Program-made: the position numbers and the translations under genes
Shown: piece by piece, positions 1 through 64,000 of the stretch
Numbering within the stretch: position 1 is the stretch's first letter
Layout of the letters: the number at the start of each line of letters is the position of its first letter
Source of the DNA: Gaiellaceae bacterium
Lineage (GTDB): Bacteria; Actinomycetota; Thermoleophilia; Gaiellales; Gaiellaceae
Direction of reading: 5' to 3'
Assembly: GCA_035763525.1 (NCBI GenBank)
Contig: DASUAX010000089.1
Coordinates: forward strand, 884 to 64,883
DNA: 64,000 bases
Notes under the pieces: model-generated
What the model was told of the DNA's origin: nothing
The model's input: the letters and a program-made list of their open reading frames with translations, nothing else
Databases searched by the model: none

Positions 1-472
1 CGACCGTGTCCTCGGCGGGCTTCAGCTGATCGAGGTCGGGCCCGACCTTGCCGCTCGCGTTCGCCGCCTTCAGCGTGTGGCAGCCGCTGCAGCCCGCGCT
101 CGCGAAGACGGCCTTGCCGGCGGTCGCGTCGCCCCTGGTCGCGCCGGCCCCACCGCCGCTCGCGGTCGTCGTCGGCGCGGCAGTCGTCTGGCTCGGCAGC
201 GGCTTGCTCACCGTCGCCGTGTGCGCCGGCGACTCGCTCGCCTCCGACCGCTCCTTCCCGAGCACGAGCACGGCCGCGAGCATCCCGACGAAGAAGAGGA
301 CGCACACCGTGACGTACAGCCCCATGTGCCTTCCCGGGAAGTTCGGGCTCCGTCGGGGAAGGACGAACGACGAGACGAGCGCGAAGACGATGAACGCGAT
401 CGCGACGGCGGCGAGGCCGATCTTGTGGCTCGTCTCGAGCGCGGCGACGACGAACTGGGCGTTCGCGAGCAT
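1..472 (-). CDS. membrane-anchored c-type cytochrome (C-terminus cut by window edge)
   Basis: Minus-strand frame from ATG at 472 reads MLANAQFVVAALETSHKIGLAAVAIAFIVFALV...GKAVFASAGCSGCHTLKAANASGKVGPDLDQLKPAEDTV. It has two hydrophobic helices, a Thr/Ala/Gly linker, then a CxxCH haem-c motif. It is absent from the ORF track because no stop lies inside the window. Confidence 0.75.
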   Translation of the reverse strand, partial: MLANAQFVVAALETSHKIGLAAVAIAFIVFALVSSFVLPRRSPNFPGRHMGLYVTVCVLFFVGMLAAVLVLGKERSEASESPAHTATVSKPLPSQTTAAPTTTASGGGAGATRGDATAGKAVFASAGCSGCHTLKAANASGKVGPDLDQLKPAEDTV

Positions 473-496
473 CGGCCCGGAACCTACCGGAACGCG

Positions 497-1234
497 CTAC
501 GAGAGCGCTGCGTCGCCCGCGCGCGGCTCGTCGACGCCCGACCCGGGCGTGCCGACCGGCTCCGGCCTCGCCGGGCGCAGGTACAGCAACTCGTACAGCG
601 AGGCCGCGATCACGCCGCCCGCGAACGGGCCGACGTACCAGATCCAGCCGTGCTCCCAGTGATTCCCGGCGAGCTGCGGCCCGAAAGCGCGCGCCGGGTT
701 CATCGCGCCGCCCGTGAGGCCGTAGGCCATCAGGACGTCGAAGGCGATCACGAACCCGATCGCGAGCCCCGCGATCTGCTTGAAGGTGCCGCGCGGGTCG
801 ACGGCCGTCGCGAAGACGACCCAGACGAGGAAGAACGTGAGCACCGCCTCGATCACGACCGCCTGCCCGGAGCCGATGCCGGAGCCGAGCGCGGGGACGC
901 CGAGCTTCGCCCCGTCCTCGACGCCCTGCGGCAGCACCCACTTGAGGAGCAGCGCCGCGAGGATCGCGCCCCCGAACTGCGCGACGAAGTAGACGACCGC
1001 GAGCGCCGCCGTGATCCGGCGCGTGACGAGGAACCCGAGCGTGACGGCGGGGTTGATGTGGCCGCCGGAGATCGGGCCTGCCGCGCAGACCATGACGGCG
1101 ATCACGAGCCCGTTCGCGAAGGCGAGGTCGATCGGGGAGCGGGCATAGGCGGCGCCGCCTGCGGCGACGAAGATGAGGGCGAAGACCCCGACGAACTCAA
1201 GGGTCCCGCGGCGGAGGTAGTCGCGCTCGAGCAT
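497..1234 (-). CDS. MIP-family channel (aquaporin/glycerol facilitator)
   Basis: 245-aa ORF with two NPA boxes (GGHINPAVT, GGAMNPARA) and a six-helix hydrophobic pattern. Confidence 0.9.
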   Translation of the reverse strand: MLERDYLRRGTLEFVGVFALIFVAAGGAAYARSPIDLAFANGLVIAVMVCAAGPISGGHINPAVTLGFLVTRRITAALAVVYFVAQFGGAILAALLLKWVLPQGVEDGAKLGVPALGSGIGSGQAVVIEAVLTFFLVWVVFATAVDPRGTFKQIAGLAIGFVIAFDVLMAYGLTGGAMNPARAFGPQLAGNHWEHGWIWYVGPFAGGVIAASLYELLYLRPARPEPVGTPGSGVDEPRAGDAALS

Positions 1235-1276
1235 GCGCGAAGCGTAGGACCTCCGTCGGACGGACCGCGGAGAGCC

Positions 1277-1996
1277 TCAGATCATGAAGGCGCCGTTGTT
1301 GTGGTCGATCGCCTGGCCGGTGACGCCGAGCGCGTCGTCGGACAGCAGCCAGGCGACCGTGCCGGCGATCTCCTCCGGCTCGCTCATCCGCGCGAGCGGC
1401 ACCTCCTGCTTCGCGATCTCCCACGCCTCGGCCTCGGTCAGGCCCTCCCACAGCGACAGCCCCAGTCGCGTCATGTCCGTGTTCACCCAGCCCGGGCAGA
1501 CCGCGTTCACCTGGATCCGCCGCGGCGCGAGCTCGGCCGCGAGTGAGCGCACGAGGCCGAGCAGCCCCGCCTTCGACGCGCAGTAGCCGGTGTAGCGGGC
1601 GACGCCGATCCGCGCCAGGATCGACGACGTGACCACGATGCGGCCGCCGTCGGCGAGCAGGGGCTCGGCGGCGCGGGCGCACCAGTAGGTGCCGTAGAGG
1701 TTCGTGCCGACGATCTCGTCGAAGCGGTCCTCGTCGCCGGGGTCGTTCGCGCCGCCGATGCCCGCGTTCGCGACGAGCGCGTCGAGCGGCTCCGTGAACG
1801 CTGCCTGGACCGCCTCGCGATCGCGGATGTCGACGACGCGCGTCGCCGCGCCCGGAACGACGTCGCCCAGACCCGCCTCGTCGCGGTCGAGCAGTGTCAG
1901 CCGGGCGCCTTCCGCGGCGACCCGCTCCGCGATCGCGCGTCCGATCCCCCTGCCCGCCCCGGTGACGAGGACGTGCTTCCCCTCGAGCCGCTTCAC
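1277..1996 (-). CDS. short-chain dehydrogenase/reductase (SDR)
   Basis: 239 aa from GTG at 1996 (VKRLEGKHVLVTGAGRGIGRAIA...). Has the TGxxxGIG Rossmann motif and a YCASK catalytic motif. The rest of the 614-aa track ORF is a shadow extension. Confidence 0.9.
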   Translation of the reverse strand: MKRLEGKHVLVTGAGRGIGRAIAERVAAEGARLTLLDRDEAGLGDVVPGAATRVVDIRDREAVQAAFTEPLDALVANAGIGGANDPGDEDRFDEIVGTNLYGTYWCARAAEPLLADGGRIVVTSSILARIGVARYTGYCASKAGLLGLVRSLAAELAPRRIQVNAVCPGWVNTDMTRLGLSLWEGLTEAEAWEIAKQEVPLARMSEPEEIAGTVAWLLSDDALGVTGQAIDHNNGAFMI

Positions 1997-3213
1997 ACGG
2001 GCGAGTCTACGGCGGCGGCCCGCAGCGATGACCGCTCCGCGATCGCGGCTGCCGCGAACGCGACCACCGCGATCGTCTTCGCGCCGAGCACGACGACGAG
2101 CACCGAGCGCGGGTCGTAGCGCGAGAGCGCCCACCCGGCGAGCAGGAGGCCGACCGGCGAGGCGATGCACTGGAAGACGCCGAACGCGGCGACTCCCTGC
2201 GTGCGCACCTCCCTGGGCATGCGCAGCATCGTCAGCGCCTGGATCGGCGCGTTCACGTTCGACATCGCGAAGCCCGCCAGCGCCATCGCCGCGAACGGGA
2301 CGGGCCACGGGGCGGGTACGGTGAGGATCCAGAGCGACGCGATCTGGAGCGCGAACGCAACCGTGCCCAGCGCGAGCGGGTCGTCGAACCGCCTGACCGT
2401 CCACATCGACACGAATGCTCCGACGAGCGCCCCGCCGCCGAGCGCGCCGAACAGCCAGCCGAGGATGCGCGGGTTCGCGTGGTAGTGCGTGACGACGAGC
2501 ACCGGCAGGGATGCGAAGAGCAGCATCCAGCAGACGTCGATCAGCGTGAACGCCGGCGTCCAGATGCGGAGGAGCCGGTCGCGGAGGAGGAACCGGACGC
2601 CGGCGAGGGCGTCCGGACGCTCCTCCGTCTCGACCTGAGGCGGGTGGACGAAGAGCGCGAGCAGCACGAAGGAGAGGAGGTAGGAGGCGGCGTCCACGTA
2701 GAGCACGGGCGACGCGCCGATCAGCGAGATCAGCACGCCCGCGAGCGGCGGGCCGACGAAGATCGTCAGCCGGTTCGCGGCCTGGAAGAACGCCGTCGCC
2801 TGCGCGACGTCGGCCTGCTGCTCGCCGACGAGCTCCGGCACGACCGAGCGCTGCACCGAGAAGTACGGCGCGAGGAAGATGCCGCTCACCGCGACGAGCG
2901 CGAGCAGCGCGGGGAAGGGCAGGAGCCCCAGAGAGTGCAGCGCCGGGATCGACGCGAACAGCGGCGCCCGCAGAAGGTCGCAGACGAGCATCGTGCGCCG
3001 CGTCCCGACCCGCGACGCGATCGCGCCGCCCCAGAAGCCGAGCAGCGCGACCGGCAGCACCTCGGCGATGATCACCCACGTCATCCGCTGCGGTGAGCCG
3101 GTCGCGCGGAGCACGAACCACGGGATCGCGACCCAGGTCATCTGCGTGCCGGTCGACGAGATCACCTCGGCCGCGAGCAACGCGGCGAGGCGGGGGTCGC
3201 GCAGCATCCTCAT
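1993..3213 (-). CDS. MFS transporter
   Basis: 406 aa from ATG at 3213 (MRMLRDPRLAALLAAEVISSTGTQMTWVAIPWFVL...) with about 12 hydrophobic segments. Its stop overlaps the SDR start by 4 nt. Confidence 0.85.
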   Translation of the reverse strand: MRMLRDPRLAALLAAEVISSTGTQMTWVAIPWFVLRATGSPQRMTWVIIAEVLPVALLGFWGGAIASRVGTRRTMLVCDLLRAPLFASIPALHSLGLLPFPALLALVAVSGIFLAPYFSVQRSVVPELVGEQQADVAQATAFFQAANRLTIFVGPPLAGVLISLIGASPVLYVDAASYLLSFVLLALFVHPPQVETEERPDALAGVRFLLRDRLLRIWTPAFTLIDVCWMLLFASLPVLVVTHYHANPRILGWLFGALGGGALVGAFVSMWTVRRFDDPLALGTVAFALQIASLWILTVPAPWPVPFAAMALAGFAMSNVNAPIQALTMLRMPREVRTQGVAAFGVFQCIASPVGLLLAGWALSRYDPRSVLVVVLGAKTIAVVAFAAAAIAERSSLRAAAVDSPV

Positions 3214-3701
3214 CTGTCGGCGACCGCTCCGAAGGAGACGACGACGCGCCGCGTGCCGCGACGGTGCGGGCGGCCGCGGAACTCGTCGAGCAGCGATTCG
3301 AAGCGCTCGCCGAGCTCCTCCAGCTCGCGCGCGGTCAGCTCGAGCGTCGCGGCCGACGTCTGCGCCGCGCGCCGCCACGGCGCCGGCAGCTCGTGCTCGT
3401 TCCGGAGCGAGTCGCGCACGCGCTGCTGCTGTCGCGCGACGAGCTCGTCGCGGAGCACCGTCGCCTCGTGGCCGTCGGACGGGAACTCGATGCGCGCCGC
3501 AGTCGCCCGCCACGGGCGCTCGCGGCCGGCGCGGCCGCTTCCCTCCTCCACGAAGCCCCACCTGGCGAGGGCGCGCAGGTGGTAGCTGCACGAGGACGGG
3601 CTCTCGTCGACGAACTCGGCGCACTCCGTGGCCGTCGCCTGGTCGACCACGTGCAGGTGGTCGAGCAGGGCGAGGCGCGTGGGGTGCGCGAGCGCGCGCA
3701 T
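3210..3701 (-). CDS. ArsR-family winged-helix transcriptional regulator
   Basis: 163-aa ORF beginning MRALAHPTRLALLDHL..ATATECAEFVDESPSSCSYHLRALARWGFVEE, a typical ArsR/SmtB HTH. ATGA overlap with the MFS gene. Confidence 0.85.
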   Translation of the reverse strand: MRALAHPTRLALLDHLHVVDQATATECAEFVDESPSSCSYHLRALARWGFVEEGSGRAGRERPWRATAARIEFPSDGHEATVLRDELVARQQQRVRDSLRNEHELPAPWRRAAQTSAATLELTARELEELGERFESLLDEFRGRPHRRGTRRVVVSFGAVADR

Positions 3702-3752
3702 GGCACGCGGGTCGGAGAGGGTGAGCGAGCTGTCGAAAGAGATCTTTCGAAA

Positions 3753-4724
3753 CTACTCTTTCGAGAGCCAGGCGTCAAGCACCCGTTGCTCCTTCGCGCG
3801 ATCGAGGCCCGCGTCCGTTCCGGCCGGCGCCTCGCCGCGCGCGACCCAGGCGAGCGTGTCGCGCACCGTTTCCTCGAGCGGGCGTGTCTCGAGCCCGGCG
3901 CCGAAGGCGGGCGAGGGATCGACCGAGAGCATCCCGGCGTACTCGGCGCTCGAGAGCCAGAGCGGGAGCTCCAGCCACTCGCCGACGTCGTGCGCGAGCA
4001 GGAAGTCGCCGTCGACCCAGACGAGCTCGGCGTCCGATCGCGCGACGCCGCGGCAGGTATCGAGCAGCGTCGCCCGGGTCACCGGTCGGTCGACCGCGTT
4101 GAAGGTCCCGGCGAGGCCGTCCTCGGCCGCGCGCACGATCCAGCCCGCGAGGTCGCGGGCATCGATCACCTGAGCGTCGGCGTCGGGCGGCGCGGGTGCG
4201 AGCACGCGGCCGCCGGCCGCGATCCGCTCGGGCCAGTACGTGAAGCGGCCGGTCGGGTCCCAGGGCCCGACGATCAGGCCCGGCCGCACCACGAATGCGT
4301 CGGGGAAGCGCTCGCGAACAACGTCCTCGCAATCGGCTTTCAGCTCGCCGTACGCCTCGCGCCACTCCTCCGTCGGCGCCTCGAGCTCGCGCACCGCGGA
4401 GCCCTCGGTCGGAGGCGTCGAGAGATCGGCGTAGACCGAGATCGACGAGACGAACGTGTAGTGCCCGACGTCTCCGAGCACGTCGATCGTCTCCCGGACG
4501 ACGCGCGGCACGTAGCCGCTCGTGTCGAGGACCGCGTCGAACGAGCGGCCGGAGAGCGCGTCCAGGCCGCCGTCGCGGTCGCCGTGGAGCTTCTCGACGC
4601 CGGGGAAGAGCTCGGGCCGCGTACGGCCGCGGTTGAACGTGGTCACGTCGTGCCCGCGCGCGAGCGCGACGTCGACGGTGTGACGGCCGAGGAACTGCGT
4701 GCCGCCGAGGACGAGGATGCGCAT
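3753..4724 (-). CDS. NAD-dependent epimerase/dehydratase family protein
   Basis: 323 aa. N-terminal MRILVLGGTQFLGRH Rossmann motif; extended-SDR architecture. Confidence 0.85.
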   Translation of the reverse strand: MRILVLGGTQFLGRHTVDVALARGHDVTTFNRGRTRPELFPGVEKLHGDRDGGLDALSGRSFDAVLDTSGYVPRVVRETIDVLGDVGHYTFVSSISVYADLSTPPTEGSAVRELEAPTEEWREAYGELKADCEDVVRERFPDAFVVRPGLIVGPWDPTGRFTYWPERIAAGGRVLAPAPPDADAQVIDARDLAGWIVRAAEDGLAGTFNAVDRPVTRATLLDTCRGVARSDAELVWVDGDFLLAHDVGEWLELPLWLSSAEYAGMLSVDPSPAFGAGLETRPLEETVRDTLAWVARGEAPAGTDAGLDRAKEQRVLDAWLSKE

Positions 4725-4756
4725 TCGCCCACCGTACGGCAGCTAGAGTCGGCGGC

Positions 4757-4975
4757 GTGGCGCGTATCGAGATCCTCTATTGCCCCGTCTGAAGCGGCTA
4801 TGACCGACGCGCCGCGAGTCTCGTGGCGGAGCTGAACGGACTCGAGCACGAGGCGGAGATGACCGAGGGCCGGCAGAGCCAGTTCGACGTGGTCGCCGAC
4901 GGCCGGCTCGTGTTCTCGAAGCAGGCCGAGGGGCGGTTCCCGGAGCTGGCCGACCTGCTCGCGTCGTTGAAGTGA
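4757..4975 (+). CDS. SelW/Rdx-family selenoprotein candidate (in-frame TGA at 4790-4792 read as Sec)
   Basis: GTG 4757 gives VARIEILYCPV-U-SGYDRRAASLVAELNGLEHEAEMTEGRQSQFDVVADGRLVFSKQAEGRFPELADLLASLK. It shows the CxxU redox motif, GY..RA, and the G.F.V..DG.L.FSK...GRFPE tail typical of the Rdx fold. Its stop 4973-4975 overlaps the GTG of the next gene. Confidence 0.7.
4810..4828 (+). promoter_or_regulatory. candidate bacterial SECIS hairpin for the SelW-like gene
   Basis: CGCCGCG-AGUCU-CGUGGCG: a 7-bp stem with one G-U pair and a 5-nt loop with G in second position. The stem starts 17 nt after the UGA. Confidence 0.4.
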
Positions 4976-5448
4976 TCCGCCATGCCGAGCCGCGTGACCA
5001 TGCCGCGGTGATCGGCGTGATCGACGAGTGGTGGGGCGGACGGTCGATGGCGGCGATGCTGCCGAAGCTCTTCTTCGTCCACTTTCGCGAGACGTCGTTC
5101 GTCGCCGAGGAGGGCGGCCGTGTCACGGGGTTCCTGTGCGGGTTCCGCTCGCAGACGTTTCCCGAGGAGGCGTACATCCATTTCGTCGGCGTCGCGCCGG
5201 AGAAGCGCGGCGGCGGGCTCGGGCGCGAGCTGTACGAGCGGTTCTTCGCCGCGGTCGCCCCCCGTACGGTCGTCCGTGCCGTCACCTCGCCCGTCAACGA
5301 ACGGTCGGTCGCGTTCCACCGCGCGCTCGGCTTCGAGGTCGAGCGTGTCGACGAGGACTACGACGGGCGCGGCGAGGCGCGCGTCCTCTTTCGCAAAGCG
5401 CTTCAAGAGGCTCCAGCCGGCGCGCGATCATTCGGTCAGAACCCCTAA
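4972..5448 (+). CDS. GNAT-family N-acetyltransferase
   Basis: 158 aa. Acetyl-CoA binding motif VGVAPEKRGGGLGRELY; GTG start overlaps the upstream stop. Confidence 0.85.
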   Translation: MIRHAEPRDHAAVIGVIDEWWGGRSMAAMLPKLFFVHFRETSFVAEEGGRVTGFLCGFRSQTFPEEAYIHFVGVAPEKRGGGLGRELYERFFAAVAPRTVVRAVTSPVNERSVAFHRALGFEVERVDEDYDGRGEARVLFRKALQEAPAGARSFGQNP

Positions 5449-5491
5449 CGGGTGATGTTGCCTGCTCGGGCGGCGCGCCGATACGGCGTCC

Positions 5492-6829
5492 GTGGGTGCG
5501 CCCGTCTACCGGGGCACGTTCGACGCGCCGCAGGCCGAGCGGCTGCTCTGGCGTGCCGGCTTCGGGCCGCGGCCGGGCGAGGCGCAGGCGCTGGCAAGGC
5601 TCGGGCTCGACGGCGCCGTCCACTCGCTCCTCAACCCCGGCGTCGAGAAGCTCGTCGGCCCGAAGCCCCACGACGCGAAGGGCCGCCCGTTGGCCCCCGC
5701 CGACCGCTGGGGGCACGACCACTGCTGGTGGCTCGACCGCATGGTGCGCACGTCGCGGCCGCTCGTCGAACGCATGGCGCTCGTCTGGCACGACTGGTTC
5801 GCGACGTCGAACGCCGGCGTCGGCGACCAGAAGCTGATGCTCCAGCAGAACGAGCTCTTCCGGAAGCACGGGCTCGGCTCGTTCGAGCGGCTGCTCCTCT
5901 CCGTGACGGCGAACCCCGCGATGCTGCTGTGGCTCAACGGCACCGAGAACACGAAGGACGCGCCGAACGAGAACTACGGGCGCGAGATGATGGAGCTGTT
6001 CACGCTCGGCGCGAACCGCGGCGCCTACACCGAGCGCGACGTGCGCGAGCAGGCGCGGTCGCTGACCGGATGGACGAGCCGCTGGAGCCGCGGCCGCGGC
6101 GACTACGACTTCCACTTCGACGCGACGCGGCACGACCCGGGGACGAAGACGGTGTTCCGCCACTCGGGCCGCTACGCGTGGCGTGACGCGTGCCGGCTCT
6201 GCCTCTCGAACCCGAAGCACCCGTCGTTCTTCGTGCAGAAGCTCTGGGGCTACTTCGTCCCGGTGCCGCCCGACGCTGCGACGGCGCGGGCGCTCGAGGC
6301 GGCGTACACGCAGGGGCACGAGCTCAGGCCGGTGCTCGACATCGTCCTCAAGCACCCGGCGCTGTATACCGGGCCGCGCATGACGAAGCCGCCGGTCGTC
6401 CACACCGCCGGCCTGCTCCGGCGGATCGGCGCCGGCGTGACCACCGACTCGTGGGCCTGGATCGGCTCGCTCGCCGGGCAGCAGCTCTTCTACCCGCCGA
6501 ACGTCGCCGGCTGGGACGACACGCGCTGGCTCGACACCGCCACCTTCCGCGGCCGGTGGATCGGCGTGGCTCAGCTCCTGAACGACCGCCGCCTCGACCC
6601 GTCGAAGGGGAAGGCGCCCGCCGACGCGCAGACGGTGCTGAAGCGCGCGCTCGCCTTCTGGCGCAACCCCGCGCTCTCCGACGCGACGCACCGCGCGCTG
6701 CTGCAGTTCGCGAAGGAGTCGCTGCACCAGGCGGGCTCGCAGCGCTGGAAGCAGGTGCAGTACCCGGTGCTCGTCGAGAACGCGCTTCGCCAGCTGATCG
6801 CCGTGTCCCCCGACCTGCAGACGTCATGA
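5492..6829 (+). CDS. DUF1800-family protein
   Basis: 445 aa. N-terminal AERLLWRAGFGP and the later HDWFATS, ENYGREMMELFTLG, GWT motifs are characteristic of DUF1800. Paired with DUF1501 as usual. Confidence 0.85.
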   Translation: MGAPVYRGTFDAPQAERLLWRAGFGPRPGEAQALARLGLDGAVHSLLNPGVEKLVGPKPHDAKGRPLAPADRWGHDHCWWLDRMVRTSRPLVERMALVWHDWFATSNAGVGDQKLMLQQNELFRKHGLGSFERLLLSVTANPAMLLWLNGTENTKDAPNENYGREMMELFTLGANRGAYTERDVREQARSLTGWTSRWSRGRGDYDFHFDATRHDPGTKTVFRHSGRYAWRDACRLCLSNPKHPSFFVQKLWGYFVPVPPDAATARALEAAYTQGHELRPVLDIVLKHPALYTGPRMTKPPVVHTAGLLRRIGAGVTTDSWAWIGSLAGQQLFYPPNVAGWDDTRWLDTATFRGRWIGVAQLLNDRRLDPSKGKAPADAQTVLKRALAFWRNPALSDATHRALLQFAKESLHQAGSQRWKQVQYPVLVENALRQLIAVSPDLQTS

Positions 6830-8181
6830 GTAGTCGCGTCGTGTGTGACGAGTGCACGCGCGCCGATCTGTTCAGGGCGGCGGCGGGGCAGGGGCTGCCG
6901 GCGGTCGAGGCGGGCATGCCGACGCCCGCGGGCACGGGCCTCACGCGACGAGGCTTCGTCGCGCGCTCCGTCGGGCTCGCGCTCACGGTGTACGGCGCGG
7001 GCCGGCTCGGGATCTTCGACGAGGGCATCGCCGCCGCGGCGAGCGGGCCGCAGCAGCCGATCCTCGTCACGGTGTTCCTGCAGGGCGGAGCCGACTCGCT
7101 GACGCTCCTCTCGCCGCAGGCCGACCCGCTCTACCGCAAGCTGCGGCCGAGCCTCGCGGTCAGCGGCGGCACGCCGTTCGCGGAGGATGCGAGTCTCTCG
7201 TGGCACCCGGCGCTCGCGCCGCTCGCGCAGCTCCACGCCGAGGGCAAGGTGAGCGTGCTGCCGGCCGTCGGCTACGACCACCCCGACCAGTCACATTTCA
7301 CCTCCCGGCACTTCTGGGAGGTGGGCGCGACCGACCCGCGGCTCCTGACCGGCTGGCTCGGCCGCTATCTCGACGCCGTAGGGACGACGGACAATCCGCT
7401 GCAGGGGCTCTCGTTGACCGGGTCGCTCCAGCCGGCGCTCGCGACGGCGAAGGTGCCGGTCGCGGCGATCGACGGGCCGGGCGAGTACGACTTCTGGACG
7501 CCCGGCGTGTGGGGCGAGGTGCAGGACAGGATGCTCGACGCGATCGGCCACCTCGGCCGCACCGGCGGGCACGACGCCGCCATGCGCACCGTCGCGAACG
7601 TGACGGCGCAGGCCTCGACGCTGCGCAAGCAGCTCGCGCCCTTCGCCGGCGACAAGATCGCCGCGCCGGCCGTGACCTATCCGGCCGGCGACTCCTTCCC
7701 GCAGCGCCTGCAGGGCCTTGCCGCGATGATCGCCGCCGGCCTGCCGCTGCGCTGCGTCGCGCTCGAGGCGACCGGCGAGTACGACACGCATGCGTCGCAG
7801 GCATCGGCGCTCGGCCCGGCGCTGCAGACGACGGCCGCGTCCCTGTACGCGTTCCAGCGCGATCTCGAGGCCCGGGGCGTCGCCGACCGCGTCCTCACGC
7901 TCGTGTGGACCGAGTTCGGCCGCCGCGCGAAGGAGAACGGCTCCGGCGGCACCGACCACGGCGCGGCCGGAAGCGGCTTCCTGATCGGCACGCGCGCTGC
8001 CGGGACGCAGGTCGGCGAGTTCCCCGGGCTCGCCGGCGGCCTCGACGAGGACGGCAACCTGAAGGCGACCTCCGACTTCCGCGGCGTCTACGCCGGGCTG
8101 CTCGAGCAGTGGCTCTCGTTCGACGCGGAGCGCATCCTCCCACGCGCCTCGTCGTTTGCGCGGCCGACGCTCGTCAAGTGA
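6826..8181 (+). CDS. DUF1501-family (sulfatase-like) protein with Tat-type signal
   Basis: ATG 6826 overlaps the DUF1800 stop (ATGA). Reads MSSRVVCDECTR...LTRRGFVARSVGLALTVYGAG, then the DUF1501 core (GGADSL, EFGRR..ENGSGGTDHG). Confidence 0.85.
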   Translation: MSSRVVCDECTRADLFRAAAGQGLPAVEAGMPTPAGTGLTRRGFVARSVGLALTVYGAGRLGIFDEGIAAAASGPQQPILVTVFLQGGADSLTLLSPQADPLYRKLRPSLAVSGGTPFAEDASLSWHPALAPLAQLHAEGKVSVLPAVGYDHPDQSHFTSRHFWEVGATDPRLLTGWLGRYLDAVGTTDNPLQGLSLTGSLQPALATAKVPVAAIDGPGEYDFWTPGVWGEVQDRMLDAIGHLGRTGGHDAAMRTVANVTAQASTLRKQLAPFAGDKIAAPAVTYPAGDSFPQRLQGLAAMIAAGLPLRCVALEATGEYDTHASQASALGPALQTTAASLYAFQRDLEARGVADRVLTLVWTEFGRRAKENGSGGTDHGAAGSGFLIGTRAAGTQVGEFPGLAGGLDEDGNLKATSDFRGVYAGLLEQWLSFDAERILPRASSFARPTLVK

Positions 8182-8528
8182 AGGCTGCCTTCTTCGCAGC
8201 TGTCCTGCTCGCGCCGCTCGTCCACACGGCGACGCCGGCGCCCGCGCAGCTGCAGGTCGTCGCGCGCGAGTACTCGTTCACGCTCTCGCGCCTGCACGTG
8301 AAGGCAGGGCCCGCGGTGATCGAGCTCGCGAACTTCGGCCAGGACCCGCACGACCTCCGCCTGCAGCGCCGGGGCGCACGCCACATCGCCGGGCTGGGCG
8401 TCGTCGGGCCCGGAAAGCGGGCCGAGCTGTCGCTGAGGCTGCCGCCGGGGCGATACTCGCTCTGGTGCTCCGTCGCGAACCACCGGCAGCTCGGCATGCG
8501 CGCGACGCTCGTCGTCTCGAAGCGCTGA
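8178..8528 (+). CDS. small secreted cupredoxin-like copper protein
   Basis: GTG 8178 overlaps the DUF1501 stop (GTGA). Has a signal-like N-terminus, DPHDL ... YSLWCSVANHRQLGMRATLVV, and a His/Cys/His/Met ligand pattern. Confidence 0.7.
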   Translation: MKAAFFAAVLLAPLVHTATPAPAQLQVVAREYSFTLSRLHVKAGPAVIELANFGQDPHDLRLQRRGARHIAGLGVVGPGKRAELSLRLPPGRYSLWCSVANHRQLGMRATLVVSKR

Positions 8529-9280
8529 GCCTCGACGAGGTCGGCGACCCGCAGGGGGCGCCGGTCGTGTACCTGCACGGCGGCGGCGACTCGCGACTCT
8601 CGCGTCATCCGGACGACTCGATCGCCGCCGCGCTCGGGGTGCGGCTGCTCGCGGTCGACCGCTGCGGGCCGGCGCGACGGCTTCCCTCGCTGCGGGCCTG
8701 GGGGGAGGGGCTCGCGGCCGCGCTCCCGGTCGAGCGGTTCGGGGTCGTCGGGTGGTCGGCGGGTGGGCCGCACGCGCTCGCACTCGCGGCCGCTGCGCCG
8801 GAGCGGGTGACGCGCGTCGCGCTCGTCGGCTCGATGCCGCCGCCCGACCTGACGCGCCACCTTGCGCGCGAGGTGCGCGCGGTGATGCGTGTCGCGCGCG
8901 TCTCGCCGCGCCTCGCGGCGCGCTCGCTCGAGCGCTGGGGAAGGAAGCCGACGCCGCCGACGGGGCATCCGTCGACCGACGAGGCGTACGCGCGCGGACG
9001 GGTCGAGTCGTTTCGCCACGGCGGCCTGTGGCTCGCACGCGAGCTCGCCTACCTCGGGCGGCCCTGGGGGTTCGACGTGGCCGAGGTGACGGCGCCGGTG
9101 ACGCTCTGGTGGGGCGAGCGCGACCGCGTCTGCCTGCCGCCGATCGCGGAGGCGTATCTCGAGCGGCTGCCGCGCGCCGAGCTGCGGCTCGTCGACGACA
9201 CGCATCAGCTCCTCTTCACCCGCTGGGGCGAGATCCTCGCGGACGCGGCCGGTCGGGACGTGGCGGGGGACAGTCCCTGA
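8466..9280 (+). CDS. alpha/beta hydrolase (start uncertain)
   Basis: The frame contains PVVYLHGGGDS and the nucleophile elbow VVGWSAGG. GTG 8466 is the nearest in-frame ATG/GTG/TTG start I found (hand scan) upstream of the conserved core. Confidence 0.75.
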
Positions 9281-9296
9281 ACATGTCTGAAGGGGG

Positions 9297-9323
9297 CATG
9301 TCCAGGGACAGTCCCTGGACATG
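9297..9323. terminator. perfect 27-nt palindrome between convergent genes (possible bidirectional terminator)
   Basis: CATGTCCAGGGAC-A-GTCCCTGGACATG. A partial direct copy, GGGACAGTCCCTGAACATG, lies at 9267-9285. No U-tract. Confidence 0.35.
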
Positions 9324-9333
9324 GCTCCAACAG

Positions 9334-9921
9334 TCAGCGTGGCGGCCTGAGCGCGGCGAACTCGTCCGTCACCTCGAGGCGCTGCGAGGCGAAGCGGAAG
9401 AGCGACGCTGGGCGGCCGCCGGTGCGGCCCGGCGCGCGGTGCCCCTCGACGCGCTCGAGCGCGCCTCGACGGAGCAGCACGCGCTGCAGGTTCGTCGCCG
9501 ACACGTCGTGGCCGAGCGCCGCGCGGTACACGTCGCGGAGCTCCGAGATCGTGAACACCTCCGGCGCGAGCGCGAAGCCGAGGTTCGTGTACGAGAGCTT
9601 CGCGCGCAAACGCGCCTGCGCCACGGCGACGAGCTCGCGCTCGTCGGCCGGCAAGCGTGCGCTGATGCGGCGCCAGTCCGAGGGTGCGGCCGCGTCGGGT
9701 CGCACCAGCCCGAGGTACACCGTCGCAAGCGTCCCGTCGCGCAGCACACGCGTCTCGAGCTGCTCGACGTGCGCGAACGAGCCGACGTCGACCGCCCGCC
9801 CGAGCGCGGCCTCGAGCGGCTCGCGCGGCTCCCGCTCGACGCGTCGCACGAGCGTCGCGAGCTGCCCCTCGTGCACGCTCATCGCGACGGCGACGACGGC
9901 ATGGGAAGTACAATCCCGCAT
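9334..9921 (-). CDS. NrtR-like (Nudix-related) transcriptional regulator with degenerate Nudix domain
   Basis: 195 aa. C-terminal SYTNLGFALAPEVFTISELRDVYRAALGHDVSATNLQRVLLRRGALERV...GGRPASLFRF matches the NrtR winged-helix module. I found no intact Nudix box in the N-terminal half. Confidence 0.65.
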   Translation of the reverse strand: MRDCTSHAVVAVAMSVHEGQLATLVRRVEREPREPLEAALGRAVDVGSFAHVEQLETRVLRDGTLATVYLGLVRPDAAAPSDWRRISARLPADERELVAVAQARLRAKLSYTNLGFALAPEVFTISELRDVYRAALGHDVSATNLQRVLLRRGALERVEGHRAPGRTGGRPASLFRFASQRLEVTDEFAALRPPR

Positions 9922-9948
9922 AGGTTTTCGTCCCGCAGTCTAAAACCT
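9922..9948. promoter_or_regulatory. inverted repeat, candidate operator in the nrtR-like/bmp divergent region
   Basis: AGGTTTT-N13-AAAACCT lies immediately upstream of GGGAGG and the GTG start at 9959. Confidence 0.3.
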
Positions 9949-9958
9949 GGGAGGTCTC

Positions 9959-11008
9959 GTGAAGCGTCTCATCTCGCTCGCCGTGCTCGCCGTCGCGATC
10001 GCGGCCGTCGCCGCCGGCTGCGGCTCGAGCAAGTCGGGCTCGGGGACGACCACCACGACCGCTACGACGACGTCGCAGGGCGGCGGCGGTGGGACGTTCA
10101 AGGTCGGCCTCTCCACCGACACCGGCGGCCTCAACGACCGCAGCTTCAACCACCTCGCCTACGTGGGCCTGCAGCAGGCGGGCAAGGAGCTCGGCGTGCA
10201 GACGCGAGTCGTCACCGCAGCCTCGCCGGCGGACTACATCCCGAACCTGACCGCGCTCGCGCGGCAGCACTACGACCTGATCATCGGCGTCGGCTTCACC
10301 GAGATCAACGCGATGAAGGCCGTCGCGAAGAACTTCCCCTCGAGCCACTTCGCGATCGTCGACGTGTCGAACGCCGACGAGGGCGGCCTGAAGAACGTCC
10401 AGGGCCTGCTCTTCAAGGAGCAGGAGGCGGGCTACCTCGCCGGCTACGCGGCCGGCCTCGCCGCCAAGGACCGCGGCGGCAACACGGTCTCGTCCGTCGG
10501 CGGGATGAAGCAGCCGCCGGTCGATCGCTACATCGCCGGCTACCAGGCGGGCGCGAAGGCGGCGTTCCCGGGCGTGCACACGCTCAACGGCTACTCGCAG
10601 GACTTCGAGAAGCAGGCGCTCTGCAAGGAGGTCGCGCTCAACCAGATCGCCGCCGGCTCCGTCGTCGTCTTCCAGGTCGCGGGCGGCTGCGGCCTCGGTG
10701 CGCTCGACGCGGCGAAGGGCAAGAACGTCTGGGGCGTCGGCGTCGACGCCGACCAGTCCTACCTCGGCGACTACATCCTCACCTCGGCGCTGAAGCGCGT
10801 CGACACCTCGGTCTTCGACGCGATCAAGGACGCCAAGGAAGGCAACTTCAAGGGCGGCACCGATACGATCTACGGCCTCGACGTGAACGGCGTAGGCATC
10901 GGCAAGTTCTCGCCGAAGACGCCGAAAGGCATTCCGGCCAAGGTCGCCCAGGTGAAGCAGGAGATCGCCTCCGGGAAGATCAAGAACATCCCGACGACGG
11001 TCAAGTAG
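9959..11008 (+). CDS. BMP-family (PnrA/Med-like) ABC substrate-binding lipoprotein
   Basis: 349 aa. Lipobox AAGCGSS, Thr/Gly linker, then FKVGLSTDTGGLNDRSFN typical of BMP nucleoside-binding proteins. Confidence 0.9.
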   Translation: MKRLISLAVLAVAIAAVAAGCGSSKSGSGTTTTTATTTSQGGGGGTFKVGLSTDTGGLNDRSFNHLAYVGLQQAGKELGVQTRVVTAASPADYIPNLTALARQHYDLIIGVGFTEINAMKAVAKNFPSSHFAIVDVSNADEGGLKNVQGLLFKEQEAGYLAGYAAGLAAKDRGGNTVSSVGGMKQPPVDRYIAGYQAGAKAAFPGVHTLNGYSQDFEKQALCKEVALNQIAAGSVVVFQVAGGCGLGALDAAKGKNVWGVGVDADQSYLGDYILTSALKRVDTSVFDAIKDAKEGNFKGGTDTIYGLDVNGVGIGKFSPKTPKGIPAKVAQVKQEIASGKIKNIPTTVK

Positions 11009-11031
11009 CGGGCCGCGATTACGCTGGTCGG

Positions 11032-11940
11032 ATGAGCCGCTCGGCAGGGATAGCGCTCGTCGCGGTCGCGGCGGCGCTCTGGGGCCTCGACGCCTGGATC
11101 CGCGCGCCGCTCGCGCAGACGACGGCGGTCGCGACGATCGTCTTCGGCGAGCACCTCGTGCTCGTGGTGCTGACGCTGCCGCTCCTCGCGGGCGCGACGG
11201 CGGCCGTCCTCCGGCTCGGCTGGCGGCACGTGCTCGCGGCGTTCGTCATCGGGGCAGGCTCGTCTGCGGTCGCGACGATCCTCTTCACGCAGGCGTTCGT
11301 CGACGGTCACGACTTCGTGACGCCGGTCGTGCTGCAGAAGGTGCAGCCGGTGATCGCGGTCGTCGCCGCCACCGTGGTGCTCGGCGAGCGCCCGCACGCC
11401 CGCTTCGCCGCGTACTTCGTCCCGGCCCTCGCGGGCGCCTGGCTGATCGGTGTCCCGCACCCGTTCCATCCGTCGGTGCACGGCCTGCGGCCGACGCTGT
11501 ACGCGCTCGGGGCCGCCGCCCTCTGGGCGCTCGGCACCGTGCTTGGCCGGTACCTCGCCCGCGACCTGCGCTTCGAGCACGTGGCGACGCTCCGCTTCGC
11601 GTTCGGCCTGCCGGCGAGCGCCGTCGCGTTGCTCGTCCTCGGCACGCCGGCGTTCGCCTCCGGGCACGACACGCTCTGGATCGCAGTGCTCGCGTTCGTC
11701 ACCGGCTTCCTCGCCCTCGGCCTCTACTACTACGGCCTGCGCTCCATCCCGGCCGTCGCCGCGACGCTCGCCGAGCTCGCCTTCCCGGTGAGCGCGATCC
11801 TGGTCGGCTACTTCAAGTTCGGGCAGGCGCTCTCCGGGTGGCAATGGATCGGCGTCGTGCTGACGAGCCTCGTCGTCGTGCTGCTGCCGGCGAAGCCGGT
11901 GGAGCGGACTGCGCTCGTGCCGGCAACAGCTCCCGCGTGA
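11032..11940 (+). CDS. EamA/DMT-family transporter
   Basis: ATG 11032 (MSRSAGIALVAVAAALWGLD...). About 10 hydrophobic helices and a duplicated EamA pattern. It is the last part of the composite 1062-aa track ORF. Confidence 0.85.
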   Translation: MSRSAGIALVAVAAALWGLDAWIRAPLAQTTAVATIVFGEHLVLVVLTLPLLAGATAAVLRLGWRHVLAAFVIGAGSSAVATILFTQAFVDGHDFVTPVVLQKVQPVIAVVAATVVLGERPHARFAAYFVPALAGAWLIGVPHPFHPSVHGLRPTLYALGAAALWALGTVLGRYLARDLRFEHVATLRFAFGLPASAVALLVLGTPAFASGHDTLWIAVLAFVTGFLALGLYYYGLRSIPAVAATLAELAFPVSAILVGYFKFGQALSGWQWIGVVLTSLVVVLLPAKPVERTALVPATAPA

Positions 11941-13328
11941 TGTCGAGGCCGAGCGTGCTGCCGGGCGCCGCGCCCGCGTGGTGGATCCAGGACGCGGACG
12001 ACGGCGACCGCTCGGCGCCGCTCGCGGCCGACCTGGACGTCGACGTGGCGATCGTCGGCGGCGGGTTCACCGGCCTCTGGACGGCGCTCGCGCTGCGCGC
12101 TCACGACGACCCGCCGCGCGTCGCGCTGCTCGAGGCCGAGTTCTGCGGCTGGGGGCCGAGCGGCCGCAACGGCGGCTTCTGCCACGGGTACTGGTCGTAC
12201 CTGCCGACGCTGCGGGAGCTGTTCGGCGACGCGGCGGCTCTCGAGCTCTGCCGCGCCGGCGACCGGATCGTCCCGGGTATCCGCTCGTTCCTCGTCGATC
12301 GCGGCGAGGATGCGTGGCTGCGCGAGGGCGGGATGCTGCAGGTGTCGGCGACGCCTTCACAGGACGCGGCCGTCGACGCGCACGTCGCGGCCGCACGTGA
12401 GGTCGGTCATCCCGACGAGGCGGTGCTGCGCGAGTCGCCGGGCATCTCGCCGCGCTTCCGCCGCGCCGCCTTCTATCGCGACGGTGCGACGGTGCACCCG
12501 GCGCGGCTCGTGCGTGCGCTCCGTCGTGCGGCGCTCGCGGACGGCGTCGCCCTCTACGAGGGGACGCGCGCCCGGCTGCGATCCGACGGCACGCTCGAGG
12601 CGAACGGCCGCACCGTGCGCGCCCGCGACGTCGTCGTCGCGACGAACGCCGCCGGCGCGGAGTGGCGGCCGGTACGCGGTCGCCTCACCGTGTTCGGGAG
12701 CTACGTCGTGCTCACGGAGCCGGTCCCCGACCTGCTCGACGCGATCGGGTGGACGGGCGGGGAGGCGATCTACGACTCGCGGATGTTCCTGCACTACTTC
12801 CGCACGACGGAGGACGGTCGGGTGCTGATGGGCTCCGGGTCCGGCCCGATCGGCCGCGGCGCGCGCATCGACCGTCGCTTCACGCACGACGCGCCGACCG
12901 CAGCGCGGGCGGAGGAGGGCCTTCGCCGGCTGCTGCCCGCGCTCTCGGAGGCACGCGTCGAGGCGTCCTGGGGCGGGCCGATCGACGTCTCGGCCGACCA
13001 CGTGCCGTTCATCGGCACCGTGCGGGGCACGCGCGTCCATTACGCCCTCGGCTTCTCCGGGCACGGCGTCGGGCCGTCGTGGCTCGCCGGCCGTGCGCTC
13101 GCGTCGCTCGCGCGCGGCGCGGAGGACGAGTGGACACGGCTCCCGCTCGTCGACCGCCGCGTCGCGACGGTGCCGCGAGAGCCGTTCCGGCATCTCGGCG
13201 GCTCTGCGATTCGCGCAGCGATCCTCGCGCTCGAGGAGGCGGAGGAGCACGGCCGCCGCCCGCCGCGCCCGGCGCGAGCGGTCGCCGCGGTGCCGCGCCT
13301 GCTCGGGATGCGCCTCGGCCAGCGCTAG
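11940..13328 (+). CDS. FAD-dependent oxidoreductase (DAO family, gamma-glutamylputrescine-oxidase-like)
   Basis: ATG 11940 overlaps the EamA stop. Has the dinucleotide motif DVAIVGGGFTGLWTALAL. Confidence 0.85.
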   Translation: MSRPSVLPGAAPAWWIQDADDGDRSAPLAADLDVDVAIVGGGFTGLWTALALRAHDDPPRVALLEAEFCGWGPSGRNGGFCHGYWSYLPTLRELFGDAAALELCRAGDRIVPGIRSFLVDRGEDAWLREGGMLQVSATPSQDAAVDAHVAAAREVGHPDEAVLRESPGISPRFRRAAFYRDGATVHPARLVRALRRAALADGVALYEGTRARLRSDGTLEANGRTVRARDVVVATNAAGAEWRPVRGRLTVFGSYVVLTEPVPDLLDAIGWTGGEAIYDSRMFLHYFRTTEDGRVLMGSGSGPIGRGARIDRRFTHDAPTAARAEEGLRRLLPALSEARVEASWGGPIDVSADHVPFIGTVRGTRVHYALGFSGHGVGPSWLAGRALASLARGAEDEWTRLPLVDRRVATVPREPFRHLGGSAIRAAILALEEAEEHGRRPPRPARAVAAVPRLLGMRLGQR

Positions 13329-13370
13329 CGGGAGCTCGTTGCGCTTTTGCACAGCCGACACGGCTGTCGG

Positions 13371-13400
13371 TTGACGAAATGCGCAGTCGTCGTGTAGAAA
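13371..13400 (+). promoter_or_regulatory. candidate sigma-70-type promoter giving a leaderless lrp-like mRNA
   Basis: TTGACG (13371-13376), an 18-nt spacer, then TAGAAA (13395-13400). The GTG start codon is at 13408, and there is no Shine-Dalgarno between them. Confidence 0.3.
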
Positions 13401-13407
13401 CCCGCGC

Positions 13408-13914
13408 GTGCCGCTCCCCGACCCGACGCGTGGCCCCGTCACGCGGCCCCGGTCGCTCGACGCGACCGACCGCGCGATCATCGAGGCGCTGCAGTCGAAC
13501 GGCCGGGCGTCCTTCCGCGGCGTCGCCTCGCGGATCGGCGTCGCCGAGGGGACGGTCAGGGCTCGCTATGCGCGACTCGTCGAGGACGGCATCCTCCAGG
13601 TCACCGGAGTCACGAACCCGCTCGGCCTCGGCTTCGAGGCGATGGCGATGATCGGGATCAAGACGACCGGGAGCCCGGAGCCGGTCGCGGACGCGATCGC
13701 GGGGTGGGAGGAGGCGAGCTACGTCGTCGTCACGGCCGGGAGCTTCGACGTGCTCGTCGAGGTCGTCTGCGTCGACCGCCGCCACCTGCTCGAGCTGACG
13801 ACGCGGGCGCGCGCCACTCCCGGTGTGGCGACCACCGAGACGTTCCTCTACCTCGATCTCGCGAAGCAGGTCTTCGCCTGGGGCACGCACATGGACAACG
13901 GCGCCGCCGCATGA
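13408..13914 (+). CDS. Lrp/AsnC-family transcriptional regulator
   Basis: 168 aa. LDATDRAIIEALQSNGRASFRGVASRIGVAEGTVRARYARLVEDGIL HTH plus a C-terminal AsnC ligand domain. Confidence 0.9.
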   Translation: MPLPDPTRGPVTRPRSLDATDRAIIEALQSNGRASFRGVASRIGVAEGTVRARYARLVEDGILQVTGVTNPLGLGFEAMAMIGIKTTGSPEPVADAIAGWEEASYVVVTAGSFDVLVEVVCVDRRHLLELTTRARATPGVATTETFLYLDLAKQVFAWGTHMDNGAAA

Positions 13915-14047
13915 CCGTAGGCTCGACGGAGCTCATCACCGGCGTAGGCTCGACGGAGCCGGCAAGGAGCGGAGGTTGCGGCTTTGCCGCCGCCGAGGCG
14001 GATGCAGAGCGGAGGCGGCGGCTTTGCCGCCGCCCGGAGCCGGAATC
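13915..14047 (+). repeat. intergenic repeat element, internally duplicated copy
   Basis: CGTAGGCTCGACGGAGC occurs at 13916 and 13943. GAGCGGAGG..GCGGCTTTGCCGCCGCC occurs at 13967 and 14007. The same modules occur at 57294-57357 and in diverged form at 17169-17239. Confidence 0.7.
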
Positions 14048-15112
14048 ATGACCGTGCACGACGTGAGGCTCGAGAACGTCACGAAGCAGTTCGCCGACGT
14101 GACCGCGGTGGACGAGATGTCGCTCGACGTCGAGAGCGGCAAGTTCTACGCCTTCCTCGGGCCGTCGGGCTGCGGCAAGACGACCACGCTGCGGATGATC
14201 GGCGGCTTCGAGGAGCCGACGGAGGGGACGATCTACCTCGGCGACCGAACGGTCACGGGGCTGCCGCCGTACAAACGAGACGTCAACACCGTCTTCCAGA
14301 GCTACGCCCTCTTCCCGCATCTCACCGTCTTCGAGAACGTCGCCTTCGGCCTTCGCCGCAGGCGCGTCAAGAAGCAGCTGCTGCGTGGTCAGGTCGAGGA
14401 GATGCTGCGCATCGTCGGGCTCGAGGGCTACGGCGGGCGCCGCCCGAAGCAGCTCTCGGGAGGCCAGCAGCAGCGGGTCGCGCTCGCGAGGGCGCTCGTC
14501 AACCGCCCGCGCGTGCTGCTCCTCGACGAGCCGCTCGGGGCGCTCGACCTGAAGCTCCGCAAGGAGATGCAGCTCGAGCTGAAGCGCATCCAGCACGAGA
14601 TGGGCTTCACGTTCATTCACGTGACGCACGACCAGGAGGAGGCCATGACGATGGCCGATCGCATCGTCGTCATGAACCGCGGCCGGATCGAGCAGCTCGG
14701 CGACCCTGCCGAGCTGTACGAACGGCCGCGCACGGCGTTCGTCGCGAGCTTCCTCGGCGTCTCGAACCTGCTCGGCGGCGTCGTGGCCGGGCCGGAGCTC
14801 GTGCGGCTCGAGAGCGGCCAGGAGCTGCGTGTCGCGGCCGGGGTGCTGAACGGGCATACGGGGCCCGTCTCGGTCGGCATCCGGCCGGAGAAGGTGAGGA
14901 TCGGCGGCGACGGCGTGAACCGCCTCGCCGGGCAGATCGTCGAGCGGGCCTACGTCGGCGTCTCGACGCAGTACGTCGTCAAGACGGACGTCGGGCAGGT
15001 GAGCGTGTACGTGCAGGGAGCGGGCGAGCACGTGCCCGGCGAGCAGCTCCAGCTGTCGTTCGCGCCCGAGTCAGCATTCGTCGTTTCCAGATCGGAGGAG
15101 GATCGCCCATGA
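14048..15112 (+). CDS. potA: spermidine/putrescine-type ABC transporter ATP-binding protein
   Basis: ATG 14048. Walker A GPSGCGKTT, signature LSGGQQQRVALARAL, Walker B LLLDEP, and a C-terminal TOBE-like domain. Confidence 0.9.
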   Translation: MTVHDVRLENVTKQFADVTAVDEMSLDVESGKFYAFLGPSGCGKTTTLRMIGGFEEPTEGTIYLGDRTVTGLPPYKRDVNTVFQSYALFPHLTVFENVAFGLRRRRVKKQLLRGQVEEMLRIVGLEGYGGRRPKQLSGGQQQRVALARALVNRPRVLLLDEPLGALDLKLRKEMQLELKRIQHEMGFTFIHVTHDQEEAMTMADRIVVMNRGRIEQLGDPAELYERPRTAFVASFLGVSNLLGGVVAGPELVRLESGQELRVAAGVLNGHTGPVSVGIRPEKVRIGGDGVNRLAGQIVERAYVGVSTQYVVKTDVGQVSVYVQGAGEHVPGEQLQLSFAPESAFVVSRSEEDRP

Positions 15113-16293
15113 GCGAGACCCAGTTCACCCGGCAGGATCTACTGCGGCGCGCCGTCGCGGGCAGCGCGCTCCTCAGCGTCCCAGGCCTCCTCGCTGCCTG
15201 CGGCGGCGGCTCGAAGTCGGGCGCCGGCACGACGGCGGCCACCACGACGGGCGGCGGCGCGAAGACGCTGCCGAAGACGATCACGTTCTCGAACTGGCCG
15301 CTCTACATCGACGTCAACGAGAAGACGAAGACGCACCCGTCGCTCGTCCAGTTCCAGAAGCACTACGGCGTCAAGGTCAAGTACCTCGAGGACATCAACG
15401 ACAACGACAGCTTCTTCGGGAAGATCGAAGGGCCGCTCTCGCAGGGGCAGTCGATCGGCCGCGACATCATCGTGCTCACCGACTCGTCCGGCCTGCCCGG
15501 CCGCATGATCGAGCTCGGCTGGCTCCAGAAGCTCGACAAGTCGGCGATCCCGAACTTCAAGAACCTGCAGCCGACGCTTCGCCACCCGAACTGGGACGAG
15601 AACCGCGACTACAGCTTGCCGTGGCAGTCGGGCATGACCGGCATCGGCTACGACCCGAAGCTGACGGGCGGCGACGTCACGTCCCTGAAGGAGCTCCTCA
15701 CCAACCCGAAGCTGAAAGGGAAGGTGACGATGCTGACGGAGATGGCCGACTCGGTCGGCGCGGTCATGCTGATGAACGGCGACGACCCTTCGCACGTCAC
15801 CGATGCGTCCTTCAACAAGGCGATCGACACGATGAAGAAGGCGGTCTCGTCGGGTCAGATCCGTCAGTTCACCGGCAACGACTACGCGCCGCTGCTCGCG
15901 AAGGGCGACATCCACGCGTGCCTCGCGTGGTCGGGCGACATGGTGCAGCTGCAGGCGGACCACCCGGGGCTCAAGTGGGTGCTGCCGGACACCGGCGGCA
16001 TGATCTGGACCGACCAGATGCTGATCCCGAAGGGCGGCAACGCGTATGCCGCCTCCGTGGTCATGAACTGGTTCTACCGCCCGCAGATCGCGGCGGAGGT
16101 CGAGGACTACGTCAACTACATCTGCCCGGTCGTCGGCGCCGACAAGGTGCTCGAGAAGACGGACCCGGCGATCGCGAAGAACCCGCTCATCTTCCCGACG
16201 AAGGCGATGCTGGCGAACACGCACCAGTTCGACGCGAAGGCGCTCAACAACCAGAAGTACAAGAAGGCGTTCCAGGCGCTCATCGCCGGCTGA
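15109..16293 (+). CDS. potD: polyamine-type ABC substrate-binding protein (Tat/lipoprotein signal)
   Basis: ATGA overlap with potA. TRQDLLRRAVAGSALLSVPGLLAACGGG signal. PotD/PotF-like body (FSNWPLYID, LPWQSGMTGIGY). Confidence 0.85.
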   Translation: MSETQFTRQDLLRRAVAGSALLSVPGLLAACGGGSKSGAGTTAATTTGGGAKTLPKTITFSNWPLYIDVNEKTKTHPSLVQFQKHYGVKVKYLEDINDNDSFFGKIEGPLSQGQSIGRDIIVLTDSSGLPGRMIELGWLQKLDKSAIPNFKNLQPTLRHPNWDENRDYSLPWQSGMTGIGYDPKLTGGDVTSLKELLTNPKLKGKVTMLTEMADSVGAVMLMNGDDPSHVTDASFNKAIDTMKKAVSSGQIRQFTGNDYAPLLAKGDIHACLAWSGDMVQLQADHPGLKWVLPDTGGMIWTDQMLIPKGGNAYAASVVMNWFYRPQIAAEVEDYVNYICPVVGADKVLEKTDPAIAKNPLIFPTKAMLANTHQFDAKALNNQKYKKAFQALIAG

Positions 16294-16305
16294 GGGCAGC
16301 GACGT

Positions 16306-17168
16306 TGCGCCTGCTGCACCGTCAGAAGGGAGCGATCCCGTACATGCTGCTCGCGCCGGGCATGGCGTGGCTGCTCGTCTTCTTCGTGGTGCCGATGTGG
16401 TACCTCGCGAAGATGTCGCTGTCGTCGGGGCTGTTCCCCCTGTTCAACTTCGGTTGGGCGTGGGGGAACTTCCACGACGCGATCAGCCTGTACCAGACGC
16501 AGTTCGTCCGCTCCGGTCAGTACGCGGCGATCGCGACGGCGATTGCGCTCGTCGTCTCGTATCCGCTCGCCTACTGGATCGCATTTCGCGGCGGCCGCTG
16601 GAAGAACCTCTTCCTGCTGCTCGTGATCGCGCCGTTCTTCGTCACGTACCTGATCCGCACGCTCGCGTGGCAGACCATCCTCGCCGACAACGGCGTGATC
16701 GTGAAGACGCTGCAGCACGTCGGCATCCTCGGGTCCGACGGGCGCCTGCTCGCAACCTCGGCGGCGGTGATCGCGGGCATCACCTACAACTTCCTGCCGT
16801 TCATGGTGCTCCCGCTCTACGTGAGCCTGGAGCAGATCGACCAGCGGCTCATCGAGGCGGCCGAGGACCTGTACGCGTCGAAGCCGCGCGCGTTCCTGCG
16901 CGTGACGTTCCCTCTCTCCCTGCCGGGCGTCTTCGCCGGCGTGCTCCTGACGTTCATCCCGGCGGCCGGCGACTTCATCAACGCGCAGCTGCTCGGCACG
17001 CCGCGCCAGTACATGATCGGGAACGTCATCCAGTCGGAGTTCCTCGCCGTGCGCGACTACCCGACCGCGGCGGCGCTTTCGTTCGTGCTGATGGCGGCGA
17101 TCCTCGTGCTCGTCCTCGTCTTCGCGCGGATTCTCGGCACCGAGCGACTGACGGTGTCGCACGTATGA
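16306..17168 (+). CDS. potB: polyamine-type ABC permease
   Basis: TTG 16306 is the likely start (ATG 16343 is the alternative). Has the EAA loop IEAAEDLYASKPRAFLRVTFPLSLPG. Confidence 0.85.
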
Positions 17169-17239
17169 GGCGTAGACCCGCCGGAGCCGAGCAAAGAGCG
17201 CGGTCGGCTTTGCCGGCGCCGGAGCGGGCTTTCAGGTGG
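17169..17239 (+). repeat. diverged copy of the intergenic repeat element
   Basis: CGTAGACCCGCCGGAGC ... CGGTCGGCTTTGCCGGCGCCGGAGCGGG. The 3' half is nearly identical to 57331-57356. Confidence 0.55.
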
Positions 17240-18028
17240 GTGCGGCGTCATGTCCTGACCGCGTACGCGGCGCTCGCGCTCGCGTACCTGTTCCTGCCGA
17301 TCGCGATCGTCGTCGCCTTCTCGTTCAACAATCCGAAGGGCCGCTTCAACTTCACGTGGGCGGGCTTCACGTGGAAGAACTGGGAGAACCCGTTCGCGTT
17401 CCCGGGCATCGGCCCCGCGCTTCGCGTCAGCATCGAGCTCGCCCTCCTCTCGTCGCTGATCGCGACGATCCTCGGGACGCTCATCGCGCTCGCGCTCGTC
17501 CGCTATCGCTTCCGCGGCAGCGCGACCACCAACATGCTCATCTTCATCCCGATGACGACGCCCGAGGTGGTGATGGGCGCCTCGCTGCTGACGCTGTTCG
17601 TCAACTGGCGCATCGCGCAGGGCTTCGGGACGATCCTGATCGCACACATCCTCTTCAACATCAGCTACGTCGTCGTCACCGTGCGCGCGCGGCTCGTCGG
17701 GTTCGACCGCCACCTCGAGGAGGCGGCGATGGATCTCGGCGCCAACGAGTGGGTGACGTTCTTGCGCGTGACGCTGCCGCTGATCATGCCGGGCATCCTC
17801 GCGGCGGGGTTGCTCGCGTTCGCGCTCTCGATCGACGACTTCGTGATCACGTACTTCAACGCCGGCGCGACGACGACGTTCCCGCTCTTCGTGTGGGGCG
17901 CGGCGCGCGTGGCGACCCCGCCGCAGATCAACGTGATCGGGACGGCGATCTTCGTGATCGCCGTCAGCGGGATGCTCGCGAACATCCTCTTCCAGAACTA
18001 CCGCGCACGGAAAGGAGTGCTCGTATGA
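17240..18028 (+). CDS. potC: polyamine-type ABC permease
   Basis: GTG 17240 gives VRRHVLTAYAALALAYLFLPIAIVVAFSFN, the usual PotC N-terminus. Has the EAA loop EEAAMDLGANEWVTFLRVTLPLIMPG. Alternative ATG 17165 would translate the repeat. Confidence 0.85.
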   Translation: MRRHVLTAYAALALAYLFLPIAIVVAFSFNNPKGRFNFTWAGFTWKNWENPFAFPGIGPALRVSIELALLSSLIATILGTLIALALVRYRFRGSATTNMLIFIPMTTPEVVMGASLLTLFVNWRIAQGFGTILIAHILFNISYVVVTVRARLVGFDRHLEEAAMDLGANEWVTFLRVTLPLIMPGILAAGLLAFALSIDDFVITYFNAGATTTFPLFVWGAARVATPPQINVIGTAIFVIAVSGMLANILFQNYRARKGVLV

Positions 18029-19434
18029 CCTTCGACTTCCAGCAGGCGGCCCGGGACCACCTCTGGCTGCATTTCACCCGCATGGGCACGTACGGACGCG
18101 CCGACGTGCCGATCATCGTGCGCGGCGAGGGGTGCTATCTCGAGGACGCGAACGGGAAGCGGTACCTCGACGCCCTGGCGGGGCTGTTCGCCGTCCAGAT
18201 CGGCTACTCGCACGGCGAGGAGATCGGGCAGGCGGCGCTCGAGCAGATGAAGGAGCTGCCCTTCTACACGAACTGGTCGTACGCGCATCCGCGCGCGATC
18301 GAGCTCGCGCACGAGGTCGCGCAGCTCGCGCCGGGCGACCTGAACAGGGTGTTCTTCGTCTCGGGCGGCTCGGAGGCCGTCGAGGCGGCCTGGAAGCTCG
18401 CGCGCCAGTGGCACCTGGCGCGCGGCGAGCGCCGCTGGAAGGCGATCGCGCGGCGCACCGCGTACCACGGCACGACGATGGGCGCGCTCTCGATCAACGG
18501 CATCCCCGCGCTCAAGAACACGTTCGAGCCGCTCGTCCCGGAGACGTTGCACGTCCGCAACACGAACCGCTACCACCGGCCGCCCGAGGAGACGGAGGAG
18601 GAGTTCACGGCGTTCCTCCTCGACGACCTCGAGCAGGCGATCCTCGCCGCGGGGCCGGCGACGGTGGCGATGGTGATCATGGAGCCGGTGCAGAACGCCG
18701 GCGGCTCGTTCACGCCCCCGGCCGGCTATTTCCAGGGCGTGCACGAGATCTGCGACCGGTACGGGATCCTGCTCTGCGCCGACGAGGTGATCACGGGCTT
18801 CGGGCGCGTCGGCGACTGGTTCGCGTCGGAGACGTACGACATCCGCCCCGACCTCGTCACGTGCGCGAAGGGGCTTTCCTCGGCCTACGCCGCGATCGGC
18901 GCAGTGCTCGCGACCGACCGCGTCTTCGAGCCGTTCCTGGACGAGAAGGCGATGTACACGCACGGGATGACCTTCGGCGGCCATCCGGTGATGTGTGCGA
19001 TCGCGCTCAAGAACATCGAGATCATGAAGCGCGAGCGGGTGCTCGAGAACGTGCGCGAGAACGAGTCGTACTTCCGCGGCGCGCTCGAGCAGTTGAAGGA
19101 GCTCGACATCGTCGGCGACGTGCGCGGGACGGGCTACTTCTACGCGGTCGAGCTCGTGCGCGACAGGGAGACACGCGAGACCTTCACCGAGGCGGAGAGC
19201 GAGACGCTCCTGCGCGGCTTCCTCTCGCCGAGGCTCTTCGAGCGCGGCCTCATCTGCCGCGCCGACGACCGTGGTGACCCGGTCGTGCAGATCTCGCCGC
19301 CGCTCGTCGCGGGCCGTGCGGAGATCGACGAGCTGACCGGGACGCTCGGCGACGTGCTCGCCGAGGCGCAGGAGCGTGTGGACGTCCGTCACGTGGAGAC
19401 GGCGACGCGCACGCCCGGACAGCGCGTTCCGTGA
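18025..19434 (+). CDS. class-III (omega-amine/putrescine:pyruvate-type) aminotransferase
   Basis: ATGA overlap with potC. 469 aa with SGGSEAVEAAWKLAR, ADEVITGFGRVG and TCAKGLSS (PLP lysine). Confidence 0.9.
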   Translation: MTFDFQQAARDHLWLHFTRMGTYGRADVPIIVRGEGCYLEDANGKRYLDALAGLFAVQIGYSHGEEIGQAALEQMKELPFYTNWSYAHPRAIELAHEVAQLAPGDLNRVFFVSGGSEAVEAAWKLARQWHLARGERRWKAIARRTAYHGTTMGALSINGIPALKNTFEPLVPETLHVRNTNRYHRPPEETEEEFTAFLLDDLEQAILAAGPATVAMVIMEPVQNAGGSFTPPAGYFQGVHEICDRYGILLCADEVITGFGRVGDWFASETYDIRPDLVTCAKGLSSAYAAIGAVLATDRVFEPFLDEKAMYTHGMTFGGHPVMCAIALKNIEIMKRERVLENVRENESYFRGALEQLKELDIVGDVRGTGYFYAVELVRDRETRETFTEAESETLLRGFLSPRLFERGLICRADDRGDPVVQISPPLVAGRAEIDELTGTLGDVLAEAQERVDVRHVETATRTPGQRVP

Positions 19435-20618
19435 GGATCCTCGTCGTCGGCACGGGCGGCGTCGGCTCCGCGGTCGCGCCGATCGCGGCGCGGCGCGGGT
19501 TCTTCGAGCGGATGGTCTTCGCCGACCTCGACCCGGCGCGGCCGCAGGCGCTCGTCGCGCGGCTCGGCGACGACCGCTTCGGTGCGGCGCAGCTGGATGC
19601 CTCCGACGCGCCGGCGGTCGCGGGCCTCGCCCGCGCGGAGCGCTGCGACGTGATCCTGAACGCGGCCGACCCGCGCTTCAACCCGCCGATCTTCGCCGCC
19701 GCGCTCGAGGCCGGCTGCACGTACCTCGACATGGCGATGACGCTCTCCGACCGGGACGGGACGAAGCTCGGCGACCTGCAATTCGCCCAGGACGACGAGT
19801 GGCGGGCGCGGGGGCAACTCGCGCTCGTCGGCATCGGCGTCGAGCCGGGCCTCTCCGACGTGTTCGCCCGCTACGCAGCCGACCATCTCTTCTCGGCGAT
19901 CGACGAGGTCGGAGTCCGCGACGGTGCGAACCTGGTCGTCGAGGGCTACGCGTTCGCGCCGACCTTCTCGATCTGGACGACGATCGAGGAGTGCCTCAAC
20001 CCACCGGTGATCTGGGAGCGGGAGCGCGGCTGGTACACGACCGAGCCCTTCTCGGAGCCCGAGGTGTTCGACTTCCCGGAAGGGATCGGAGAGGTCGAGT
20101 GCGTGAACGTCGAGCACGAGGAAGTGCTGCTCGTGCCGCGCTTCATCGACTGCAACCGTGTCACGTTCAAGTACGGCCTCGGCGAGGAGTTCATCGACGT
20201 GCTGAAGACGCTGCACAAGCTGAACCTCGACTCGACCGATCCGGTGTCGGTGCGCGGCGTGCAGGTGGCGCCCCGCGACGTGCTCGCCGCCGCGCTGCCC
20301 GACCCGGCGACGCTCGGCGACCGGATGCGCGGGCTCACCTGCGCGGGCACCTTCGTGACGGGGACGGGGAACGACGGCGCCCCGAAGGCGACCTACCTGT
20401 ACCACGTCGTCTCGAACGAGGAGTCGATGGCGCGCGACGGGGCGCAGGCGGTCGTGTGGCAGACCGCCGTCAACCCGGTCGTCGCGCTCGAGCTGATCGC
20501 GGAGGGCGCCTGGTCCGGTGAGGGCGTGCTCGGTCCCGAGGCGTTCGACGCGGTGCCGTTCCTCGACCTGCTCGCGGAGCACGGCGCGCCGCACGGCATC
20601 GACGAGCGCACGCCGTGA
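19431..20618 (+). CDS. saccharopine-dehydrogenase-family NAD(P) oxidoreductase
   Basis: GTGA overlap. MRILVVGTGGVGSAVA Rossmann N-terminus. Length and C-terminal domain are typical of Sacchrp_dh / carboxynorspermidine-dehydrogenase-like proteins. Confidence 0.8.
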   Translation: MRILVVGTGGVGSAVAPIAARRGFFERMVFADLDPARPQALVARLGDDRFGAAQLDASDAPAVAGLARAERCDVILNAADPRFNPPIFAAALEAGCTYLDMAMTLSDRDGTKLGDLQFAQDDEWRARGQLALVGIGVEPGLSDVFARYAADHLFSAIDEVGVRDGANLVVEGYAFAPTFSIWTTIEECLNPPVIWERERGWYTTEPFSEPEVFDFPEGIGEVECVNVEHEEVLLVPRFIDCNRVTFKYGLGEEFIDVLKTLHKLNLDSTDPVSVRGVQVAPRDVLAAALPDPATLGDRMRGLTCAGTFVTGTGNDGAPKATYLYHVVSNEESMARDGAQAVVWQTAVNPVVALELIAEGAWSGEGVLGPEAFDAVPFLDLLAEHGAPHGIDERTP

Positions 20619-20728
20619 CGCTCCCGGGCCTGGCCGCTTGAGCCGGCGAGTGTGGTCAGACCAAAGTTCACGAAAGTGCAACAAGCCGCTTCGCTACGAC
20701 GACAGACGCAACGGGAGACGATCCGAGA

Positions 20729-22081
20729 ATGGTCAGACCGTTGAACGAGCGCGCGCAGGCGCTGCTCGAGCGGGAGCTGCGCCGCTTCGCCGAGACGCAC
20801 CCGCGCTCGCGCGCGCTCTCCGAGCGTGCGCACGCGTCGCTGCTCGGGGGCGTGCCGATGCACTGGATGCTCCGCTGGGCTGGCGGCTTCCCCGTCTACG
20901 CCGCGCAGGCGCGGGGCGCCCGCTTCCGCGACGTCGACGGGATCGAGTACGTCGACCTCTGTCTCGGCGACACGGGCGCAATGACCGGTCATTCGCCCGA
21001 GCCCGTCGCGCGCGCCGTCTCCGAGCAGCTCGCCCGCGGGATCACGCTGATGCTGCCGAGCGAGGACGCGCTCTGGGTCGGCGAGGAGCTGACGCGCCGC
21101 TTCGGCCCGACGCGCTGGCAGTTCGCGCTCACGGCGACCGACGCGAACCGCTTCGCGCTGCGCCTCGCGCGGCACGTCACCGGCCGGCCGAAGGTGCTCG
21201 TCTTCAACTGGTGCTACCACGGCACCGTCGACGAGACGTTCGCGACGCTCGAGCGCGGCGCCGTCGTCGCGCGCGCGGGCAACCTCGGCCCGCCGGTACC
21301 GCTCGACGAGACGACACGCGTCGTCGAGTGGAACGACGTCGAAGCGCTCGAGCGCGAGCTCGCGCACGGCGACGTCGCCTGCGTGTTGACGGAGCCCGTG
21401 CTGACGAACGTCGGCATCGTGCATCCGGAGCCGGGCTTTCACGACGCGCTGCGCGCGCTGACCCGCGAGCAGGGCACGCTGCTCGTGATCGACGAGACGC
21501 ACACGCTCTGTGCCGGGCCCGGCGGTTACACGGCGGCACGGGCTCTCGAACCGGACGTTGTCACGGTCGGCAAGGCGATCGGCGGCGGCATCCCCTCGGC
21601 CGCCTACGGCTTCACCGACGACGTCGCGGCGAGGATCGACGCGTCGATCGCCGTCGACGACTCGGACGTCGGCGGCGTCGGCGGCACGCTCGCCGCCAAC
21701 GTCGTCTCGCTCGTCGCGATGCGCGCAACGCTGTCGGAGGTGCTGACTGAAGCGGCGTTCGCCCAGATGATCGCGCTCGGCGAGCGGTTCGAGACCGCCG
21801 TTGCCTCGGTGATCGCCGACCGGTCGCTGCCCTGGCACGTGACGAGGTTGGGCTGCCGGGCCGAGTACCTGTTCCGCTCGGGCCCGCCGCGCACGGGGAG
21901 CGAGGCGGCGACCGGCATCGACCACGTGCTCGACCGGCTGATCCACCTCTACGCCCTCAACCGCGGCGTCCTGCTGACGCCGTTCCACAACATGGCGCTG
22001 ATGTCGCCGGCGACGACCGACGCGGACGTCGACCGTCACACCGAGGTCTTCGCCGCGGCCGTCGCCGAGCTGGTCGGCTGA
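20729..22081 (+). CDS. class-III aminotransferase, glutamate-1-semialdehyde-aminomutase-like
   Basis: 450 aa with LCLGDTGAMTGHSP, TATDANRFALRLAR and VTVGKAIGGGIPSAAYG (PLP lysine). Confidence 0.85.
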   Translation: MVRPLNERAQALLERELRRFAETHPRSRALSERAHASLLGGVPMHWMLRWAGGFPVYAAQARGARFRDVDGIEYVDLCLGDTGAMTGHSPEPVARAVSEQLARGITLMLPSEDALWVGEELTRRFGPTRWQFALTATDANRFALRLARHVTGRPKVLVFNWCYHGTVDETFATLERGAVVARAGNLGPPVPLDETTRVVEWNDVEALERELAHGDVACVLTEPVLTNVGIVHPEPGFHDALRALTREQGTLLVIDETHTLCAGPGGYTAARALEPDVVTVGKAIGGGIPSAAYGFTDDVAARIDASIAVDDSDVGGVGGTLAANVVSLVAMRATLSEVLTEAAFAQMIALGERFETAVASVIADRSLPWHVTRLGCRAEYLFRSGPPRTGSEAATGIDHVLDRLIHLYALNRGVLLTPFHNMALMSPATTDADVDRHTEVFAAAVAELVG

Positions 22082-22084
22082 GCG

Positions 22085-23521
<1,437 letters not shown>

Positions 23522-23523
23522 GC

Positions 23524-24387
23524 ATGGACGTCCTCGTGTGCGACGTCGGCCCGCGCGACGGCCTCCAGAACGAGTCGGGCACCCTGCCGCCGGCGATGCG
23601 GGCGGAGCTCGTGTCCCGCCTCGCCGGCGCCCGGCTGCCGCGGATCGAGGCGGTCTCGTTCGTCCGTGGCGACCGCGTGCCGCAGATGTCCGGCGCCGAG
23701 GAGGTCGTCGCCGCCGCGCGCCGCTCCGACGCCGAGTTGTCGGGTCTCGTCCTGAACGAGCGCGGCTACGAGCGCTTCGCGCGCACGTCGCTCGACCGCG
23801 TCAACTGCACGCTCGCCGCCACGGAGACGTTCAACGAGCGAAACGGCAACGCGACGCTCGGCGAGGCCGTCCGTCGCGTGCAGGCGATCGTCGCGGCTGC
23901 CGATCGACCGGCGACGGTGACGATCTCGTGCGCGTTCGGCTGCCCGTTCGAGGGCGAGGTCGACCCGGGCGCGGTGGCCGACCTCTGCGAGCGGCTCGAC
24001 GGTGCCGACGAGATCGTCCTCGCCGACACGATCGGCGTCGCGACGCCGCACCGCGCGCGCCGGCTCGTCGAGCGGGTCTCGATCCTCGGCCCGCGGGTCG
24101 GCGCGCACCTCCACAACACGCGCAACACCGGGTATGCCTCGGCGTGGGGGGCGCTCGACGGCGGCGCGTCGGTGCTCGACGCGTCGGTCGGCGGGCTCGG
24201 CGGCTGCCCGTTCTCGCCGAACGCGACCGGCAACATCGCGACGGAGGACCTCGTGTGGCAGCTCGAGCGCGACGGTGTGCGGACCGGCGTCGACGTCGAC
24301 GCGCTCGTCGAGGTCTCCCGCTGGCTCGAGAACGTGCTCGGCCGCCGCCTCGAGGGCTACCTGTACCGCGCTGCGCGCTGGCCGTGA
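23524..24387 (+). CDS. hydroxymethylglutaryl-CoA lyase
   Basis: 287 aa with VGPRDGLQNE, HLHNTRNTGYA and GGLGGCPFSPNATGNIATEDL. Confidence 0.9.
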   Translation: MDVLVCDVGPRDGLQNESGTLPPAMRAELVSRLAGARLPRIEAVSFVRGDRVPQMSGAEEVVAAARRSDAELSGLVLNERGYERFARTSLDRVNCTLAATETFNERNGNATLGEAVRRVQAIVAAADRPATVTISCAFGCPFEGEVDPGAVADLCERLDGADEIVLADTIGVATPHRARRLVERVSILGPRVGAHLHNTRNTGYASAWGALDGGASVLDASVGGLGGCPFSPNATGNIATEDLVWQLERDGVRTGVDVDALVEVSRWLENVLGRRLEGYLYRAARWP

Positions 24388-25232
24388 TCGGCAGCCGCCC
24401 CTACGAGCCGGGCGATCTGCGCCTGATGCTCGGCCTGCTCTCGGAGTCGTGGCCGGACGTGCGGCACGGCGTCGGCTATGCGTTCATGGCACAGCGGCTC
24501 CCGCACGACGACTGGGAGGCGCGGCTGTGGCTCGACGGCGACACGCTCGTCGCGTGGGCGTGGGCAACCGGGTGGCGCAGCCCACGCGGGCTCTCGTACG
24601 AGCTGCGGCCGGGCTACGAGGAGCTGCTGGACGAGCTCGTCGTGTGGGGCAGGCCGGAGGTGACGACGGTGCGGAGCGGCGACGAGCGGTCGGCCGCCGT
24701 CCTTCGCGGGCACGGGCTCGAGCACGACCCGGCCGCGCCGTGGATCCGCTGGAACGCGCGGCCGCTCGGCGAGATCGAGGAGGCGGTCGTCCCGGCGGGC
24801 TACCGCCTCTCGACCATGGCCGAGTACGGCGACTTCGCGTCGCGCTCCGCTGCGCACCGGTCGGCGTTTGCGCCCTCGCGCTTCACCGACGAGGTGTACG
24901 AGACGGTGCGGCGTGAGGCGCCCTGGCGCGCGGAGCTCGACTGCGTGGTGGTCGATCCAGCCGGCGGGGTGGCGGCGTACGCGCTCGCGTGGCTCGACGA
25001 GCCGAATCGCGTCGGCGAGCTGGAGCCGGTCGGGGTGCGGACCGACGAGCAGCGTCGCGGCCTCGGCCGGGCGGTGTGCCTGCACGCGCTCCGGCAGCTG
25101 CGCTCGGCCGGTGCCGGGACGGCGCTCGTCGGCTCGCGCGGCGACGACGACTACCCCGCGCCGCGGGCGCTCTACGAGTCGATCGGCTTCCGCGAGGCCT
25201 GGCGGCACCTGCCGTTCACGCGAGCGCGGTAG
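24384..25232 (+). CDS. GNAT-family acetyltransferase (two-lobed, mycothiol-synthase-like architecture)
   Basis: GTG 24384 overlaps the HMG-CoA lyase stop. C-terminal motif VGVRTDEQRRGLGRAVCLHAL. Confidence 0.75.
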   Translation: MIGSRPYEPGDLRLMLGLLSESWPDVRHGVGYAFMAQRLPHDDWEARLWLDGDTLVAWAWATGWRSPRGLSYELRPGYEELLDELVVWGRPEVTTVRSGDERSAAVLRGHGLEHDPAAPWIRWNARPLGEIEEAVVPAGYRLSTMAEYGDFASRSAAHRSAFAPSRFTDEVYETVRREAPWRAELDCVVVDPAGGVAAYALAWLDEPNRVGELEPVGVRTDEQRRGLGRAVCLHALRQLRSAGAGTALVGSRGDDDYPAPRALYESIGFREAWRHLPFTRAR

Positions 25233-26559
25233 CGAAGGCGGCGAGCGAGCGCTCCACGTCGTCCTCGGTCGTCTCCCAGCTCGACACGGAGAGGCGGACG
25301 GCGAAGCGGCCGTCCCAGGACGTGCCGCCGAGCCAGGCCTCGCCGCCCTCCTGCACGTTCCGCACGAACCGCTCGGTCGCCTCGTCGGAGTCGAAGCGGA
25401 ACAGGACCTGGTTCAGGACGACCTCGTTCAGCACCTCGGCGCCGAGGCGCTCGAGCCCGGCGGCGAACGTGCGCGCGTGCTCGCAGCAGCGCTCGACGAG
25501 CTCGCGGATCCCGCTGCGGCCGAGCGAGCGGATCGCCGCGTAGACGGGGACGCTGCGCGCTCGGCGGGAGTGCTCGGGGTTCCAGTCCATCGCATCGCGG
25601 GTCGCGGCGTCGAAGACGAGGTACGGCGCGCGCGCCGAGAAGGCACCGCTGTGCGACTCGGGGTGCGCGGTGAAGGCGACGCCGCAGTCGTACGGCGAGT
25701 TCAGCCATTTATGGAGATCCGTTGCCCAGGAGTCGGCGTGCTCCACGCCCGTGAGGAGCGGCTGCAGGCGCGGGGACACCGCTGCCCAGAGCCCGAAGGC
25801 GCCGTCGACGTGCAGCCAGGCAGCGGGTGCGGCCTCACGGATCGCGGCGAAGTCGTCGAAGGCGCCGGTGGAGACCTCACCCGCCTGCGCGCAGACGATC
25901 GTCGGCTCGTCGCCGACCCGCAGCTCGGATGCGCGCAGCCGCCCCTGGTCGTCCGCCGGGACGACGTCGGTCGGCGCTCCCAGCCCGAGCATGCGCAGCG
26001 CGCGGTCGATCGTGCCGTGCCGCTTCTCGCCGACGACGACGCGCACGCGCGGGGCGCCCGCCACCCCGTCGCGCTCGACGTCCCAGCCGGCAGCGCGGAG
26101 CACGTGGTGCCGCGCCGCGGCGAGCGCCGTGAAGTTCGCCATCTGGCCGCTCGTGACGAACCCGAACGACACCGTGCGGGGGAGGCCGAGCAGCTCCACG
26201 AGCCATGCCCCGGCCACCTCCTCGGCGACTGCCGCAGCAGGGGCGGCGACGTACAGCCCGGCGTTCTGGTCCCAGGCCGTCGTCAGCACGTCGGCCGCGA
26301 GCGCCGCGGGCAGCGTGCCGCCGATCACGAAGCCGAAGAAGCGCCCGCCCGCGGTCGCCATCAGCCCCGGCTCGGATGCCGCCGCGAGTGCACGTGTGAC
26401 GGCGGCGGCATCGGTGGGCCCCTCGGGCAGCCGCCCGCCCAGAGCCGCGTGCAGCTCGTCGGCGGACGCCGTGGGCGCGACCGGCCGCGTCGGGAGCGAG
26501 TCGCGGAAGTCGGCTCCCAGCTCCGCTGCGAGCCGGAGCAGGTCGCGCGCCTCGCTCAC
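25216..26559 (-). CDS. group II PLP-dependent amino-acid decarboxylase
   Basis: 447 aa with [21 protein letters not shown] and [17 protein letters not shown] (PLP lysine). Confidence 0.85.
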
Positions 26560-26999
26560 GCCGCCGCCTTCGGGATCAGGAACGACCGCTCGAACTCGCA
26601 GACGGTCTCGTCGCGCTGGTTCACGCCGCGCGTCCGCACCTCGACGATCCCCTGGGCCGGCCGCGAACGCGACTCGCGTGCCGACAGCACCTCAGTCTCC
26701 GTTCGGATCGTGTCGCCGACGAAGACGGGGCGGGGGAGCCGGATCTCGCGCCAGCCGAGGTTGACGCCGCCCGCCTGCGTCGTGTCCGGCACCGAGAGCC
26801 CGAGCACGAGGGCGAGCGTGAAGGTGGAGTTGACGAGCGGCTTGCCCCACTCGCTGGCGCGGGCCGCCTCCGCGTTGAAATGCAGCTCGTTCGTGTTCAT
26901 CGCGAGCATGGTGAAGAGGAGGTTGTCGGTCTCGGTGACCGTCCGCCCGACGGCCGACCGGTAGACGTCGCCGACGGTGAACTGCTCGAACCGCCTCAT
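26556..26999 (-). CDS. MaoC-like (R)-hydratase hot-dog protein
   Basis: 147 aa with [26 protein letters not shown] overlap with the decarboxylase. Confidence 0.85.
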
Positions 27000-27599
27000 G
27001 GTCGTGGATCATCCCAGGGTGTTCCACTCCGCGTTCGACCTCCTCTCGAGCCCGCCGGAGGCCTACGTGATCGTCTGGGCGCTCGCGCTCGGCGACGCCG
27101 TCCTGCCGGTGCTGCCGAGCGAGACCGCGCTGATCACGGCCGGGCTCCTCTCGGTCGTCGGCGACCTGTCGCTCGGCTGGGTGATCCTCGCCGGTGCGCT
27201 CGGCGCCTACTGTGGCGACACGATCTCGTACTGCCTCGGCCGCTTCGTCGGCCAGCCGTTCCGGCGACGGTTCATGAAGGGCGAGCGCGCGACCAAGGCT
27301 CTCGACTGGGCGAAAGGGCAGCTCGACGAGCGCGGCGGGCTCGTGCTCGTCGTCGCGCGCTACGTCCCCGGCGGCCGGACGGCGGCGACCTTCTCGTGCG
27401 GGATCACGCACTACCCGTACGCGAAGTTCGCCGGGTTCGACGCGCTCGCGGCGATCTCGTGGGCGGTCTACGCGTCGGCGCTCGGCTACTTCGGGGGCCG
27501 CTTCTTCCGCGACCACGCGTGGGCCGCGCTGCTGATCGCGTTCGCGATCGCCGGGCTGCTCACGCTCGCCGTCGAGGGGGTCAGGAGGCTACGGAACCG

Positions 27600-27603
<4 letters not shown>
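26998..27603 (+). CDS. DedA-family membrane protein (start uncertain: 26977, 26998 or 27019)
   Basis: Contains [21 protein letters not shown] and [16 protein letters not shown] motifs and about 4 TM helices. Confidence 0.8.
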
Positions 27604-29436
<1,833 letters not shown>

Positions 29437-29444
<8 letters not shown>

Positions 29445-29964
29445 CGTACGTGCGCCGGCGGCGGCCGCTCGTGGCGACCTCGTGTCGCTCCGCCGTCGTC
29501 GGCTCGTCTGCGGCCCGCTCGTCCATGCGGCCGTCGTCGCGCGCTACACGCCTGCGGCCGAACGGCTCGAGCACGCCGGCGAGCGTCGCGCCGATGCCGA
29601 ACGCGAGCACGCCGAGCCACGTGCCGACCGAGCGGACGACGTCGAGGATGCCCATGTCGCCCGACCAGGAGCGGACGTGCACGGCGAGCCAGCTCGAGTT
29701 CGGCTGCATCGCGACGATCACCCAGCCGGCGACGATCAGCACCGGCAGGAAGCCCAGCAGGAGCATGGCCGGCGGGTGCCCGCCCGTGCCGCGGAGCTGC
29801 GACAGGCCGAACACGAGGCCCGCGGCGGCGACGATGCAGTAGGCGGCCCAGAAGCCGCCGCTCGTCGTGCGGTCGACGTGGGCGGCGGCAACCCAGAGCA
29901 GGACGCCCGCGGCCGCCGCCCCGAGCAGGGTCGCAGGTGCACGGTTCACACCACTCAGGATCAT
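29437..29964 (-). CDS. hypothetical integral membrane protein
   Basis: 175 aa from ATG 29964, preceded by AAGGAGG. Four hydrophobic helices and a charged C-terminal tail. I recognise no family. Confidence 0.6.
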
Positions 29965-30015
29965 CGTTTCCCTCCTTTCCAGTGGAACGGAGATCCGCCG
30001 ACTAGAGTTGCGGCC

Positions 30016-30750
30016 GTGGCGCTGCTCTCGGTGCGGGACGTCACCCGCCGCTTCGGCGGCATCGTGGCGATCGACGGGGTCTCGCTCGACGTCGAAGCCG
30101 GGAAGATCGTCGGGCTGATCGGGCCGAACGGCGCCGGCAAGACGACGCTGTTCAACGTGATCACGCGGCTCTACAAGCCGGATTCCGGCGAGCTGGACTT
30201 CGACGGCCGGAGCCTCCTGCGGACCCCGCCCCACCGCGTCGTGAGCCGGGGGATCGCACGCACGTTCCAGAACGTCGAGCTCTTCCGCACCATGACCGTG
30301 CTCGACAACGTCCTCGTGGGCGGGCACACGCGTACCCGGCCGTTCCGGAGCCGCGGCGCCGAGGCCCGCGCCCTCGAGATCCTCGACTACGTCGGCATCG
30401 CGGGTGTCGCGCGCCGGCCCGCGGCGGGGCTTCCGTTCGGGACGCTGAAGCGCGTCGAGCTCGCGCGGGCGCTCGTCGCGGAGCCGCGGTTGCTGCTCCT
30501 CGACGAGCCGGCGGGCGGGCTCAACCACGAGGAGGTGTCGGAGCTCGGCACCTTCCTGCGGAAGCTGCGCCACGACTTCGAGCTCACCGTGCTCCTCGTC
30601 GAGCATCACATGGGGCTCGTGATGGGCATCGCCGACCGGATCCACGTGCTCGACTTCGGGCGCAAGATCGCCGAGGGCTCGCCGGAAGAGGTGCAGCGCG
30701 ACCCCGCCGTGATCGAGGCGTACCTCGGCGCGGACACCGCCGCAGCGTGA
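30016..30750 (+). CDS. ABC transporter ATP-binding protein, LivG-like, without adjacent permease
   Basis: GTG 30016 (VALLSVRDVTRRFGG). Walker A GPNGAGKTT, Walker B LLLDEP, and C-terminal VIEAYLG typical of the LivG branch. Confidence 0.85.
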   Translation: MALLSVRDVTRRFGGIVAIDGVSLDVEAGKIVGLIGPNGAGKTTLFNVITRLYKPDSGELDFDGRSLLRTPPHRVVSRGIARTFQNVELFRTMTVLDNVLVGGHTRTRPFRSRGAEARALEILDYVGIAGVARRPAAGLPFGTLKRVELARALVAEPRLLLLDEPAGGLNHEEVSELGTFLRKLRHDFELTVLLVEHHMGLVMGIADRIHVLDFGRKIAEGSPEEVQRDPAVIEAYLGADTAAA

Positions 30751-30763
30751 GCGTTGGCGGTCC

Positions 30764-31507
30764 GTGACGCGCGCCCTCGAGTGGGAGGGGTGCCTGAACG
30801 TGAGGGACCTCGGTGGGGTCGCGCTCGAGGGCGGCGGCGAGACGCGCTTCGGCTCGCTGATCCGCTCCGACAACGTGCGCCGGCTGACCGACGCGGGCTG
30901 GCGCTCGCTGGCCGGTCACGCCGTGACGCGCATCGTCGACCTTCGGTGGTCCGAGGAGCTCGCTGAGGACCCGCCGCGCGACCTCGACGTCGAGGTTGTG
31001 CACGTCTCGCTTCTCGGCGAGCTCGACCCGGATTTCCAGGACGACGTCTTCGACTACATGGCGGCCGACGACCCGGCGGGCTACTGGGCGACGGCGTATG
31101 GGCGCATCGTCGACCGGCACGCAGCCAACTTCGCGCGGGCGCTCGGTGCGATCGCCGATGCGGGGGAAGGAGCGGTCGTCTTCCACTGCGCGGGCGGCAA
31201 GGACCGCACCGGCCTCGTCGCCGCCCTCCTCCTGCGGCTCGCAGGCGTCTCGATCGACGAGATCGCGCACGACTACTCCCTGACGGCCGAGGCGCGTGCG
31301 CGCGGCGCGGACGCCTGGGTCCAGGCGGCGCCGGACGACCGGGAACGGGCCCGTCGCCTCTTCATGCAGAACACGCCGGCCGAGGCGATGCGCCGGGTGC
31401 TCGGCCGGCTCGAGCAGGAGCACGGGAGCGTCGAGGGGTACCTGCGCGCCGCGGGGCTCGACGACGAGCGGCTCGAGCGGCTCCGCGGGCGGCTCCGTCC
31501 GGCCTGA
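30764..31507 (+). CDS. protein-tyrosine/dual-specificity phosphatase family protein
   Basis: 247 aa. N-terminal NVRDLGG and the CX5R active site VFHCAGGKDRTG. Confidence 0.8.
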   Translation: MTRALEWEGCLNVRDLGGVALEGGGETRFGSLIRSDNVRRLTDAGWRSLAGHAVTRIVDLRWSEELAEDPPRDLDVEVVHVSLLGELDPDFQDDVFDYMAADDPAGYWATAYGRIVDRHAANFARALGAIADAGEGAVVFHCAGGKDRTGLVAALLLRLAGVSIDEIAHDYSLTAEARARGADAWVQAAPDDRERARRLFMQNTPAEAMRRVLGRLEQEHGSVEGYLRAAGLDDERLERLRGRLRPA

Positions 31508-31551
31508 GTCGCGGCAGGAGCGCGGGCGTACGGGACGAATGGTCCTGCTCC

Positions 31552-32622
31552 GTGACCCGTCTCGCCGTCATCGCGGCAGTCGCGGCTCTCGCCGCGCCCG
31601 CAAGCGCGCTCGCAGGCGTCAACCCGCAGATCGCCGGGTTGCAGGTCGCGCTGCGCGCGCACGGGCTCTACCTCGCGCAGATCGACGGCATCGCCGGCCC
31701 TCGCACGACCGCCGCCGTCCATGCGTTCCAGCGCAAGCACGGGCTCCCCGTCGGGCTCGCCGACACGCGCACTCGGGTTGCGCTCGGCCCCCTCGGCCGC
31801 CCGCTCTTCGGGTCGCGCGTGCTGCGTCACGGCGACTTCGGGCTGGACGTCGCGGTCCTGCAGTTCCTGCTCACGCGCAACGGGGTCTACACGGGCGCGC
31901 TCGACGGCTACTTCGGCAAGGAGACGGCCGCGGCGCTCCGCCGCTACCAGAAGACGATGCGGCTGCAGGCGGACGCGGTGGTCGGGCCGCGCACGCTGAC
32001 CACGATCGTCCACCGCGACAAGGTGCCGGTGCGCGCAGGAGTGACGGCGTCGCCGGTCGCGGCGCCGCTCGCGGTTCACGTCGTCAAGGTGGGGGACACG
32101 CTGACCGCGATCGCCTCGCGGGCCGGGACGACGATCGCGGCGATCGCCGCGCTGAACAAGATCGACCCGGCGAGGCCGATCGTGATCGGGCAGCGGCTGA
32201 AGCTGCCCTCCCGGTCGGCGGCGCTCGAGCCGGCGCAGAGCGACGTGCGCGCGAGGCTCGACGCATGGTCGTCGCGGCTCGGCGTCGACCAGCACCTGGT
32301 GCGCGCGCTCGCCTGGATGGAGTCCGGGTACCAGACGAGGATCGTCTCGTCGGCGGGTGCGCGCGGGGTCCTGCAGACGCTGCCGACGACACGGAAGTAC
32401 GTCGAGACGGTGCTTGCGGGGCGTGCGATCCCCCGGACGGTCGACGGTGACATCGAGGTCGGCATCCTCTACCTGCGCCACCTGCTGCAGGCTTTCAAGG
32501 GCAACGAGAGCCTCGCGCTCGCGGGCTGGTACCAGGGCGAGCGGGCTGTTCGCGAGCACGGCGTGTACAACGTGTCGAAGCCGTTCGTCGCGAACGTCCT
32601 CGCGCTCCGAACGCGCATGTAG
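31552..32622 (+). CDS. secreted peptidoglycan-binding / LysM / lytic transglycosylase (SLT) protein
   Basis: Signal peptide; two PG_binding_1 repeats (IDGIAGPRTTAAVHAFQ, LDGYFGKETAAALRRYQ); LysM (HVVKVGDTLTAIA); SLT catalytic region (ALAWMESGY...GVLQ). Confidence 0.85.
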   Translation: MTRLAVIAAVAALAAPASALAGVNPQIAGLQVALRAHGLYLAQIDGIAGPRTTAAVHAFQRKHGLPVGLADTRTRVALGPLGRPLFGSRVLRHGDFGLDVAVLQFLLTRNGVYTGALDGYFGKETAAALRRYQKTMRLQADAVVGPRTLTTIVHRDKVPVRAGVTASPVAAPLAVHVVKVGDTLTAIASRAGTTIAAIAALNKIDPARPIVIGQRLKLPSRSAALEPAQSDVRARLDAWSSRLGVDQHLVRALAWMESGYQTRIVSSAGARGVLQTLPTTRKYVETVLAGRAIPRTVDGDIEVGILYLRHLLQAFKGNESLALAGWYQGERAVREHGVYNVSKPFVANVLALRTRM

Positions 32623-33411
32623 ATGACACGGCCCCTGATCGTCGCCCTCGCGCTCGCCGTCCTCGCGCCGGCGGCGCTCGCGGCGTACAGGGGGCCGGAG
32701 CCGTTACGGCCCCACGTGCCGACCGCGGGCGAGCAGCGGCGGGCGATCGCCGAGGTGTCGGCGCGCGGCGAGTCGGTGTCGTGCGGCGGCGGCCGCGGCG
32801 ACGCGGTTGCCCTCACGTTCGACGACGGGCCCGGGCCGTACACGGCTCGGATTCTCGGCGTGCTGCGCCGATACGGAGCGCACGCGACGTTCTTCGTGGT
32901 CGGAAACAGGCTCGCGTACTGGCCCGAGGCGGCGCGAGACGAGGCACGGCTCGGCGACGTCGGCAACCACACGTGGTCGCACCCGGCGCTGACGCGGCTC
33001 CCGCGCTGGCTCGTGTGGCTCGAGTTGATGCGCACGCAGTACGCGGTCGACGAGGACGTGGGCACGAAGCCGCGCCTCTTCCGGACGCCGTACGCGCTGT
33101 ACTCGCCGGCCACGAACGCGGTCGTCCGCAAGCTCGGGCTGCTGCAGGTGTTCTGGGACGTGGACGCGCGCGACGACGTCCGGAACGCGAAGGTGGCGGC
33201 GATCGTCCGGAACGTCGAGCGGGGGCTCCGTCCAGGCGCGATCGTCCTCATGCACGACATCCACCCGTGGACGCTCGCGGCGCTCCCGCGCGTGCTCGCG
33301 GTGATCGGGCAGCACGGCCTCCGCACGGTGTCGGTGGGCGAGCTGCTCGCGCTCGACCCGCCCGCTCCCCGCCAGCGCTGCCCGTACGGGCCGGTCCCCG
33401 CCGGCCCCTGA
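32623..33411 (+). CDS. polysaccharide deacetylase (NodB homology)
   Basis: Signal peptide, TFDDGPGPYT, HTWSHP and LMHD motifs. Confidence 0.9.
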   Translation: MTRPLIVALALAVLAPAALAAYRGPEPLRPHVPTAGEQRRAIAEVSARGESVSCGGGRGDAVALTFDDGPGPYTARILGVLRRYGAHATFFVVGNRLAYWPEAARDEARLGDVGNHTWSHPALTRLPRWLVWLELMRTQYAVDEDVGTKPRLFRTPYALYSPATNAVVRKLGLLQVFWDVDARDDVRNAKVAAIVRNVERGLRPGAIVLMHDIHPWTLAALPRVLAVIGQHGLRTVSVGELLALDPPAPRQRCPYGPVPAGP

Positions 33412-33441
33412 TCGTCCGGTTGCCGGCGTAGCGTCGGATCC

Positions 33442-33879
33442 GTGGCTTCACGGGACCCGCTGCGGCATCTGACGCAGCACGAGCACTTGCGCGGCGCGTT
33501 CGGGAACGACGCGTTCGGCCGCATCGCCGAGCGCTGCGCGCGCTTCTTCGGGACGCCGCAGTACATCGTCGGCCAGTCGGCGATCGTCGTCGCCTGGGTG
33601 ATCGTGAACGCGATCGCCTGGTCGCTCCGCTGGGACCCCTACCCCTTCATCCTCCTCAACCTCGCGTTCTCGACACAGGCTGCCTACGCGGCGCCGCTCA
33701 TCCTGCTCGCCCAGACGCGCCAGGCGGCGCGCGACCAGCTGCACGCCGAGTCGTCCGCGAGGCACGCACAGGAGCTCGCCGAACGGCAGGAGCGGCTGCT
33801 CGAGGAGAACACGCGGCTCACGCAGGAGGTCCACCGGCTCTCCGCCGAGATCCATGCGCGCATCGTCGACGCGGCGTAG
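33442..33879 (+). CDS. DUF1003-family membrane protein
   Basis: 145 aa with WDPYPFILLNLAFSTQAAYAAPLILLAQTRQ and a C-terminal coiled coil. Confidence 0.8.
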   Translation: MASRDPLRHLTQHEHLRGAFGNDAFGRIAERCARFFGTPQYIVGQSAIVVAWVIVNAIAWSLRWDPYPFILLNLAFSTQAAYAAPLILLAQTRQAARDQLHAESSARHAQELAERQERLLEENTRLTQEVHRLSAEIHARIVDAA

Positions 33880-33889
33880 CATCGGCCCG

Positions 33890-34324
33890 GTGCGGGCGCT
33901 TGCCCTTGTCGCGGCCTTCGCCGTCGTGCCCGCTGCGCTCGCAGCGCCGCTCCCGGGTGTGAAGACGCCGTCGCGCAACATCTCCTGCTTCGTCGTCCCG
34001 ATCAAGCCGACGACCCGGAGCGACCTGCTTTGCGACGTCCATCGGGCGTCGTACCTCCGCAAGGTCCAGAACACGTGCATGGCGCGCGTCTCCCTCGACT
34101 GGCACGGGTTCAGCCTGCCGCAAGCCGGCCGGGCGAGCCTCGTCTGCTCGGGCGGGATCCTCTACGACATCGGCCGCGACACGCCGACCTACACCGTGCT
34201 CGGTTACGGCCGCGCGTGGCACTCGCACGGCTTCACCTGCCGCTCGCGCACGACCGGCCTCACGTGCACGAACGGCCACGGCCACGGGCTCTTCCTCTCG
34301 CGCCAGTCGTACCGTCTCTGGTGA
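33890..34324 (+). CDS. hypothetical secreted cysteine-rich protein
   Basis: GTG 33890 gives VRALALVAAFAVVPAALA, a signal peptide. The mature part contains 8 Cys (SRNISCFV..., LLCDV, NTCMARV, LVCSGG, FTCRSRTTGLTCTNG). Confidence 0.55.
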   Translation: MRALALVAAFAVVPAALAAPLPGVKTPSRNISCFVVPIKPTTRSDLLCDVHRASYLRKVQNTCMARVSLDWHGFSLPQAGRASLVCSGGILYDIGRDTPTYTVLGYGRAWHSHGFTCRSRTTGLTCTNGHGHGLFLSRQSYRLW

Positions 34325-34327
34325 GAC

Positions 34328-34921
34328 TCAGTCGAGCTGAGCGAACGCCTGCTCGAACACCGCGCGGGGCTGGGCGCCCGGCACGATCAGCCGCCGGTCG
34401 AGCAGGAACGCCGGGATCCCGGTGACCCCGATCGACTGCGCCTGCGCCGTCAGGCCGTGCACGCGGTCGCGGTAGTCGTCGCTCCCGAGCACGCGCTCGA
34501 CGTCGTCGCCCGGCAGGTCGGAGAGAAGCCGCCGCAGCTCGTCGTGGTCGCCGATATCGGCGCCGTCGCGCCAGTAGGCGTCCATCAGGCGGTCGTGCAC
34601 CTCCTCGTGCCGGCCGAGGTCGCGTGCGAGCTCCGTCAGCCGCAGAGCGTCGAGCGTGCGCGGGACGACCTCGGGGTTCGGCGCGTAGTCGAGCCCCTCC
34701 TCCGCGAATCGCCCGCGCAGGCCCACATGGAAGCGGTCGCCGTAGCGGGCGAGAAGGTCGGCGCGGGGAAGGCCGCCCGGCGGGTATTCCGGGTGCAGGT
34801 CGAACGGGAGCCACGTCACCTCGGCGTCGAACTCGCGCCGGAGCCACTCGGCCAGGGGCTGGCCGAGGCGGCAGAACGGTCAGATGTAGTCCGACCAGAC
34901 GAGCACGTCGTGCGCGGCCAC
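34328..34921 (-). CDS. DsbA/FrnE-like thiol oxidoreductase, selenoprotein candidate (TGA at 34880-34882 read as Sec)
   Basis: The minus frame is continuous: V(34921)AAHDVLVWSDYI-U-PFCRLGQPLAEWLRREFDAEVTWLPFDLHPEYP... and runs to the stop at 34328. The TGA sits exactly where the family has CPxC. The track shows only the downstream 163-aa piece. Alternative GTG start at 34906. Confidence 0.75.
34847..34867 (-). promoter_or_regulatory. candidate bacterial SECIS hairpin for the DsbA-like gene
   Basis: CUCGGCCAG-CCC-CUGGCCGAG: a perfect 9-bp inverted repeat starting 12 nt after the UGA. Confidence 0.45.
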
Positions 34922-34923
34922 GA

Positions 34924-36189
34924 CTACACCTCCAGCGCGAGCAGGTCGTCGAGCGTCTCTCGTCGGCGGATCAGCCGCGCCTCGCCGTCTCCGACGAGCA
35001 CCGCCGCCGGCCGCGGCACCGCGTTGTAGGTCGACGCCATCGCGAGCGTGTACGCGCCGGTCACCGGCACCGCCAGGATGTCCCCGCGCTCGGGCCGCGG
35101 CAGCTCGACGCGCTCGATCAGCACGTCGCCGGACTCGCAGTGCTTGCCTGCGACGGCGTACGCGCCGTCGGGGTCGGCCTCCGCCCTCGTCGCGACCAGC
35201 GCCGCGTAGCGCGCGTTGTACATCGCGGGCCGCGGGTTGTCGGACATGCCGCCGTCGACCGTGACGTACGTCGTCGCCGCGCTCGCACGCTTCACTCCAC
35301 CGACGGTGTAGAGCGTGACTCCCGCGCGCGACACGAGCGAGCGTCCCGGCTCGAGCACGAGCTCCGGCTCGGGGAGCCCCTGCAGCTGCCAGGCGCGCCG
35401 CAACTCGCCGGTCAGCCCGCCGACGAACTCCTCGACGGTGAACGCCGGCTCCTCGAGCACGTGCCGGACGCCGAGCCCGCCGCCGAGATCCACGACGCGG
35501 GGCGTCCACCCGTGCTCCGCGCGCAGGCGCGCCGCGAACTGCGCGACCCAGTCGACCGTCATCAGCGACGCGCCGAAGTGCATGAGCTGCGAGCCCACGT
35601 GCACGTGCAGCCCCTCGCAGTCGGGCAACCGGCCGACGAGCTCGACGGCGTCCTCCGGCGGCAGCCCGAACTTGGAGCCGTGATGGGCGGTCTTCACCGC
35701 CTCGTGCGTGTCCGCCTCGATCCCGGGCGTCACGCGCACCAGGAAGCGCGTGACGCCGGCGTCACGCGCCCGGTCGAGCTCCTCGAGCGAGTCGAGCACG
35801 ACGAGCGCGGTCGCTTCTGCAGCGGCGCGCAGCAGTGCGTCCTCCTTGTTGTTCCCGTGGACGACGACCCTCTCTCCGGTGAGGCCGGCGCGAAGGGCGA
35901 ACTCGAGCTCGCCGGACGTCGAGACGTCGGCCCCGAGCCCCTCCTCGGCGAACAGGCGCAGCACCGCGACGGAGGGAAACGCCTTCGTCCCGTAGACCAC
36001 GAGTGCCCCCGGAGCGGCGGCGCGGTAGGCGCGTGCCTGGCTCCGCAGCGTCTCCTCGTCGTAGACGAGGAGCGGCGTTCCGAACTCGCCGGCGAGCTCG
36101 GACGCGCGTACGCCGCCGAGGAGGAGCTCGCCGTCCTCGACCGCCGTGCCGTCCGGGAAGAGGTCCTTCGTCGTCGCCACGTCAGGCAT
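34924..36189 (-). CDS. lysA: diaminopimelate decarboxylase
   Basis: 421 aa with a YGTKAF region, HVHVGSQ, EPGRSLV, CESGD and full-length family resemblance. Confidence 0.95.
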   Translation of the reverse strand: MPDVATTKDLFPDGTAVEDGELLLGGVRASELAGEFGTPLLVYDEETLRSQARAYRAAAPGALVVYGTKAFPSVAVLRLFAEEGLGADVSTSGELEFALRAGLTGERVVVHGNNKEDALLRAAAEATALVVLDSLEELDRARDAGVTRFLVRVTPGIEADTHEAVKTAHHGSKFGLPPEDAVELVGRLPDCEGLHVHVGSQLMHFGASLMTVDWVAQFAARLRAEHGWTPRVVDLGGGLGVRHVLEEPAFTVEEFVGGLTGELRRAWQLQGLPEPELVLEPGRSLVSRAGVTLYTVGGVKRASAATTYVTVDGGMSDNPRPAMYNARYAALVATRAEADPDGAYAVAGKHCESGDVLIERVELPRPERGDILAVPVTGAYTLAMASTYNAVPRPAAVLVGDGEARLIRRRETLDDLLALEV

Positions 36190-36203
36190 TGTGGCCGACG
36201 CTC

Positions 36204-38150
36204 ATGTTCCGTCGACTCGCGGACCTCACGGACCGCCGGCCGCGCACCATTCTCGCAGCCGCGTTCGCGCTCGCCGTCGTCTCCGCCGCGCTCGGCGCCG
36301 CGACGCCGCGCCACCTGAGCTCGAGCGACGACGACTTCCAGGACAAGAGCGCCGAGAGCTTCCGGACGCTCCGGTTCCTCGCACGCGAGACGGGCGTCGT
36401 GCCCGGGCCGTCGATCGTCGTGGCGGTGCCGCACGAGGGCGTCCGCGTCACCGTCGCGCGCCTCCGTGGCGACCCGGCAATCGCCCGCGTCCGGACGCTC
36501 GGGACTCGGGCAGGCCGCGTGATCGTCGGTGGCTACCTGCGCGAGGGAAGCCGCTCCGGGGCAGCGGCGCGACGCCTGCAGCGGGTGCTTCCCGGCGTCG
36601 TCGGCGGCCCGGCCGTCGCCAGCGAGCAGGTGCGGACGCAGTCCGAGCGCGACCTCTTCCGTGCCGAGCTGATCGCCTTCCCGCTCCTCGCGCTCCTCGG
36701 CATCTGGATCTTCCGCAGCGTGGTCGCCGCGGTGCTTCCGCTCACCGCCGGGATCATGTCGATCGCGACGACGCTCGCCCTCCTCCGCGGCGCGAACACG
36801 TTCGCCCCGATCTCCGTCTTCGCGCTCAACCTCGTCACGGGCGCCGGCCTGGGGCTCGCGATCGACTACAGCCTGCTGCTCGTGTCGCGCTACCGCGAGG
36901 AGCTCGCGCGGGTCGGGCCGGGTCGCGAGGCGCTGCGGACGACGCTCGAGACGGCGGGACGCACGGTTGCCTTCAGCGCCGTCACCGTCGCGGCGGCGTT
37001 CGCGTCGCTGCTCGTCTTCCCGCTCGGGTTCCTGCGCTCGATGGCGATCGGCGGGATCATCGTCGCGCCTTTCGCCGGGCTCGTCGCGCTGACGGTCGTC
37101 CCCGCGCTGTTCGCGCTGCTCGGCACGCGGATCGACGCGCTCTCGATCCGGCGCAGACCGGCGGCCGGCCAGGGAGGCTGGTACCGCTTCGCGCACGCGG
37201 TCATGCGCCGGCCGCTGCCGATCGCGATCGCGACGGCGGCGGTGCTGGTGGCGCTCGGGCTGCCGTTCCTCGGTGTGCGGTTCACCGCGGTGACGGCCGC
37301 CGTGCTCCCGCAGAGCGCGAGCGCACGACAGGTGCAGGAGCTCGTCGGCGGGTCCTCGTCGATGCACGTGCTCGCTCCCTCGCCGTCCGTCGCTGCGACC
37401 ATCCGGGCACTGCCCGACGTCGCCTCCGTCGGCGTGCCGCGCCCGGTGGGCTCGCAATGGACGTTCGATGTCGTGCCGCGAACCGGCGACCTGGCTCCCC
37501 GGACGAAGGAGCTCGTCCGGCGGCTCCGGGCGATGCCCGGAGTCTCCGTCGGCGGGCTCACCGCGTGGTACCTCGACACGTCGCGCTCGCTCGTTCGCCA
37601 CCTGCCGCTCGCGCTCACCGTCCTCGGCCTCGCCGTCGTGGCGCTGCTCTACCTCGTGACGCGATCGGTGATCCTGCCGGTCAAGGCCGTGATCATGAAT
37701 GCGCTCAGCCTCTCGGCCGCGTTCGGGATCCTCGTCTGGATCTTTCAGGACGGGCGCCTCGAGGGCCTGCTGCGCTACCGGAGCGAGGGCGCGCTCGAGT
37801 TGACGCAGCCGGTGCTCCTGTTCGCGATCGCCTTCGGGCTCGCCACCGACTACGGCGTCTTCCTGCTCTCACGGATCCGCGAGGCCCACGAGGACGGGCT
37901 CGAGAACCGCGAGGCGGTCGCGCTCGGCCTCGAGCGCACGGGCCGGGTGGTCACTGCAGCCGCACTGCTCTTCTGCGTCGCCGTCGGCGCGTTCGCGACG
38001 TCCTCGATCGTGCTCGTGAAGCAGATCGGCGTCGGCATCGCCGCCGCGGTCGCGATCGACGCGTCACTCGTGCGCGCGCTGCTCGTGCCGAGCCTGATGG
38101 CGCTCCTCGGCGATTGGAACTGGTGGCGTCCGGGCAGGCGACGTGGCTAG
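36204..38150 (+). CDS. MMPL/RND-superfamily membrane transporter
   Basis: ATG 36204 (MFRRLADLTDRRPRTILAAAFALAVV). Two 6-TM bundles with GLAIDYSLLLVSRYREE and GLATDYGVFLLSRIREA repeats. Confidence 0.9.
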   Translation: MFRRLADLTDRRPRTILAAAFALAVVSAALGAATPRHLSSSDDDFQDKSAESFRTLRFLARETGVVPGPSIVVAVPHEGVRVTVARLRGDPAIARVRTLGTRAGRVIVGGYLREGSRSGAAARRLQRVLPGVVGGPAVASEQVRTQSERDLFRAELIAFPLLALLGIWIFRSVVAAVLPLTAGIMSIATTLALLRGANTFAPISVFALNLVTGAGLGLAIDYSLLLVSRYREELARVGPGREALRTTLETAGRTVAFSAVTVAAAFASLLVFPLGFLRSMAIGGIIVAPFAGLVALTVVPALFALLGTRIDALSIRRRPAAGQGGWYRFAHAVMRRPLPIAIATAAVLVALGLPFLGVRFTAVTAAVLPQSASARQVQELVGGSSSMHVLAPSPSVAATIRALPDVASVGVPRPVGSQWTFDVVPRTGDLAPRTKELVRRLRAMPGVSVGGLTAWYLDTSRSLVRHLPLALTVLGLAVVALLYLVTRSVILPVKAVIMNALSLSAAFGILVWIFQDGRLEGLLRYRSEGALELTQPVLLFAIAFGLATDYGVFLLSRIREAHEDGLENREAVALGLERTGRVVTAAALLFCVAVGAFATSSIVLVKQIGVGIAAAVAIDASLVRALLVPSLMALLGDWNWWRPGRRRG

Positions 38151-38151
38151 A

Positions 38152-38181
38152 ATGCGGACGATGAGTCTGCTCCTTTCGTAG
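38152..38181 (+). promoter_or_regulatory. candidate Leu-rich leader peptide ORF upstream of leuS
   Basis: ATG CGG ACG ATG AGT CTG CTC CTT TCG TAG encodes MRTMSLLLS, with three consecutive Leu codons. A stable hairpin (38186-38218) and a terminator follow. Confidence 0.35.
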
Positions 38182-38221
38182 CGCAGGGAATCCCGCGGCG
38201 ACGCCGCGCCGGTTCCCCACG

Positions 38222-38250
38222 GGCCTCTCCTCTCGAGAGGCCTTTTCATT
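38222..38250 (+). terminator. intrinsic terminator / attenuator hairpin
   Basis: GGCCTCTC-CTCTC-GAGAGGCC followed by TTTTCATTT. It lies 16 nt before the leuS start codon. Confidence 0.6.
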
Positions 38251-38266
38251 TCAGGGACGGTTTTCG

Positions 38267-40642
38267 ATGGACGGATACGACGCACACGAGATCGAGAAGA
38301 AGTGGCAGGCGGTCTGGGAGGCCGAGCAGGCTTTCCACGCGCGCGACCCGGAAGCGGGAGACGACCGGCCGCGCTTCTACCAGCTCGAGATGCTGCCGTA
38401 TCCGTCCGGGCACCTGCACATGGGGCACGTCCTCAACTACACGCTCGGCGACGTGGTCACGCACTTCCGCCGTCGCAGCGGGCACGAGGTGCTCCGCCCG
38501 ATGGGGTTCGACTCCTTCGGCCTGCCGGCCGAGAACGCCGCGATCCGCGAGGGCGGGAACCCGCTCGAGATCATCGAGCGGAACATCGCCTCCATCTCGA
38601 ATCAGATGCGTCGCATGGGCTGGGCGATCGACTGGCAGCGCGTGGTGTCGGCGCACGAGCCGACCTACTACCACTGGACGCAGTGGCTGTTCCTGCGGTT
38701 CCTGGAACGCGGCCTGATCTACCGCAAGGAGGCACCTGTCAACTGGTGCCCGAACGACCAGACCGTGCTCGCGAACGAGCACGTCGTCGACGGGCGCTGC
38801 TGGCGCTGCGGCGCGGTCGTCGAGGCGCGGAACATGGCACAGTGGTTCTTCAAGATCACCGCGTACGCCGACCAGCTGCTCGACGACCTCGCGACGATCG
38901 ACTGGCCCGAGCGCACGAAGAAGATCCAGACCAACTGGATCGGCCGCTCCGAGGGCGCCGAGGTCCTGTTCCGGGTCGACGAGCTCGACCTGGACATCCC
39001 CGTCTTCACGACGCGTCCCGACACGCTGTTTGGCGCGACGTTCTTCGTCGTCGCCCCCGAGTCCCCCCTCGTCGAGACGCTGGTCGCAGGCACGGAGCAC
39101 GCCGACGAGGTCCGCGCTTACGCTCGGGTGGCGGCGGCCCGTCCGACGGAGGAGCGGGAGCAGCGCGAGAAGACCGGCATCTTCACGGGTCGGCACGCCA
39201 CGAACCCGGTGAGCGGCGAGCGGATCCCGATCTGGGTCGCCGACTACGTCCTGATGGAGTACGGAACGGGTGCGATCATGGCCGTTCCCGCGCACGACGA
39301 GCGGGACGCCGAGTTCGCCCGCGCGTACGGGCTGCCGGTCGTGACGGTCGTGGGGGAGGACGGAAGGCTCGTCAACTCCGGCGCCTTCGACGGCCGGCCG
39401 GCGGCCGAGGCGAAGGGTGAGATCGTCTCGTGGCTGTCCGAGAGCGGTCACGCGAAGCCCGGCATCAACTACCGCCTCCGGGACTGGAGCTTCTCGCGGC
39501 AGCGCTACTGGGGCGCGCCGATCCCGGTCGTCTACTGCGACTCGTGCGGGATCGTGCCGGTGCCCGACGGCGAGCTGCCGGTGCTGCTGCCGGAGGTGGA
39601 CGACTACCGCCCGAAGGGGAAGCCGCCCCTCGCCTCCAACGAGGAGTTCATGAACGTCGCGTGCCCCTCGTGCGGCGGGCCGGGACGACGCGAGGCCGAC
39701 ACGATGGACACGTTCGTCGACTCGTCCTGGTACTTCCTCCGCTACTGCGATCCGCACAACGGCGACGCGCCGTTCGAGCGGGCGAAGGTCGACGCGTGGC
39801 TGCCGATCGACCAGTACATCGGCGGCATCGACCACGCGAAGGGGCACCTGCTGTATTCGCGCTTCTTCGTCAAGGCCATGAACGACTGGGACATGCTCGG
39901 CTTCCGGGAGCCGTTCCAGCGGCTCTTCCACCAGGGCTGGGTGAGGCTCGACGGGAAGAAGATGTCCAAGTCCCAGGCGGGTGTCTCGCCGGACGAGCTG
40001 ATCGACCAGTTCGGCGCCGACGCGATCCGCATCTACATCCTCTTCCAGGGGCCTGCCGACCAGGACATCGACTGGACGCCCGACGGCATCGACGCGATGG
40101 TGCGCTTCATCCGCCGGTTGTGGCGCGTGGTGCACGAGGCGGCCGCGCGTCCTCCCGCGGAGGGTGCGGTCGACACGCCGCTTGCCCGGAAGGCGCACGA
40201 GACGATCGCCAGGGTCACCGACGACATCGACCGGCGCTTCGTGTTCAACACGCCGATCGCGGCGGTGATGGAGCTCGTGAACGAGCTGTCGAAGGTGCCG
40301 GAGGATGCGGCGGCGCGCTTCGCGGCCGAGACGGCCGTCTCGCTGCTGCAGCCGTACGCGCCGCACGTCTGCGAGGAGCTGTGGGGCGTCCTCGGGCATT
40401 CGCGCCTGTGGGAGGCGTCCTGGCCGGTCGCCGAGGAGTCGATGCTCGTGCGCGAGGAGATCGAGCTCGTCCTGCAGGTGAACGGCAAGGTGCGCGACCG
40501 CGTGCGCGTGCCGGCCGGGCTGTCGGAGGAGGAGCTGGTCGCCCGCGCCCGCGCCTCGGAGAGGGTCCAGGCGCACCTGAACGGCGGCGAGGAGCGCCGG
40601 GTCGTGGTCGTCCCGGACAAGCTCGTCAACATCGTCGTCTGA
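38267..40642 (+). CDS. leuS: leucine--tRNA ligase
   Basis: 791 aa. HMGH (HIGH-type) motif YPSGHLHMGHVLNY, KMSKS motif, and a CP1 editing domain. Confidence 0.97.
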   Translation: MDGYDAHEIEKKWQAVWEAEQAFHARDPEAGDDRPRFYQLEMLPYPSGHLHMGHVLNYTLGDVVTHFRRRSGHEVLRPMGFDSFGLPAENAAIREGGNPLEIIERNIASISNQMRRMGWAIDWQRVVSAHEPTYYHWTQWLFLRFLERGLIYRKEAPVNWCPNDQTVLANEHVVDGRCWRCGAVVEARNMAQWFFKITAYADQLLDDLATIDWPERTKKIQTNWIGRSEGAEVLFRVDELDLDIPVFTTRPDTLFGATFFVVAPESPLVETLVAGTEHADEVRAYARVAAARPTEEREQREKTGIFTGRHATNPVSGERIPIWVADYVLMEYGTGAIMAVPAHDERDAEFARAYGLPVVTVVGEDGRLVNSGAFDGRPAAEAKGEIVSWLSESGHAKPGINYRLRDWSFSRQRYWGAPIPVVYCDSCGIVPVPDGELPVLLPEVDDYRPKGKPPLASNEEFMNVACPSCGGPGRREADTMDTFVDSSWYFLRYCDPHNGDAPFERAKVDAWLPIDQYIGGIDHAKGHLLYSRFFVKAMNDWDMLGFREPFQRLFHQGWVRLDGKKMSKSQAGVSPDELIDQFGADAIRIYILFQGPADQDIDWTPDGIDAMVRFIRRLWRVVHEAAARPPAEGAVDTPLARKAHETIARVTDDIDRRFVFNTPIAAVMELVNELSKVPEDAAARFAAETAVSLLQPYAPHVCEELWGVLGHSRLWEASWPVAEESMLVREEIELVLQVNGKVRDRVRVPAGLSEEELVARARASERVQAHLNGGEERRVVVVPDKLVNIVV

Positions 40643-40706
40643 GTTTTCACACTCCTGGCACGAAGCCGTCTCCCACGCGTGACGGTTCGCCCGGCACGCT
40701 CGAGAC

Positions 40707-41336
40707 GTGGAGACGCTCCCCTTCCATGTCTCGACCCGCCGGCTGCTCGCCGCCCTCTTGCTCGTGGTCGCGCTCGTCGCGGTGGCGGTTCGTCACCTGC
40801 ACGCGCGCGGTGCGCCGGCGGCGCTTGCCGTCGAGCCCATTCGCGCCGCTGCGAAGCCGCTCGCCGGTGGCCGCGTCCGTGCGCGCGCCGCCCCGACGCT
40901 CGTCGTCGACGTCGAGGGCGCCGTCCGGCGACCCGGGCTCGTGCGGCTTGCGACCGGCGCACGCGTCGCCGACGCGGTCGAGCGCGCGGGCGGCGTCACG
41001 CGGCTTGCCGACCGCGCTGCCGTCAACCTGGCTGCGCCCGTCTCGGACGGGCAGCAGGTGCTCGTCCCGCGACGTGGCCCCGCCGGCTCGGTGGCCGGCG
41101 GCGCGGGCACGGCGGCCGGGGCGGGAGCCGCCGGCGCCGCCGCGGGGCCGATCTCGCTCAGCTCGGCCACCGCCGAGCAGCTCGACACGCTGCCGGGCGT
41201 CGGGCCGGTGACCGCCCAGAAGATCCTCGACTACCGCACCCAGCACGGCGCCTTCCACTCCGTGGAGGAGCTCGACGCGATTCCGGGCATCGGCCCCGCG
41301 CGGCTCGCCGATCTGAAGGGGCTGGTCGTCCCCTGA
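40707..41336 (+). CDS. comEA: ComEA-family DNA-binding competence protein
   Basis: N-terminal TM helix, SLBB-like region (VDVEGAVRRPGLV), Gly/Ala linker, and C-terminal helix-hairpin-helix LDTLPGVGPVTAQKILDYR...LDAIPGIGPARL. Confidence 0.85.
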   Translation: METLPFHVSTRRLLAALLLVVALVAVAVRHLHARGAPAALAVEPIRAAAKPLAGGRVRARAAPTLVVDVEGAVRRPGLVRLATGARVADAVERAGGVTRLADRAAVNLAAPVSDGQQVLVPRRGPAGSVAGGAGTAAGAGAAGAAAGPISLSSATAEQLDTLPGVGPVTAQKILDYRTQHGAFHSVEELDAIPGIGPARLADLKGLVVP

Positions 41337-41407
41337 CGCGCCTCCTGCCGGCGCACCTCGTCGCGCTCGCGTGCGTCTGCGGTCTGGCGGCTGCCGACGC
41401 GACGCGC

Positions 41408-42763
41408 ATGCGGGGCGCGGCGTCGGCCGCGCCCGTGGCTCTGCTCGTCGCGATCATCGGGTGGCTGTGCGCTCCGGAAGGCTGGAGGCGAATCGCCGTC
41501 GTGGCTGCGGTCGTGCTTTCCGGCGCGTGGTGGTGGGGAAGCGTGCGGCTCGACGCGCTCGACCGGGGCGCCCTCTCCTCACGCATCGGCACCGCCGACC
41601 GGTTCGTCGCCGTCACCACGGCCGAGGCGCGGCCTGGTCGCTTCGACCAGCGCCAGCGGGCCGAGGTGCGCGGCGAGCCGGTCGAGCTGAAGCTCCGGCC
41701 GGGGAGGTCGCCGCCTCAGGGCGCTCGCCTGAGCGTGCTCGCCGTCGTCCAGGCGCCTCGCGGCGCGAAGGACGGTTTCGACGAGCGGACGTGGTTGCGT
41801 CGCCAGGGCGTGCATGTCGTCCTCGGCGTCGACGAGTGGCACGTCGTCGGGCGTCGCGGCGGGCTCGGAGGCGTCGCCGACCGGCTTCGCAGCCGGCTGC
41901 GGGGCACGTCCGCGCCCGGGCTGACAGGAGAACGGCGCGCGCTCGTCGAGGGTGTGCTGCTCGGCGACGACGCCGGGCTGTCGGACGGTCTCAAGCAGGC
42001 GTTCAGGCGCTCGGGCCTCTATCACCTGCTGGCGGTGTCCGGCCAGAACGTCGTCCTGCTCGCGGCCGGGGTGCTGGGGCTCTTCCTCGTGGCCGGCATC
42101 GGCCGCGTGTACGCGCACGTCGTCACGCTCGCGGCGATCGGAGCCTACGTGCTCGCCGTCGGCCCGCAGCCGTCGGTGATCCGCGCCGCCGTCGCGGGGG
42201 CGGCCGTCTCCGTCGCGTGGCTCGCCGGTCGCCTGCGCGATGCCTGGCACGTGCTGCTGCTCGCGGCATGCGTGCTGCTCACCTGGAACCCCTACACCCT
42301 CTTCGATGCCGGCTTCCAGCTGTCGTTCGCGGCAGTCGTCGCGATCTTCGTCGTCGGAGGGCCGCTGCGCCGCGAGCTCGAGGGGTACCCGATGCCGGCG
42401 TGGCTGCGCACGGCTCTCGCGATCTCGGTCGCGTGCACCGTCGTGACTGCGCCGCTTCTCTGGCTTCAGTTCGGCCGCGTCCCGCTCTACGGCGTCGCCG
42501 CGAACGCGCTCGTCGAGCCGGTGATGCCGTTGCTGCTCGGACTGGCGTTCGCCGCCGCCGCCGTCGATCCGTTCGCGCCATGGCTCGCCGTCGAGCTCGC
42601 GTGGCTGAACGGCTGGGTGGCTGCATACGTGGCAGCGTGTGCTCGCGTGGTGTCGGCGCTGCCGGCGGCGCAGGCCTCCGGCAGCGGCGCCGCCCTCTCG
42701 GCCGCGGCCGCGCTTGCGTCGGTGGCCTTCCTCTGGCGCCGCATCCGGCGGCCGTATCCTTGA
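41408..42763 (+). CDS. comEC: ComEC/Rec2 competence channel, core domain only (start uncertain)
   Basis: Contains FRRSGLYHLLAVSGQNV and multiple TM helices, with no C-terminal metallo-beta-lactamase domain. ATG 41408 is the first in-frame ATG/GTG/TTG codon I found (hand scan, only partly checked upstream). The frame is open back to CTG 41333, which overlaps the comEA stop. Confidence 0.8.
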   Translation: MRGAASAAPVALLVAIIGWLCAPEGWRRIAVVAAVVLSGAWWWGSVRLDALDRGALSSRIGTADRFVAVTTAEARPGRFDQRQRAEVRGEPVELKLRPGRSPPQGARLSVLAVVQAPRGAKDGFDERTWLRRQGVHVVLGVDEWHVVGRRGGLGGVADRLRSRLRGTSAPGLTGERRALVEGVLLGDDAGLSDGLKQAFRRSGLYHLLAVSGQNVVLLAAGVLGLFLVAGIGRVYAHVVTLAAIGAYVLAVGPQPSVIRAAVAGAAVSVAWLAGRLRDAWHVLLLAACVLLTWNPYTLFDAGFQLSFAAVVAIFVVGGPLRRELEGYPMPAWLRTALAISVACTVVTAPLLWLQFGRVPLYGVAANALVEPVMPLLLGLAFAAAAVDPFAPWLAVELAWLNGWVAAYVAACARVVSALPAAQASGSGAALSAAAALASVAFLWRRIRRPYP

Positions 42764-42767
42764 CGGC

Positions 42768-43742
42768 GTGGCAGACGAGCTGAAGCCCGCCTACCTGATC
42801 GCCGGCGGCGACCGGCCGAAGGTCGATCGCGCCGTCGCGCGGCTGCGCGCGCGGTTCGAGCCCGACGCGGTCGAACTCCACGATGCGACGGAGACGACCG
42901 GTGACGATGCGGTCGCTGCCTGCAACTCGCTCGGGCTGTTCGGAGCGGGCAACCGGCTCGTCGTGATCGAGAACGTCGAGGCATGGAAGGCCGCCGACGC
43001 GAAGGCGGTCGCCGGGTACCTGCGCTCGCCGACGCCCGGCACGACGGTCGCGCTCGTCGGCGGCGAGCTGAAGAAGGACGCCCCGCTCGCGAAGGCGGTC
43101 GCGGGGTCGGGCGACGTGCTGATCTGGGACGTGCAGACGAAGGCGATCCACCGCTGGATCGCCGACCAGTTCAAGCTGCACGCGACGCCGGTCGAGGCGG
43201 AGGCGTGCCGTCGCCTCTCGGAGCTCGTCGGCGAAGACCTCTACGAGCTCGCCGGCGAGGTCGAGAAGCTCGCGACCTGGGCCCGGGGCGACGAGGTGAC
43301 GGAGACGGACGTCGAGGCGCTCGTTGCGCCGCGTGCCGGGTCGCCGCCGTGGAACCTGACCGATGCCTGGGGCGCCCGTGACGTCGGCGGCGTCCTGCGC
43401 GCCGCCGAGCGGATGCTCGACCGCACGGGCGATCCCCCGTCGCGGACGATTCCGCGGCTCGTCGGCAGCCTCACGAACCATCTCCGCCGGGCACGAGCAG
43501 CCCATCGCCTCGAAGCCGGGGGCGTCTCTCCGGCCGACGCCGCGGCGAGGCTCGGGATGAAGCCGTACCCGGTGCAGAAGCTCTACGGACAGATCCGGAA
43601 CTACAGCGCGGCAGAGATCGACGCGGCGCTGATCCGGCTCGCGCAGCTCGACCATGCCCTGAAAGGCGGCTCGCGGCTCGCCGGGGAGCTCGAGCTCGAA
43701 CGCGCGCTCGTCGAGATCACGCAGCCGCTCGTCGCGGCCTGA
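42768..43742 (+). CDS. holA: DNA polymerase III delta subunit
   Basis: GTG 42768 (VADELKPAYLIAGGD...). About 324 aa, with position after comEC as in other Gram-positives, and LYELAGEVEKLA and YPVQK motifs. Confidence 0.8.
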   Translation: MADELKPAYLIAGGDRPKVDRAVARLRARFEPDAVELHDATETTGDDAVAACNSLGLFGAGNRLVVIENVEAWKAADAKAVAGYLRSPTPGTTVALVGGELKKDAPLAKAVAGSGDVLIWDVQTKAIHRWIADQFKLHATPVEAEACRRLSELVGEDLYELAGEVEKLATWARGDEVTETDVEALVAPRAGSPPWNLTDAWGARDVGGVLRAAERMLDRTGDPPSRTIPRLVGSLTNHLRRARAAHRLEAGGVSPADAAARLGMKPYPVQKLYGQIRNYSAAEIDAALIRLAQLDHALKGGSRLAGELELERALVEITQPLVAA

Positions 43743-43752
43743 CCCGGGATTA

Positions 43753-44025
43753 CTAGGAGTCGGCGCCCGCGCCGGCCGCGAGCTTCGCCGCCTGCGACTT
43801 CTTCCGCGCCGCGGTGTTCCTGTGCAGGGCGCCGCGGGCGACTGCGCGGTCGATCAGCTTGACGAGGCTCCGGTGCTCCGCCTCGACCGCTGCGCCGTCG
43901 CCGCCTTCGGCAGCGGTCGCGAGGCGCTTCGTCAGCGTCTTCACCTGGGACCGGTAGCGCAGGTTCTCGAGCCGCTCCTCGGCGGCGACGCGCACGCGCT
44001 TCTTCTGCTGCTTGATATTCGGCAT
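43753..44025 (-). CDS. rpsT: 30S ribosomal protein S20
   Basis: 90 aa beginning MPNIKQQKKRVRVAAEERLENLRYRSQVKT. Confidence 0.95.
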   Translation of the reverse strand: MPNIKQQKKRVRVAAEERLENLRYRSQVKTLTKRLATAAEGGDGAAVEAEHRSLVKLIDRAVARGALHRNTAARKKSQAAKLAAGAGADS

Positions 44026-44084
44026 CTCGCAAGAACGCCCGCTCGAGCGGGCGCGATCAGGGTACCAGAGTAACGTTCGCGCCG

Positions 44085-45707
44085 GTGGCCGACGACGCGA
44101 CGACGACCGGTCTCGGCGAGACCGAGGACCCGGGCGCCACCCCGACCGCGGAACGCCCGACGCGCCGGCTCGCCCGCACGACCGCGATCTTCTCGCTCGC
44201 CACCGGGCTCTCGCGCATCCTCGGCCTCGTCCGGGAGATCGTCGCCAAGAGCTACTTCGGCGTCACGGGCCCGGTCAACGCGTTCGAGATGGCGTTCCTC
44301 GTCCCGAACACGATCCGTGCGCTCGTCGCGGACGCGGCGCTCTCGTCGGCGTTCGTGCCGGTGTTCAGCGACCTGATCGAGAAGGGCGAGAGGAAACGTG
44401 CCTGGCGCGTCGCGTCGAGCCTCTTCTGGCTGACGCTGCTCGGCCTCGGCGGCGTCACAGCGCTCTTCATCGTCGTCTCGCCGTGGGTGATGCCGCTGTT
44501 CTATCCGCGCGACCACGACCTGCTCGTCGGCCTCTCGCAGGTGCTGTTCCCGATCGTCGCGCTGCTCGGCGTGTCGGGGATCGTCGTCGGGATCCTCAAC
44601 ACCTACGACGAGTTCTCGATCCCTGCGCTGACACCCGTCGCGTGGAACCTCGTGATCATCGGCGGCCTCGTCCTCGGCATCCCGCACGCGCAGGGAACGG
44701 ACCACAAGCTCTACGTCTACGCCGTCGCGATCCTCGCCGGAACGTTCGTGCAGGTGCTGCTGCCCATCCCGTGGCTGCGCGGCAAGGACGGCCGCCTGCA
44801 GATGGTGATCGACTGGCGCGACCCGGCCGTGCGCCAGGTGTTCAGGCTGATGCTGCCGGTCACGCTCGGGCTCGGCCTGATCAACATCAACGCTCTGATC
44901 GACGGGACGATCGGCAGCTGGCTCGTGAGCAGCAACGCGCCCGCCTCGATCACGGCCGCGTTCCGCGTCTACATGCTGCCGCAGGGAATGTTCTCGGTCG
45001 CGGTCGCGACCGTGCTCTTTCCGTCGCTCGCCCGCTTCGCCTCGCGCGGAGACCTGGCGGGCTTCCGCGACACGACGGCGCTCGGGCTCCGGCAGATCTC
45101 CTTCCTGCTCGTTCCCGCGAGCGTCGTCTCGGCGGTGCTCGCGGAGCCGATCATCCGGCTCATCTACCAGCGAAACGCGTTCACGCCCTCGCAGACGCCG
45201 GTCGTCGCGGCCTGCCTCGCTGCGTTCAGTGCAGGGCTGACCTTCAACGGCACGATGCTGATGCTCAACCGCGCGTTCTTCAGCCTCCAGGAGAACTGGG
45301 TGCCGACGGTGGTGGCGCTCGCCAACCTGATCGTGAACGGGGTTCTCGACGTCGCCTTCTCGCCGCTCGGCATCTGGGGGATCCCGCTCGCGACCTCGGT
45401 CGTCAATCTCGCGGGCACCGTCGCGCTCGTCGTGTTGCTGCGCCGCCGGCTCGGGCGGCTCGAGCTCTCGGAGGTGATGCGGTCCTTCGGCCGCGTCGCC
45501 GTCGCCTCCGCGTTCGCGGGCGCGCTCGCGTTCGCCGTCTGGTGGCCGCTCGACGACGCGGTCGGGCGGTCGTTCGGCGGCCAGATCGTCTCGCTCCTGC
45601 CCGCGCTCGGCGCCGCCACGGCGGGCTACCTGATCGCCTGCCGCGCGCTCGGAGTACGCGAGATGCAGGCGCTACTCTCCCTGCGAAGCCGCGTCCGGCG
45701 CGGCTAG
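44085..45707 (+). CDS. murJ: lipid II flippase MurJ/MviN
   Basis: 540 aa with SRILGLVREIVAKSYFG, AFLVPNTIRALVADAALSSAFVPVF and about 14 TM helices. Confidence 0.9.
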   Translation: MADDATTTGLGETEDPGATPTAERPTRRLARTTAIFSLATGLSRILGLVREIVAKSYFGVTGPVNAFEMAFLVPNTIRALVADAALSSAFVPVFSDLIEKGERKRAWRVASSLFWLTLLGLGGVTALFIVVSPWVMPLFYPRDHDLLVGLSQVLFPIVALLGVSGIVVGILNTYDEFSIPALTPVAWNLVIIGGLVLGIPHAQGTDHKLYVYAVAILAGTFVQVLLPIPWLRGKDGRLQMVIDWRDPAVRQVFRLMLPVTLGLGLININALIDGTIGSWLVSSNAPASITAAFRVYMLPQGMFSVAVATVLFPSLARFASRGDLAGFRDTTALGLRQISFLLVPASVVSAVLAEPIIRLIYQRNAFTPSQTPVVAACLAAFSAGLTFNGTMLMLNRAFFSLQENWVPTVVALANLIVNGVLDVAFSPLGIWGIPLATSVVNLAGTVALVVLLRRRLGRLELSEVMRSFGRVAVASAFAGALAFAVWWPLDDAVGRSFGGQIVSLLPALGAATAGYLIACRALGVREMQALLSLRSRVRRG

Positions 45708-45713
45708 GCGCCC

Positions 45714-47503
<1,790 letters not shown>

Positions 47504-47504
<1 letters not shown>

Positions 47505-47683
47505 TGGCGCTCGAGCTGCGGGCCGCGTGCGAGCGCTGCGGGGCGCCGCTCCCTCCCGACAGCGAGGACGCGCGCATCTGCTCGTTCGAGTGCACGTTCT
47601 GCGCCCCGTGCGCCGACGAGCTCGGCGCGTGCCCCAACTGCGGCGGCGAGTTGCTGCGGCGGCCGCGGCGCAGCTCGTCATGA
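47504..47683 (+). CDS. DUF1272-family zinc-ribbon protein
   Basis: ATG 47504 shares one nucleotide with the lepA stop. 59 aa: MALELRAACERCGAPLPPDSEDARICSFECTFCAPCADELGACPNCGGELLRRP. Confidence 0.7.
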
Positions 47684-48798
47684 GCACGACCGGCGCGCGC
47701 CACCTCTACGTGCACCTGCCGTTCTGCGCCTCCCGCTGCGGCTACTGCGACTTCGTCACCGTCGTCGGACGCGACGGCGAGCACCGGCGCTACGTCACCG
47801 CGCTCCTCCGCGAGCTCGAGCTCGAGCGCGACCTGCTCGCGCCCCGGCTCGAGACGCTCTACCTGGGCGGCGGCACCCCGACGCTCACCCGGCCGGACGA
47901 GCTCGAGCGGCTCCTCACCTCTCTGCCCGCCGCGCACGAGGTCACGATCGAGGCCAATCCGGAGACCGTGACGCGCGATCTCGCGGCTCTTCTCGTGCAA
48001 AACGGTGTCGATCGTGTGTCAATAGGCGCACAAAGCTTCCACATGCACCTTCTGGACGTGCTGGACCGCCGTTCGCGGCCCGAGGGCGTCCGCCGGGCCG
48101 TGCACCGTCTTCGGGATGCCGGGATCGGCAACATCTCCATCGACCTCATCTACGGCGTCCCGGGCCAGGAGCCCGCCCACCTCGAGCGCGACCTCGCCGA
48201 GGCCCTTGCGCTCGAGCCCGAGCACGTCTCCGCGTACGAGCTGGAGGCGAAGCCGGGCACTCGCTTCACGCACGCACACGGCGCGGAGCTCGAGCGCCAG
48301 GCGGATGCGATGGAGTCGTACTTCGAGCGCGTCGTCGAGACGCTGACCGCCGCCGGCTACCGCTGGTACGAGACGGCCAACTTCTGCCGTCGTCCCGAGC
48401 ACGCGGACGGGCGCGACCTGCGAGCGCGGCACAACCTCGGCTACTGGCTCGGGCACGACTACCTCGGGCTCGGCGTGGGCGCAGTCAGCACAATCGAGAA
48501 CAGGCGCTGGCGGAACGCCCCGTCGCTCGCCCGGTACACGTCGGCCCTGGAGGCGGGGGAGCGGCCTGCGCGCGAGCTGGAGGAGCTGCCACCGCCCGTC
48601 CGGGCGAGCGAGCGGCTGATGCTCGGCCTGCGGCTGGACGAGCCGCTCGTGCTCGAGGGGCTGGAGGACGCGCTCGACGAGCCGGAGCTCGACCGGCTTG
48701 CGGACGCCGGCCTCGCCGTCCGGAACGGCGGGACGCTCGCCCTCACCCGGCGCGGTCGCTTCCTCGGCGGCGGCGTGACCGCACGGCTGCTGGCCTGA
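47680..48798 (+). CDS. hemW: radical SAM haem chaperone HemW (HemN-like)
   Basis: ATGA overlap. LYVHLPFCASRCGYCDF (CxxxCxxC) and GGGTPT. Confidence 0.9.
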   Translation: MSTTGARHLYVHLPFCASRCGYCDFVTVVGRDGEHRRYVTALLRELELERDLLAPRLETLYLGGGTPTLTRPDELERLLTSLPAAHEVTIEANPETVTRDLAALLVQNGVDRVSIGAQSFHMHLLDVLDRRSRPEGVRRAVHRLRDAGIGNISIDLIYGVPGQEPAHLERDLAEALALEPEHVSAYELEAKPGTRFTHAHGAELERQADAMESYFERVVETLTAAGYRWYETANFCRRPEHADGRDLRARHNLGYWLGHDYLGLGVGAVSTIENRRWRNAPSLARYTSALEAGERPARELEELPPPVRASERLMLGLRLDEPLVLEGLEDALDEPELDRLADAGLAVRNGGTLALTRRGRFLGGGVTARLLA

Positions 48799-48811
48799 GG
48801 CTCGGCCTACC

Positions 48812-49855
48812 ATGGGAGGGATGCAGATCCTTCTCTCGGAGAGGCAGCGCGACATCCTCCGGCTCGTGGTCGAGGAGTACGTCTCGACCGGGCAGCCGCT
48901 GGGCTCGAAGACGCTCGTGGAGCGAGCGGGCCTCGTCGTGTCGCCGTCGACCGTCCGCTCGGAGCTGGCGGAGCTCGAGCGGCTCGGGCTGCTCATGCAT
49001 CCGCACACCTCGGCCGGGCGCGTTCCGACGGAGTCGGGGTACCGGCTCTACGTCGACGAGCTGCTCACCCGGCCGGAGACCCGCGGCGAGGCGTTCGCGC
49101 TCGGGCTGCCGGCGGCGCGGGCCGAGGTCGAGGAGGCGCTGCAGGCGACGACGGAGATGCTGTCGCAGGTGACGCGCCTGCTCGCGCTCGTCTCGGCGCC
49201 CCCGCTCGAGGCGGCGACGGTGAAGCACGTGGAGGTGCTGCTCCTGCAGCCGGAGATCGTCCTCGTCGTCGTGATCGCCTCGACAGGCAGCGTCACCGAC
49301 CTGCGCTTCGCATTCCCGGAGCCGGTCGACCCGGGCCTCGTCACGTGGGCGGCCGAGTACCTCGACGAGCGCGTCAGCGGTGCCCGGATCGGTTCCCGCG
49401 CGATGAAGCTCGCCTTCGACGAGCCGAGCCTCCGCCCGCGCGAGCGTGCCTTCCTGCAGGCGATCCGCAGCGCCTTCGAGCAGGCGGCGGACGAGAACCG
49501 GCAGCTCTTCGTCGGCGGCACGGCCGGCCTCCTCGAGGACATGCGCGCCGAGGAGATCGGCGCATACCGGAGCCTGATGGAGGCGCTCGAGAAGCGCGCC
49601 GCGCTCCTCGACGTCCTCGCGCAGCGGCTCGACCCCCGGCGCCCGTTCGCGCGGGTCGGCGAGGAGCTCGAGCAGCCCGGGCTGCACCAGCTCGCGCTCG
49701 TGGGCGCCACGTACGGCATCGCCCATCGCACGCTCGGCGCCGTCAGCCTGCTCGGCCCGCTTCGCATGGACTACGAGAAGGCGCTCCGCTCGGTCCGCGC
49801 CGCGGCGTCGGAGCTCTCGCGGTTCGTCGAGGAAGCGTACGGTGACGACCGCTGA
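48812..49855 (+). CDS. hrcA: heat-inducible transcription repressor HrcA
   Basis: 347 aa with LSERQRDILRLVVEEYVSTGQPLGSKTL and HPHTSAGRVPTESGYR. Alternative ATG at 48821. Confidence 0.92.
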   Translation: MGGMQILLSERQRDILRLVVEEYVSTGQPLGSKTLVERAGLVVSPSTVRSELAELERLGLLMHPHTSAGRVPTESGYRLYVDELLTRPETRGEAFALGLPAARAEVEEALQATTEMLSQVTRLLALVSAPPLEAATVKHVEVLLLQPEIVLVVVIASTGSVTDLRFAFPEPVDPGLVTWAAEYLDERVSGARIGSRAMKLAFDEPSLRPRERAFLQAIRSAFEQAADENRQLFVGGTAGLLEDMRAEEIGAYRSLMEALEKRAALLDVLAQRLDPRRPFARVGEELEQPGLHQLALVGATYGIAHRTLGAVSLLGPLRMDYEKALRSVRAAASELSRFVEEAYGDDR

Positions 49856-50970
49856 TGGCGACCGACCGGGACTACTACGAGATCCTCGGCATCGACCGCG
49901 GCGCCGACGACCGGACGATCAAGAAGGCGTTCCGCGGTCTCGCCCGCAACCTCCACCCGGACGTCTCGAACGAGCCGGACGCCGAGGCGCGCTTCCGCGA
50001 GGTGACCGAGGCGTACGAGGTGCTCTCGAGCTCGGAGACGCGCACGCTCTACGACCGCTACGGTCACGCCGGCCTTCGCTCCGGCGGCTTCACACCGACC
50101 CAGTTCGACCTCGGGGGGCTCGGTGACCTGTTCGCGGCGTTCTTCGGCGACGACCTGTTCGGCGGGATGCGCGGCGGCGGCACCCGGCGCGGCGCCGACG
50201 TCGCCGCGGAGGTGGAGATCGAGCTCGTCGAGGCCGCGCGCGGCGCAACCGTCCAGGTCCCGTTCGAGGTCGCGGTCGCGTGCGCACGCTGCGGCGGCGA
50301 CGGCCTCGAGCCGGGCACGACTCCACTTCGCTGCGACCGCTGCGGCGGGAGCGGTCGCCTGCAGCAGGTGTCGCGCAGCGTCTTCGGCGAGTTCGTGCGC
50401 ACGGCCGCGTGCCCGGCGTGCGGCGGCCGCGGTGTCGTCGTCGAGCATCCGTGCTCGGAGTGCGACGGCGCGGGTCGGACGGTCGAGCGCGAGCCCGTCG
50501 ACGTCGACGTGCCCGCGGGGATCCACGACGGGCAGCGCATCCGCCTCTCCGGCAAGGGGCACGCAGGCGCGCACGGCGGTCGCGCCGGCGACGCATACGT
50601 GCTCGTGCACGTGAAGCCGGACCCGCGGTTCGTGCGCGAGGGGAACGACATCTACTCGCAGGTCGACCTGACGATCGTGCAGGCGGCGCTCGGCATGACG
50701 GTCGCGGTCGAGACGCTCGACGGGCCGACGGAGCTCGAGATCGAGCCCGGAGCGCAGCCGGGTGAGGTGCGGGTCCTGCGGGGCATGGGGATGCCGGTGC
50801 TCCAGGGGTTCGGCCGAGGCGACCACCGCGTGCTCGTGAACGTCTCGGTGCCGCGGCGCTTGAACGACGAGCAACGCCGCCTGCTCGAGGCGTTCGACGA
50901 GGCGAGCGACGAGCACACTTACCGCCACGACGAGAGCTTTTTCGACAAGCTGAAGAGCGCGTTCCGCTGA
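49855..50970 (+). CDS. dnaJ: molecular chaperone DnaJ
   Basis: 371 aa. J domain DYYEILGI...HPD, G/F region, and four CxxCxGxG zinc-finger repeats. Confidence 0.95.
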   Translation: MATDRDYYEILGIDRGADDRTIKKAFRGLARNLHPDVSNEPDAEARFREVTEAYEVLSSSETRTLYDRYGHAGLRSGGFTPTQFDLGGLGDLFAAFFGDDLFGGMRGGGTRRGADVAAEVEIELVEAARGATVQVPFEVAVACARCGGDGLEPGTTPLRCDRCGGSGRLQQVSRSVFGEFVRTAACPACGGRGVVVEHPCSECDGAGRTVEREPVDVDVPAGIHDGQRIRLSGKGHAGAHGGRAGDAYVLVHVKPDPRFVREGNDIYSQVDLTIVQAALGMTVAVETLDGPTELEIEPGAQPGEVRVLRGMGMPVLQGFGRGDHRVLVNVSVPRRLNDEQRRLLEAFDEASDEHTYRHDESFFDKLKSAFR

Positions 50971-50996
50971 GCCGCCTTCGCCGCGTCGCGATCGAG

Positions 50997-51728
50997 GTGG
51001 GCCACGAGCGGGCGGAGGAGGCCCGCGCGACGATGCTCGAGCTCTTCCCGGACGGATTCGAGGAGGTCGACCGGCCGGAGGGAGTCGAGCTCGCCGCGTA
51101 CACAGATGCGGCGGGCGAGGAGCGGGTGTGGGCGTTCTTCGGAGGAGCGCGCGCGGCCGACGTCGACGGCGGCTGGGAGGACAAGTGGCGCGCCTTCCAC
51201 CGCCCGGCGCGCGTCGGCCGCCTGTGGGTCGGCCCGCCGTGGGAGCGGCCCGATCCCGGCCTGGTCGCGGTCGTCGTCGACCCGGGGCGCGCCTTCGGCA
51301 CCGGCTCGCACCCGACGACGCTCCTCTGCCTCGAGGCGCTGCAGGAGCTCGAGCCGTCGTCGCTGCTCGACGTCGGCTGCGGGTCGGGAGTGCTCTCGAT
51401 CGCGGCGGCTCTGCTCGGCTTCGACCCGGTGCTCGGCGTCGACGTCGAGGGGCCGTCGATCGAGGCGACCCGCGTCAACGCGGAAGCCAACGGGGTCGTC
51501 GTCGAGGCGCGGCTCGTCGCGCCGGACGAGCCGCTCCCGCACGCCGGCGTCGCGGTCGCGAACATCTCCCTCGAAGCCGTGGAAGGGTTACCCGGACGGA
51601 TCGATGCCGGCATGCTCGTCACCTCCGGTTACTTCGCCTCGGAACACCCCGTCCTCGCCGGCTACGAGCACGTCCACCGACGTACCCGCGACGGCTGGGC
51701 GTGCGATGTCCATCGCCGCGCCGAGTAG
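50997..51728 (+). CDS. prmA: ribosomal protein L11 methyltransferase
   Basis: GTG 50997. Contains DPGRAFGTGSHPTT and LDVGCGSGVLSIAAA. Confidence 0.85.
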   Translation: MGHERAEEARATMLELFPDGFEEVDRPEGVELAAYTDAAGEERVWAFFGGARAADVDGGWEDKWRAFHRPARVGRLWVGPPWERPDPGLVAVVVDPGRAFGTGSHPTTLLCLEALQELEPSSLLDVGCGSGVLSIAAALLGFDPVLGVDVEGPSIEATRVNAEANGVVVEARLVAPDEPLPHAGVAVANISLEAVEGLPGRIDAGMLVTSGYFASEHPVLAGYEHVHRRTRDGWACDVHRRAE

Positions 51729-51749
51729 GCACGCACTACGATCCGCGCC

Positions 51750-52940
51750 GTGGCGACGTTCAGCGTCGACTTTCTCGGCTGCAAGGTCTCGCACGTAGAC
51801 GCGCACGAGGTGCGCGAGGCTCTCCTGCGCGACGGGCACACCGAGCGGCAGGGCGGCGACGTCGCCGTCATCAGCACCTGCTGCGTCACGAACGAGGCCT
51901 TCGCGAAGAGCCGGAAGGCGGCGGCGAGAGCGGCCCGCACACACGGCCGCGTCTACCTCACCGGCTGCGGTGCGAACCTGCGCAGCGACGCGTTCGGCGG
52001 CCTGCCCGCCAACGTCACGGTCGTCGCGAAGCGTCCGGAGGAGACGGCCGCGTACGTCGCCGGGGATGTCGGCGCGATCGGCTGCGTGCAGGCGGATGCT
52101 CGCATCGACCGCGTTCGTGCGTTCGTCAAGATCCAGGACGGCTGCTCGTTCTCGTGCAACTTCTGCGTCATCCCGCTCGTCCGCGGCAGCTCGCGCAGCC
52201 GCAGCGCCGGAGCCGTGCTCGGCGAGATTCGCCGGCGCGTCGCGCAGGGCCACCGCGAGGTCGTCCTCACCGGGATCAACCTCGGCTGCTTCCGTGACCG
52301 CGCCCTCGGCTACGACCTGCCGCGCCTCGTCCGTGAGGCGGGCGTGACCCCCGGGCTCGAGCGGCTTCGGCTCAGCTCGATCGAGATCAACCACGTGAGC
52401 GAGGCGCTCGTCGCGGCCCTCCGCGAGACGCCGACGGCGAGCAGGCACCTGCACGTCCCGCTGCAGTCCGGCGACGACGGCGTGCTGCGGGCGATGCGCC
52501 GCCGCTACACCGTCGACACGTACCTCCGCCGGCTCGCGCCCATCGCGGGCGAGTTCAACCTGACGAGCGACGTGATCGTCGGCTTCCCGGCCGAGGACGA
52601 GGCCGCTTTCGAGTCGACGCTGCGCACCGTGGAGCGCGCGGGGATCTCGAAGGTGCACGTCTTCCCCTACTCGCCGCGGCCGGGCACGGTCACGGCCGCC
52701 GACGACCCCGTGCCGCCGCGTGCGAAGAAGGAGCGAGGCGCCCGCCTGCGCGCGCTCTCGCACGAGCTCTGCGTCGCGCGGTGGCAGCGAAAGGACGAGG
52801 ACGTGGTCCTCGTCGACCGCCCCGGCCGCGGGTACGGCGACGACTACACGCCGTGGCTCGTCGACGCACCGGTCGGCGAGCTCGTGCGCGTCCGCGCCGA
52901 GCGCGTGACGGAGGAGGGGATACTTGCCCGAGCCGCGTGA
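51750..52940 (+). CDS. mtaB: radical SAM methylthiotransferase, MtaB-like
   Basis: 396 aa. N-terminal LGCKVS and TCCVT Cys triad plus the radical SAM motif CSFSCNFC. Confidence 0.85.
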   Translation: MATFSVDFLGCKVSHVDAHEVREALLRDGHTERQGGDVAVISTCCVTNEAFAKSRKAAARAARTHGRVYLTGCGANLRSDAFGGLPANVTVVAKRPEETAAYVAGDVGAIGCVQADARIDRVRAFVKIQDGCSFSCNFCVIPLVRGSSRSRSAGAVLGEIRRRVAQGHREVVLTGINLGCFRDRALGYDLPRLVREAGVTPGLERLRLSSIEINHVSEALVAALRETPTASRHLHVPLQSGDDGVLRAMRRRYTVDTYLRRLAPIAGEFNLTSDVIVGFPAEDEAAFESTLRTVERAGISKVHVFPYSPRPGTVTAADDPVPPRAKKERGARLRALSHELCVARWQRKDEDVVLVDRPGRGYGDDYTPWLVDAPVGELVRVRAERVTEEGILARAA

Positions 52941-53262
52941 GGACTGCCTGTTCTGCAAGCTCGTGCGCGAGGGAGACCACGTTCGCGCCGCCGACGGGTT
53001 CGTCGCGATCGCGGACATCCACCCTCAGGCGCCGACCCACCTGCTCGTCCTGCCCGAGCGTCACGTCGACACGTTCCGCGACGTGGCCGAGTTCCCGCCG
53101 GAAGAGGCGGCGCGCATGCTGGCGTTCGTGGCCGACACCGCGGCAGAATCGGGCTTGACGGACTACCGCGTGGTCGTCAACGTCGGCCCCGGTGGTGGGC
53201 AGACCGTGTTCCACCTCCACTGGCACATCCTCGGCGGCCGCCCGATGGGAGAGAAGCTGTGA
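52924..53262 (+). CDS. HIT-family (histidine triad) protein
   Basis: 112 aa with CLFCKL and the HLHWHILGG triad. Confidence 0.85.
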   Translation: MPEPREDCLFCKLVREGDHVRAADGFVAIADIHPQAPTHLLVLPERHVDTFRDVAEFPPEEAARMLAFVADTAAESGLTDYRVVVNVGPGGGQTVFHLHWHILGGRPMGEKL

Positions 53263-53702
53263 CGCTGATAACCGAGCTCGAGCAGGAGGTGAAGGACGCG
53301 ATGCGCGCAGGCGACGCGCCGCGCCGCGACGCGCTTCGCCTCATCCTCTCGAGCCTCAAGTCGGCGGAGAAGGACCTGCTGCGGCCGCTCACCGAGGACG
53401 AGGAGCTGCAGGTGCTCCAGCGCGAGCGCAAGAAGCGGATCGAGGCGGCCGAGGCGTTCAGGGGCGGCGGTCGCGAGGCGCAGGCCGAGAAGGAGGAGGT
53501 CGAGCTCGCGGTCCTCGAGGAGTTCATGCCGGAGCCGCTCACCGAGGAGGAGCTCGAGCAGATCCTCGACGACGCCATCGCCGAGAACGGGGCGACGAGC
53601 ATGCGCGACATGGGCCGCGTGATGAAGGACGTCATGCCGCAGATCGCGGGCAGGGCCGACGGCACCGCCGTCAGCCAGATGCTGCGCGAGAAGCTCGCGT
53701 GA
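53259..53702 (+). CDS. GatB/YqeY-domain protein
   Basis: 147 aa with LEQEVKDAMRAGD, RDMGRVMKDVMPQIAGRADG and full-length YqeY resemblance. Confidence 0.85.
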   Translation: MTLITELEQEVKDAMRAGDAPRRDALRLILSSLKSAEKDLLRPLTEDEELQVLQRERKKRIEAAEAFRGGGREAQAEKEEVELAVLEEFMPEPLTEEELEQILDDAIAENGATSMRDMGRVMKDVMPQIAGRADGTAVSQMLREKLA

Positions 53703-54250
53703 TCCGCCCGATCGACCTCGGCGCCTACGAAGGCTACGAGTACGAGGGCGACCCTGACCGCACCGCGATCATCCTGCCGGGGGCGATGCTCGGCGGGATG
53801 CCGGTCAACGCCTTCGTCGCGCGGCCGCTCTGGCTCGCGGGCTGGCGCATCGTGCAGGTGTGGGCCGACGCGCGCCACGTCGAGGAGCGAGAGCGCTGGC
53901 CGCTCGAGCTCGCCGAGGCCGCGCTCGGCTACGCGCGCGACGCCGCCTTGATCAGCGGCAAGTCCGCAGGCTCGCTCGCGGCGCCGTTCGCCGCCGAGCA
54001 CCGCTTGCCCGCGATCTGGACGACGCCGCTCCTCGGGCATCGCCGGTGCGCCGACGGTCTGCGGGCGCGCACCGCGCCCGCGCTCCTGGTCGGCGGCACG
54101 GCCGACGAGTCGTGGGACGGCGACCTCGCGCGCGAGCTCGGGGACGAGGTCGTCGAGCTCGAGGGCGCCGATCACGGGCTCGGCCGGATCGGTGATCTCG
54201 CGGAGCTCGAGCGCGCGGTCTCCGCGTTCTCAGGCCGCCTGCGGGCCTGA
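53699..54250 (+). CDS. small alpha/beta-hydrolase-fold protein
   Basis: GTG 53699 overlaps the yqeY stop. Has the GKSAG nucleophile elbow and a late GADHGL His motif. Confidence 0.6.
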   Translation: MIRPIDLGAYEGYEYEGDPDRTAIILPGAMLGGMPVNAFVARPLWLAGWRIVQVWADARHVEERERWPLELAEAALGYARDAALISGKSAGSLAAPFAAEHRLPAIWTTPLLGHRRCADGLRARTAPALLVGGTADESWDGDLARELGDEVVELEGADHGLGRIGDLAELERAVSAFSGRLRA

Positions 54251-55618
54251 GGCGACGAAGTCCCGGCGCCGGATCAGCGCCAGGGCCACGACCGCGCCGG
54301 CTGCGGCGACTCCCGTGCCGACGAGCAGGATGTCGTGCAGGCCGTGCACGAACGCCGCCGGCGTCCGAGCGTTCCCGGTCTTCGCCGAGAAGATCGCGCC
54401 CAGCGCCGCGATGCCCGTTGCGATCCCGATCTGGCGGAACGTGTTGTTGATGCCCGAGGCCATCCCGGCGCGCTCGACGCGCACCGTCGACACCGCCGTC
54501 GTCGCGAGCGGCGCGTTCACGAGCCCGATCCCGACGCCGCCGATCAGGAACCCGGGAAGCAGCACCGTCCAGTGTGAGCTCGTCGTGACGCGGCTCATCG
54601 TCCACATCGCGACCGCGTTCAGCGCGAGCCCTGTCCCGATCAGCGCGCGGATGGGAACGCGCGCGCTCAGCCGCCCCGCGAGCGGCGCCGCGAAGAACGA
54701 GAGGACCGACAGGGGGAGGAAGCGAACCCCCGTCTCGAGCGCGGACAGGTGGAGGATGTCCTGGAGGTACAGGGTCAGGTACAGGAACATCGAGAACATC
54801 GACGCCGAGATCGCGAACGCGGTCGCCTGGGCGCCGACGAAGGCCGGGCGGCGGAAGAGCGCGAGGTCGATCATCGTGTGCCCGCCCCGCGCCTGCGATG
54901 CGACGAACACGATCAGCGCGACCGCTGCGACCGCGAACAGCGCCAGGATGAGGGCGCTGGCCCAGCCGTGGGCGTTCCCCTCGATCAGCGCCAGGATCAG
55001 GCAGAAGAGGCCGATCGTGAACGTGACGAGACCGAACGGGTCGAGCCTGCTGTGCTCCGGGTCCTTCGACTCGTGCAGTTGGCGAACACCGAGCGCGATT
55101 GCGGCGACCCCGATCGGGATGTTGACGAAGAAGATCCACCGCCACGAGATCCACGACGTCAGGGCGCCGCCCGCAAGCGGTCCGATCGCGACCGCCGCGC
55201 CGATCACCGCGCCCCAGAGGCCGAATGCCGTGCCGCGCTCCTTGCCGTGGAACTCCTGCGAGAGCAGGGCGAGCGCGGTGGCGAACATCATGGCGCCGCC
55301 GATCCCCTGCAGGCCGCGGGCGATGATCAGGAAGAGCGGGTCGAACGCGGCGCCGCAGGCTGCGGAGGCGGCCGTGAAGAGCACGATCCCGAGCAGGAAC
55401 AGGCGCTTGCGCCCGAACAGGTCGGCGAGCGCTCCTGCGGTGAGGACGCACGTCGCCAGTGCGAGCGCATAGGCATCGACGACCCACTGCAGCTGCGAGA
55501 ACGACGCCGTCAGCGCATGCTGGATCGGCGGCAGCGCGACGTTCACGATCGTGATGTCGAGCAGCAACATGAAGGTCGCCGTGCAGACGGCGACCAGCGT
55601 CCACCACTTCCTCGCCAC
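54230..55618 (-). CDS. MFS transporter, DHA2 (14-TM, EmrB/QacA-like)
   Basis: 462 aa with LLDITIVNVALP, LADLFGRKR and 14 hydrophobic segments. Confidence 0.9.
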   Translation of the reverse strand: MARKWWTLVAVCTATFMLLLDITIVNVALPPIQHALTASFSQLQWVVDAYALALATCVLTAGALADLFGRKRLFLLGIVLFTAASAACGAAFDPLFLIIARGLQGIGGAMMFATALALLSQEFHGKERGTAFGLWGAVIGAAVAIGPLAGGALTSWISWRWIFFVNIPIGVAAIALGVRQLHESKDPEHSRLDPFGLVTFTIGLFCLILALIEGNAHGWASALILALFAVAAVALIVFVASQARGGHTMIDLALFRRPAFVGAQATAFAISASMFSMFLYLTLYLQDILHLSALETGVRFLPLSVLSFFAAPLAGRLSARVPIRALIGTGLALNAVAMWTMSRVTTSSHWTVLLPGFLIGGVGIGLVNAPLATTAVSTVRVERAGMASGINNTFRQIGIATGIAALGAIFSAKTGNARTPAAFVHGLHDILLVGTGVAAAGAVVALALIRRRDFVASGPQAA

Positions 55619-55640
55619 CGGGGCAACCTACACTGGGCGC

Positions 55641-57293
55641 GTGGAGCAAACGCTCTCGGTTTCCAACGCGGTGGCCGCCGAGCTCGCGGGGATCTCGGAC
55701 GGTGTTCTCGACGCGCTCAAGGAGCGCCTCGCGTGCAACGTCCGCCTGCGCGGGAACCAGCTGACGCTCGAGGGCGACGAGCAGCACGTGGAGAATGCCC
55801 GCGCCGTGATCGACGAGCTCGTCGAGCTGGTCGAGGGCGGGCACCAGATCGGCTCCCATACGGTCGACGCGGTGCTCGGCACGCTCGAGGCGGGCCAGGA
55901 CGTGCGCGAGGTGTTCGACGCGGTCGTCTGGCGGCACCGCGGCAAGAAGATCTCCCCGAAGACGGTGACGCAGAAGCGGTACGTCGACTCGATTCGCCGC
56001 TCCACGGTCACGTTCGGGATCGGCCCGGCAGGCACCGGGAAGACGTACCTCGCGATGGCTTTGGCGGTCGCCGCCCTGCACGAGCGAGAGGTGCAGCGGA
56101 TCATCCTGACGCGCCCCGCCGTCGAGGCGGGCGAGCGGCTCGGGTTCCTGCCCGGCGACCTGATGGCGAAGGTCGACCCGTACCTGCGCCCGCTCTTCGA
56201 CGCCCTCTACGACATGCTCGACCCCGACAAGGCGAACGCGTACATCGAGCGCGGCACGATCGAGGTGGCGCCGCTCGCCTTCATGCGCGGCCGCGCGCAG
56301 CCTTTGACGAGCGGCGTGTTGACGCCCGACGGCTTCCGACCCATCGGCGGCCTTCGCGTCGGTGATCTCGTGACCGGCTCGGACGGCCGGCCGACACCGG
56401 TGCTCGGCGTCTACCCGCAGGGGCGCAAGGAGGTCTTCCGGCTACGGACGCAGGACGGCGCCTCGACCCTTTGTTGCGGAGAGCACCTGTGGCAGATGGT
56501 GGACGGAAGCGTGCTCGAGACAGATGAGCTGCGGGACGGCCTGCGCCGCGGGGCGCAGTACGAGCTGCCGTTGCTCTCGGCGCCGGTCGAGTTCGATTCC
56601 ACGCACGTCCCGATCGATCGCCGCGCGCGTGGCGGCGCCGTGGCGACGATCACCCCGTCGGTCATGCGGAAGGAATCTCTGCGGGCCGCGCCCGTCGAGA
56701 GGATCGCGCTCCTCCAGGGGCTCCTCGACGGGGCCGGACGGGCGTCGGTCGGGTCGGCAGCCATGCGCGAACAGGTCGTCTACCTGGCGCGCTCGCTCGG
56801 AGGCGTCGCGACGTTCGAGACGGTGTCTGACGCCAAGGGTGTCAGACACCTGGTGGACGTTCGGCTGCCCGGCGCGGGTTCGCCGCCGAAGCGGTTCGTC
56901 GACTCGATCGAGCCGGCAGGCGAGGCGGAGACGGTCTGCATCCAGGTCGCTGCGGCCGACTCGCTCTATGTGACCGATGATTTCCTCGTCACGCACAACA
57001 CCCTGAACGACAGCTTCATCATCCTGGACGAGGCGCAGAACACCTCGCCGGAGCAGATGCAGATGTTCCTGACGCGGCTCGGATTCGGGTCGAAGATCGT
57101 CGTCACCGGTGACATCACGCAGATCGACCTGCCGCGCGAGTCGCGCTCCGGGCTCGTGCACGTGCGCGACGTGCTGCTAGACGTCGAGGGAATCCAGTTC
57201 GTCGAGTTCGGACACAAGGACGTGGTGCGTCACAAGCTCGTACAGCGCATCGTCGAGGCCTACAAGGAGCACACGGACGAGCGCAACACATGA
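55641..57293 (+). CDS. phoH: PhoH-family ATPase interrupted by an intein
   Basis: GTG 55641, the first start that avoids overlap with the MFS gene. Walker A GPAGTGKTY and LTRPAVEAGERLGFLPGD. FMRGR and TLNDSFIILDEAQN (Walker B) are separated by 235 extra codons. Confidence 0.9.
   Translation: MEQTLSVSNAVAAELAGISDGVLDALKERLACNVRLRGNQLTLEGDEQHVENARAVIDELVELVEGGHQIGSHTVDAVLGTLEAGQDVREVFDAVVWRHRGKKISPKTVTQKRYVDSIRRSTVTFGIGPAGTGKTYLAMALAVAALHEREVQRIILTRPAVEAGERLGFLPGDLMAKVDPYLRPLFDALYDMLDPDKANAYIERGTIEVAPLAFMRGRAQPLTSGVLTPDGFRPIGGLRVGDLVTGSDGRPTPVLGVYPQGRKEVFRLRTQDGASTLCCGEHLWQMVDGSVLETDELRDGLRRGAQYELPLLSAPVEFDSTHVPIDRRARGGAVATITPSVMRKESLRAAPVERIALLQGLLDGAGRASVGSAAMREQVVYLARSLGGVATFETVSDAKGVRHLVDVRLPGAGSPPKRFVDSIEPAGEAETVCIQVAAADSLYVTDDFLVTHNTLNDSFIILDEAQNTSPEQMQMFLTRLGFGSKIVVTGDITQIDLPRESRSGLVHVRDVLLDVEGIQFVEFGHKDVVRHKLVQRIVEAYKEHTDERNT
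56295..56999 (+). mobile_element. intein (class-3-like: Ala1, Trp66, Cys215, Thr233-His-Asn235, +1 Thr) with degenerate LAGLIDADG remnant
   Basis: The insert lies exactly between the conserved PhoH residues GR and TLND. It has Hint blocks A, B, F and G, ends in THN|T, and has ALLQGLLDGAG in the centre. Confidence 0.8.
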
Positions 57294-57357
57294 GCGTAGG
57301 CTCGACGGAGCTCATCCAGGAGCGGAGGTGCCGGCTTTGCCGGTGCCGGAGCGGGAC
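57294..57357 (+). repeat. intergenic repeat element (reference copy)
   Basis: GCGTAGGCTCGACGGAGCTCATC is identical over 21 nt to 13916-13936. CCGGCTTTGCCGGTGCCGGAGCGGG matches 17205-17229. Confidence 0.7.
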
Positions 57358-57735
57358 ATGATCTCGGTGGAGGTCTCGAACCGGAGCGGGGTGGAGGTCG
57401 ACGAGGCGGGAGCGGTCGAGCTCGCCGGACGCGTCCTTCACGCCGAGGGCGTCGGCGACGGCGAGCTCGGCATCGCGTTCGTCGGCCGGGAGGAAATGCG
57501 CGGGCTCAAGCGTGACCACCTCGGGGTCGACGAGACGACCGACGTGCTCTCGTTTCCGATCGACGGCCGCGACGAGCTGCCCGATGGAGTGCCGCGCGCA
57601 CTCGGCGACGTCGTCCTCTGCCCGCAGGTCGTCGGCGACGAGTGGCGCTGGCCGCTCGCGCACGGCCTCCTACACCTGCTCGGCTACGACCACGGCGAGG
57701 AGATGAGCGCACGTGAGGAGGAGCTCCTCGCATGA
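57358..57735 (+). CDS. ybeY: rRNA maturation endoribonuclease YbeY
   Basis: MISVEVSNRSG N-terminus and the zinc motif HGLLHLLGYDH. Confidence 0.9.
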   Translation: MISVEVSNRSGVEVDEAGAVELAGRVLHAEGVGDGELGIAFVGREEMRGLKRDHLGVDETTDVLSFPIDGRDELPDGVPRALGDVVLCPQVVGDEWRWPLAHGLLHLLGYDHGEEMSAREEELLA

Positions 57736-58448
57736 CGGCGCGGCGCGCGCCGACGATCATCGACTCGTTCAACTTCGCGTTCGAGGGGATCATCCACGTT
57801 CTCCGCACGCAGCGGAACCTGCGGATCCACTTCGCGATCGCGTTCGTCGTGCTGGTCGCGGCGCTGGTCGTGAACGTGACCAAGCTGGAGCTGATCGCGC
57901 TCCTCATCTCGGTCACGTTCGTGCTGATCGCCGAGATGCTGAACAGCGCGCTCGAGGCTGCGATCGACATCGCCACCACGTCGTTCGACCCGATGGCGAA
58001 GCTCGCGAAGGACATCGCCGCAGGCGCCGTCCTGATCGCCGCTGTCAACGCGGTCGCCGTCGGCTACCTCGTCTTCGCCGGCAAGGTCGCCGACCGCTCG
58101 GCGCACCTGCTCGACCGGCTGCGCGACGCGCCTGCGGAATTGACGCTCGTCGCGCTCGTGCTCACGCTCATCGTCGTGATCGCGACGAAGGCGTTCACGG
58201 GCCGCGGCACGCCGCTGCGGGGCGGCGTCCCCTCCGGGCACGCGGCGCTCGCCTTCGCCGGCTGGATGGCGGCCACGTACATCGCCGGGAACGATCACCG
58301 CTTCCTCGTCTCGTCGATCGCGCTGATCATGGCGCTGCTCGTCGCGCAGACGCGCGTCGAGTCGGGCATCCACTCGGCGCTGGAGGTCACCTACGGCGCG
58401 CTCGTCGGCACGCTCGCCACCCTCGTCGTCTTCCAGGTGTTCTCGTGA
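57732..58448 (+). CDS. dgkA: diacylglycerol/undecaprenol kinase (DgkA) fused to a PAP2 phosphatase domain
   Basis: The N-terminal 120 aa is a DAGK_prokar fold (IAEMLNSALEAAIDI, AKDIAAGAVL). The C-terminal part has PAP2 motifs (PSGH, TRVESGIHSALEV). Confidence 0.85.
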   Translation: MTARRAPTIIDSFNFAFEGIIHVLRTQRNLRIHFAIAFVVLVAALVVNVTKLELIALLISVTFVLIAEMLNSALEAAIDIATTSFDPMAKLAKDIAAGAVLIAAVNAVAVGYLVFAGKVADRSAHLLDRLRDAPAELTLVALVLTLIVVIATKAFTGRGTPLRGGVPSGHAALAFAGWMAATYIAGNDHRFLVSSIALIMALLVAQTRVESGIHSALEVTYGALVGTLATLVVFQVFS

Positions 58449-58813
58449 GCCGCGAGCTCGTCGAGAAGGCGGAGCAGGCGGCCGAGAACTCGTACTCGCC
58501 CTACTCGGGCTACGCGGTCGGTGCGGTCGTGCGCACGAACGACGGGCGCGAGTTCGCGGGCGTGAACGTCGAGAACGCGGCCTACCCGCTGACGCAGTGT
58601 GCCGAGAAGACTGCGATCGGCACCGCGGCCGCGGCCGGCTACCGCCCGGGGGACATCGCCGCCGTCGGCATCAACGCATCGCCGTGCGGCGGCTGCCGCC
58701 AGTGGCTGTACGAGTGGCGGGTGCCGGAGGTGTCGTTCCGTCGTGCCGACGGCACGATCGCGACGTACGAGGCCGCCGAGCTGCTGCCCGACACCTGGGA
58801 TCTCCCCGGATGA
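58445..58813 (+). CDS. cdd: cytidine deaminase
   Basis: GTG 58445 overlaps the dgkA stop. Contains YSPYSGYAVGA, CAEKTAI and PCGGCRQ zinc ligands. Confidence 0.9.
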   Translation: MSRELVEKAEQAAENSYSPYSGYAVGAVVRTNDGREFAGVNVENAAYPLTQCAEKTAIGTAAAAGYRPGDIAAVGINASPCGGCRQWLYEWRVPEVSFRRADGTIATYEAAELLPDTWDLPG

Positions 58814-59673
58814 GGTCGGGCTTCGTCGCCGTCGCCGGCCGGCCGAACGTCGGCAAGTCGACGCTCGTCAACGCGCTCACCGGCGCGAAGGTCGCGATCG
58901 TCTCCGACAAGCCGCACACGACCCGCCACCAGATCCGCGGCGTGTACACGAGCGACGACGCGCAGCTCGTCCTCGTCGACCTGCCCGGCTGGCAGAAGCC
59001 CATCGACACGCTCACGGAGCGGATGCAGGAGCGGGTCGACGAGGCGATCGCGGCCGACGTCGACGCCGTCCTGCTCGTCGTCAACGCGCGTGAGCGCGTC
59101 GGCGCCGGCGACCGCTTCGTCGCGCGAAGGGTCTTCGGTCTCGGTGTCCCCGTCGTGATCGCGCTGAACAAGGTCGACCGGCTGAAGCCCGGGCACATCG
59201 CGACGCAGATGAAGACGGCGGCGGCGCTCGGCGACTTCCACGCGCTCCACCCCGTGAGCGCGAAGACGGGCGACGGGATCGACGAGCTGCGCGGCGACCT
59301 GATCTCGCTGCTCCCCGAGGGGCCGCAGTACTACCCGCCCGACACCGACACCGACATGCCGCTCGAGGCGCGAATCGCGGAGCTCGTGCGCGAGCAGGCG
59401 CTGCGCCTCACGAAGGAGGAGGTGCCGCACGCCGTGACGGCCGAGGTGGTCGAGATCGACGACCGCCGCGTGCACGTCCGGCTCTACACCGAGACCGAGA
59501 GTCAGAAGCAGATCCTGATCGGGAAGGGTGGGACGATGGTGCGCGAGATCGGGCGCGGCGCCCGGCCGCACGTCGAGGCGCTGCTCGGGTATCCCGTCTA
59601 CCTGCAGCTCCAGGTGAAAAGTTCGCCCAAGTGGAGAAGGAACGAGACGATGCTGGAGCGGCTGGGGCTGTAG
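58810..59673 (+). CDS. era: GTPase Era
   Basis: ATGA overlap. GRPNVGKSTL, DLPG, NKVD and a C-terminal KH domain (QKQILIGKGGTMVREIG). Confidence 0.95.
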   Translation: MRSGFVAVAGRPNVGKSTLVNALTGAKVAIVSDKPHTTRHQIRGVYTSDDAQLVLVDLPGWQKPIDTLTERMQERVDEAIAADVDAVLLVVNARERVGAGDRFVARRVFGLGVPVVIALNKVDRLKPGHIATQMKTAAALGDFHALHPVSAKTGDGIDELRGDLISLLPEGPQYYPPDTDTDMPLEARIAELVREQALRLTKEEVPHAVTAEVVEIDDRRVHVRLYTETESQKQILIGKGGTMVREIGRGARPHVEALLGYPVYLQLQVKSSPKWRRNETMLERLGL

Positions 59674-59679
59674 GGCACG

Positions 59680-60027
59680 GTGGCGACGCTGAGACGCGAG
59701 GGCGACGAGGTCGTCCTGAAGCTGAACGACCTGGAGAAGGCGGGCGCGCTCCACGGCGACGTGCGGGTGCCTGCGGCGTCCGTGCGCGCGGTGCGCGTCT
59801 CGACGACGCCGTTCCGCGACCTGCGCGGGATCCGCGCCCCCGGCACCGGCGTCCCCGGCGCGGTCGCGCTCGGGACGTGGCGCTACCGCGGCGGCAAGGA
59901 CTTCGCCGCGCTCTACCGCGGCGGCCCCGCGGTGATCGTGGAGCTTGACGGCGCCGAGTTCGGGCGCCTGCTCGTCTCGGCGCACGACGCCGCCGACGTC
60001 GCGGCGGCGCTGAACGAAGCGCCGTAG
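59680..60027 (+). CDS. hypothetical protein
   Basis: 115-aa ORF with coding-like composition, tightly packed after era. I recognise no family. Confidence 0.5.
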   Translation: MATLRREGDEVVLKLNDLEKAGALHGDVRVPAASVRAVRVSTTPFRDLRGIRAPGTGVPGAVALGTWRYRGGKDFAALYRGGPAVIVELDGAEFGRLLVSAHDAADVAAALNEAP

Positions 60028-60036
60028 GGTCGCAGC

Positions 60037-60513
60037 ATGTGGCGCGCGACCGTGGCCGCGGCTCTGCTCGCCGCCGCTGCCGCGGCGTGCGGCGCCCCCA
60101 GGGCCCGACCGCCGGCGCCCGTCGAGCAGTGGCAGGCGAACGCGCGGCAGGTGGTCGAGCAGCTCCGCGGCGACGTCGCGACGGCGGCGATCGGCGGCAC
60201 GACCCGGTCCGCCGCCGCGAAGGCGCTGCGCGACGTCTCGGACCTGTACGGCCTCCTCGTCGCGTACTCGGACCTGGGCGGCTGCCGCGCGATGGTCGGG
60301 ACGATCGGTGCGCCGGCGCGGGTCGTCGCGGCCTTCGACCCCGTCTGCGCGCACCTCCAGCGTGCCGCCCGCCTCTTCGCGGTCGCGGCACGCCGGAACG
60401 ACCCGGCCGCGCTCGTACGCGCCGGTCAGGAAGTGGGGCTCGCGCAGCCGCACCTCGTGCGCGCCATGCTTGCGATCGGGCAGGCTCAGCCGGGCGCACG
60501 CGGCGAGAAGTAG
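60037..60513 (+). CDS. hypothetical lipoprotein
   Basis: 158 aa with a signal peptide and lipobox (LLAAAAAACG). Confidence 0.55.
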   Translation: MWRATVAAALLAAAAAACGAPRARPPAPVEQWQANARQVVEQLRGDVATAAIGGTTRSAAAKALRDVSDLYGLLVAYSDLGGCRAMVGTIGAPARVVAAFDPVCAHLQRAARLFAVAARRNDPAALVRAGQEVGLAQPHLVRAMLAIGQAQPGARGEK

Positions 60514-61274
60514 CGTTTCAGCCAGATCGCGAGCCCGTCGAGCCCTGGGAAGAGCACGCGCTCGGTGATGTTCGCCTGGTCGAGCTTGTCGCGCACCTCC
60601 CACTTGAGCTCCGCCGGGAGGACGATGCGTCGCGAGAGCTCGGGATGGCGTCCCAGCCAGTCGTCCATCCGCGCGTGCGGCGACGGCATCAGCGAGAAGA
60701 GCGCGTACTGGTTGACGATCCGGTCGTCCAGCGCCGGCGGCTCGAAGAAGACGACGAAGTCCTCGCCCAGCCGGTCGAACTCCGGCAGGCTCGCCGCCGC
60801 ATCGCGCAGGAGCTCCGCGGAGAGCGCGTTCATCCCCTGCTCGTCGACGGCGGCGCGGAGCCGGTCGGGGAGCAGCCGGTTCGTCTTCACGAAGTTCACC
60901 ATCCAGATCGCGCCGTCCCGGTCATACTCGCGCGGGAACGCGGTTGCGAAGTGGAGCGCGACGTACGGCGAGTAGGTCCAGTCGAGCAGGCGTGTCGAGA
61001 GCCCGTGGTGCTTCGCGAGCGCCAGCCAGTGCCAGAGCGAGTCGACCGGCACATCCGACGCTCGAGCGTACTTGCGGAAGTTGCGGAGGAGGTGCGGCTC
61101 GACCGACGCGTAGTCGCCGCCCAGGCGCTGGAGCGAGGTGGCGAGGCTCGCGTCGCGCGAAGCCTCGCCCCGGAACACGAAGTCGGAGCGATGCCTGCCG
61201 AGGCGCTCGTGCCACGACTCGGCGAAGAGCAGCTCGTGCAGGTGTGTCCAGGATTCGGCGCGGATCTCGTCCAT
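60486..61274 (-). CDS. FRG-domain protein
   Basis: 262 aa from ATG 61274 (MDEIRAESWTHLHELL...SDFVFRGEA...LALAKHHGLSTRLLDWTYSPYVALHFA). Only this C-terminal part of the 935-aa track ORF looks real. Confidence 0.7.
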   Translation of the reverse strand: MDEIRAESWTHLHELLFAESWHERLGRHRSDFVFRGEASRDASLATSLQRLGGDYASVEPHLLRNFRKYARASDVPVDSLWHWLALAKHHGLSTRLLDWTYSPYVALHFATAFPREYDRDGAIWMVNFVKTNRLLPDRLRAAVDEQGMNALSAELLRDAAASLPEFDRLGEDFVVFFEPPALDDRIVNQYALFSLMPSPHARMDDWLGRHPELSRRIVLPAELKWEVRDKLDQANITERVLFPGLDGLAIWLKRYFSPRAPG

Positions 61275-61301
61275 CGGCAGGTTGGCGACTACGCTAGGAA
61301 C

Positions 61302-64000
61302 GTGATCTGCCCTGCCTGCGGGAGCGACAACCCCGACGGCAAGCGCTTCTGCGGCGACTGCGGCACGGCGCTCGCGTCGGTGTGCCCGGCGTGCGGCGGC
61401 GTCAGCTCGCCGGACAAGCGGTTCTGCGGCGACTGCGGCGCCCCGCTCGGCGCCCCGGCCTCCGCTGCCGCGCCGCCGGCGCCACGCGAGACTCCCGTCG
61501 CCGAGCGCCGCCACGTCACGGTGCTCTTCGCCGATCTCGTCGGCTTCACTCCCCTCTCCGAGGCGCGTGACGCCGAGGAGGTGCGAGAGCTGCTTTCCCG
61601 CTACTTCGACACCGCCCGACGGCTGATCGAGCTCTACGGCGGCACGGTCGAGAAGTTCATCGGCGACGCCGTGATGGCCGTGTGGGGAACGCCGGTCGCG
61701 ACGGAGGACGACGCGGAGCGGGCGGTGCGGGCCGGTCTCGACCTCGCCGCCGCGGTGACCGCCCTCGGCGACGACGTCGGCGTGCCCGACCTGCGCGCAC
61801 GGGTCGGTGTGCTCACGGGCGAGGCGGCGGTGACGCTCGGCGCGGCGGGCGAGGGCATGGTTGCGGGCGACCTCGTCAACACCGCCGCGCGCATCCAGGC
61901 CGTCGCGCAGCCGGGAACGGTGCTCGTGGGGGAGGCGACGCGCCGTGCGGCCGAGCGCACGGTGGTCTTCGAGGACGCAGGGAGGCACGAGCTGAAGGGC
62001 AAGTCCGAGCCGGTCGGCCTCTGGCGTGCCCGGCGCGTCGTCGCCGGCGCACGCGGCCAGCTGAAGTCGACGGGGCTCGAGCCGCCCTTCGTCGGCCGCG
62101 AGCGCGAGCTTCGCCTCGTCAAGGAGCTCTTCCATGCGAGCGCCGACGAGCGCAAGGCGCACCTCGTCTCCGTCACCGGCATCGCGGGGATCGGCAAGTC
62201 GCGGCTCGCCTGGGAGTTCTACAAGTACTTCGACGGGATCGCGCAGACCTCGTGGTGGCACCGGGGCCGCTGCCTCTCCTACGGCGAAGGCGTCACCTAC
62301 TGGGCGCTTGCGGACATGGTGCGCATGCGCTGCCGGATTGCCGAGGACGAGACCGAGGAGACGGGCCTGGAGAAGCTGCGCGCGACGGTCGCCGAGCACA
62401 TGCTCGACCCGGACGAGCGCACCTTCGTCGAGCCGCGGCTCGCGCAGCTCCTCGGTTTCGGGGACGGCGAGCAGGCAGAGCGCCAGCAGCTGTTCGCGGC
62501 CTGGCGCCTGTTCTTCGAGCGCCTGTCGGACGTGTACCCGGTGGTGATGGTGTTCGAGGATCTGCAATGGGCCGACGAGAGCCTGCTGGACTTCGTCGAG
62601 TACCTGCTCGAGTGGTCGCGCAACCACCCGATCTTCGTCGTCACGCTCGCGCGGCCGGAGCTCGCGCAGCGCCGGCCGACGTGGGGAGCCGGCCAGCGTG
62701 CGTATACCTCGATCTATCTCGAGCCGCTGTCCCGGGATGCCATGGTCGAGCTGCTCGACGGGCTCGTCCCCGGCATGCCGGCGAAGCTCGTGGAGCAGAT
62801 ACTCGACCGCGCCGAAGGCGTGCCGCTCTACGCCGTCGAGACGGTGCGGATGCTGCTCGACCGCGGCCTCGTCGCCGAGGACGAGGCGTCGTACCGGGTC
62901 GTCGGCGAGATCGGGACGCTCGACGTCCCCGAGACGCTGCACGCGCTGATCGCGGCGAGGCTCGACGGGCTCGACGAGCGCGAACGGGCGCTCGTCCAGG
63001 ACGCGGCCGTGCTCGGCAAGACGTTCGGCAGCACCCTGCTCGCGCGGGTCGCCTCGCGGCCGGAGGAGGAGGTCGAGCGCCTGCTCTCGTCGCTCGTCCG
63101 CAAGGAGGTGCTCTCGCTCCAGGCGGATCCGCGCTCGCCCGAGCACGGCCAGTACGGGTTCCTGCAGGACCTCGTGCGGCACGTCGCGTACGAGACGCTC
63201 TCGCGCCGCGACCGGAAGCTCCGCCACCTCGCCGCCGCCGACCAGGTTGCGGCAACCCTCGGCGACGAGGTGCCGGAGGTGGTGGCAGCTCACCTCGCCG
63301 CCGCGGTGGAGGCGGCGCCGGACGCCCCGGACGCCCTCGAGATCCGGCAGCGCGCCGGCCGGATGTACGTCCTCGCGGCAGAGCGCGCCGAGCGACTTGC
63401 CGCCGCGGGAGAGGCCCAGCGCTTCTTCGAGCAGGCGCTCGAGCTCGCGGACGAGCCGGCGGCGAAAGCGGAGCTCACGGATCGCGCAGGTCGGATGGCG
63501 TGGGTCGCGAACCGTCCCGACGAGTCACGCCGGCTCCTCGCAGAGGCGCGGGTCGCGTACGACGGCGTCGGGGACGAGATCGCGCGCGCGCGGGTCGACT
63601 CGAAGCTCGCCGAGATCGACTTCGCCGACGGTCGCCTCCGGGAGGCCGTCGAACGGATGACGCCCGCGCTCGCCGCGATCGAGCGCCTCGGCGAGCCCGA
63701 GGAGGTCGCGGCGCTCGGCGCGCAGCTCGGCCGCTTCCTCGTCTTCGCGCGCGACTTCGAGGCTGCCGCGGAGCACCTCGAGCGCGCGCTCACGCGCGCG
63801 GAGGAGCTCGATCTCCCGGAGACGCTGGCGCAGGCGCTGAACAGCAAGTCGGTGCTGATGCTCTTCCGCGGCCGACCGCAGGAGGCCCGGCTGCTCGTGC
63901 GCGGCGCGCTCGCGGTGGCGCTCGAGCACGACCTGCACGACCCCGCGCTGCGGGCTTACAACAACGTGGTCGCGGACGCGTGGTACGCGGCCCGCTTCCG
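61302..64000 (+). CDS. double zinc-ribbon / class III adenylate-guanylate cyclase / AAA (STAND-like) ATPase / TPR signalling protein (3' end beyond window)
   Basis: GVG-free hand translation from GTG 61302 gives VICPACGSDNPDGKRFCGDCG...CPACGG...FCGDCG. Next comes the cyclase core (RRHVTVLFADLVGFT, EKFIGDAVMAVWG, GDLVNTAARIQ), then P-loop GIAGIGKSRLAWEF. The frame stays open to position 64000, and it is absent from the track because it has no stop. Confidence 0.85.
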   Translation, partial: MICPACGSDNPDGKRFCGDCGTALASVCPACGGVSSPDKRFCGDCGAPLGAPASAAAPPAPRETPVAERRHVTVLFADLVGFTPLSEARDAEEVRELLSRYFDTARRLIELYGGTVEKFIGDAVMAVWGTPVATEDDAERAVRAGLDLAAAVTALGDDVGVPDLRARVGVLTGEAAVTLGAAGEGMVAGDLVNTAARIQAVAQPGTVLVGEATRRAAERTVVFEDAGRHELKGKSEPVGLWRARRVVAGARGQLKSTGLEPPFVGRERELRLVKELFHASADERKAHLVSVTGIAGIGKSRLAWEFYKYFDGIAQTSWWHRGRCLSYGEGVTYWALADMVRMRCRIAEDETEETGLEKLRATVAEHMLDPDERTFVEPRLAQLLGFGDGEQAERQQLFAAWRLFFERLSDVYPVVMVFEDLQWADESLLDFVEYLLEWSRNHPIFVVTLARPELAQRRPTWGAGQRAYTSIYLEPLSRDAMVELLDGLVPGMPAKLVEQILDRAEGVPLYAVETVRMLLDRGLVAEDEASYRVVGEIGTLDVPETLHALIAARLDGLDERERALVQDAAVLGKTFGSTLLARVASRPEEEVERLLSSLVRKEVLSLQADPRSPEHGQYGFLQDLVRHVAYETLSRRDRKLRHLAAADQVAATLGDEVPEVVAAHLAAAVEAAPDAPDALEIRQRAGRMYVLAAERAERLAAAGEAQRFFEQALELADEPAAKAELTDRAGRMAWVANRPDESRRLLAEARVAYDGVGDEIARARVDSKLAEIDFADGRLREAVERMTPALAAIERLGEPEEVAALGAQLGRFLVFARDFEAAAEHLERALTRAEELDLPETLAQALNSKSVLMLFRGRPQEARLLVRGALAVALEHDLHDPALRAYNNVVADAWYAARF

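Follow-up and report, generated by a model that had tools for sequence, protein, structure and literature searches.

An Rdx/SelW-like gene of Gaiellales with a conserved in-frame UGA very probably decoded as selenocysteine

The window (the whole 64-kb stretch of DNA analysed, with a GC content of 72%) carries on its forward strand a short gene which is interrupted by a TGA codon close to its 5′ end and which had been described in an earlier note as a SelW/Rdx-like selenoprotein gene (Table 1). The frame from GTG 4757 reads VARIEILYCPV, followed by TGA (4790-4792), then by SGYDRRAASLVAELNGLEHEAEMTEGRQSQFDVVADGRLVFSKQAEGRFPELADLLASLK, a protein segment which runs SGYDRR...LLASLK, and ends at the stop TGA 4973-4975; frame, TGA position and sequence were all found as given in that note. 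No open reading frame in translation table 11 spans the first TGA, and the sole one listed at the locus corresponds to a 50-amino acid tail (4823-4975), in agreement with the earlier statement that the gene is not covered by any listed open reading frame. The overlap of the stop with the start of the following GNAT acetyltransferase gene in the letters GTGA, which had also been pointed out, was found as well, with TGA 4973-4975 lying on GTG 4972-4974.

The order of genes at the locus (epimerase, followed by Rdx, GNAT and DUF1800) is common only to near-identical contigs and to the closest relative, L017, and in other relatives the neighbours of the Rdx gene are paa, enoyl-CoA hydratase or cytochrome oxidase genes. 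A conserved operon around the Rdx gene was considered and rejected, the arrangement being restricted to L017 and the near-identical contigs. The GNAT gene is a neighbour of the Rdx gene and no part of a conserved system, and the gene context provides no functional clue. Directly 3′ of the GNAT gene, at 5492-8181 (+), are found a DUF1800 protein (305 bits) and an open reading frame with a twin-arginine signal which looks like the DUF1501 type, a call made from its translation alone; the two would constitute a common DUF1800/DUF1501 pair of unknown function. The region 13823-19434 (+) appears, as far as the translations of its open reading frames tell, to encode a polyamine-type ABC transporter (ATPase, binding protein and two permeases) and then an aminotransferase, and looks ordinary.

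Table 1 Features of the Rdx/SelW-like gene, of its downstream neighbour and of the DsbA-like gene in the window
Feature	Position	Strand	Basis or remark
Rdx/SelW-like gene, very probably encoding a selenoprotein	4757-4975	+	72 sense codons including predicted Sec12, plus stop; translation, HMMs, orthologues
GTG start codon	4757-4759	+	ATG/GTG 8-11 codons 5′ of the TGA in 87/87 distinct orthologues
Predicted CPVU redox motif (Cys9-Pro-Val-Sec12)	4781-4792	+	YCPV invariant or nearly so in the alignment
In-frame UGA, very probably read as selenocysteine	4790-4792	+	TGA in 95/97 loci
SECIS-type hairpin in coding sequence	4808-4829	+	Covariation, RNAalifold, frozen synonymous sites
UGA stop of the Rdx gene	4973-4975	+	Overlaps GNAT start (GTGA)
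GNAT acetyltransferase gene	4972-5448	+	Pfam Acetyltransf_1 59.3 bits; start GTG 4972-4974 overlaps Rdx stop
DsbA/FrnE-like gene, predicted selenoprotein with UPFC motif	34328-34921	-	Pfam DSBA 99.2 bits, relatives' codons
In-frame TGA of the DsbA-like gene	34880-34882	-	Reads VLVWSDYI-TGA-PFC
Candidate SECIS hairpin of the DsbA-like gene	34847-34867	-	Stem CUCGGCC/GGCCGAG, apical loop beginning AG
GTG start of the DsbA-like gene	34919-34921	-	2 nt after lysA stop

With U replaced by C, the conceptual translation scored 41.7 bits for the Pfam family Rdx (PF10262; cut-off 22.6) in a match to HMM positions 1-71 of 74, and the UGA fell at the second Cys of the family CxxC motif. The 60-residue segment following the TGA was sufficient on its own to exceed the same cut-off (29.6 bits vs 22.6), and the NCBIfam model TIGR02174 (CXXU_selWTH) was also passed, with 38.2 bits against a cut-off of 34.2. 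The earlier note had named HMM comparison of the conceptual translation and similarity of the post-TGA segment to Rdx proteins as checks of the proposed SelW/Rdx-like family, and in both the family assignment was borne out. The score for the NCBIfam equivalog NF041051 (SelTWH_Campy) was 48.6 bits, below its cut-off of 88; the window protein is related to, but not a member of, that orthologous group. A family profile search of the PDB returned human MIEN1/C17orf37 (2LJK), which is an Rdx member, with E = 6.6e-5.

The fold was assessed by proxy, using the AlphaFold model of a natural Cys-form homologue (P0001) which is 68% identical to the window protein. In this model (pLDDT 92) the elements follow one another in the order beta1 (3-8), CxxC, alpha1 (15-28), beta2, beta3, beta4 and alpha2, which is the thioredoxin-like beta-alpha-beta-beta-beta-alpha fold, and the CxxC/CxxU motif, corresponding to residues 9-12 (CPVU) of the window protein, sits between beta1 and alpha1. 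The top 21 Foldseek matches of the model were bacterial SelW-related structures (TM 0.78-0.86), the best PDB neighbours being 2P0G, 2FA8, 2OBK, 2OJL, 2OKA and 3DEX, followed by MIEN1 and mouse SelW, with thioredoxins appearing later. The Cys-form SelW-related structures agreed with the P0001 model with an rmsd of 1.5-2.0 A over 70-76 columns and TM scores in the range given above. The proteins of Vibrio cholerae (2P0G), Agrobacterium tumefaciens (2FA8), Pseudomonas fluorescens (2OBK) and Streptomyces avermitilis (3DEX) are like the window protein in fold and in the placement of the CxxC-type motif, but they carry Cys instead of the predicted Sec and their sequence identity is 24-31%. The 72-residue protein is accordingly placed in the Rdx/SelW-like family, with a thioredoxin fold as modelled for its homologue.

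When 5.8 billion proteins were searched, the matches fell into two classes, namely pieces of 47-53 amino acids from after the TGA and 'full-length' proteins of 67-75 amino acids. The full-length homologues mostly read CPVW, with P0003-P0017 showing W, and every W at the Sec position corresponded to TGA in the DNA, which had been translated under an alternative code by the source pipeline. For the truncated homologues, CPV-TGA was found just upstream in the DNA. Relatives were present in 385 species genomes when GTDB was scanned with one genome per species, and the best 80 of these 385, nearly all of them Gaiellales/Gaiellaceae/Thermoleophilia MAGs, were fetched. The codon at the Sec position was TGA in 95, TGT in one and GGA in one of the 97 loci, and TGA was kept in all of the 80 species genomes fetched (the best 80 of 385). 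The sampling could not have favoured TGA, since the seed by which the TGA loci were recovered (GYD[REK]RAASL) lies downstream of the codon and is neutral to it, and the other seed pattern encoded W/C.

The orthologous proteins were 62-81% identical to the window protein. Coding constraint was evident on both sides of the TGA throughout the lineage: upstream, Y8, C9 and P10 were invariant and the peptide I.YCPV invariant or nearly so in the alignment, and downstream G14, Y15, D16 and others were invariant. The start codon was at the position seen in the window, -11 from the TGA, in 56 of the 87 distinct orthologues. No frameshifts were seen among the relatives (97 loci). The TGT (Cys) codon, L008:345-347, is from a 585-bp contig with one mismatch in the hairpin stem described below (U at position 22), and the GGA (Gly, giving CPVG) codon, L007:881-883, is from one 2.9-kb soil metagenome contig in which the hairpin is intact; the two are recent conversions or read errors. 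The relatives' codons, which the earlier note had proposed to inspect for frameshifts and for sense codons other than Cys or Sec, spoke for its reading with TGA in almost all loci, one Cys and intact frames, and against it only in the GGA of L007.

Two further observations were made on these loci. The contig L032 (JAICUZ010000196.1), binned as 'Burkholderiales bacterium', contains a typical Gaiellales-type Rdx gene which is 68% identical and has the TGA as well as the same hairpin, and is probably mis-binned. The Val codon 5′ of the Sec UGA (4787-4789 in the window) is GUC in 87/87 distinct orthologues and in 78 of 83 distinct sequences the UGA is followed by a purine, suggesting the possibility of a codon-context constraint which may act on recoding versus termination.

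Downstream of the in-frame UGA the coding sequence can form a hairpin with a stem of 8 bp (4810-4817 with 4821-4828), a GUC loop (4818-4820) and an outer pair, C4808-G4829, over a bulged G4809. When the U of the UGA is numbered 1, the stem is 21-28/32-39, the outer pair C19-G40 and the bulged base G20. The hairpin had been placed previously at 4810-4828 with a stem of 7 bp; the location was correct and the stem is one pair longer. The apical loop is found 25 nt after the UGA and the GU in it is invariant. In the bSECIS model, a bacterial element has a UGA-to-loop gap of 16-37 nt, 4 or more base pairs in the upper stem and 3-14 nt in the loop, with a G at one of the first two positions of the apical loop; the 25-nt gap, 8-bp stem and GUC loop of the Rdx gene lie within these bounds, as had been expected from the earlier description of a G-containing loop at a distance compatible with a bacterial SECIS.

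Standard pairs were formed by 99.0% of the stem cells in an alignment of 77 distinct rows, compared with 23-56% in slid controls in which the 3′ arm was shifted by 1-3 columns. Pair 21-39, both sides of which are third codon positions, was G-C in 69 rows, C-G in 5 and A-U in 3, and was never broken; pair 24-36 was C-G in 56, U-G in 13 and U-A in 5, and was broken in 3. RNAalifold returned the same 8-bp stem without a structure being supplied. The core GCGAGUCUCG (positions 25-34) was identical in 83/83 distinct sequences, and the Ala GCG, Ser AGU and Leu CUC codons of the stem-loop core were fixed in 87/87 distinct orthologues, whereas residues which are invariant elsewhere in the protein varied in codon (3 codons for G+2, 3 for S54, 5 for R60 and 3 for P62). 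Among the 382 Ser codons of 20 window genes called with confidence, AGU occurs only once (0.3%), and its fixation is therefore attributed to selection at the RNA level and not to codon preference.

The fold energy of the single sequence was no better than that of shuffled sequences (z +0.35 for 4785-4850 and -0.35 for 4790-4835). The case for the Rdx hairpin rests on the comparative evidence, which is strong, since the fold energy is unremarkable and at 72% GC uninformative. Folding of the region, which the earlier note had recommended, consequently had a divided outcome: the energy (z about 0) did not distinguish the hairpin, but covariation and RNAalifold did. No Rfam family was detected at gathering thresholds in the whole window, and only noise was returned at E up to 10 for 4650-5050. 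The core 10-mer GCGAGTCTCG has one occurrence in the window, and a SECIS motif shared with other genes through this 10-mer was ruled out by that single occurrence. The comparative data mark the Rdx hairpin as a real and conserved RNA structure which is under selection.

When all six frames of the window were scanned for TGA codons adjacent to a Cys in coding-like frames, four candidates emerged, among which only those at 4790 (+) and 34882 (-) had both a redox motif and a family match. The latter lies in a DsbA/FrnE-like gene preceded by a diaminopimelate-decarboxylase-like gene (lysA, 34924-36189). The translation with U replaced by C scored 99.2 bits with Pfam DSBA (PF01323), and in the window and 79 metagenome relatives the codon at the Sec position was TGA in 75/80 and TGC/TGT in 5/80. 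The second gene with TGA at the active site which had been announced near 34.9 kb was confirmed by this combination of a UPFC motif, a predominant TGA and a minority of Cys codons.

The candidate SECIS hairpin of the DsbA-like gene had a fold energy of -28.8 kcal/mol in the window (z = -2.24 vs shuffles). Of 60 distinct relatives, 50-58 retained its inner 4 bp and 58 had a 7-nt loop starting with AG. The outer pairs were poorly conserved and the consensus from RNAalifold was weak, with 4 bp in another register, so the hairpin is regarded as a candidate. The loops of both hairpins begin with AG, that of the Rdx gene only if its closing A-U pair opens. DsbA-like (UXXC) selenoproteins were described in 2005 in the Sargasso Sea study (PMC1088965), and the second gene is like them in having a DSBA domain, the motif UPFC with the predicted Sec in the first position and a minority of Cys homologues. 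Compared with them, its SECIS is loosely defined, with the inner stem and the loop starting with AG conserved and the outer stem not.

It is very probable that the locus 4757-4975 is an intact Sec-decoding Rdx/SelW-like gene in which the UGA is decoded by means of the SECIS hairpin, SelB and tRNA-Sec. The claim of the earlier note that the gene decodes Sec and is not a pseudogene is supported by the family match, by the TGA in 95/97 loci and by the covarying hairpin. In the proposed mechanism the in-ORF hairpin would be bound by SelB carrying Sec-tRNA(Sec), and this complex would deliver Sec to the UGA at 4790-4792 in competition with release factor 2, after which translation would proceed as far as the stop proper, UGA 4973-4975. 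The second residue of the CxxC-type active site would then be selenocysteine (CPVU), and the protein would most likely function as a thiol/selenol-disulfide oxidoreductase via a transient Cys9-Sec12 selenenylsulfide. Motifs of selA, selB and selD (six-frame patterns GH[VI]DHGK for SelB, G.G[C/U]G.K for SelD and GDK..GGPQ for SelA) were found neither in the 64-kb window nor in ~0.53 Mb of related loci, a result which is uninformative and not negative, and ARAGORN detected no tRNA in the 64-kb window and no tRNA-Sec among the 6 tRNAs of the fetched related loci. As no machinery genes turned up in the window and the fetched loci, decoding by SelB and tRNA-Sec and the insertion of Sec are inferred.

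A small chance is assigned jointly to two further readings, either that the UGA-hairpin pair is decoded in a non-canonical, selenium-free manner or that the Rdx protein is an anchor of the Sec trait. The first would involve SECIS/SelB-like recoding which inserts a residue other than Sec, for example Cys from a tRNA-Sec-like tRNA(Cys) with a UCA anticodon. Recoding systems of this kind have been proposed for some bacteria, and the comparative evidence as such does not tell Sec from another residue at the UGA. Insertion of a non-Sec residue is nevertheless very unlikely, as alternation between Sec and Cys, seen here in two known selenoprotein families (PMC1088965), is a textbook sign of Sec, and SECIS-dependent recoding without Sec is rare. 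If it did occur, Gaiellales would be a soil lineage in which SECIS-dependent recoding does not use selenium. According to the second reading, the near-universal Sec form (80/80 species) and the frozen SECIS may mark the Rdx protein as an anchor which keeps the Sec-decoding trait, a role usually ascribed to FdhA or SelD (PMC1794560); it would then sustain the whole Sec trait in an order of actinobacteria that is aerobic and abundant in soil.

That the locus is instead a decaying Rdx CxxC gene in which TGC or TGT has become TGA by nonsense mutation is extremely unlikely. Such an origin would agree with the lack of a standard open reading frame across TGA 4790-4792 and with the single mutation by which TGA differs from TGC or TGT, but the same TGA is present in 95/97 loci and in 80 species, frameshifts are absent, both flanks of the TGA are conserved as protein, the start codon is kept and a hairpin under RNA-level selection follows 3′ of the TGA. 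Because Y8, C9 and P10 are invariant and the start is present in 87/87 orthologues even though the proteins are only 62-81% identical, a pseudogene is excluded.

There is practically no likelihood, either, that UGA is a sense codon throughout the genome (Trp as in code 4 or Gly as in code 25), as the JGI CPVW calls imply. The W at the Sec position of P0003-P0017 and the one relative with GGA for Gly could be taken in its favour, but all of the W residues are TGA in the DNA, and UGA has not been reassigned genome-wide because it terminates 17 of the 23 confident genes in the window, including the Rdx gene itself, and 41 of 85 orthologues of the Rdx gene. Only two TGA codons of the window are in convincing coding frames, both of them at redox Cys positions, no other in-frame TGA at conserved Trp/Gly positions was found in the 64 kb, and a CxxW or CxxG sequence would abolish the redox motif of the family. 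Equally negligible is the reading of the locus as two products, an 11-residue leader ending at UGA 4790 and a separate 50-amino acid protein from GTG 4823 with the hairpin as a regulatory element or attenuator: the GTG is present in the window and gene callers give proteins of 47-53 amino acids for many relatives, but this reading is excluded because codon 4823-4825 is GCG (Ala), a non-start, in 48/83 distinct relatives (position 35), and, further, the callers choose different starts in different relatives, in the 50-amino acid piece the fold would be left without beta1 and the active site, and the upstream peptide is conserved as an Rdx N-terminus matching HMM positions 1-11.

The probable Sec-decoding Rdx gene can be compared with several known systems. 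Among the selenoprotein families of the Sargasso Sea set, the SelW-like (CXXU) proteins ranked first in abundance (Zhang and Gladyshev 2005, PMC1088965), and they have few Cys homologues among Sec users (PMC1794560), a pattern also seen here with 95 TGA versus 1 Cys. Like the bacterial SelW-like/Rdx selenoproteins, the window protein is small (~70-80 amino acids in the family), has a thioredoxin fold by proxy and an N-terminal CxxU, and its predicted Sec occupies the second redox position. Unlike those reported earlier, it is from soil Gaiellales/Thermoleophilia (Actinomycetota, 72% GC) and not from marine or anaerobic taxa, its motif is CPVU, and its SECIS core is unusually frozen, with a 10-nt stretch invariant over at least 80 species. 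With mammalian SelW (2NPB), which has CxxU, and MIEN1/C17orf37 (2LJK) it shares the Rdx family, by sequence (2LJK) and by fold. Eukaryotic SelW depends on a 3′-UTR SECIS, SBP2 and eEFSec, in contrast to the window gene, in which the putative SECIS is of the bacterial SelB type and lies in the coding region after the UGA.

In the SECIS of E. coli fdhF, the model case among bacterial elements, SelB binding requires both the GU of the apical loop and a U bulged from the upper stem. The Rdx hairpin is similar to it in being a stem-loop directly 3′ of the UGA inside the ORF, with GU in the loop and a bulge below the upper stem. It differs in that the bulged base (position 20) is G and not U. The loop of the Rdx hairpin has 3 nt (GUC) and would widen to 5 nt (AGUCU) on opening of the closing A-U pair, and the upper stem begins 17 nt after the UGA.

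In public protein collections the Rdx gene is present in two wrong forms, as JGI CPVW proteins (P0003-P0017) and as truncations of 47-53 amino acids (P0002, P0019-P0120), and because both forms hide the active site, the predicted redox-active selenoprotein is invisible to surveys of functions and traits. Some homologues already have the JGI label 'predicted Rdx family selenoprotein'; the database records found for the window gene family were either truncated or had W at the Sec position, without selenoprotein annotation of the gene. No relevant work on selenocysteine in Gaiella, Thermoleophilia or Conexibacter came up in the literature searched, and lineage-wide use of Sec in Gaiellales seems to be unreported, which would make it an incremental addition. 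Both families, SelW-like CXXU and DsbA-like UXXC, have been known since 2005, and the main value of the finding is the correction of annotation, not new biology.

The understanding of the Sec decoding mechanism is unchanged by the Rdx gene. SECIS and selenoprotein predictors admittedly perform poorly on atypical elements (PMC12013277), and a clean SECIS supported by covariation, from high-GC Actinomycetota, could help in training bacterial predictors. As for the organisms themselves, at least two families of thiol oxidoreductases appear to contain selenocysteine in Gaiellales, an abundant and poorly cultured order of soil bacteria.

Follow-up and report, generated by a model that had tools for sequence, protein, structure and literature searches.

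The gene described here lies on the minus strand of a 64-kb stretch of Gaiellaceae DNA (the window, by which we mean the whole of the stretch analysed). It very probably encodes a 197-residue cytoplasmic thiol-disulfide oxidoreductase of the FrnE type (COG2761/PF01323) whose nucleophilic residue is selenocysteine (Sec), inserted under the direction of a SECIS element at the first position of a U14-P-F-C17 motif. A Sec-containing FrnE/DsbA-like oxidoreductase had been proposed in the initial annotation, and the proposal is supported by: (i) the family match of the product, together with its fold; (ii) a UGA codon that corresponds to the catalytic Cys of the homologues and is conserved across the order along with its flanks; and (iii) a hairpin downstream of this codon that is also conserved.

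The sequence statements made earlier about the reading frame all hold. From a GTG at 34921-34919 the frame passes through a single in-frame TGA at 34882-34880 and continues to its terminal TGA at 34330-34328 without any further stop. The conceptual peptide is VAAHDVLVWSDYI*PFCRLGQPLAEWLRREFDAEVTWLPFDLHP, where the asterisk stands for the in-frame TGA and PFCRLGQ… comes next, and the product is laid out as M/V-AAHDVLVWSDYI-U-PFC-RLGQ…AQLD. When both strands of the 64 kb were scanned for TGA codons with coding-type codon-position G+C on either side in the same frame, this TGA was the only one returned; a stricter scan of the window returned none, because only 13 codons precede the TGA. We also weighed a reassigned genetic code and ruled it out. 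TGA is the usual stop in the window, where it ends 46 of 64 called genes, the FrnE-like gene among them, and as an ordinary terminator it has therefore not been reassigned. The features of the locus are collected in Table 1.

Table 1. Positions, in the window, of the FrnE-like gene and of the features associated with it
Feature	Position	Strand	Remarks
Complete CDS, FrnE-type DsbA-like selenoprotein (predicted)	34328..34921	-	197 codons, one in-frame TGA; coordinates include the stop codon
Start codon GTG	34919..34921	-	13 codons 5' of the predicted Sec codon
Shine-Dalgarno-like GGAGG	34929..34933	-	7 nt 5' of the GTG, within the final lysA codons; role inferred
In-frame TGA, predicted Sec codon	34880..34882	-	Residue 14, U of U-P-F-C; from alignment to the first Cys of homologues
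TGC, resolving Cys of UxxC	34871..34873	-	Residue 17; Cys in 80/80 orthologues (best 80 of 447)
SECIS-like stem-loop (putative)	34843..34872	-	+11 to +40 from the U of the UGA; MFE fold
Short ORF called by gene callers	34328..34819	-	163 aa from GTG 34819; not the true N-terminus; begins inside β2
lysA, diaminopimelate decarboxylase-type PLP decarboxylase	34924..36189	-	Pfam Orn_Arg_deC_N and Orn_DAP_Arg_deC; directly upstream

Family and fold of the product

When Cys was placed at the TGA, the full frame matched the Pfam DSBA family (PF01323) with E = 3.3e-28 and 99.2 bits (cut-off 25.6), residues 6-193 lying on profile positions 2-190 of 191. The best sequence matches in the PDB were SCO1869 of Streptomyces coelicolor (3gl5, E = 1.5e-17) and FrnE of Deinococcus radiodurans (5cnw/5cp1, E = 9.5e-17); no NCBIfam model matched the protein. 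The segment at 34820-34921, which lies upstream of the ORF reported by the gene callers, aligns with the strand-CxxC-helix region of these solved FrnE/DsbA structures. Here "vwsdyiCPFCrlg" stands against "iwsdiaCPWCyvG" of 3gl5 and 5cnw, and the TGA coincides exactly with the first Cys of their CPWC motif, in agreement with the earlier claim that it occupies the first active-site Cys of a UPFC motif. It falls equally on the first Cys of CPFC in three Cys orthologues (P0011, P0012 and P0075). The cis-Pro loop was located by alignment at …GVTGIPAFLLD…, opposite GATGVPFFVLD in SCO1869 and GITGVPFFVLG in FrnE, and so has the G-V/I-P of both; G168 and P170 are invariant in our alignment A1.

As a stand-in for the window protein we used an AlphaFold2 model of P0012, a natural Cys orthologue that is 70% identical to it (pLDDT 85.3, pTM 0.82). 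The predicted order of elements is β1 (4-10), the CPFC motif (14-17) capping helix α1 (15-31), β2 (33-39), a helical insertion and a final β-β-α. The top Foldseek matches of this model in the PDB were five FrnE entries (5co3, 5cnw, 5coh, 5cp1 and 5xwh) and SCO1869 (3gl5), with E = 6e-12 to 8e-11 and TM 0.78-0.84.

The protein is thus like Cys-type FrnE (5cnw, 5co3, 5xwh) and SCO1869 (3gl5) in fold, in the position of the CPxC motif and, at about 30% identity, in sequence. It also shares with them the lack of a signal peptide, of which the N-terminus has no features because the chain enters β1 directly. It is unlike them in the predicted use of Sec for the first Cys (U-P-F-C against C-P-W-C) and in its length (197 aa against 239-260 aa). 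C17 is its only Cys. The Cys tail at the C-terminus of D. radiodurans FrnE, which is implied by the C239S entry 5cp1, is missing: the chain ends at residue 197, and the alignment stops at FrnE residue 211 of 260. This tail is a trait of the D. radiodurans FrnE subgroup and does not define the family. Judged by profile, alignment and model alike, the product is a thioredoxin-fold oxidoreductase of the FrnE-type DsbA-like family (PF01323/COG2761), and a likely cytoplasmic one.

The UGA codon and the start of the gene among orthologues

When one genome was scanned for each species, 447 confirmed relatives were obtained, of which the best 80 (57-92% identity) were analysed. These loci come from 78 Gaiellales/Thermoleophilia MAGs, L048 and L068 sharing one MAG and L025 and L071 another. 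Because the query had Cys at the site of interest, the choice of loci was not biased toward TGA. Among these best 80 of 447, the codon at the site is TGA in 79 and TGT (Cys) in one (L007, the gene for P0012), which answers the comparison of Cys and Sec at this codon that the initial annotation had suggested. In the flanks WSDYI and PFCR of the same best 80 of 447, 80/80 have the same S, D, P, C and R; W, Y and I do not vary either, apart from one or two conservative substitutions, and Y takes the place of F in three. The orthologues match the FrnE-like protein along its whole length.

We also compared rates of change across the part of the gene that annotation discards. Nei-Gojobori values were calculated over all pairs for codons -8 to -1 and +1 to +20 relative to the TGA (the 'discarded' part) and for the next 40 codons, which are annotated. 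The values were pN 0.196 and pS 0.275 for the former versus pN 0.246 and pS 0.507 for the latter. By this measure the N-terminal piece appears at least equally constrained at the protein level, with silent sites changing about half as fast. The slowing of silent sites is as expected from an RNA structure overlaid on coding sequence.

These data bear on the possibility that the locus is a pseudogene, or that a sequencing or assembly error turned TGC or TGT into TGA. A single substitution separates TGA from either Cys codon, and a downstream frameshift is indeed present in one orthologue (L017). The TGA recurs, however, in 79 of 80 species-level genomes that were assembled independently, in frames that are otherwise intact, that are under purifying selection and that have a co-evolving hairpin. 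Conservation of the TGA and its flanks, taken together with the pN and pS values, therefore excludes decay and error as the source of this codon; we regard the possibility as effectively refuted and give it next to no probability.

The same data are a strong argument against the downstream GTG as the start of the gene. The ORF that gene callers report had been described as only the C-terminal part of the protein, without the redox motif, and this is borne out by the Pfam comparison, in which it reaches only positions 32-190 of the 191 in PF01323 (the C-terminal 83% of the domain). The earlier expectation that standard annotation would shorten the gene also proved correct. Among the 120 closest proteins in a collection of 5.8 billion (69-96% identity), 117 are calls of 147-182 aa without the N-terminus, so that the expected mis-annotation does occur, and does so systematically; the named entries among the 120 are from Gaiellaceae MAGs. 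Only three of the 120 are full length (202-204 aa), and these read WSDY[IL]CPFCRLG.

The agreement of the gene callers, here and in these 117 entries, together with the presence of a GTG at 34819, could be taken to mean that the 163-aa ORF is the real product and that the 34 codons before it are a leader, for example a 13-codon uORF ending at the TGA. We consider this very improbable. Such a product would start within β2 and would lack β1, the redox motif and α1 of the fold, whereas the upstream segment can be aligned to the N-terminal ends both of the solved homologues and of the full-length Cys orthologues; its in-frame protein sequence is conserved before and after the TGA, with a pN below that of the annotated part. 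Nor do the orthologues begin at the downstream GTG: they keep WSDYI-TGA-PFCR and a start 13 codons before the TGA, behind GGAGG. At codon -13, V is found in 32 and M in 25 (best 80 of 447 relatives), the codon there being mostly ATG or GTG, and contexts resembling 'ctggaggt' precede the start in several orthologues.

The upstream GTG, which we take as the start, is separated from the lysA stop by 2 nt, and in about 59 of the 80 loci (best 80 of 447) a lysA gene precedes the FrnE-like gene on the same strand. The short gap and the conserved synteny suggest that the two genes are co-transcribed, and a joint lysA-frnE transcript is probable on these grounds. No functional tie of the FrnE-like gene to lysine synthesis is apparent. 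The neighbours in the window are housekeeping genes (lysA, an MMPL transporter, leuS, comEA/EC, holA, murJ, lepA, hemW, hrcA, dnaJ and prmA), with ABC transporters and aminotransferases besides.

The hairpin downstream of the UGA

A perfect 9-bp hairpin 12 nt downstream of the TGA had been noted in the initial annotation, and in the window it is present as described: CUCGGCCAG-CCC-CUGGCCGAG at 34867-34847, 12 nt past the TGA, folds into a perfect 9-bp upper stem with a CCC loop, and a one-base bulge joins this stem to a lower stem, GCCGC/GUGGC. As a description of the element in general it does not carry over, the conserved form having a core of 6-7 bp, a 7-nt loop and the lower stem. Folded one by one, practically all TGA orthologues, in every clade, form a stable hairpin at a constant distance from the UGA (best 80 of 447). 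Its usual form has a lower stem GCCG/UGGC from +11, an upper stem of 6-7 bp and an apical loop mostly of 7 nt, which begins at +23 in 53 of 77 folds and most commonly reads AGCCGAC (25) or AGCCCAC (10). Codon +9 is Thr (ACG) in most orthologues and Leu (CUG) in the window's clade. The change from ACG to CUG lets the AG of the loop pair with CU, and the CCC loop and 9-bp stem result from it; on the sequences compared, the 9-bp stem is an elaboration confined to this clade.

Against 200 dinucleotide-matched shuffles the window hairpin gave z = -2.3, with 5 of the 200 as stable. So modest an excess is unsurprising because the DNA is 72% G+C, and the significance of the hairpin comes from the comparison of orthologues, not from the fold of a single sequence. 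In this comparison we found that: (i) with the structure in a fixed register, 85% of cells are paired, versus 26-45% after displacement of the partners by 1-3 columns; (ii) the basal pair of the upper stem is C-G in 22 cases, G-C in 12 and A-U in 3, and codons +5 and +11 occur as exact complements, namely CTC(Leu)/GAG(Glu) in 19, GTC(Val)/GAC(Asp) in 10 and ATC(Ile)/GAT(Asp) in 3; (iii) on synonymous resampling of the first 15 codons past the TGA, with the codon usage of the remaining parts of these genes, mean MFE was -22.8 kcal/mol for the real versus -18.5 kcal/mol for the recoded sequences (4.3 more stable), 39% of genes reaching p<=0.05; and (iv) the Cys orthologue L007 has no comparable hairpin and no excess of stability (z = +0.4). 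RNAalifold gave no consensus structure for 71 distinct segments downstream of the UGA; this result, and the modest extent of strict covariation, arise because clades shift the register by one base or use a bulge. No Rfam family matched at its gathering score across the whole window, and a permissive Rfam scan of the region returned only a meaningless microRNA match (E = 5.7).

The minimal SECIS of E. coli fdhF is placed 11 nt 3' of the UGA and presents G23/U24 in its loop. The element described here resembles fdhF and the bSECISearch consensus in being a stem-loop within the coding sequence after the UGA, with an upper stem from about 12-13 nt and a loop from +23. Its commonest loop, AGCCGAC, has a G at +24, and the geometry fits the published description and is close to that of fdhF. 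An apical-loop G is present in 67 of 77 MFE folds and absent in 10 of 77, among them that of the window. Unlike the bacterial SECIS consensus, the typical description of which includes an apical-loop guanosine (PMC1088965), the window's clade has a 3-nt CCC loop without G in the MFE fold. A G is exposed in the window's loop only when the top A-U and G-C pairs are opened, and some orthologues, with the loop AACCCAC, have no loop G whatever.

Probable selenocysteine decoding and relation to known selenoproteins

With regard to the machinery for Sec insertion, 66 genes were called in the window with a caller based on codon-position G+C log-odds, and 51 were scanned against Pfam, the other 15 being short (mostly <170 aa). 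No selA, selB or selD domain was found among these 51 of the 66 genes in the 64-kb window. A tRNA scan of the 64-kb window found no tRNA gene at all, and no tRNA-Sec was found in the 80 orthologous loci (1.30 Mb). A tblastn search of the window and the 80 loci with E. coli SelA and SelD sequences as queries gave no match; the loci represent one syntenic neighbourhood, and this result is hence uninformative.

The same TGA scan, run over the 1.30 Mb of loci, revealed a second gene, …RPVAL[VI]FGSYT-TGA-PPFRRQLGELEEL…, in 11 loci. This gene (FGSYT-TGA-PPF) shares its contigs with the FrnE-like gene, at a distance of 9-10 kb, and it too has a hairpin a few bases past the UGA. When Cys is written for the TGA, its product matches Pfam T4_deiodinase (PF00837) with E = 5.5e-30; no copy of the gene lies within the 64-kb window. 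Deiodinase-like proteins are a bacterial selenoprotein family with Sec at the same motif (PMC1088965, PMC9312934). Two unrelated families of known selenoproteins, with TGA at their canonical Sec sites on the same contigs, provide good indirect evidence that UGA is read as Sec, and this pattern in the sequences indicates such decoding in the Gaiellales/Thermoleophilia lineage.

A full-length product could also arise if the UGA were read by a near-cognate Trp or Cys tRNA, giving a selenium-free protein with WxxC or CxxC. A hairpin 3' of a stop codon can generally stimulate read-through, and this explanation would accord both with the Sec machinery not having been found in the window or the loci and with the absence of the typical G from the MFE loop of the window. 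We nevertheless consider it improbable, for the following reasons: (i) the site is that of the family's catalytic Cys, where Trp would abolish activity; (ii) TGC and TGT are one mutation away, yet TGA is kept in 79/80; (iii) on the same contigs, the deiodinase-like gene carries a TGA where another known selenoprotein family has its canonical Sec; and (iv) DsbA-like proteins with UxxC are an accepted selenoprotein family (PMC1088965).

We favor the insertion of Sec by the bacterial pathway, in which SelD provides selenophosphate, SelA converts Ser-tRNA(Sec) to Sec-tRNA(Sec) and SelB binds both the tRNA and the hairpin (PMC9312934). In the scheme that we infer, translation would begin at the GTG at 34921, probably on the lysA-frnE transcript, and the stem-loop from +11 to +40 would act as a bacterial SECIS at the UGA, recruiting SelB·GTP·Sec-tRNA(Sec) to the A site. 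Sec would then be inserted at 34882-34880 in place of termination, and the terminal UGA, which has no hairpin, would direct termination. The product would cycle between a selenol/thiol form and a Sec14-Cys17 selenenylsulfide, carrying out thiol-disulfide exchange as an oxidoreductase or isomerase in the manner of Cys-type FrnE. A selenol is more acidic and more nucleophilic than a thiol; as the attacking nucleophile in this protein it would be expected to speed the attack step.

There is precedent for a selenoprotein of this kind. The 'DsbA-like protein' (COG2761, the COG of FrnE; UxxC) was reported as a new selenoprotein family from the Sargasso Sea by Zhang, Fomenko and Gladyshev in 2005 (PMC1088965). 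A DsbA-like selenoprotein was described in 2006 in the genomes of Anaeromyxobacter, Desulfovibrio and Desulfotomaculum (PMC1794560) and counted in 41 organisms by Peng et al. in 2016 (PMC5029168), and a 2026 review lists 'DsbA-like protein form 1, PF01323, UxxC' (PMC13188914). Neither the kind of gene nor the recoding mechanism is new, the family having been known since 2005 and the recoding being textbook knowledge. The gene described here is like the published family in its Pfam and COG assignment, in the predicted placement of Sec first in UxxC, in having widespread Cys homologues and in having a stem-loop directly 3' of the UGA; the likeness is one of family and motif. Unlike the published Sec form, which is sporadic, it is near-fixed across the order (79/80) and syntenic with lysA. 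Full-text searches turned up no paper that ties Gaiella, Gaiellales or Thermoleophilia to selenoproteins, so that neither the lineage nor the near-fixation of the Sec form seems to have been reported before.

We see an even chance that the following broader account is correct: that the Sec FrnE-type gene is a Gaiellales-wide core gene, vertically inherited, almost never reverted and linked to lysA, that a deiodinase-like selenoprotein accompanies it in part of the order, and that some of its SECIS elements work without a loop G. An element of this last sort, if it does function, would be a variant outside the published bacterial consensus.

At a practical level, at least 117 close database entries, and the gene in the window, are annotated without the catalytic N-terminus. 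Any inference about function, structure or the redox proteome that starts from the short models concerns a dead fragment, and to correct the models nothing more than Sec-aware gene calling is required. The orthologues also constitute a natural data set on the retention of Sec over Cys, with one clear replacement of Sec by Cys, accompanied by loss of the hairpin, among 80 orthologues (best 80 of 447). The Gaiellales are abundant, largely uncultured actinobacteria of soil and subsurface, and if the broader account above is correct they would have an unrecognised, order-wide requirement for selenium that has been hidden in public annotation by calls of 163-165 aa.

A second hairpin and individual TGA orthologues

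Downstream of the SECIS-like hairpin of the FrnE-like gene lies a second hairpin (GCGCCG-GUU-CGGCGC) that codes for RRFGA. Across orthologues 89% of its cells are paired, with double-sided changes at two pairs; the version in the window is weaker (GGCGCGAGUUCGACGCC). This second hairpin may extend the recoding signal or may arise as a by-product of the coding sequence.

In some of the TGA-containing orthologues (L039, L056 and L080) the apical loop, AACCCAC at +23 to +29 after the TGA, contains no guanosine, which does not fit bacterial SECIS loops as described in the literature. Another, L017, retains both the TGA and the hairpin, but its frame is shifted by a 1-nt deletion right after the hairpin (GCCGATGGCTCC versus GCCGAGTGGCTCC), so that the sequence was either misassembled at this point or belongs to a copy in decay. 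Two MAGs each carry a TGA-containing FrnE-like gene on two separate contigs, MFD00962.bin.2.40 (L048 and L068) and OTE_64_metabat_291 (L025 and L071); each pair represents either paralogous genes or a bin in which strains are mixed.

Other genes in the window and a deiodinase-like candidate

Roughly 5 kb from the FrnE-like gene the window encodes a further thioredoxin-fold protein (614 aa) with an N-terminal Thioredox_DsbH domain (DUF255, PF03190; E = 8e-76), whose gene has no in-frame TGA. In a 385-aa ORF, GC3 is very high (0.93) and yet GC2 exceeds GC1, an atypical codon-position pattern. Pfam gives no match for this ORF at E<=1e-5; possible readings are a protein of low complexity, one that is Pro/Ala/Arg-rich, or a mis-called frame.

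At 11 Gaiellaceae loci a second candidate selenoprotein gene was observed 9-10 kb away from the FrnE-like gene. Its product is deiodinase-like (T4_deiodinase, PF00837; E = 5.5e-30), the in-frame TGA lies within FGSYT*PPF, and a hairpin follows soon 3' of the UGA. This gene is absent from the window.

Coordinates of features in the window and at orthologous loci (L numbers)
Feature	Sequence	Position	Codon	Strand
Second hairpin	window	34838-34824 (+45 to +59 from TGA; orthologue alignment A2 columns 51-65)		-
Thioredox_DsbH protein (Pfam)	window	27600-29444		+
385-aa ORF	window	54315-55472		+
FrnE-like	L007	10001-10588	TGT 10040	
FrnE-like	L017	6093-6679		
Deiodinase-like	L024	20136-20336		+
Deiodinase-like	L025	9445-9627		+
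Deiodinase-like	L029	18190-18372	TGA 18280	+
Deiodinase-like	L030		TGA 9352	+
Deiodinase-like	L038		TGA 19751	+
Deiodinase-like	L041	19310-19510		+
Deiodinase-like	L042		TGA 10066	+
Deiodinase-like	L043	19498-19656		+
Deiodinase-like	L062		TGA 19747	+
Deiodinase-like	L070	19513-19713		+
Deiodinase-like	L079		TGA 20107	+

The cysteine orthologue

Among the 80 orthologous loci examined (the best 80 of 447 relatives), L007 is the sole Cys (TGT) orthologue. The downstream hairpin is gone there too, with a z of +0.4 under synonymous resampling, and L007 looks like a clean natural replacement of Sec by Cys accompanied by decay of the SECIS.

Follow-up and report, generated by a model that had tools for sequence, protein, structure and literature searches.

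The window, that is, the whole 64-kb stretch of Gaiellaceae DNA that was analysed, carries a run of genes identified by Pfam, in order, as PhoH, YbeY, DgkA-PAP2, Cdd and Era. The phoH-like ATPase gene (55551..57293, + strand; Pfam PhoH, E=3.5e-91) is matched in two stretches and contains an intein-like insert (about 56299-56998, + strand) that is not found in loci L022 or L011. Its stop codon, TGA at 57291-57293 (+ strand), is followed by a 64-nt spacer (57294-57357, + strand) and then by ybeY (57358..57735, + strand; Pfam YbeY), the stop of which overlaps the following start in an ATGA (57732-57735). The interval 57290-57361 is a canonical member of a repeat family that is common in soil Gaiellaceae and is seated on stop/start overlaps. 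An earlier note on this DNA had described the phoH/ybeY spacer as a repeat bearing a mini-ORF with ATGA at both ends, and the sequence reads as claimed: an ATG at 57290, within the ATGA (57290-57293) that covers the phoH TGA, opens a bridging frame of 23 codons (57290..57361, + strand; MSVGSTELIQERRCRLCRCRSGT), and its TGA at 57359-57361 overlaps the ybeY ATG at 57358 in a second ATGA (57358-57361). This copy has a unit length of 68 nt (2 mod 3).

Besides the bridging mini-ORF, the unit comprises a Shine-Dalgarno-like (SD-like) ribosome-binding site and two conserved RNA hairpins. Stem-loop 1 (57290..57315, + strand), a second helix that the earlier note had overlooked, is formed by ATGAGC (57290-57295) and GCUCAU (57310-57315; GCTCAT in the DNA) around the 14-nt loop GTAGGCTCGACGGA (57296-57309), and its 5' arm holds both the phoH stop and the mini-ORF start. 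A first SD-like block, GGAGCGGAGG (57319..57328, + strand), is (near-)invariant in the unit alignment, a conservation that arises partly by construction since the block belongs to the search pattern, and it is partly sequestered because its final two G form the base of stem 2. Stem-loop 2 (GGUGCCGGC - UUU - GCCGGUGCC; 57327..57347, + strand) had been recognised as a small hairpin, CCGGC-UUU-GCCGG, extendable by G-U pairs; its real length is greater, with 9 pairs that include one U.G and one G.U, two wobbles in all. It is followed by a free SD-like block, GGAGCGGG (57348..57355, + strand), 6 nt 5' of the ybeY ATG at 57358. The 68-nt consensus unit can be written as NTGAGC(C) - GTAGGCTCGACGGA - G(G)CTCA - linker - GAGCGGAGG - YGCCGGC TTT GCCGGYGCC - GGAGCGGG - NTGA.

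A covariance model of the element run over the 64 kb found three loci only, all on the + strand. Composite copy A (13911..14051, + strand) lies at the junction of the genes for an AsnC-type regulator and an ABC-transporter ATPase and carries the 5' module twice and, after these, the hairpin module twice; its bridging ORF of 46 codons runs from ATGA 13911-13914 to ATGA 14048-14051 (L=137 = 2 mod 3), and ATGACCGT stands on both flanks. The decayed copy B (17165..17242, + strand; ATGA 17165-17168; 50.9 bits, E=7e-9 with the covariance model) occupies an ABC permease/ABC permease junction, has mismatches in both helices and continues in frame into the permease gene that follows (GTG 17240). The 5' module GTAGGCTCGACGGAGCTCATC does have an exact second copy, as had been stated, at 13917-13937 rather than 13916-13936, and the match to the 3' module reported at 17205-17229 is real, with a true span of 17204-17228 and 2 mismatches. 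The core GTAGGCTCGACGGAGC is found again at 13944 and, in a degenerate version, at 17172, and the hairpin core GGCTTTGCC at 13980, 14020, 17206 and 57333, all on the + strand; the number of module matches expected in shuffled sequence was 0.00.

The repeat is by no means confined to the window. At least 140 pattern matches were obtained in at least 119 loci, nearly all of them in Gaiellaceae/Thermoleophilia MAGs, which upholds the earlier suggestion of a dispersed family; in one pattern scan, at least 114 loci of at least 119 stretches belonged to Gaiellaceae/Thermoleophilia/Actinomycetota MAGs, and units were seen in at least 77 assemblies plus the window. In soil metagenomes the depth of the element is ~100x that of its flanks, and a rough extrapolation gives a Gaiellaceae copy number of roughly 50-150 per 3-Mb genome. 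Tandem arrays of 2-4 units occur with periods of 65-72 nt, direct and not inverted, the copy number at a single junction varies from 1 to 4, and joints that go back 68 nt are present in metagenome and metatranscriptome contigs. Metatranscriptome contigs, which are unstranded and may contain DNA, carry the element with many different flanks. The similarity of copies is 0.851 within a genome and 0.821 between genomes, so slight an excess that it gives no sign of recent bursts. A phage origin was considered and rejected, as none of the 16 exact 15-mer matches in viral contigs coincides with a covariance-model match and they are attributable to chance; no plasmid match for the element was found. 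Rfam returned 0 matches at gathering scores for the whole 64-kb window and noise alone (E of 5 or more) in a permissive scan of 57230-57420, a full-text literature search with the sequence of the element found no paper, and nothing relevant was found in the literature on repeats in Thermoleophilia/Gaiellales. The sequence family, being unmatched in Rfam or the literature, appears new to description.

The alignment of 135 units shows that both helices covary. With partners in register, 92.8% of cells are paired, versus 27-55% with the partner columns slid, and compensatory changes occur in 10 of 15 pairs; none of the 500 shuffles used as a control, which was not corrected for relatedness, reached the observed values. 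All 6 pairs of stem 1 show compensatory changes (TGAGC/GCTCA, TGAGCC/GGCTCA, CCGGC/GCCGG, ACGTGC/GCACGT and others), RNAalifold independently recovers the same helix in agreement with the covariation, and even the base facing the first letter of the start codon covaries, GTGAGC occurring with GCTCAC and ATGAGC with GCTCAT. Across at least 77 genomes, hardly any change is seen in the loop of stem 1. In stem 2, the inner 3 pairs of which were dictated by the search pattern, 96.4% of cells are paired; at pair 45:61, 77 units have U.G, 44 have C-G and 5 have U-A, and pair 46:60 is seen as GC, AU, CG and GU. Wobble pairs (G.U) are frequent on the sense strand alone, and the two hairpins are under selection as RNA on that strand. 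Folding energies say little here: that of the single sequence is unexceptional for its G+C content (z = -1.09), and those of single copies, with z from -0.2 to -2.4, are uninformative at 72% G+C. An inner hairpin, GGCTC-GACG-GAGCC, was also evaluated as the true structure. It is 91% paired, with C to U changes that retain a wobble pair, yet compensatory changes are absent and 47 of the 135 units break the pairing, so that it is at best an alternative fold.

The position and orientation of the copies are far from random, in line with what had been proposed. Among about 125 classifiable insertions, 86 are co-oriented with both neighbouring genes, against 8, mostly fuzzy solo matches, that are opposed to both; 3 lie between convergent genes, and copies on both strands were seen in 7 of 115 sources (114 loci and the window). 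The element is seated exactly between stop and start. The upstream gene ends on the TGA of TGAGC(C), inside stem 1, in 50 of 84 copies and on the TAG of GTAGG in 12 of 84; the downstream start lies 15-19 nt past the hairpin core GGCTTTGCC in 62 of 84; AGC is enriched as the second codon at occupied sites. Insertion into operon junctions, as previously proposed, describes most of this pattern, to which first-gene or leaderless-type start codons must be added, as well as occasional in-frame positions inside genes. Such copies were found by eye in L106 (a dnaE2-like gene), L101 and L052, and a systematic screen for intragenic in-frame copies gave two matches, L011 and L063, both of which are readings of the antisense strand. 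A few copies lie in genes, one of them encoding a replication or repair polymerase.

The suggestion that the mini-ORF serves as a coupling spacer is strengthened by how its frame is kept. An NTG overlaps the upstream stop in 52 of 61 copies and the downstream start is NTGA in 53 of 61; when NTGA stands at both ends, the length is 2 mod 3 in 40 of 46 copies and the ORF bridges the two exactly in 38 of 46. Unit lengths of 68 (22 copies), 71 (10) and 74 nt (3) differ by multiples of 3 and have differing spacer sequences, and TAG-stop copies without an overlapping start have no frame bias of that kind. These statistics overstate independence, since L = 68 is partly inherited by descent, and the mini-ORF is not obligatory, as the bridging start is missing in 9 of 61 copies. 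Between the two main variants the reading frame through GTAGGCTCGACGGA differs (MSVGSTELI... and MSRRLDGGS...), from which it follows that the frame and the RNA are conserved and the protein is not.

Comparison of related junctions lacking the insert, which the earlier note had also envisaged, revealed bare NTGA overlaps in the empty orthologues. Three clean orthologous comparisons take the form of NTGA versus NTGA + 64 nt + NTGA. The ATGA between ybeY and the next gene (57732-57735, + strand) is an unoccupied target site in the window and in L022, and is filled in L011; the GTGA overlap between a HIT-like gene and its neighbour (53259..53262, + strand) is empty in the window and in L011, and filled in L038; the third pair is L060 versus L074. 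The phoH-ybeY junction is also found without the element, as an ATGA overlap, in metagenome contigs at 95% or more identity and in L011. These empty junctions indicate insertion into NTGA overlaps. The first base of the NTGA direct repeats, a putative target-site duplication, agrees in 33 of 46 copies versus 31.7 expected by chance, and the TGA is functionally required anyway. A target-site duplication longer than NTGA was not detected, the flanks being marginally above permuted pairs at -2/-3 and not at +5 to +8. Longer identical flanks were seen in a few loci, namely ATGACCGT (copy A of the window), ACATGA (the phoH-ybeY copy) and AGATGA (L022). MITEs have terminal inverted repeats that match a parent IS, together with a target-site duplication; in the element, NTGA repeats are present, and no terminal inverted repeats were found beyond a self-complementary CATG at both ends.

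From these results, we consider it probable, at roughly 70%, that the element is a non-autonomous dispersed repeat of Gaiellaceae that lands on NTGA start codons and is tolerated by rebuilding the junction that it interrupts. It would prefer start codons followed by A, chiefly the 4-nt stop/start overlaps within operons, and would leave an NTGA on both sides; insertion would be tolerated because the element restores what was interrupted. The first NTGA would still terminate the upstream gene, and its NTG would start a short frame that crosses the element and closes on the TGA of the second NTGA, so that the ribosome would reach the downstream start by termination-reinitiation; the unpaired GGAGCGGG, 5-9 nt 5' of that start, would permit fresh initiation too. 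Stem 1 pairs the NTGAGC junction with the internal GCTCAY, and stem 2 stands between the two SD-like blocks. We infer that the mini-ORF is translated and that coupling is preserved; the hairpins may protect the mRNA, gate the junction or be recognised during insertion. A bolder version, which we regard as rather unlikely, is that the element finds start codons through nucleic-acid pairing, with the helix involved also gating translation. The internal GCTCA(Y) would then be a guide that pairs with an NTGAGC target, the helix in RNA would gate termination-reinitiation, and the invariant 14-nt loop would dock a putative trans-factor; the covarying base opposite the first letter of the start and the enrichment of AGC as second codon are counted in support of such pairing. 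[quoted passage not shown]

The covariation denotes long-term selection on both helices, and might be read as the mark of a cis-regulatory RNA module that is selected by the host and is not selfish DNA, its spread being secondary, a reading that we find possible if unlikely. The hairpins would then be a conserved device internal to operons that guards the upstream mRNA from 3' exonucleases, forms an RNase processing site or binds a protein via the 14-nt loop, and that would in this manner set the expression ratio of its neighbours. Some REP sequences have been shown to set the ratio of neighbouring genes in this way. A host function agrees with the persistence of orthologous copies between species (flanks of 85% and an element of about 90% identity between the window and L022), with the compensated stem 1 of L001 and L048, and with the almost invariant loop of stem 1. 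It sits poorly with related genomes that are empty at the same junction, where no replacement is visible, with flanking genes unrelated in function, with copies per junction that vary from 1 to 4 and with the existence of decayed copies, and conservation of structure is equally expected if mobility needs the hairpins.

The remaining readings fare worse against the same data. The conserved core starts with GTAG and continues with a short palindrome, GCTC-GACG-GAGC, that is 91% paired with its wobble-preserving C to U changes, and a few copies lie within genes, as PMC3733652 reports for REPs; that the repeat belongs to the GTAG-tagged REP superfamily and is moved by a RAYT (Y1) transposase, with GTAG plus this palindrome as the functional unit, is nonetheless improbable. 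In REPs of that kind an unpaired GTAG stands at the foot of a palindrome of 20-40 bp, and inverted dimers are frequent. Here the palindrome, of 3-5 bp, is invariant, lacks compensatory change and is disrupted in 47 of the 135 units, the covarying stem 1 holds GTAG in its 14-nt loop and not as an unpaired foot, inverted dimers are absent, and 7 of 115 sources have copies on both strands. REPs also prefer the 3' ends of genes, convergent pairs included (PMC3733652), and no more than 3 insertions of the element are located between convergent genes. Hairpin 2, a stable G+C-rich stem of 9 bp with a 3-nt loop between genes, could be taken for a factor-independent terminator or attenuator that lacks a U tract, which would partly terminate between operon genes and make the repeat nature incidental. 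This is very improbable: there is no T run, a scan of 56900-57800 found no terminator and GGAGCGGG comes after the hairpin, a ribosome-binding site and a start come within 10 nt of it, bridging frames run through the hairpin, and arrays of up to 4 units precede genes that need expression. Finally, most copies have an ORF with start and stop, as a functional 23-residue micropeptide would demand, and we give this idea hardly any credence, since the peptide differs between the two main variants although the nucleotides are conserved, 9 of 61 copies have no start, and arrays would yield several different peptides.

The repeat has several practical consequences. It disrupts short-read assemblies of abundant soil Actinomycetota and yields spurious small ORFs, wrong start calls and N-terminal extensions in annotation; it also gives tandem-repeat (VNTR-like) markers for uncultured Gaiellaceae and a ready-made bicistronic coupling cassette for high-G+C hosts. 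Owing to the unusually clean covariation and to a stem 1 that encloses the stop/start overlap, the part played by RNA structure in termination-reinitiation is directly testable.

Rickettsia palindromic elements are a repeat family able to sit in frame within protein-coding genes; in-frame copies are a small minority here, the main habitat being the stop/start junction. REP/BIME and GTAG-tagged repeats, as far as PMC3733652 covers them, share with the element short G+C-rich hairpins in transcribed intergenic space, a GTAG motif, occasional intragenic copies and G.U pairs that point to an RNA role. The element differs in being unidirectional without inverted pairs, tied to the downstream start and not to gene 3' ends, with GTAG in a loop and with a bridging ORF and an SD of its own. 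In engineered bicistronic-design or coupling cassettes and in natural ATGA-coupled gene pairs, in the account that PMC12548453 gives of them, a short leader ORF likewise ends on the start codon and reinitiating ribosomes unwind structure. In contrast to the engineered cassettes, the element is natural, repeated and apparently mobile, and its function is inferred.

MIRUs have been used in tuberculosis typing for decades; to our knowledge, their mobility and role remain unsettled. The earlier note had not recognised a described family, and the sequence family does seem undescribed, although a close functional analogue exists in these mycobacterial repeats (PMC12548453, PMC4473831), the units of Supply et al. 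1997 as described in PMC12548453, PMC3184786 and PMC4473831. Insofar as those accounts describe MIRUs, both are 40-100-nt dispersed repeats of high-G+C Actinomycetota that lie co-oriented between co-transcribed genes, both carry a small ORF with ends overlapping the stop and start of the neighbours by 4 nt, and both show tetranucleotide direct repeats, empty and filled sites, and tandem arrays. Lengths are 2 mod 3 in both, 53 nt for the MIRU292 unit as given in Table 1 of PMC7977185 and 68/71/74 nt for the element, and an SD-like octamer, AGGAGCGG, lies a few nt before the terminal ATGA as the sole sequence in common with MIRU292. Homology was rejected on the one published unit compared, the local alignment with MIRU292 not being significant (p about 0.27; shuffle p 0.26-0.29). 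The hosts differ, Mycobacterium versus Gaiellaceae/Thermoleophilia MAGs, and while MIRUs are defined as lacking dyad symmetry in the description given by PMC4473831, the element has two covarying helices, one of which holds the stop/start junction itself. That an independent family of unrelated sequence follows the same coupling arithmetic suggests a recurrent strategy in which insertion at start codons preserves coupling, and the features common to both are probably the ones that matter, which provides a comparative handle. Judged by its sequence, the element is a novel structured version of the MIRU design, unrelated in sequence to the MIRU unit with which it was compared.

Rereading of window positions 57100-57520 bore out the sequence of the phoH-ybeY spacer as the earlier note had described it. 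The phoH-like ORF ends with the TGA at 57291-57293 and ybeY starts with the ATG at 57358, which leaves a spacer of 64 nt in a gene row that, according to Pfam, encodes PhoH, YbeY, DgkA-PAP2, cytidine deaminase and Era. The phoH stop is overlapped by an ATG (57290, forming ATGA) that opens a 23-codon frame, and the TGA of this frame (57359-57361) overlaps the ybeY ATG. Modules of this element (57290-57361) do recur elsewhere in the window as claimed, except that two of the coordinates were wrong by one base: the 5' module is found exactly at 13917-13937, its core also at 13944 and a degenerate form at 17172, and four matches to the hairpin core, GGCTTTGCC, lie at 13980, 14020, 17206 and 57333, all on the + strand. 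No module matches are expected in shuffled sequence. A covariance model built on 135 distinct units recovers exactly three loci in the window, or about 47 per Mb: the phoH-ybeY copy; copy A, a composite at 13911-14051 between the genes of an AsnC-type regulator and an ABC ATPase; and copy B (17165-17242), between two permease genes. All of these neighbours lie on the + strand. Copy B is decayed and is read in frame into the downstream permease; it is 75 nt long (0 mod 3), and its ATG at 17165, lying across the stop of the first permease gene, shares the frame of the second, which may therefore start 25 codons ahead of the GTG at 17240.

Longer identical flanks were seen at the phoH-ybeY copy, ACATGA in the window (57288-57293 and 57356-57361) and AGATGA in its orthologue at the Gaiellaceae locus L022, and at copy A, ATGACCGT (13911-13918 and 14048-14055). 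They could stem from a duplication longer than NTGA, from separate insertions or from homogenisation, the family-wide statistics being only marginal. The self-complementary CATG at both element ends (57289-57292 and 57357-57360), only 4 bp, can pair in the predicted minimum-energy fold, joining the two ATGA junctions. The phoH gene itself (55551-57293) is interrupted in frame by an insert of about 700 bp (56299-56998), bounded by ...MRGR and AQPLTSGVLTPDG... on one side and by ...LVTHN and TLNDSFIILDEAQN on the other, which is missing from the L022 and L011 orthologues; the Pfam PhoH match is divided into two stretches, and Hint-domain matches are weak only (Hint_2, E = 0.02). The insert is probably an intein.

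A family scan using one exact pattern, GAGCGGAGGNNNNGGCTTTGCC, against species-representative genomes matched at least 119 stretches. Five of those listed are chance matches in unrelated phyla without the remainder of the element; the others (at least 114) contain the whole unit and belong to Gaiellaceae, Thermoleophilia or 'Actinomycetota' soil MAGs, L022 being 85% identical to the window across 5 kb, which places the window in a Gaiellaceae genome. Units are present in at least 77 assemblies and in the window, and the scanned loci hold 7-26 further, non-anchor insertions per Mb. In soil metagenomes carrying the window organism, contig depth at 95% identity rises about 100-fold from the flanks to the element, and a rough extrapolation gives about 50-150 copies per genome. 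Many MAG contigs end within the element or an array (e.g. L003, L044, L088, L102 and L112), and short-read assemblies therefore seem to be broken by it; 13 consecutive G inside a copy in L073 (~4580-4600) and a run of N with poly-C inside one in L002 (~1075-1095) are probably assembly artefacts.

The consensus unit consists of NTGAGC(C), GTAGGCTCGACGGA and G(G)CTCA, a stretch of 3-8 nt, then GAGCGGAGG, YGCCGGC-TTT-GCCGGYGCC and GG(G)AGCGGG, and, after 1-7 nt, NTGA. A nearly invariant 14-nt loop is closed by stem 1, which is variable in sequence yet complementary (TGAGC/GCTCA, TGAGCC/GGCTCA, CCGGC/GCCGG, GGGCC/GGCCC, ACGTGC/GCACGT). Two-sided changes were found in all six pairs of stem 1, and compensatory ones in four of the six pairs of stem 2, the 3' hairpin, that the search pattern left free. 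Across both helices 92.8% of cells are paired, compared with 27-55% when partner columns are slid, and none of 500 shuffles reached the observed values, in controls that correct for relatedness only in part; variants of stem 1, however, are numerous and are found within single genomes. RNAalifold predicted the same two helices unaided. Since U.G is the commonest combination at column 45:61 (77 units), and G.U pairs are frequent elsewhere in stem 2 and A.C mismatches rare, the structure works on the sense strand only, which is compatible with RNA or with one DNA strand. A small alternative hairpin within the loop, GGCTC-GACG-GAGCC, was rejected: its pairs show no compensatory changes, and 47 units break it. 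The 5' and hairpin modules are able to duplicate separately: one of each is the commonest layout (96 insertions), but the modules also alternate in arrays of 2-4 units or follow the 5-5-3-3 order of copy A. In the ybeY-dgkA copy of L011 (880-1090, - strand), the 5' module is separated from the standard hairpin by an additional hairpin module of another kind, CTCCGGC-TCCCCCGGG-GCCGGAG; therefore, the family includes further module types.

Orthologous junctions of related genomes are empty in some and filled in others. The window (57732-57735) and L022 both have an empty ATGA at the ybeY-dgkA junction, which is filled in L011 (GTGA-GG-GTAGG...GGGGACG-ATGA); the junction of the HIT gene with the next one is empty in the window (GTGA, 53259-53262) and in L011 (ATGA) and filled in L038 (ATGAGC-GTAGG...GGGC-ATGAGC); L060 and L074 behave likewise. 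The phoH-ybeY junction, filled in the window and in L022, is empty in L011 (TAG, 16 nt, ATG) and, as an ATGA overlap, in metagenome contigs (flanks at least 95% identical) and metatranscriptome contigs (flanks at least 90%). An array in L065 corresponds to a bare leaderless-type GTGAGC start in L086, which is 95% identical downstream. Judged by these sequences, the element is an insertion. The first bases of the two NTGA copies, which might be a target-site duplication, agree no better than by chance. A preferred target NTGAGC is hinted at, because AGC is the second codon more often after the element (47%) than at empty NTGA overlaps (27.5%) and the base opposite the first letter of the start codon covaries (GTGAGC with GCTCAC).

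The earlier note held that the element inserts into operon junctions, and this stands only in part. With coding strands assigned by GC3, 86 insertions share the direction of both neighbours; in 8, mainly fuzzy single-module matches, the element runs against both, and 8 insertions lie between divergent and 3 between convergent genes. In 50 of 84 cases the upstream gene ends at the TGA of the stem 1 5' arm, and in 12 at the TAG of GTAGG; in 62 of the 84 the downstream start lies 15-19 nt past GGCTTTGCC, i.e. 5-9 nt past the unpaired GGAGCGGG. However, in 23 of 86 cases no upstream gene ends at the 5' NTGA; seven of these 23 have a TANNNT box 5-9 nt ahead of the ATG and look like leaderless starts. 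Hence, what the sites share is an A directly after a start codon rather than an operon junction in itself. On the 5' side of the element in L002, L020, L080 and L098, and at the empty site of L086 (~5330-5360), a TAGGGT/TAGAGT-type box precedes the ATG or GTG by 7-8 nt, in the manner of a leaderless start; the mini-ORF would in that case be the leaderless cistron.

Among 61 insertions with clear flanks, the upstream stop is overlapped by ATG, GTG or TTG in 52 and the downstream start is NTGA in 53. When both ends are of this kind (n = 46), the length is 2 mod 3 in 40 and an exact bridge ORF, spanning the element between the two NTGA, is present in 38; in arrays every unit forms its own link with a period of 68. 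Single units measure 68 (n = 22), 71 (10) or 74 nt (3), with one each of 69, 70, 72 and 76, and the extra triplets of longer units differ in sequence. Nine copies with a TAG upstream stop and no overlapping start, which serve as an internal control, show no frame preference. No conserved peptide is encoded: between the TGAGCC/GGCTC and TGAGC/GCTCA variants the reading of the conserved loop shifts by one frame, at the same total length of 68, so that selection acts on nucleotides and frame, not on protein. In rare cases copies are found within genes, as in-frame N-terminal insertions in L052 (~4378-4455, - strand, a reverse-oriented 69-nt copy; empty in L104) and L101 (5186-5262, 66 nt; empty in L030), and in frame inside a dnaE2-like PHP-domain polymerase in L106 (3307-3383, ..GKSGVGSTEPPKSGGAGFAGARAGTREP..). 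The lengths of non-bridging copies tend to be multiples of three, pointing to translation as the filter on copies.

The element is best explained as a non-autonomous repeat with NTGA starts as its targets; by restoring stop, coupling and ribosome-binding site it would remain almost neutral. An upstream ribosome arriving at the TGA would have to open stem 1; having reinitiated at the NTG that overlaps this stop, it could read through hairpin 2 and terminate at the downstream start, and the free GGAGCGGG would permit initiation independently of this route. In addition, the hairpins may make the mRNA more stable, or insertion may require them. Unstranded metatranscriptome contigs bear the element with many different flanks, and no terminator or promoter pattern was found at the phoH-ybeY copy.

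No Rfam family matches the element, and a literature search found neither its sequence nor any repeats described for the order Gaiellales. GTAG-tagged REPs, as described in PMC3733652, are unlike the element in their pattern of orientation, their position and their structure. MIRUs are described, in the passages cited, as intercistronic and co-oriented, with a small ORF overlapping both neighbours, tandem arrays, and tetranucleotide repeats with empty and filled sites (PMC12548453; PMC3184786; PMC4473831), so that nearly all functional features set out there are common to MIRUs and the Gaiellaceae element. The length arithmetic is also the same: the 53-nt unit given for MIRU292 (PMC7977185) is 2 mod 3 and, read from its ATGA, encodes MTRADDDAERSDEEERRR before a stop. 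However, its sequence is unrelated except for AGGAGCGG (p ~0.27), MIRUs are characterised in one of these sources as lacking dyad symmetry (PMC4473831) whereas the present element has two helices, and the host belongs to a different class. We therefore class the element as a new, structured repeat, MIRU-like in its working and outside the MIRU family.
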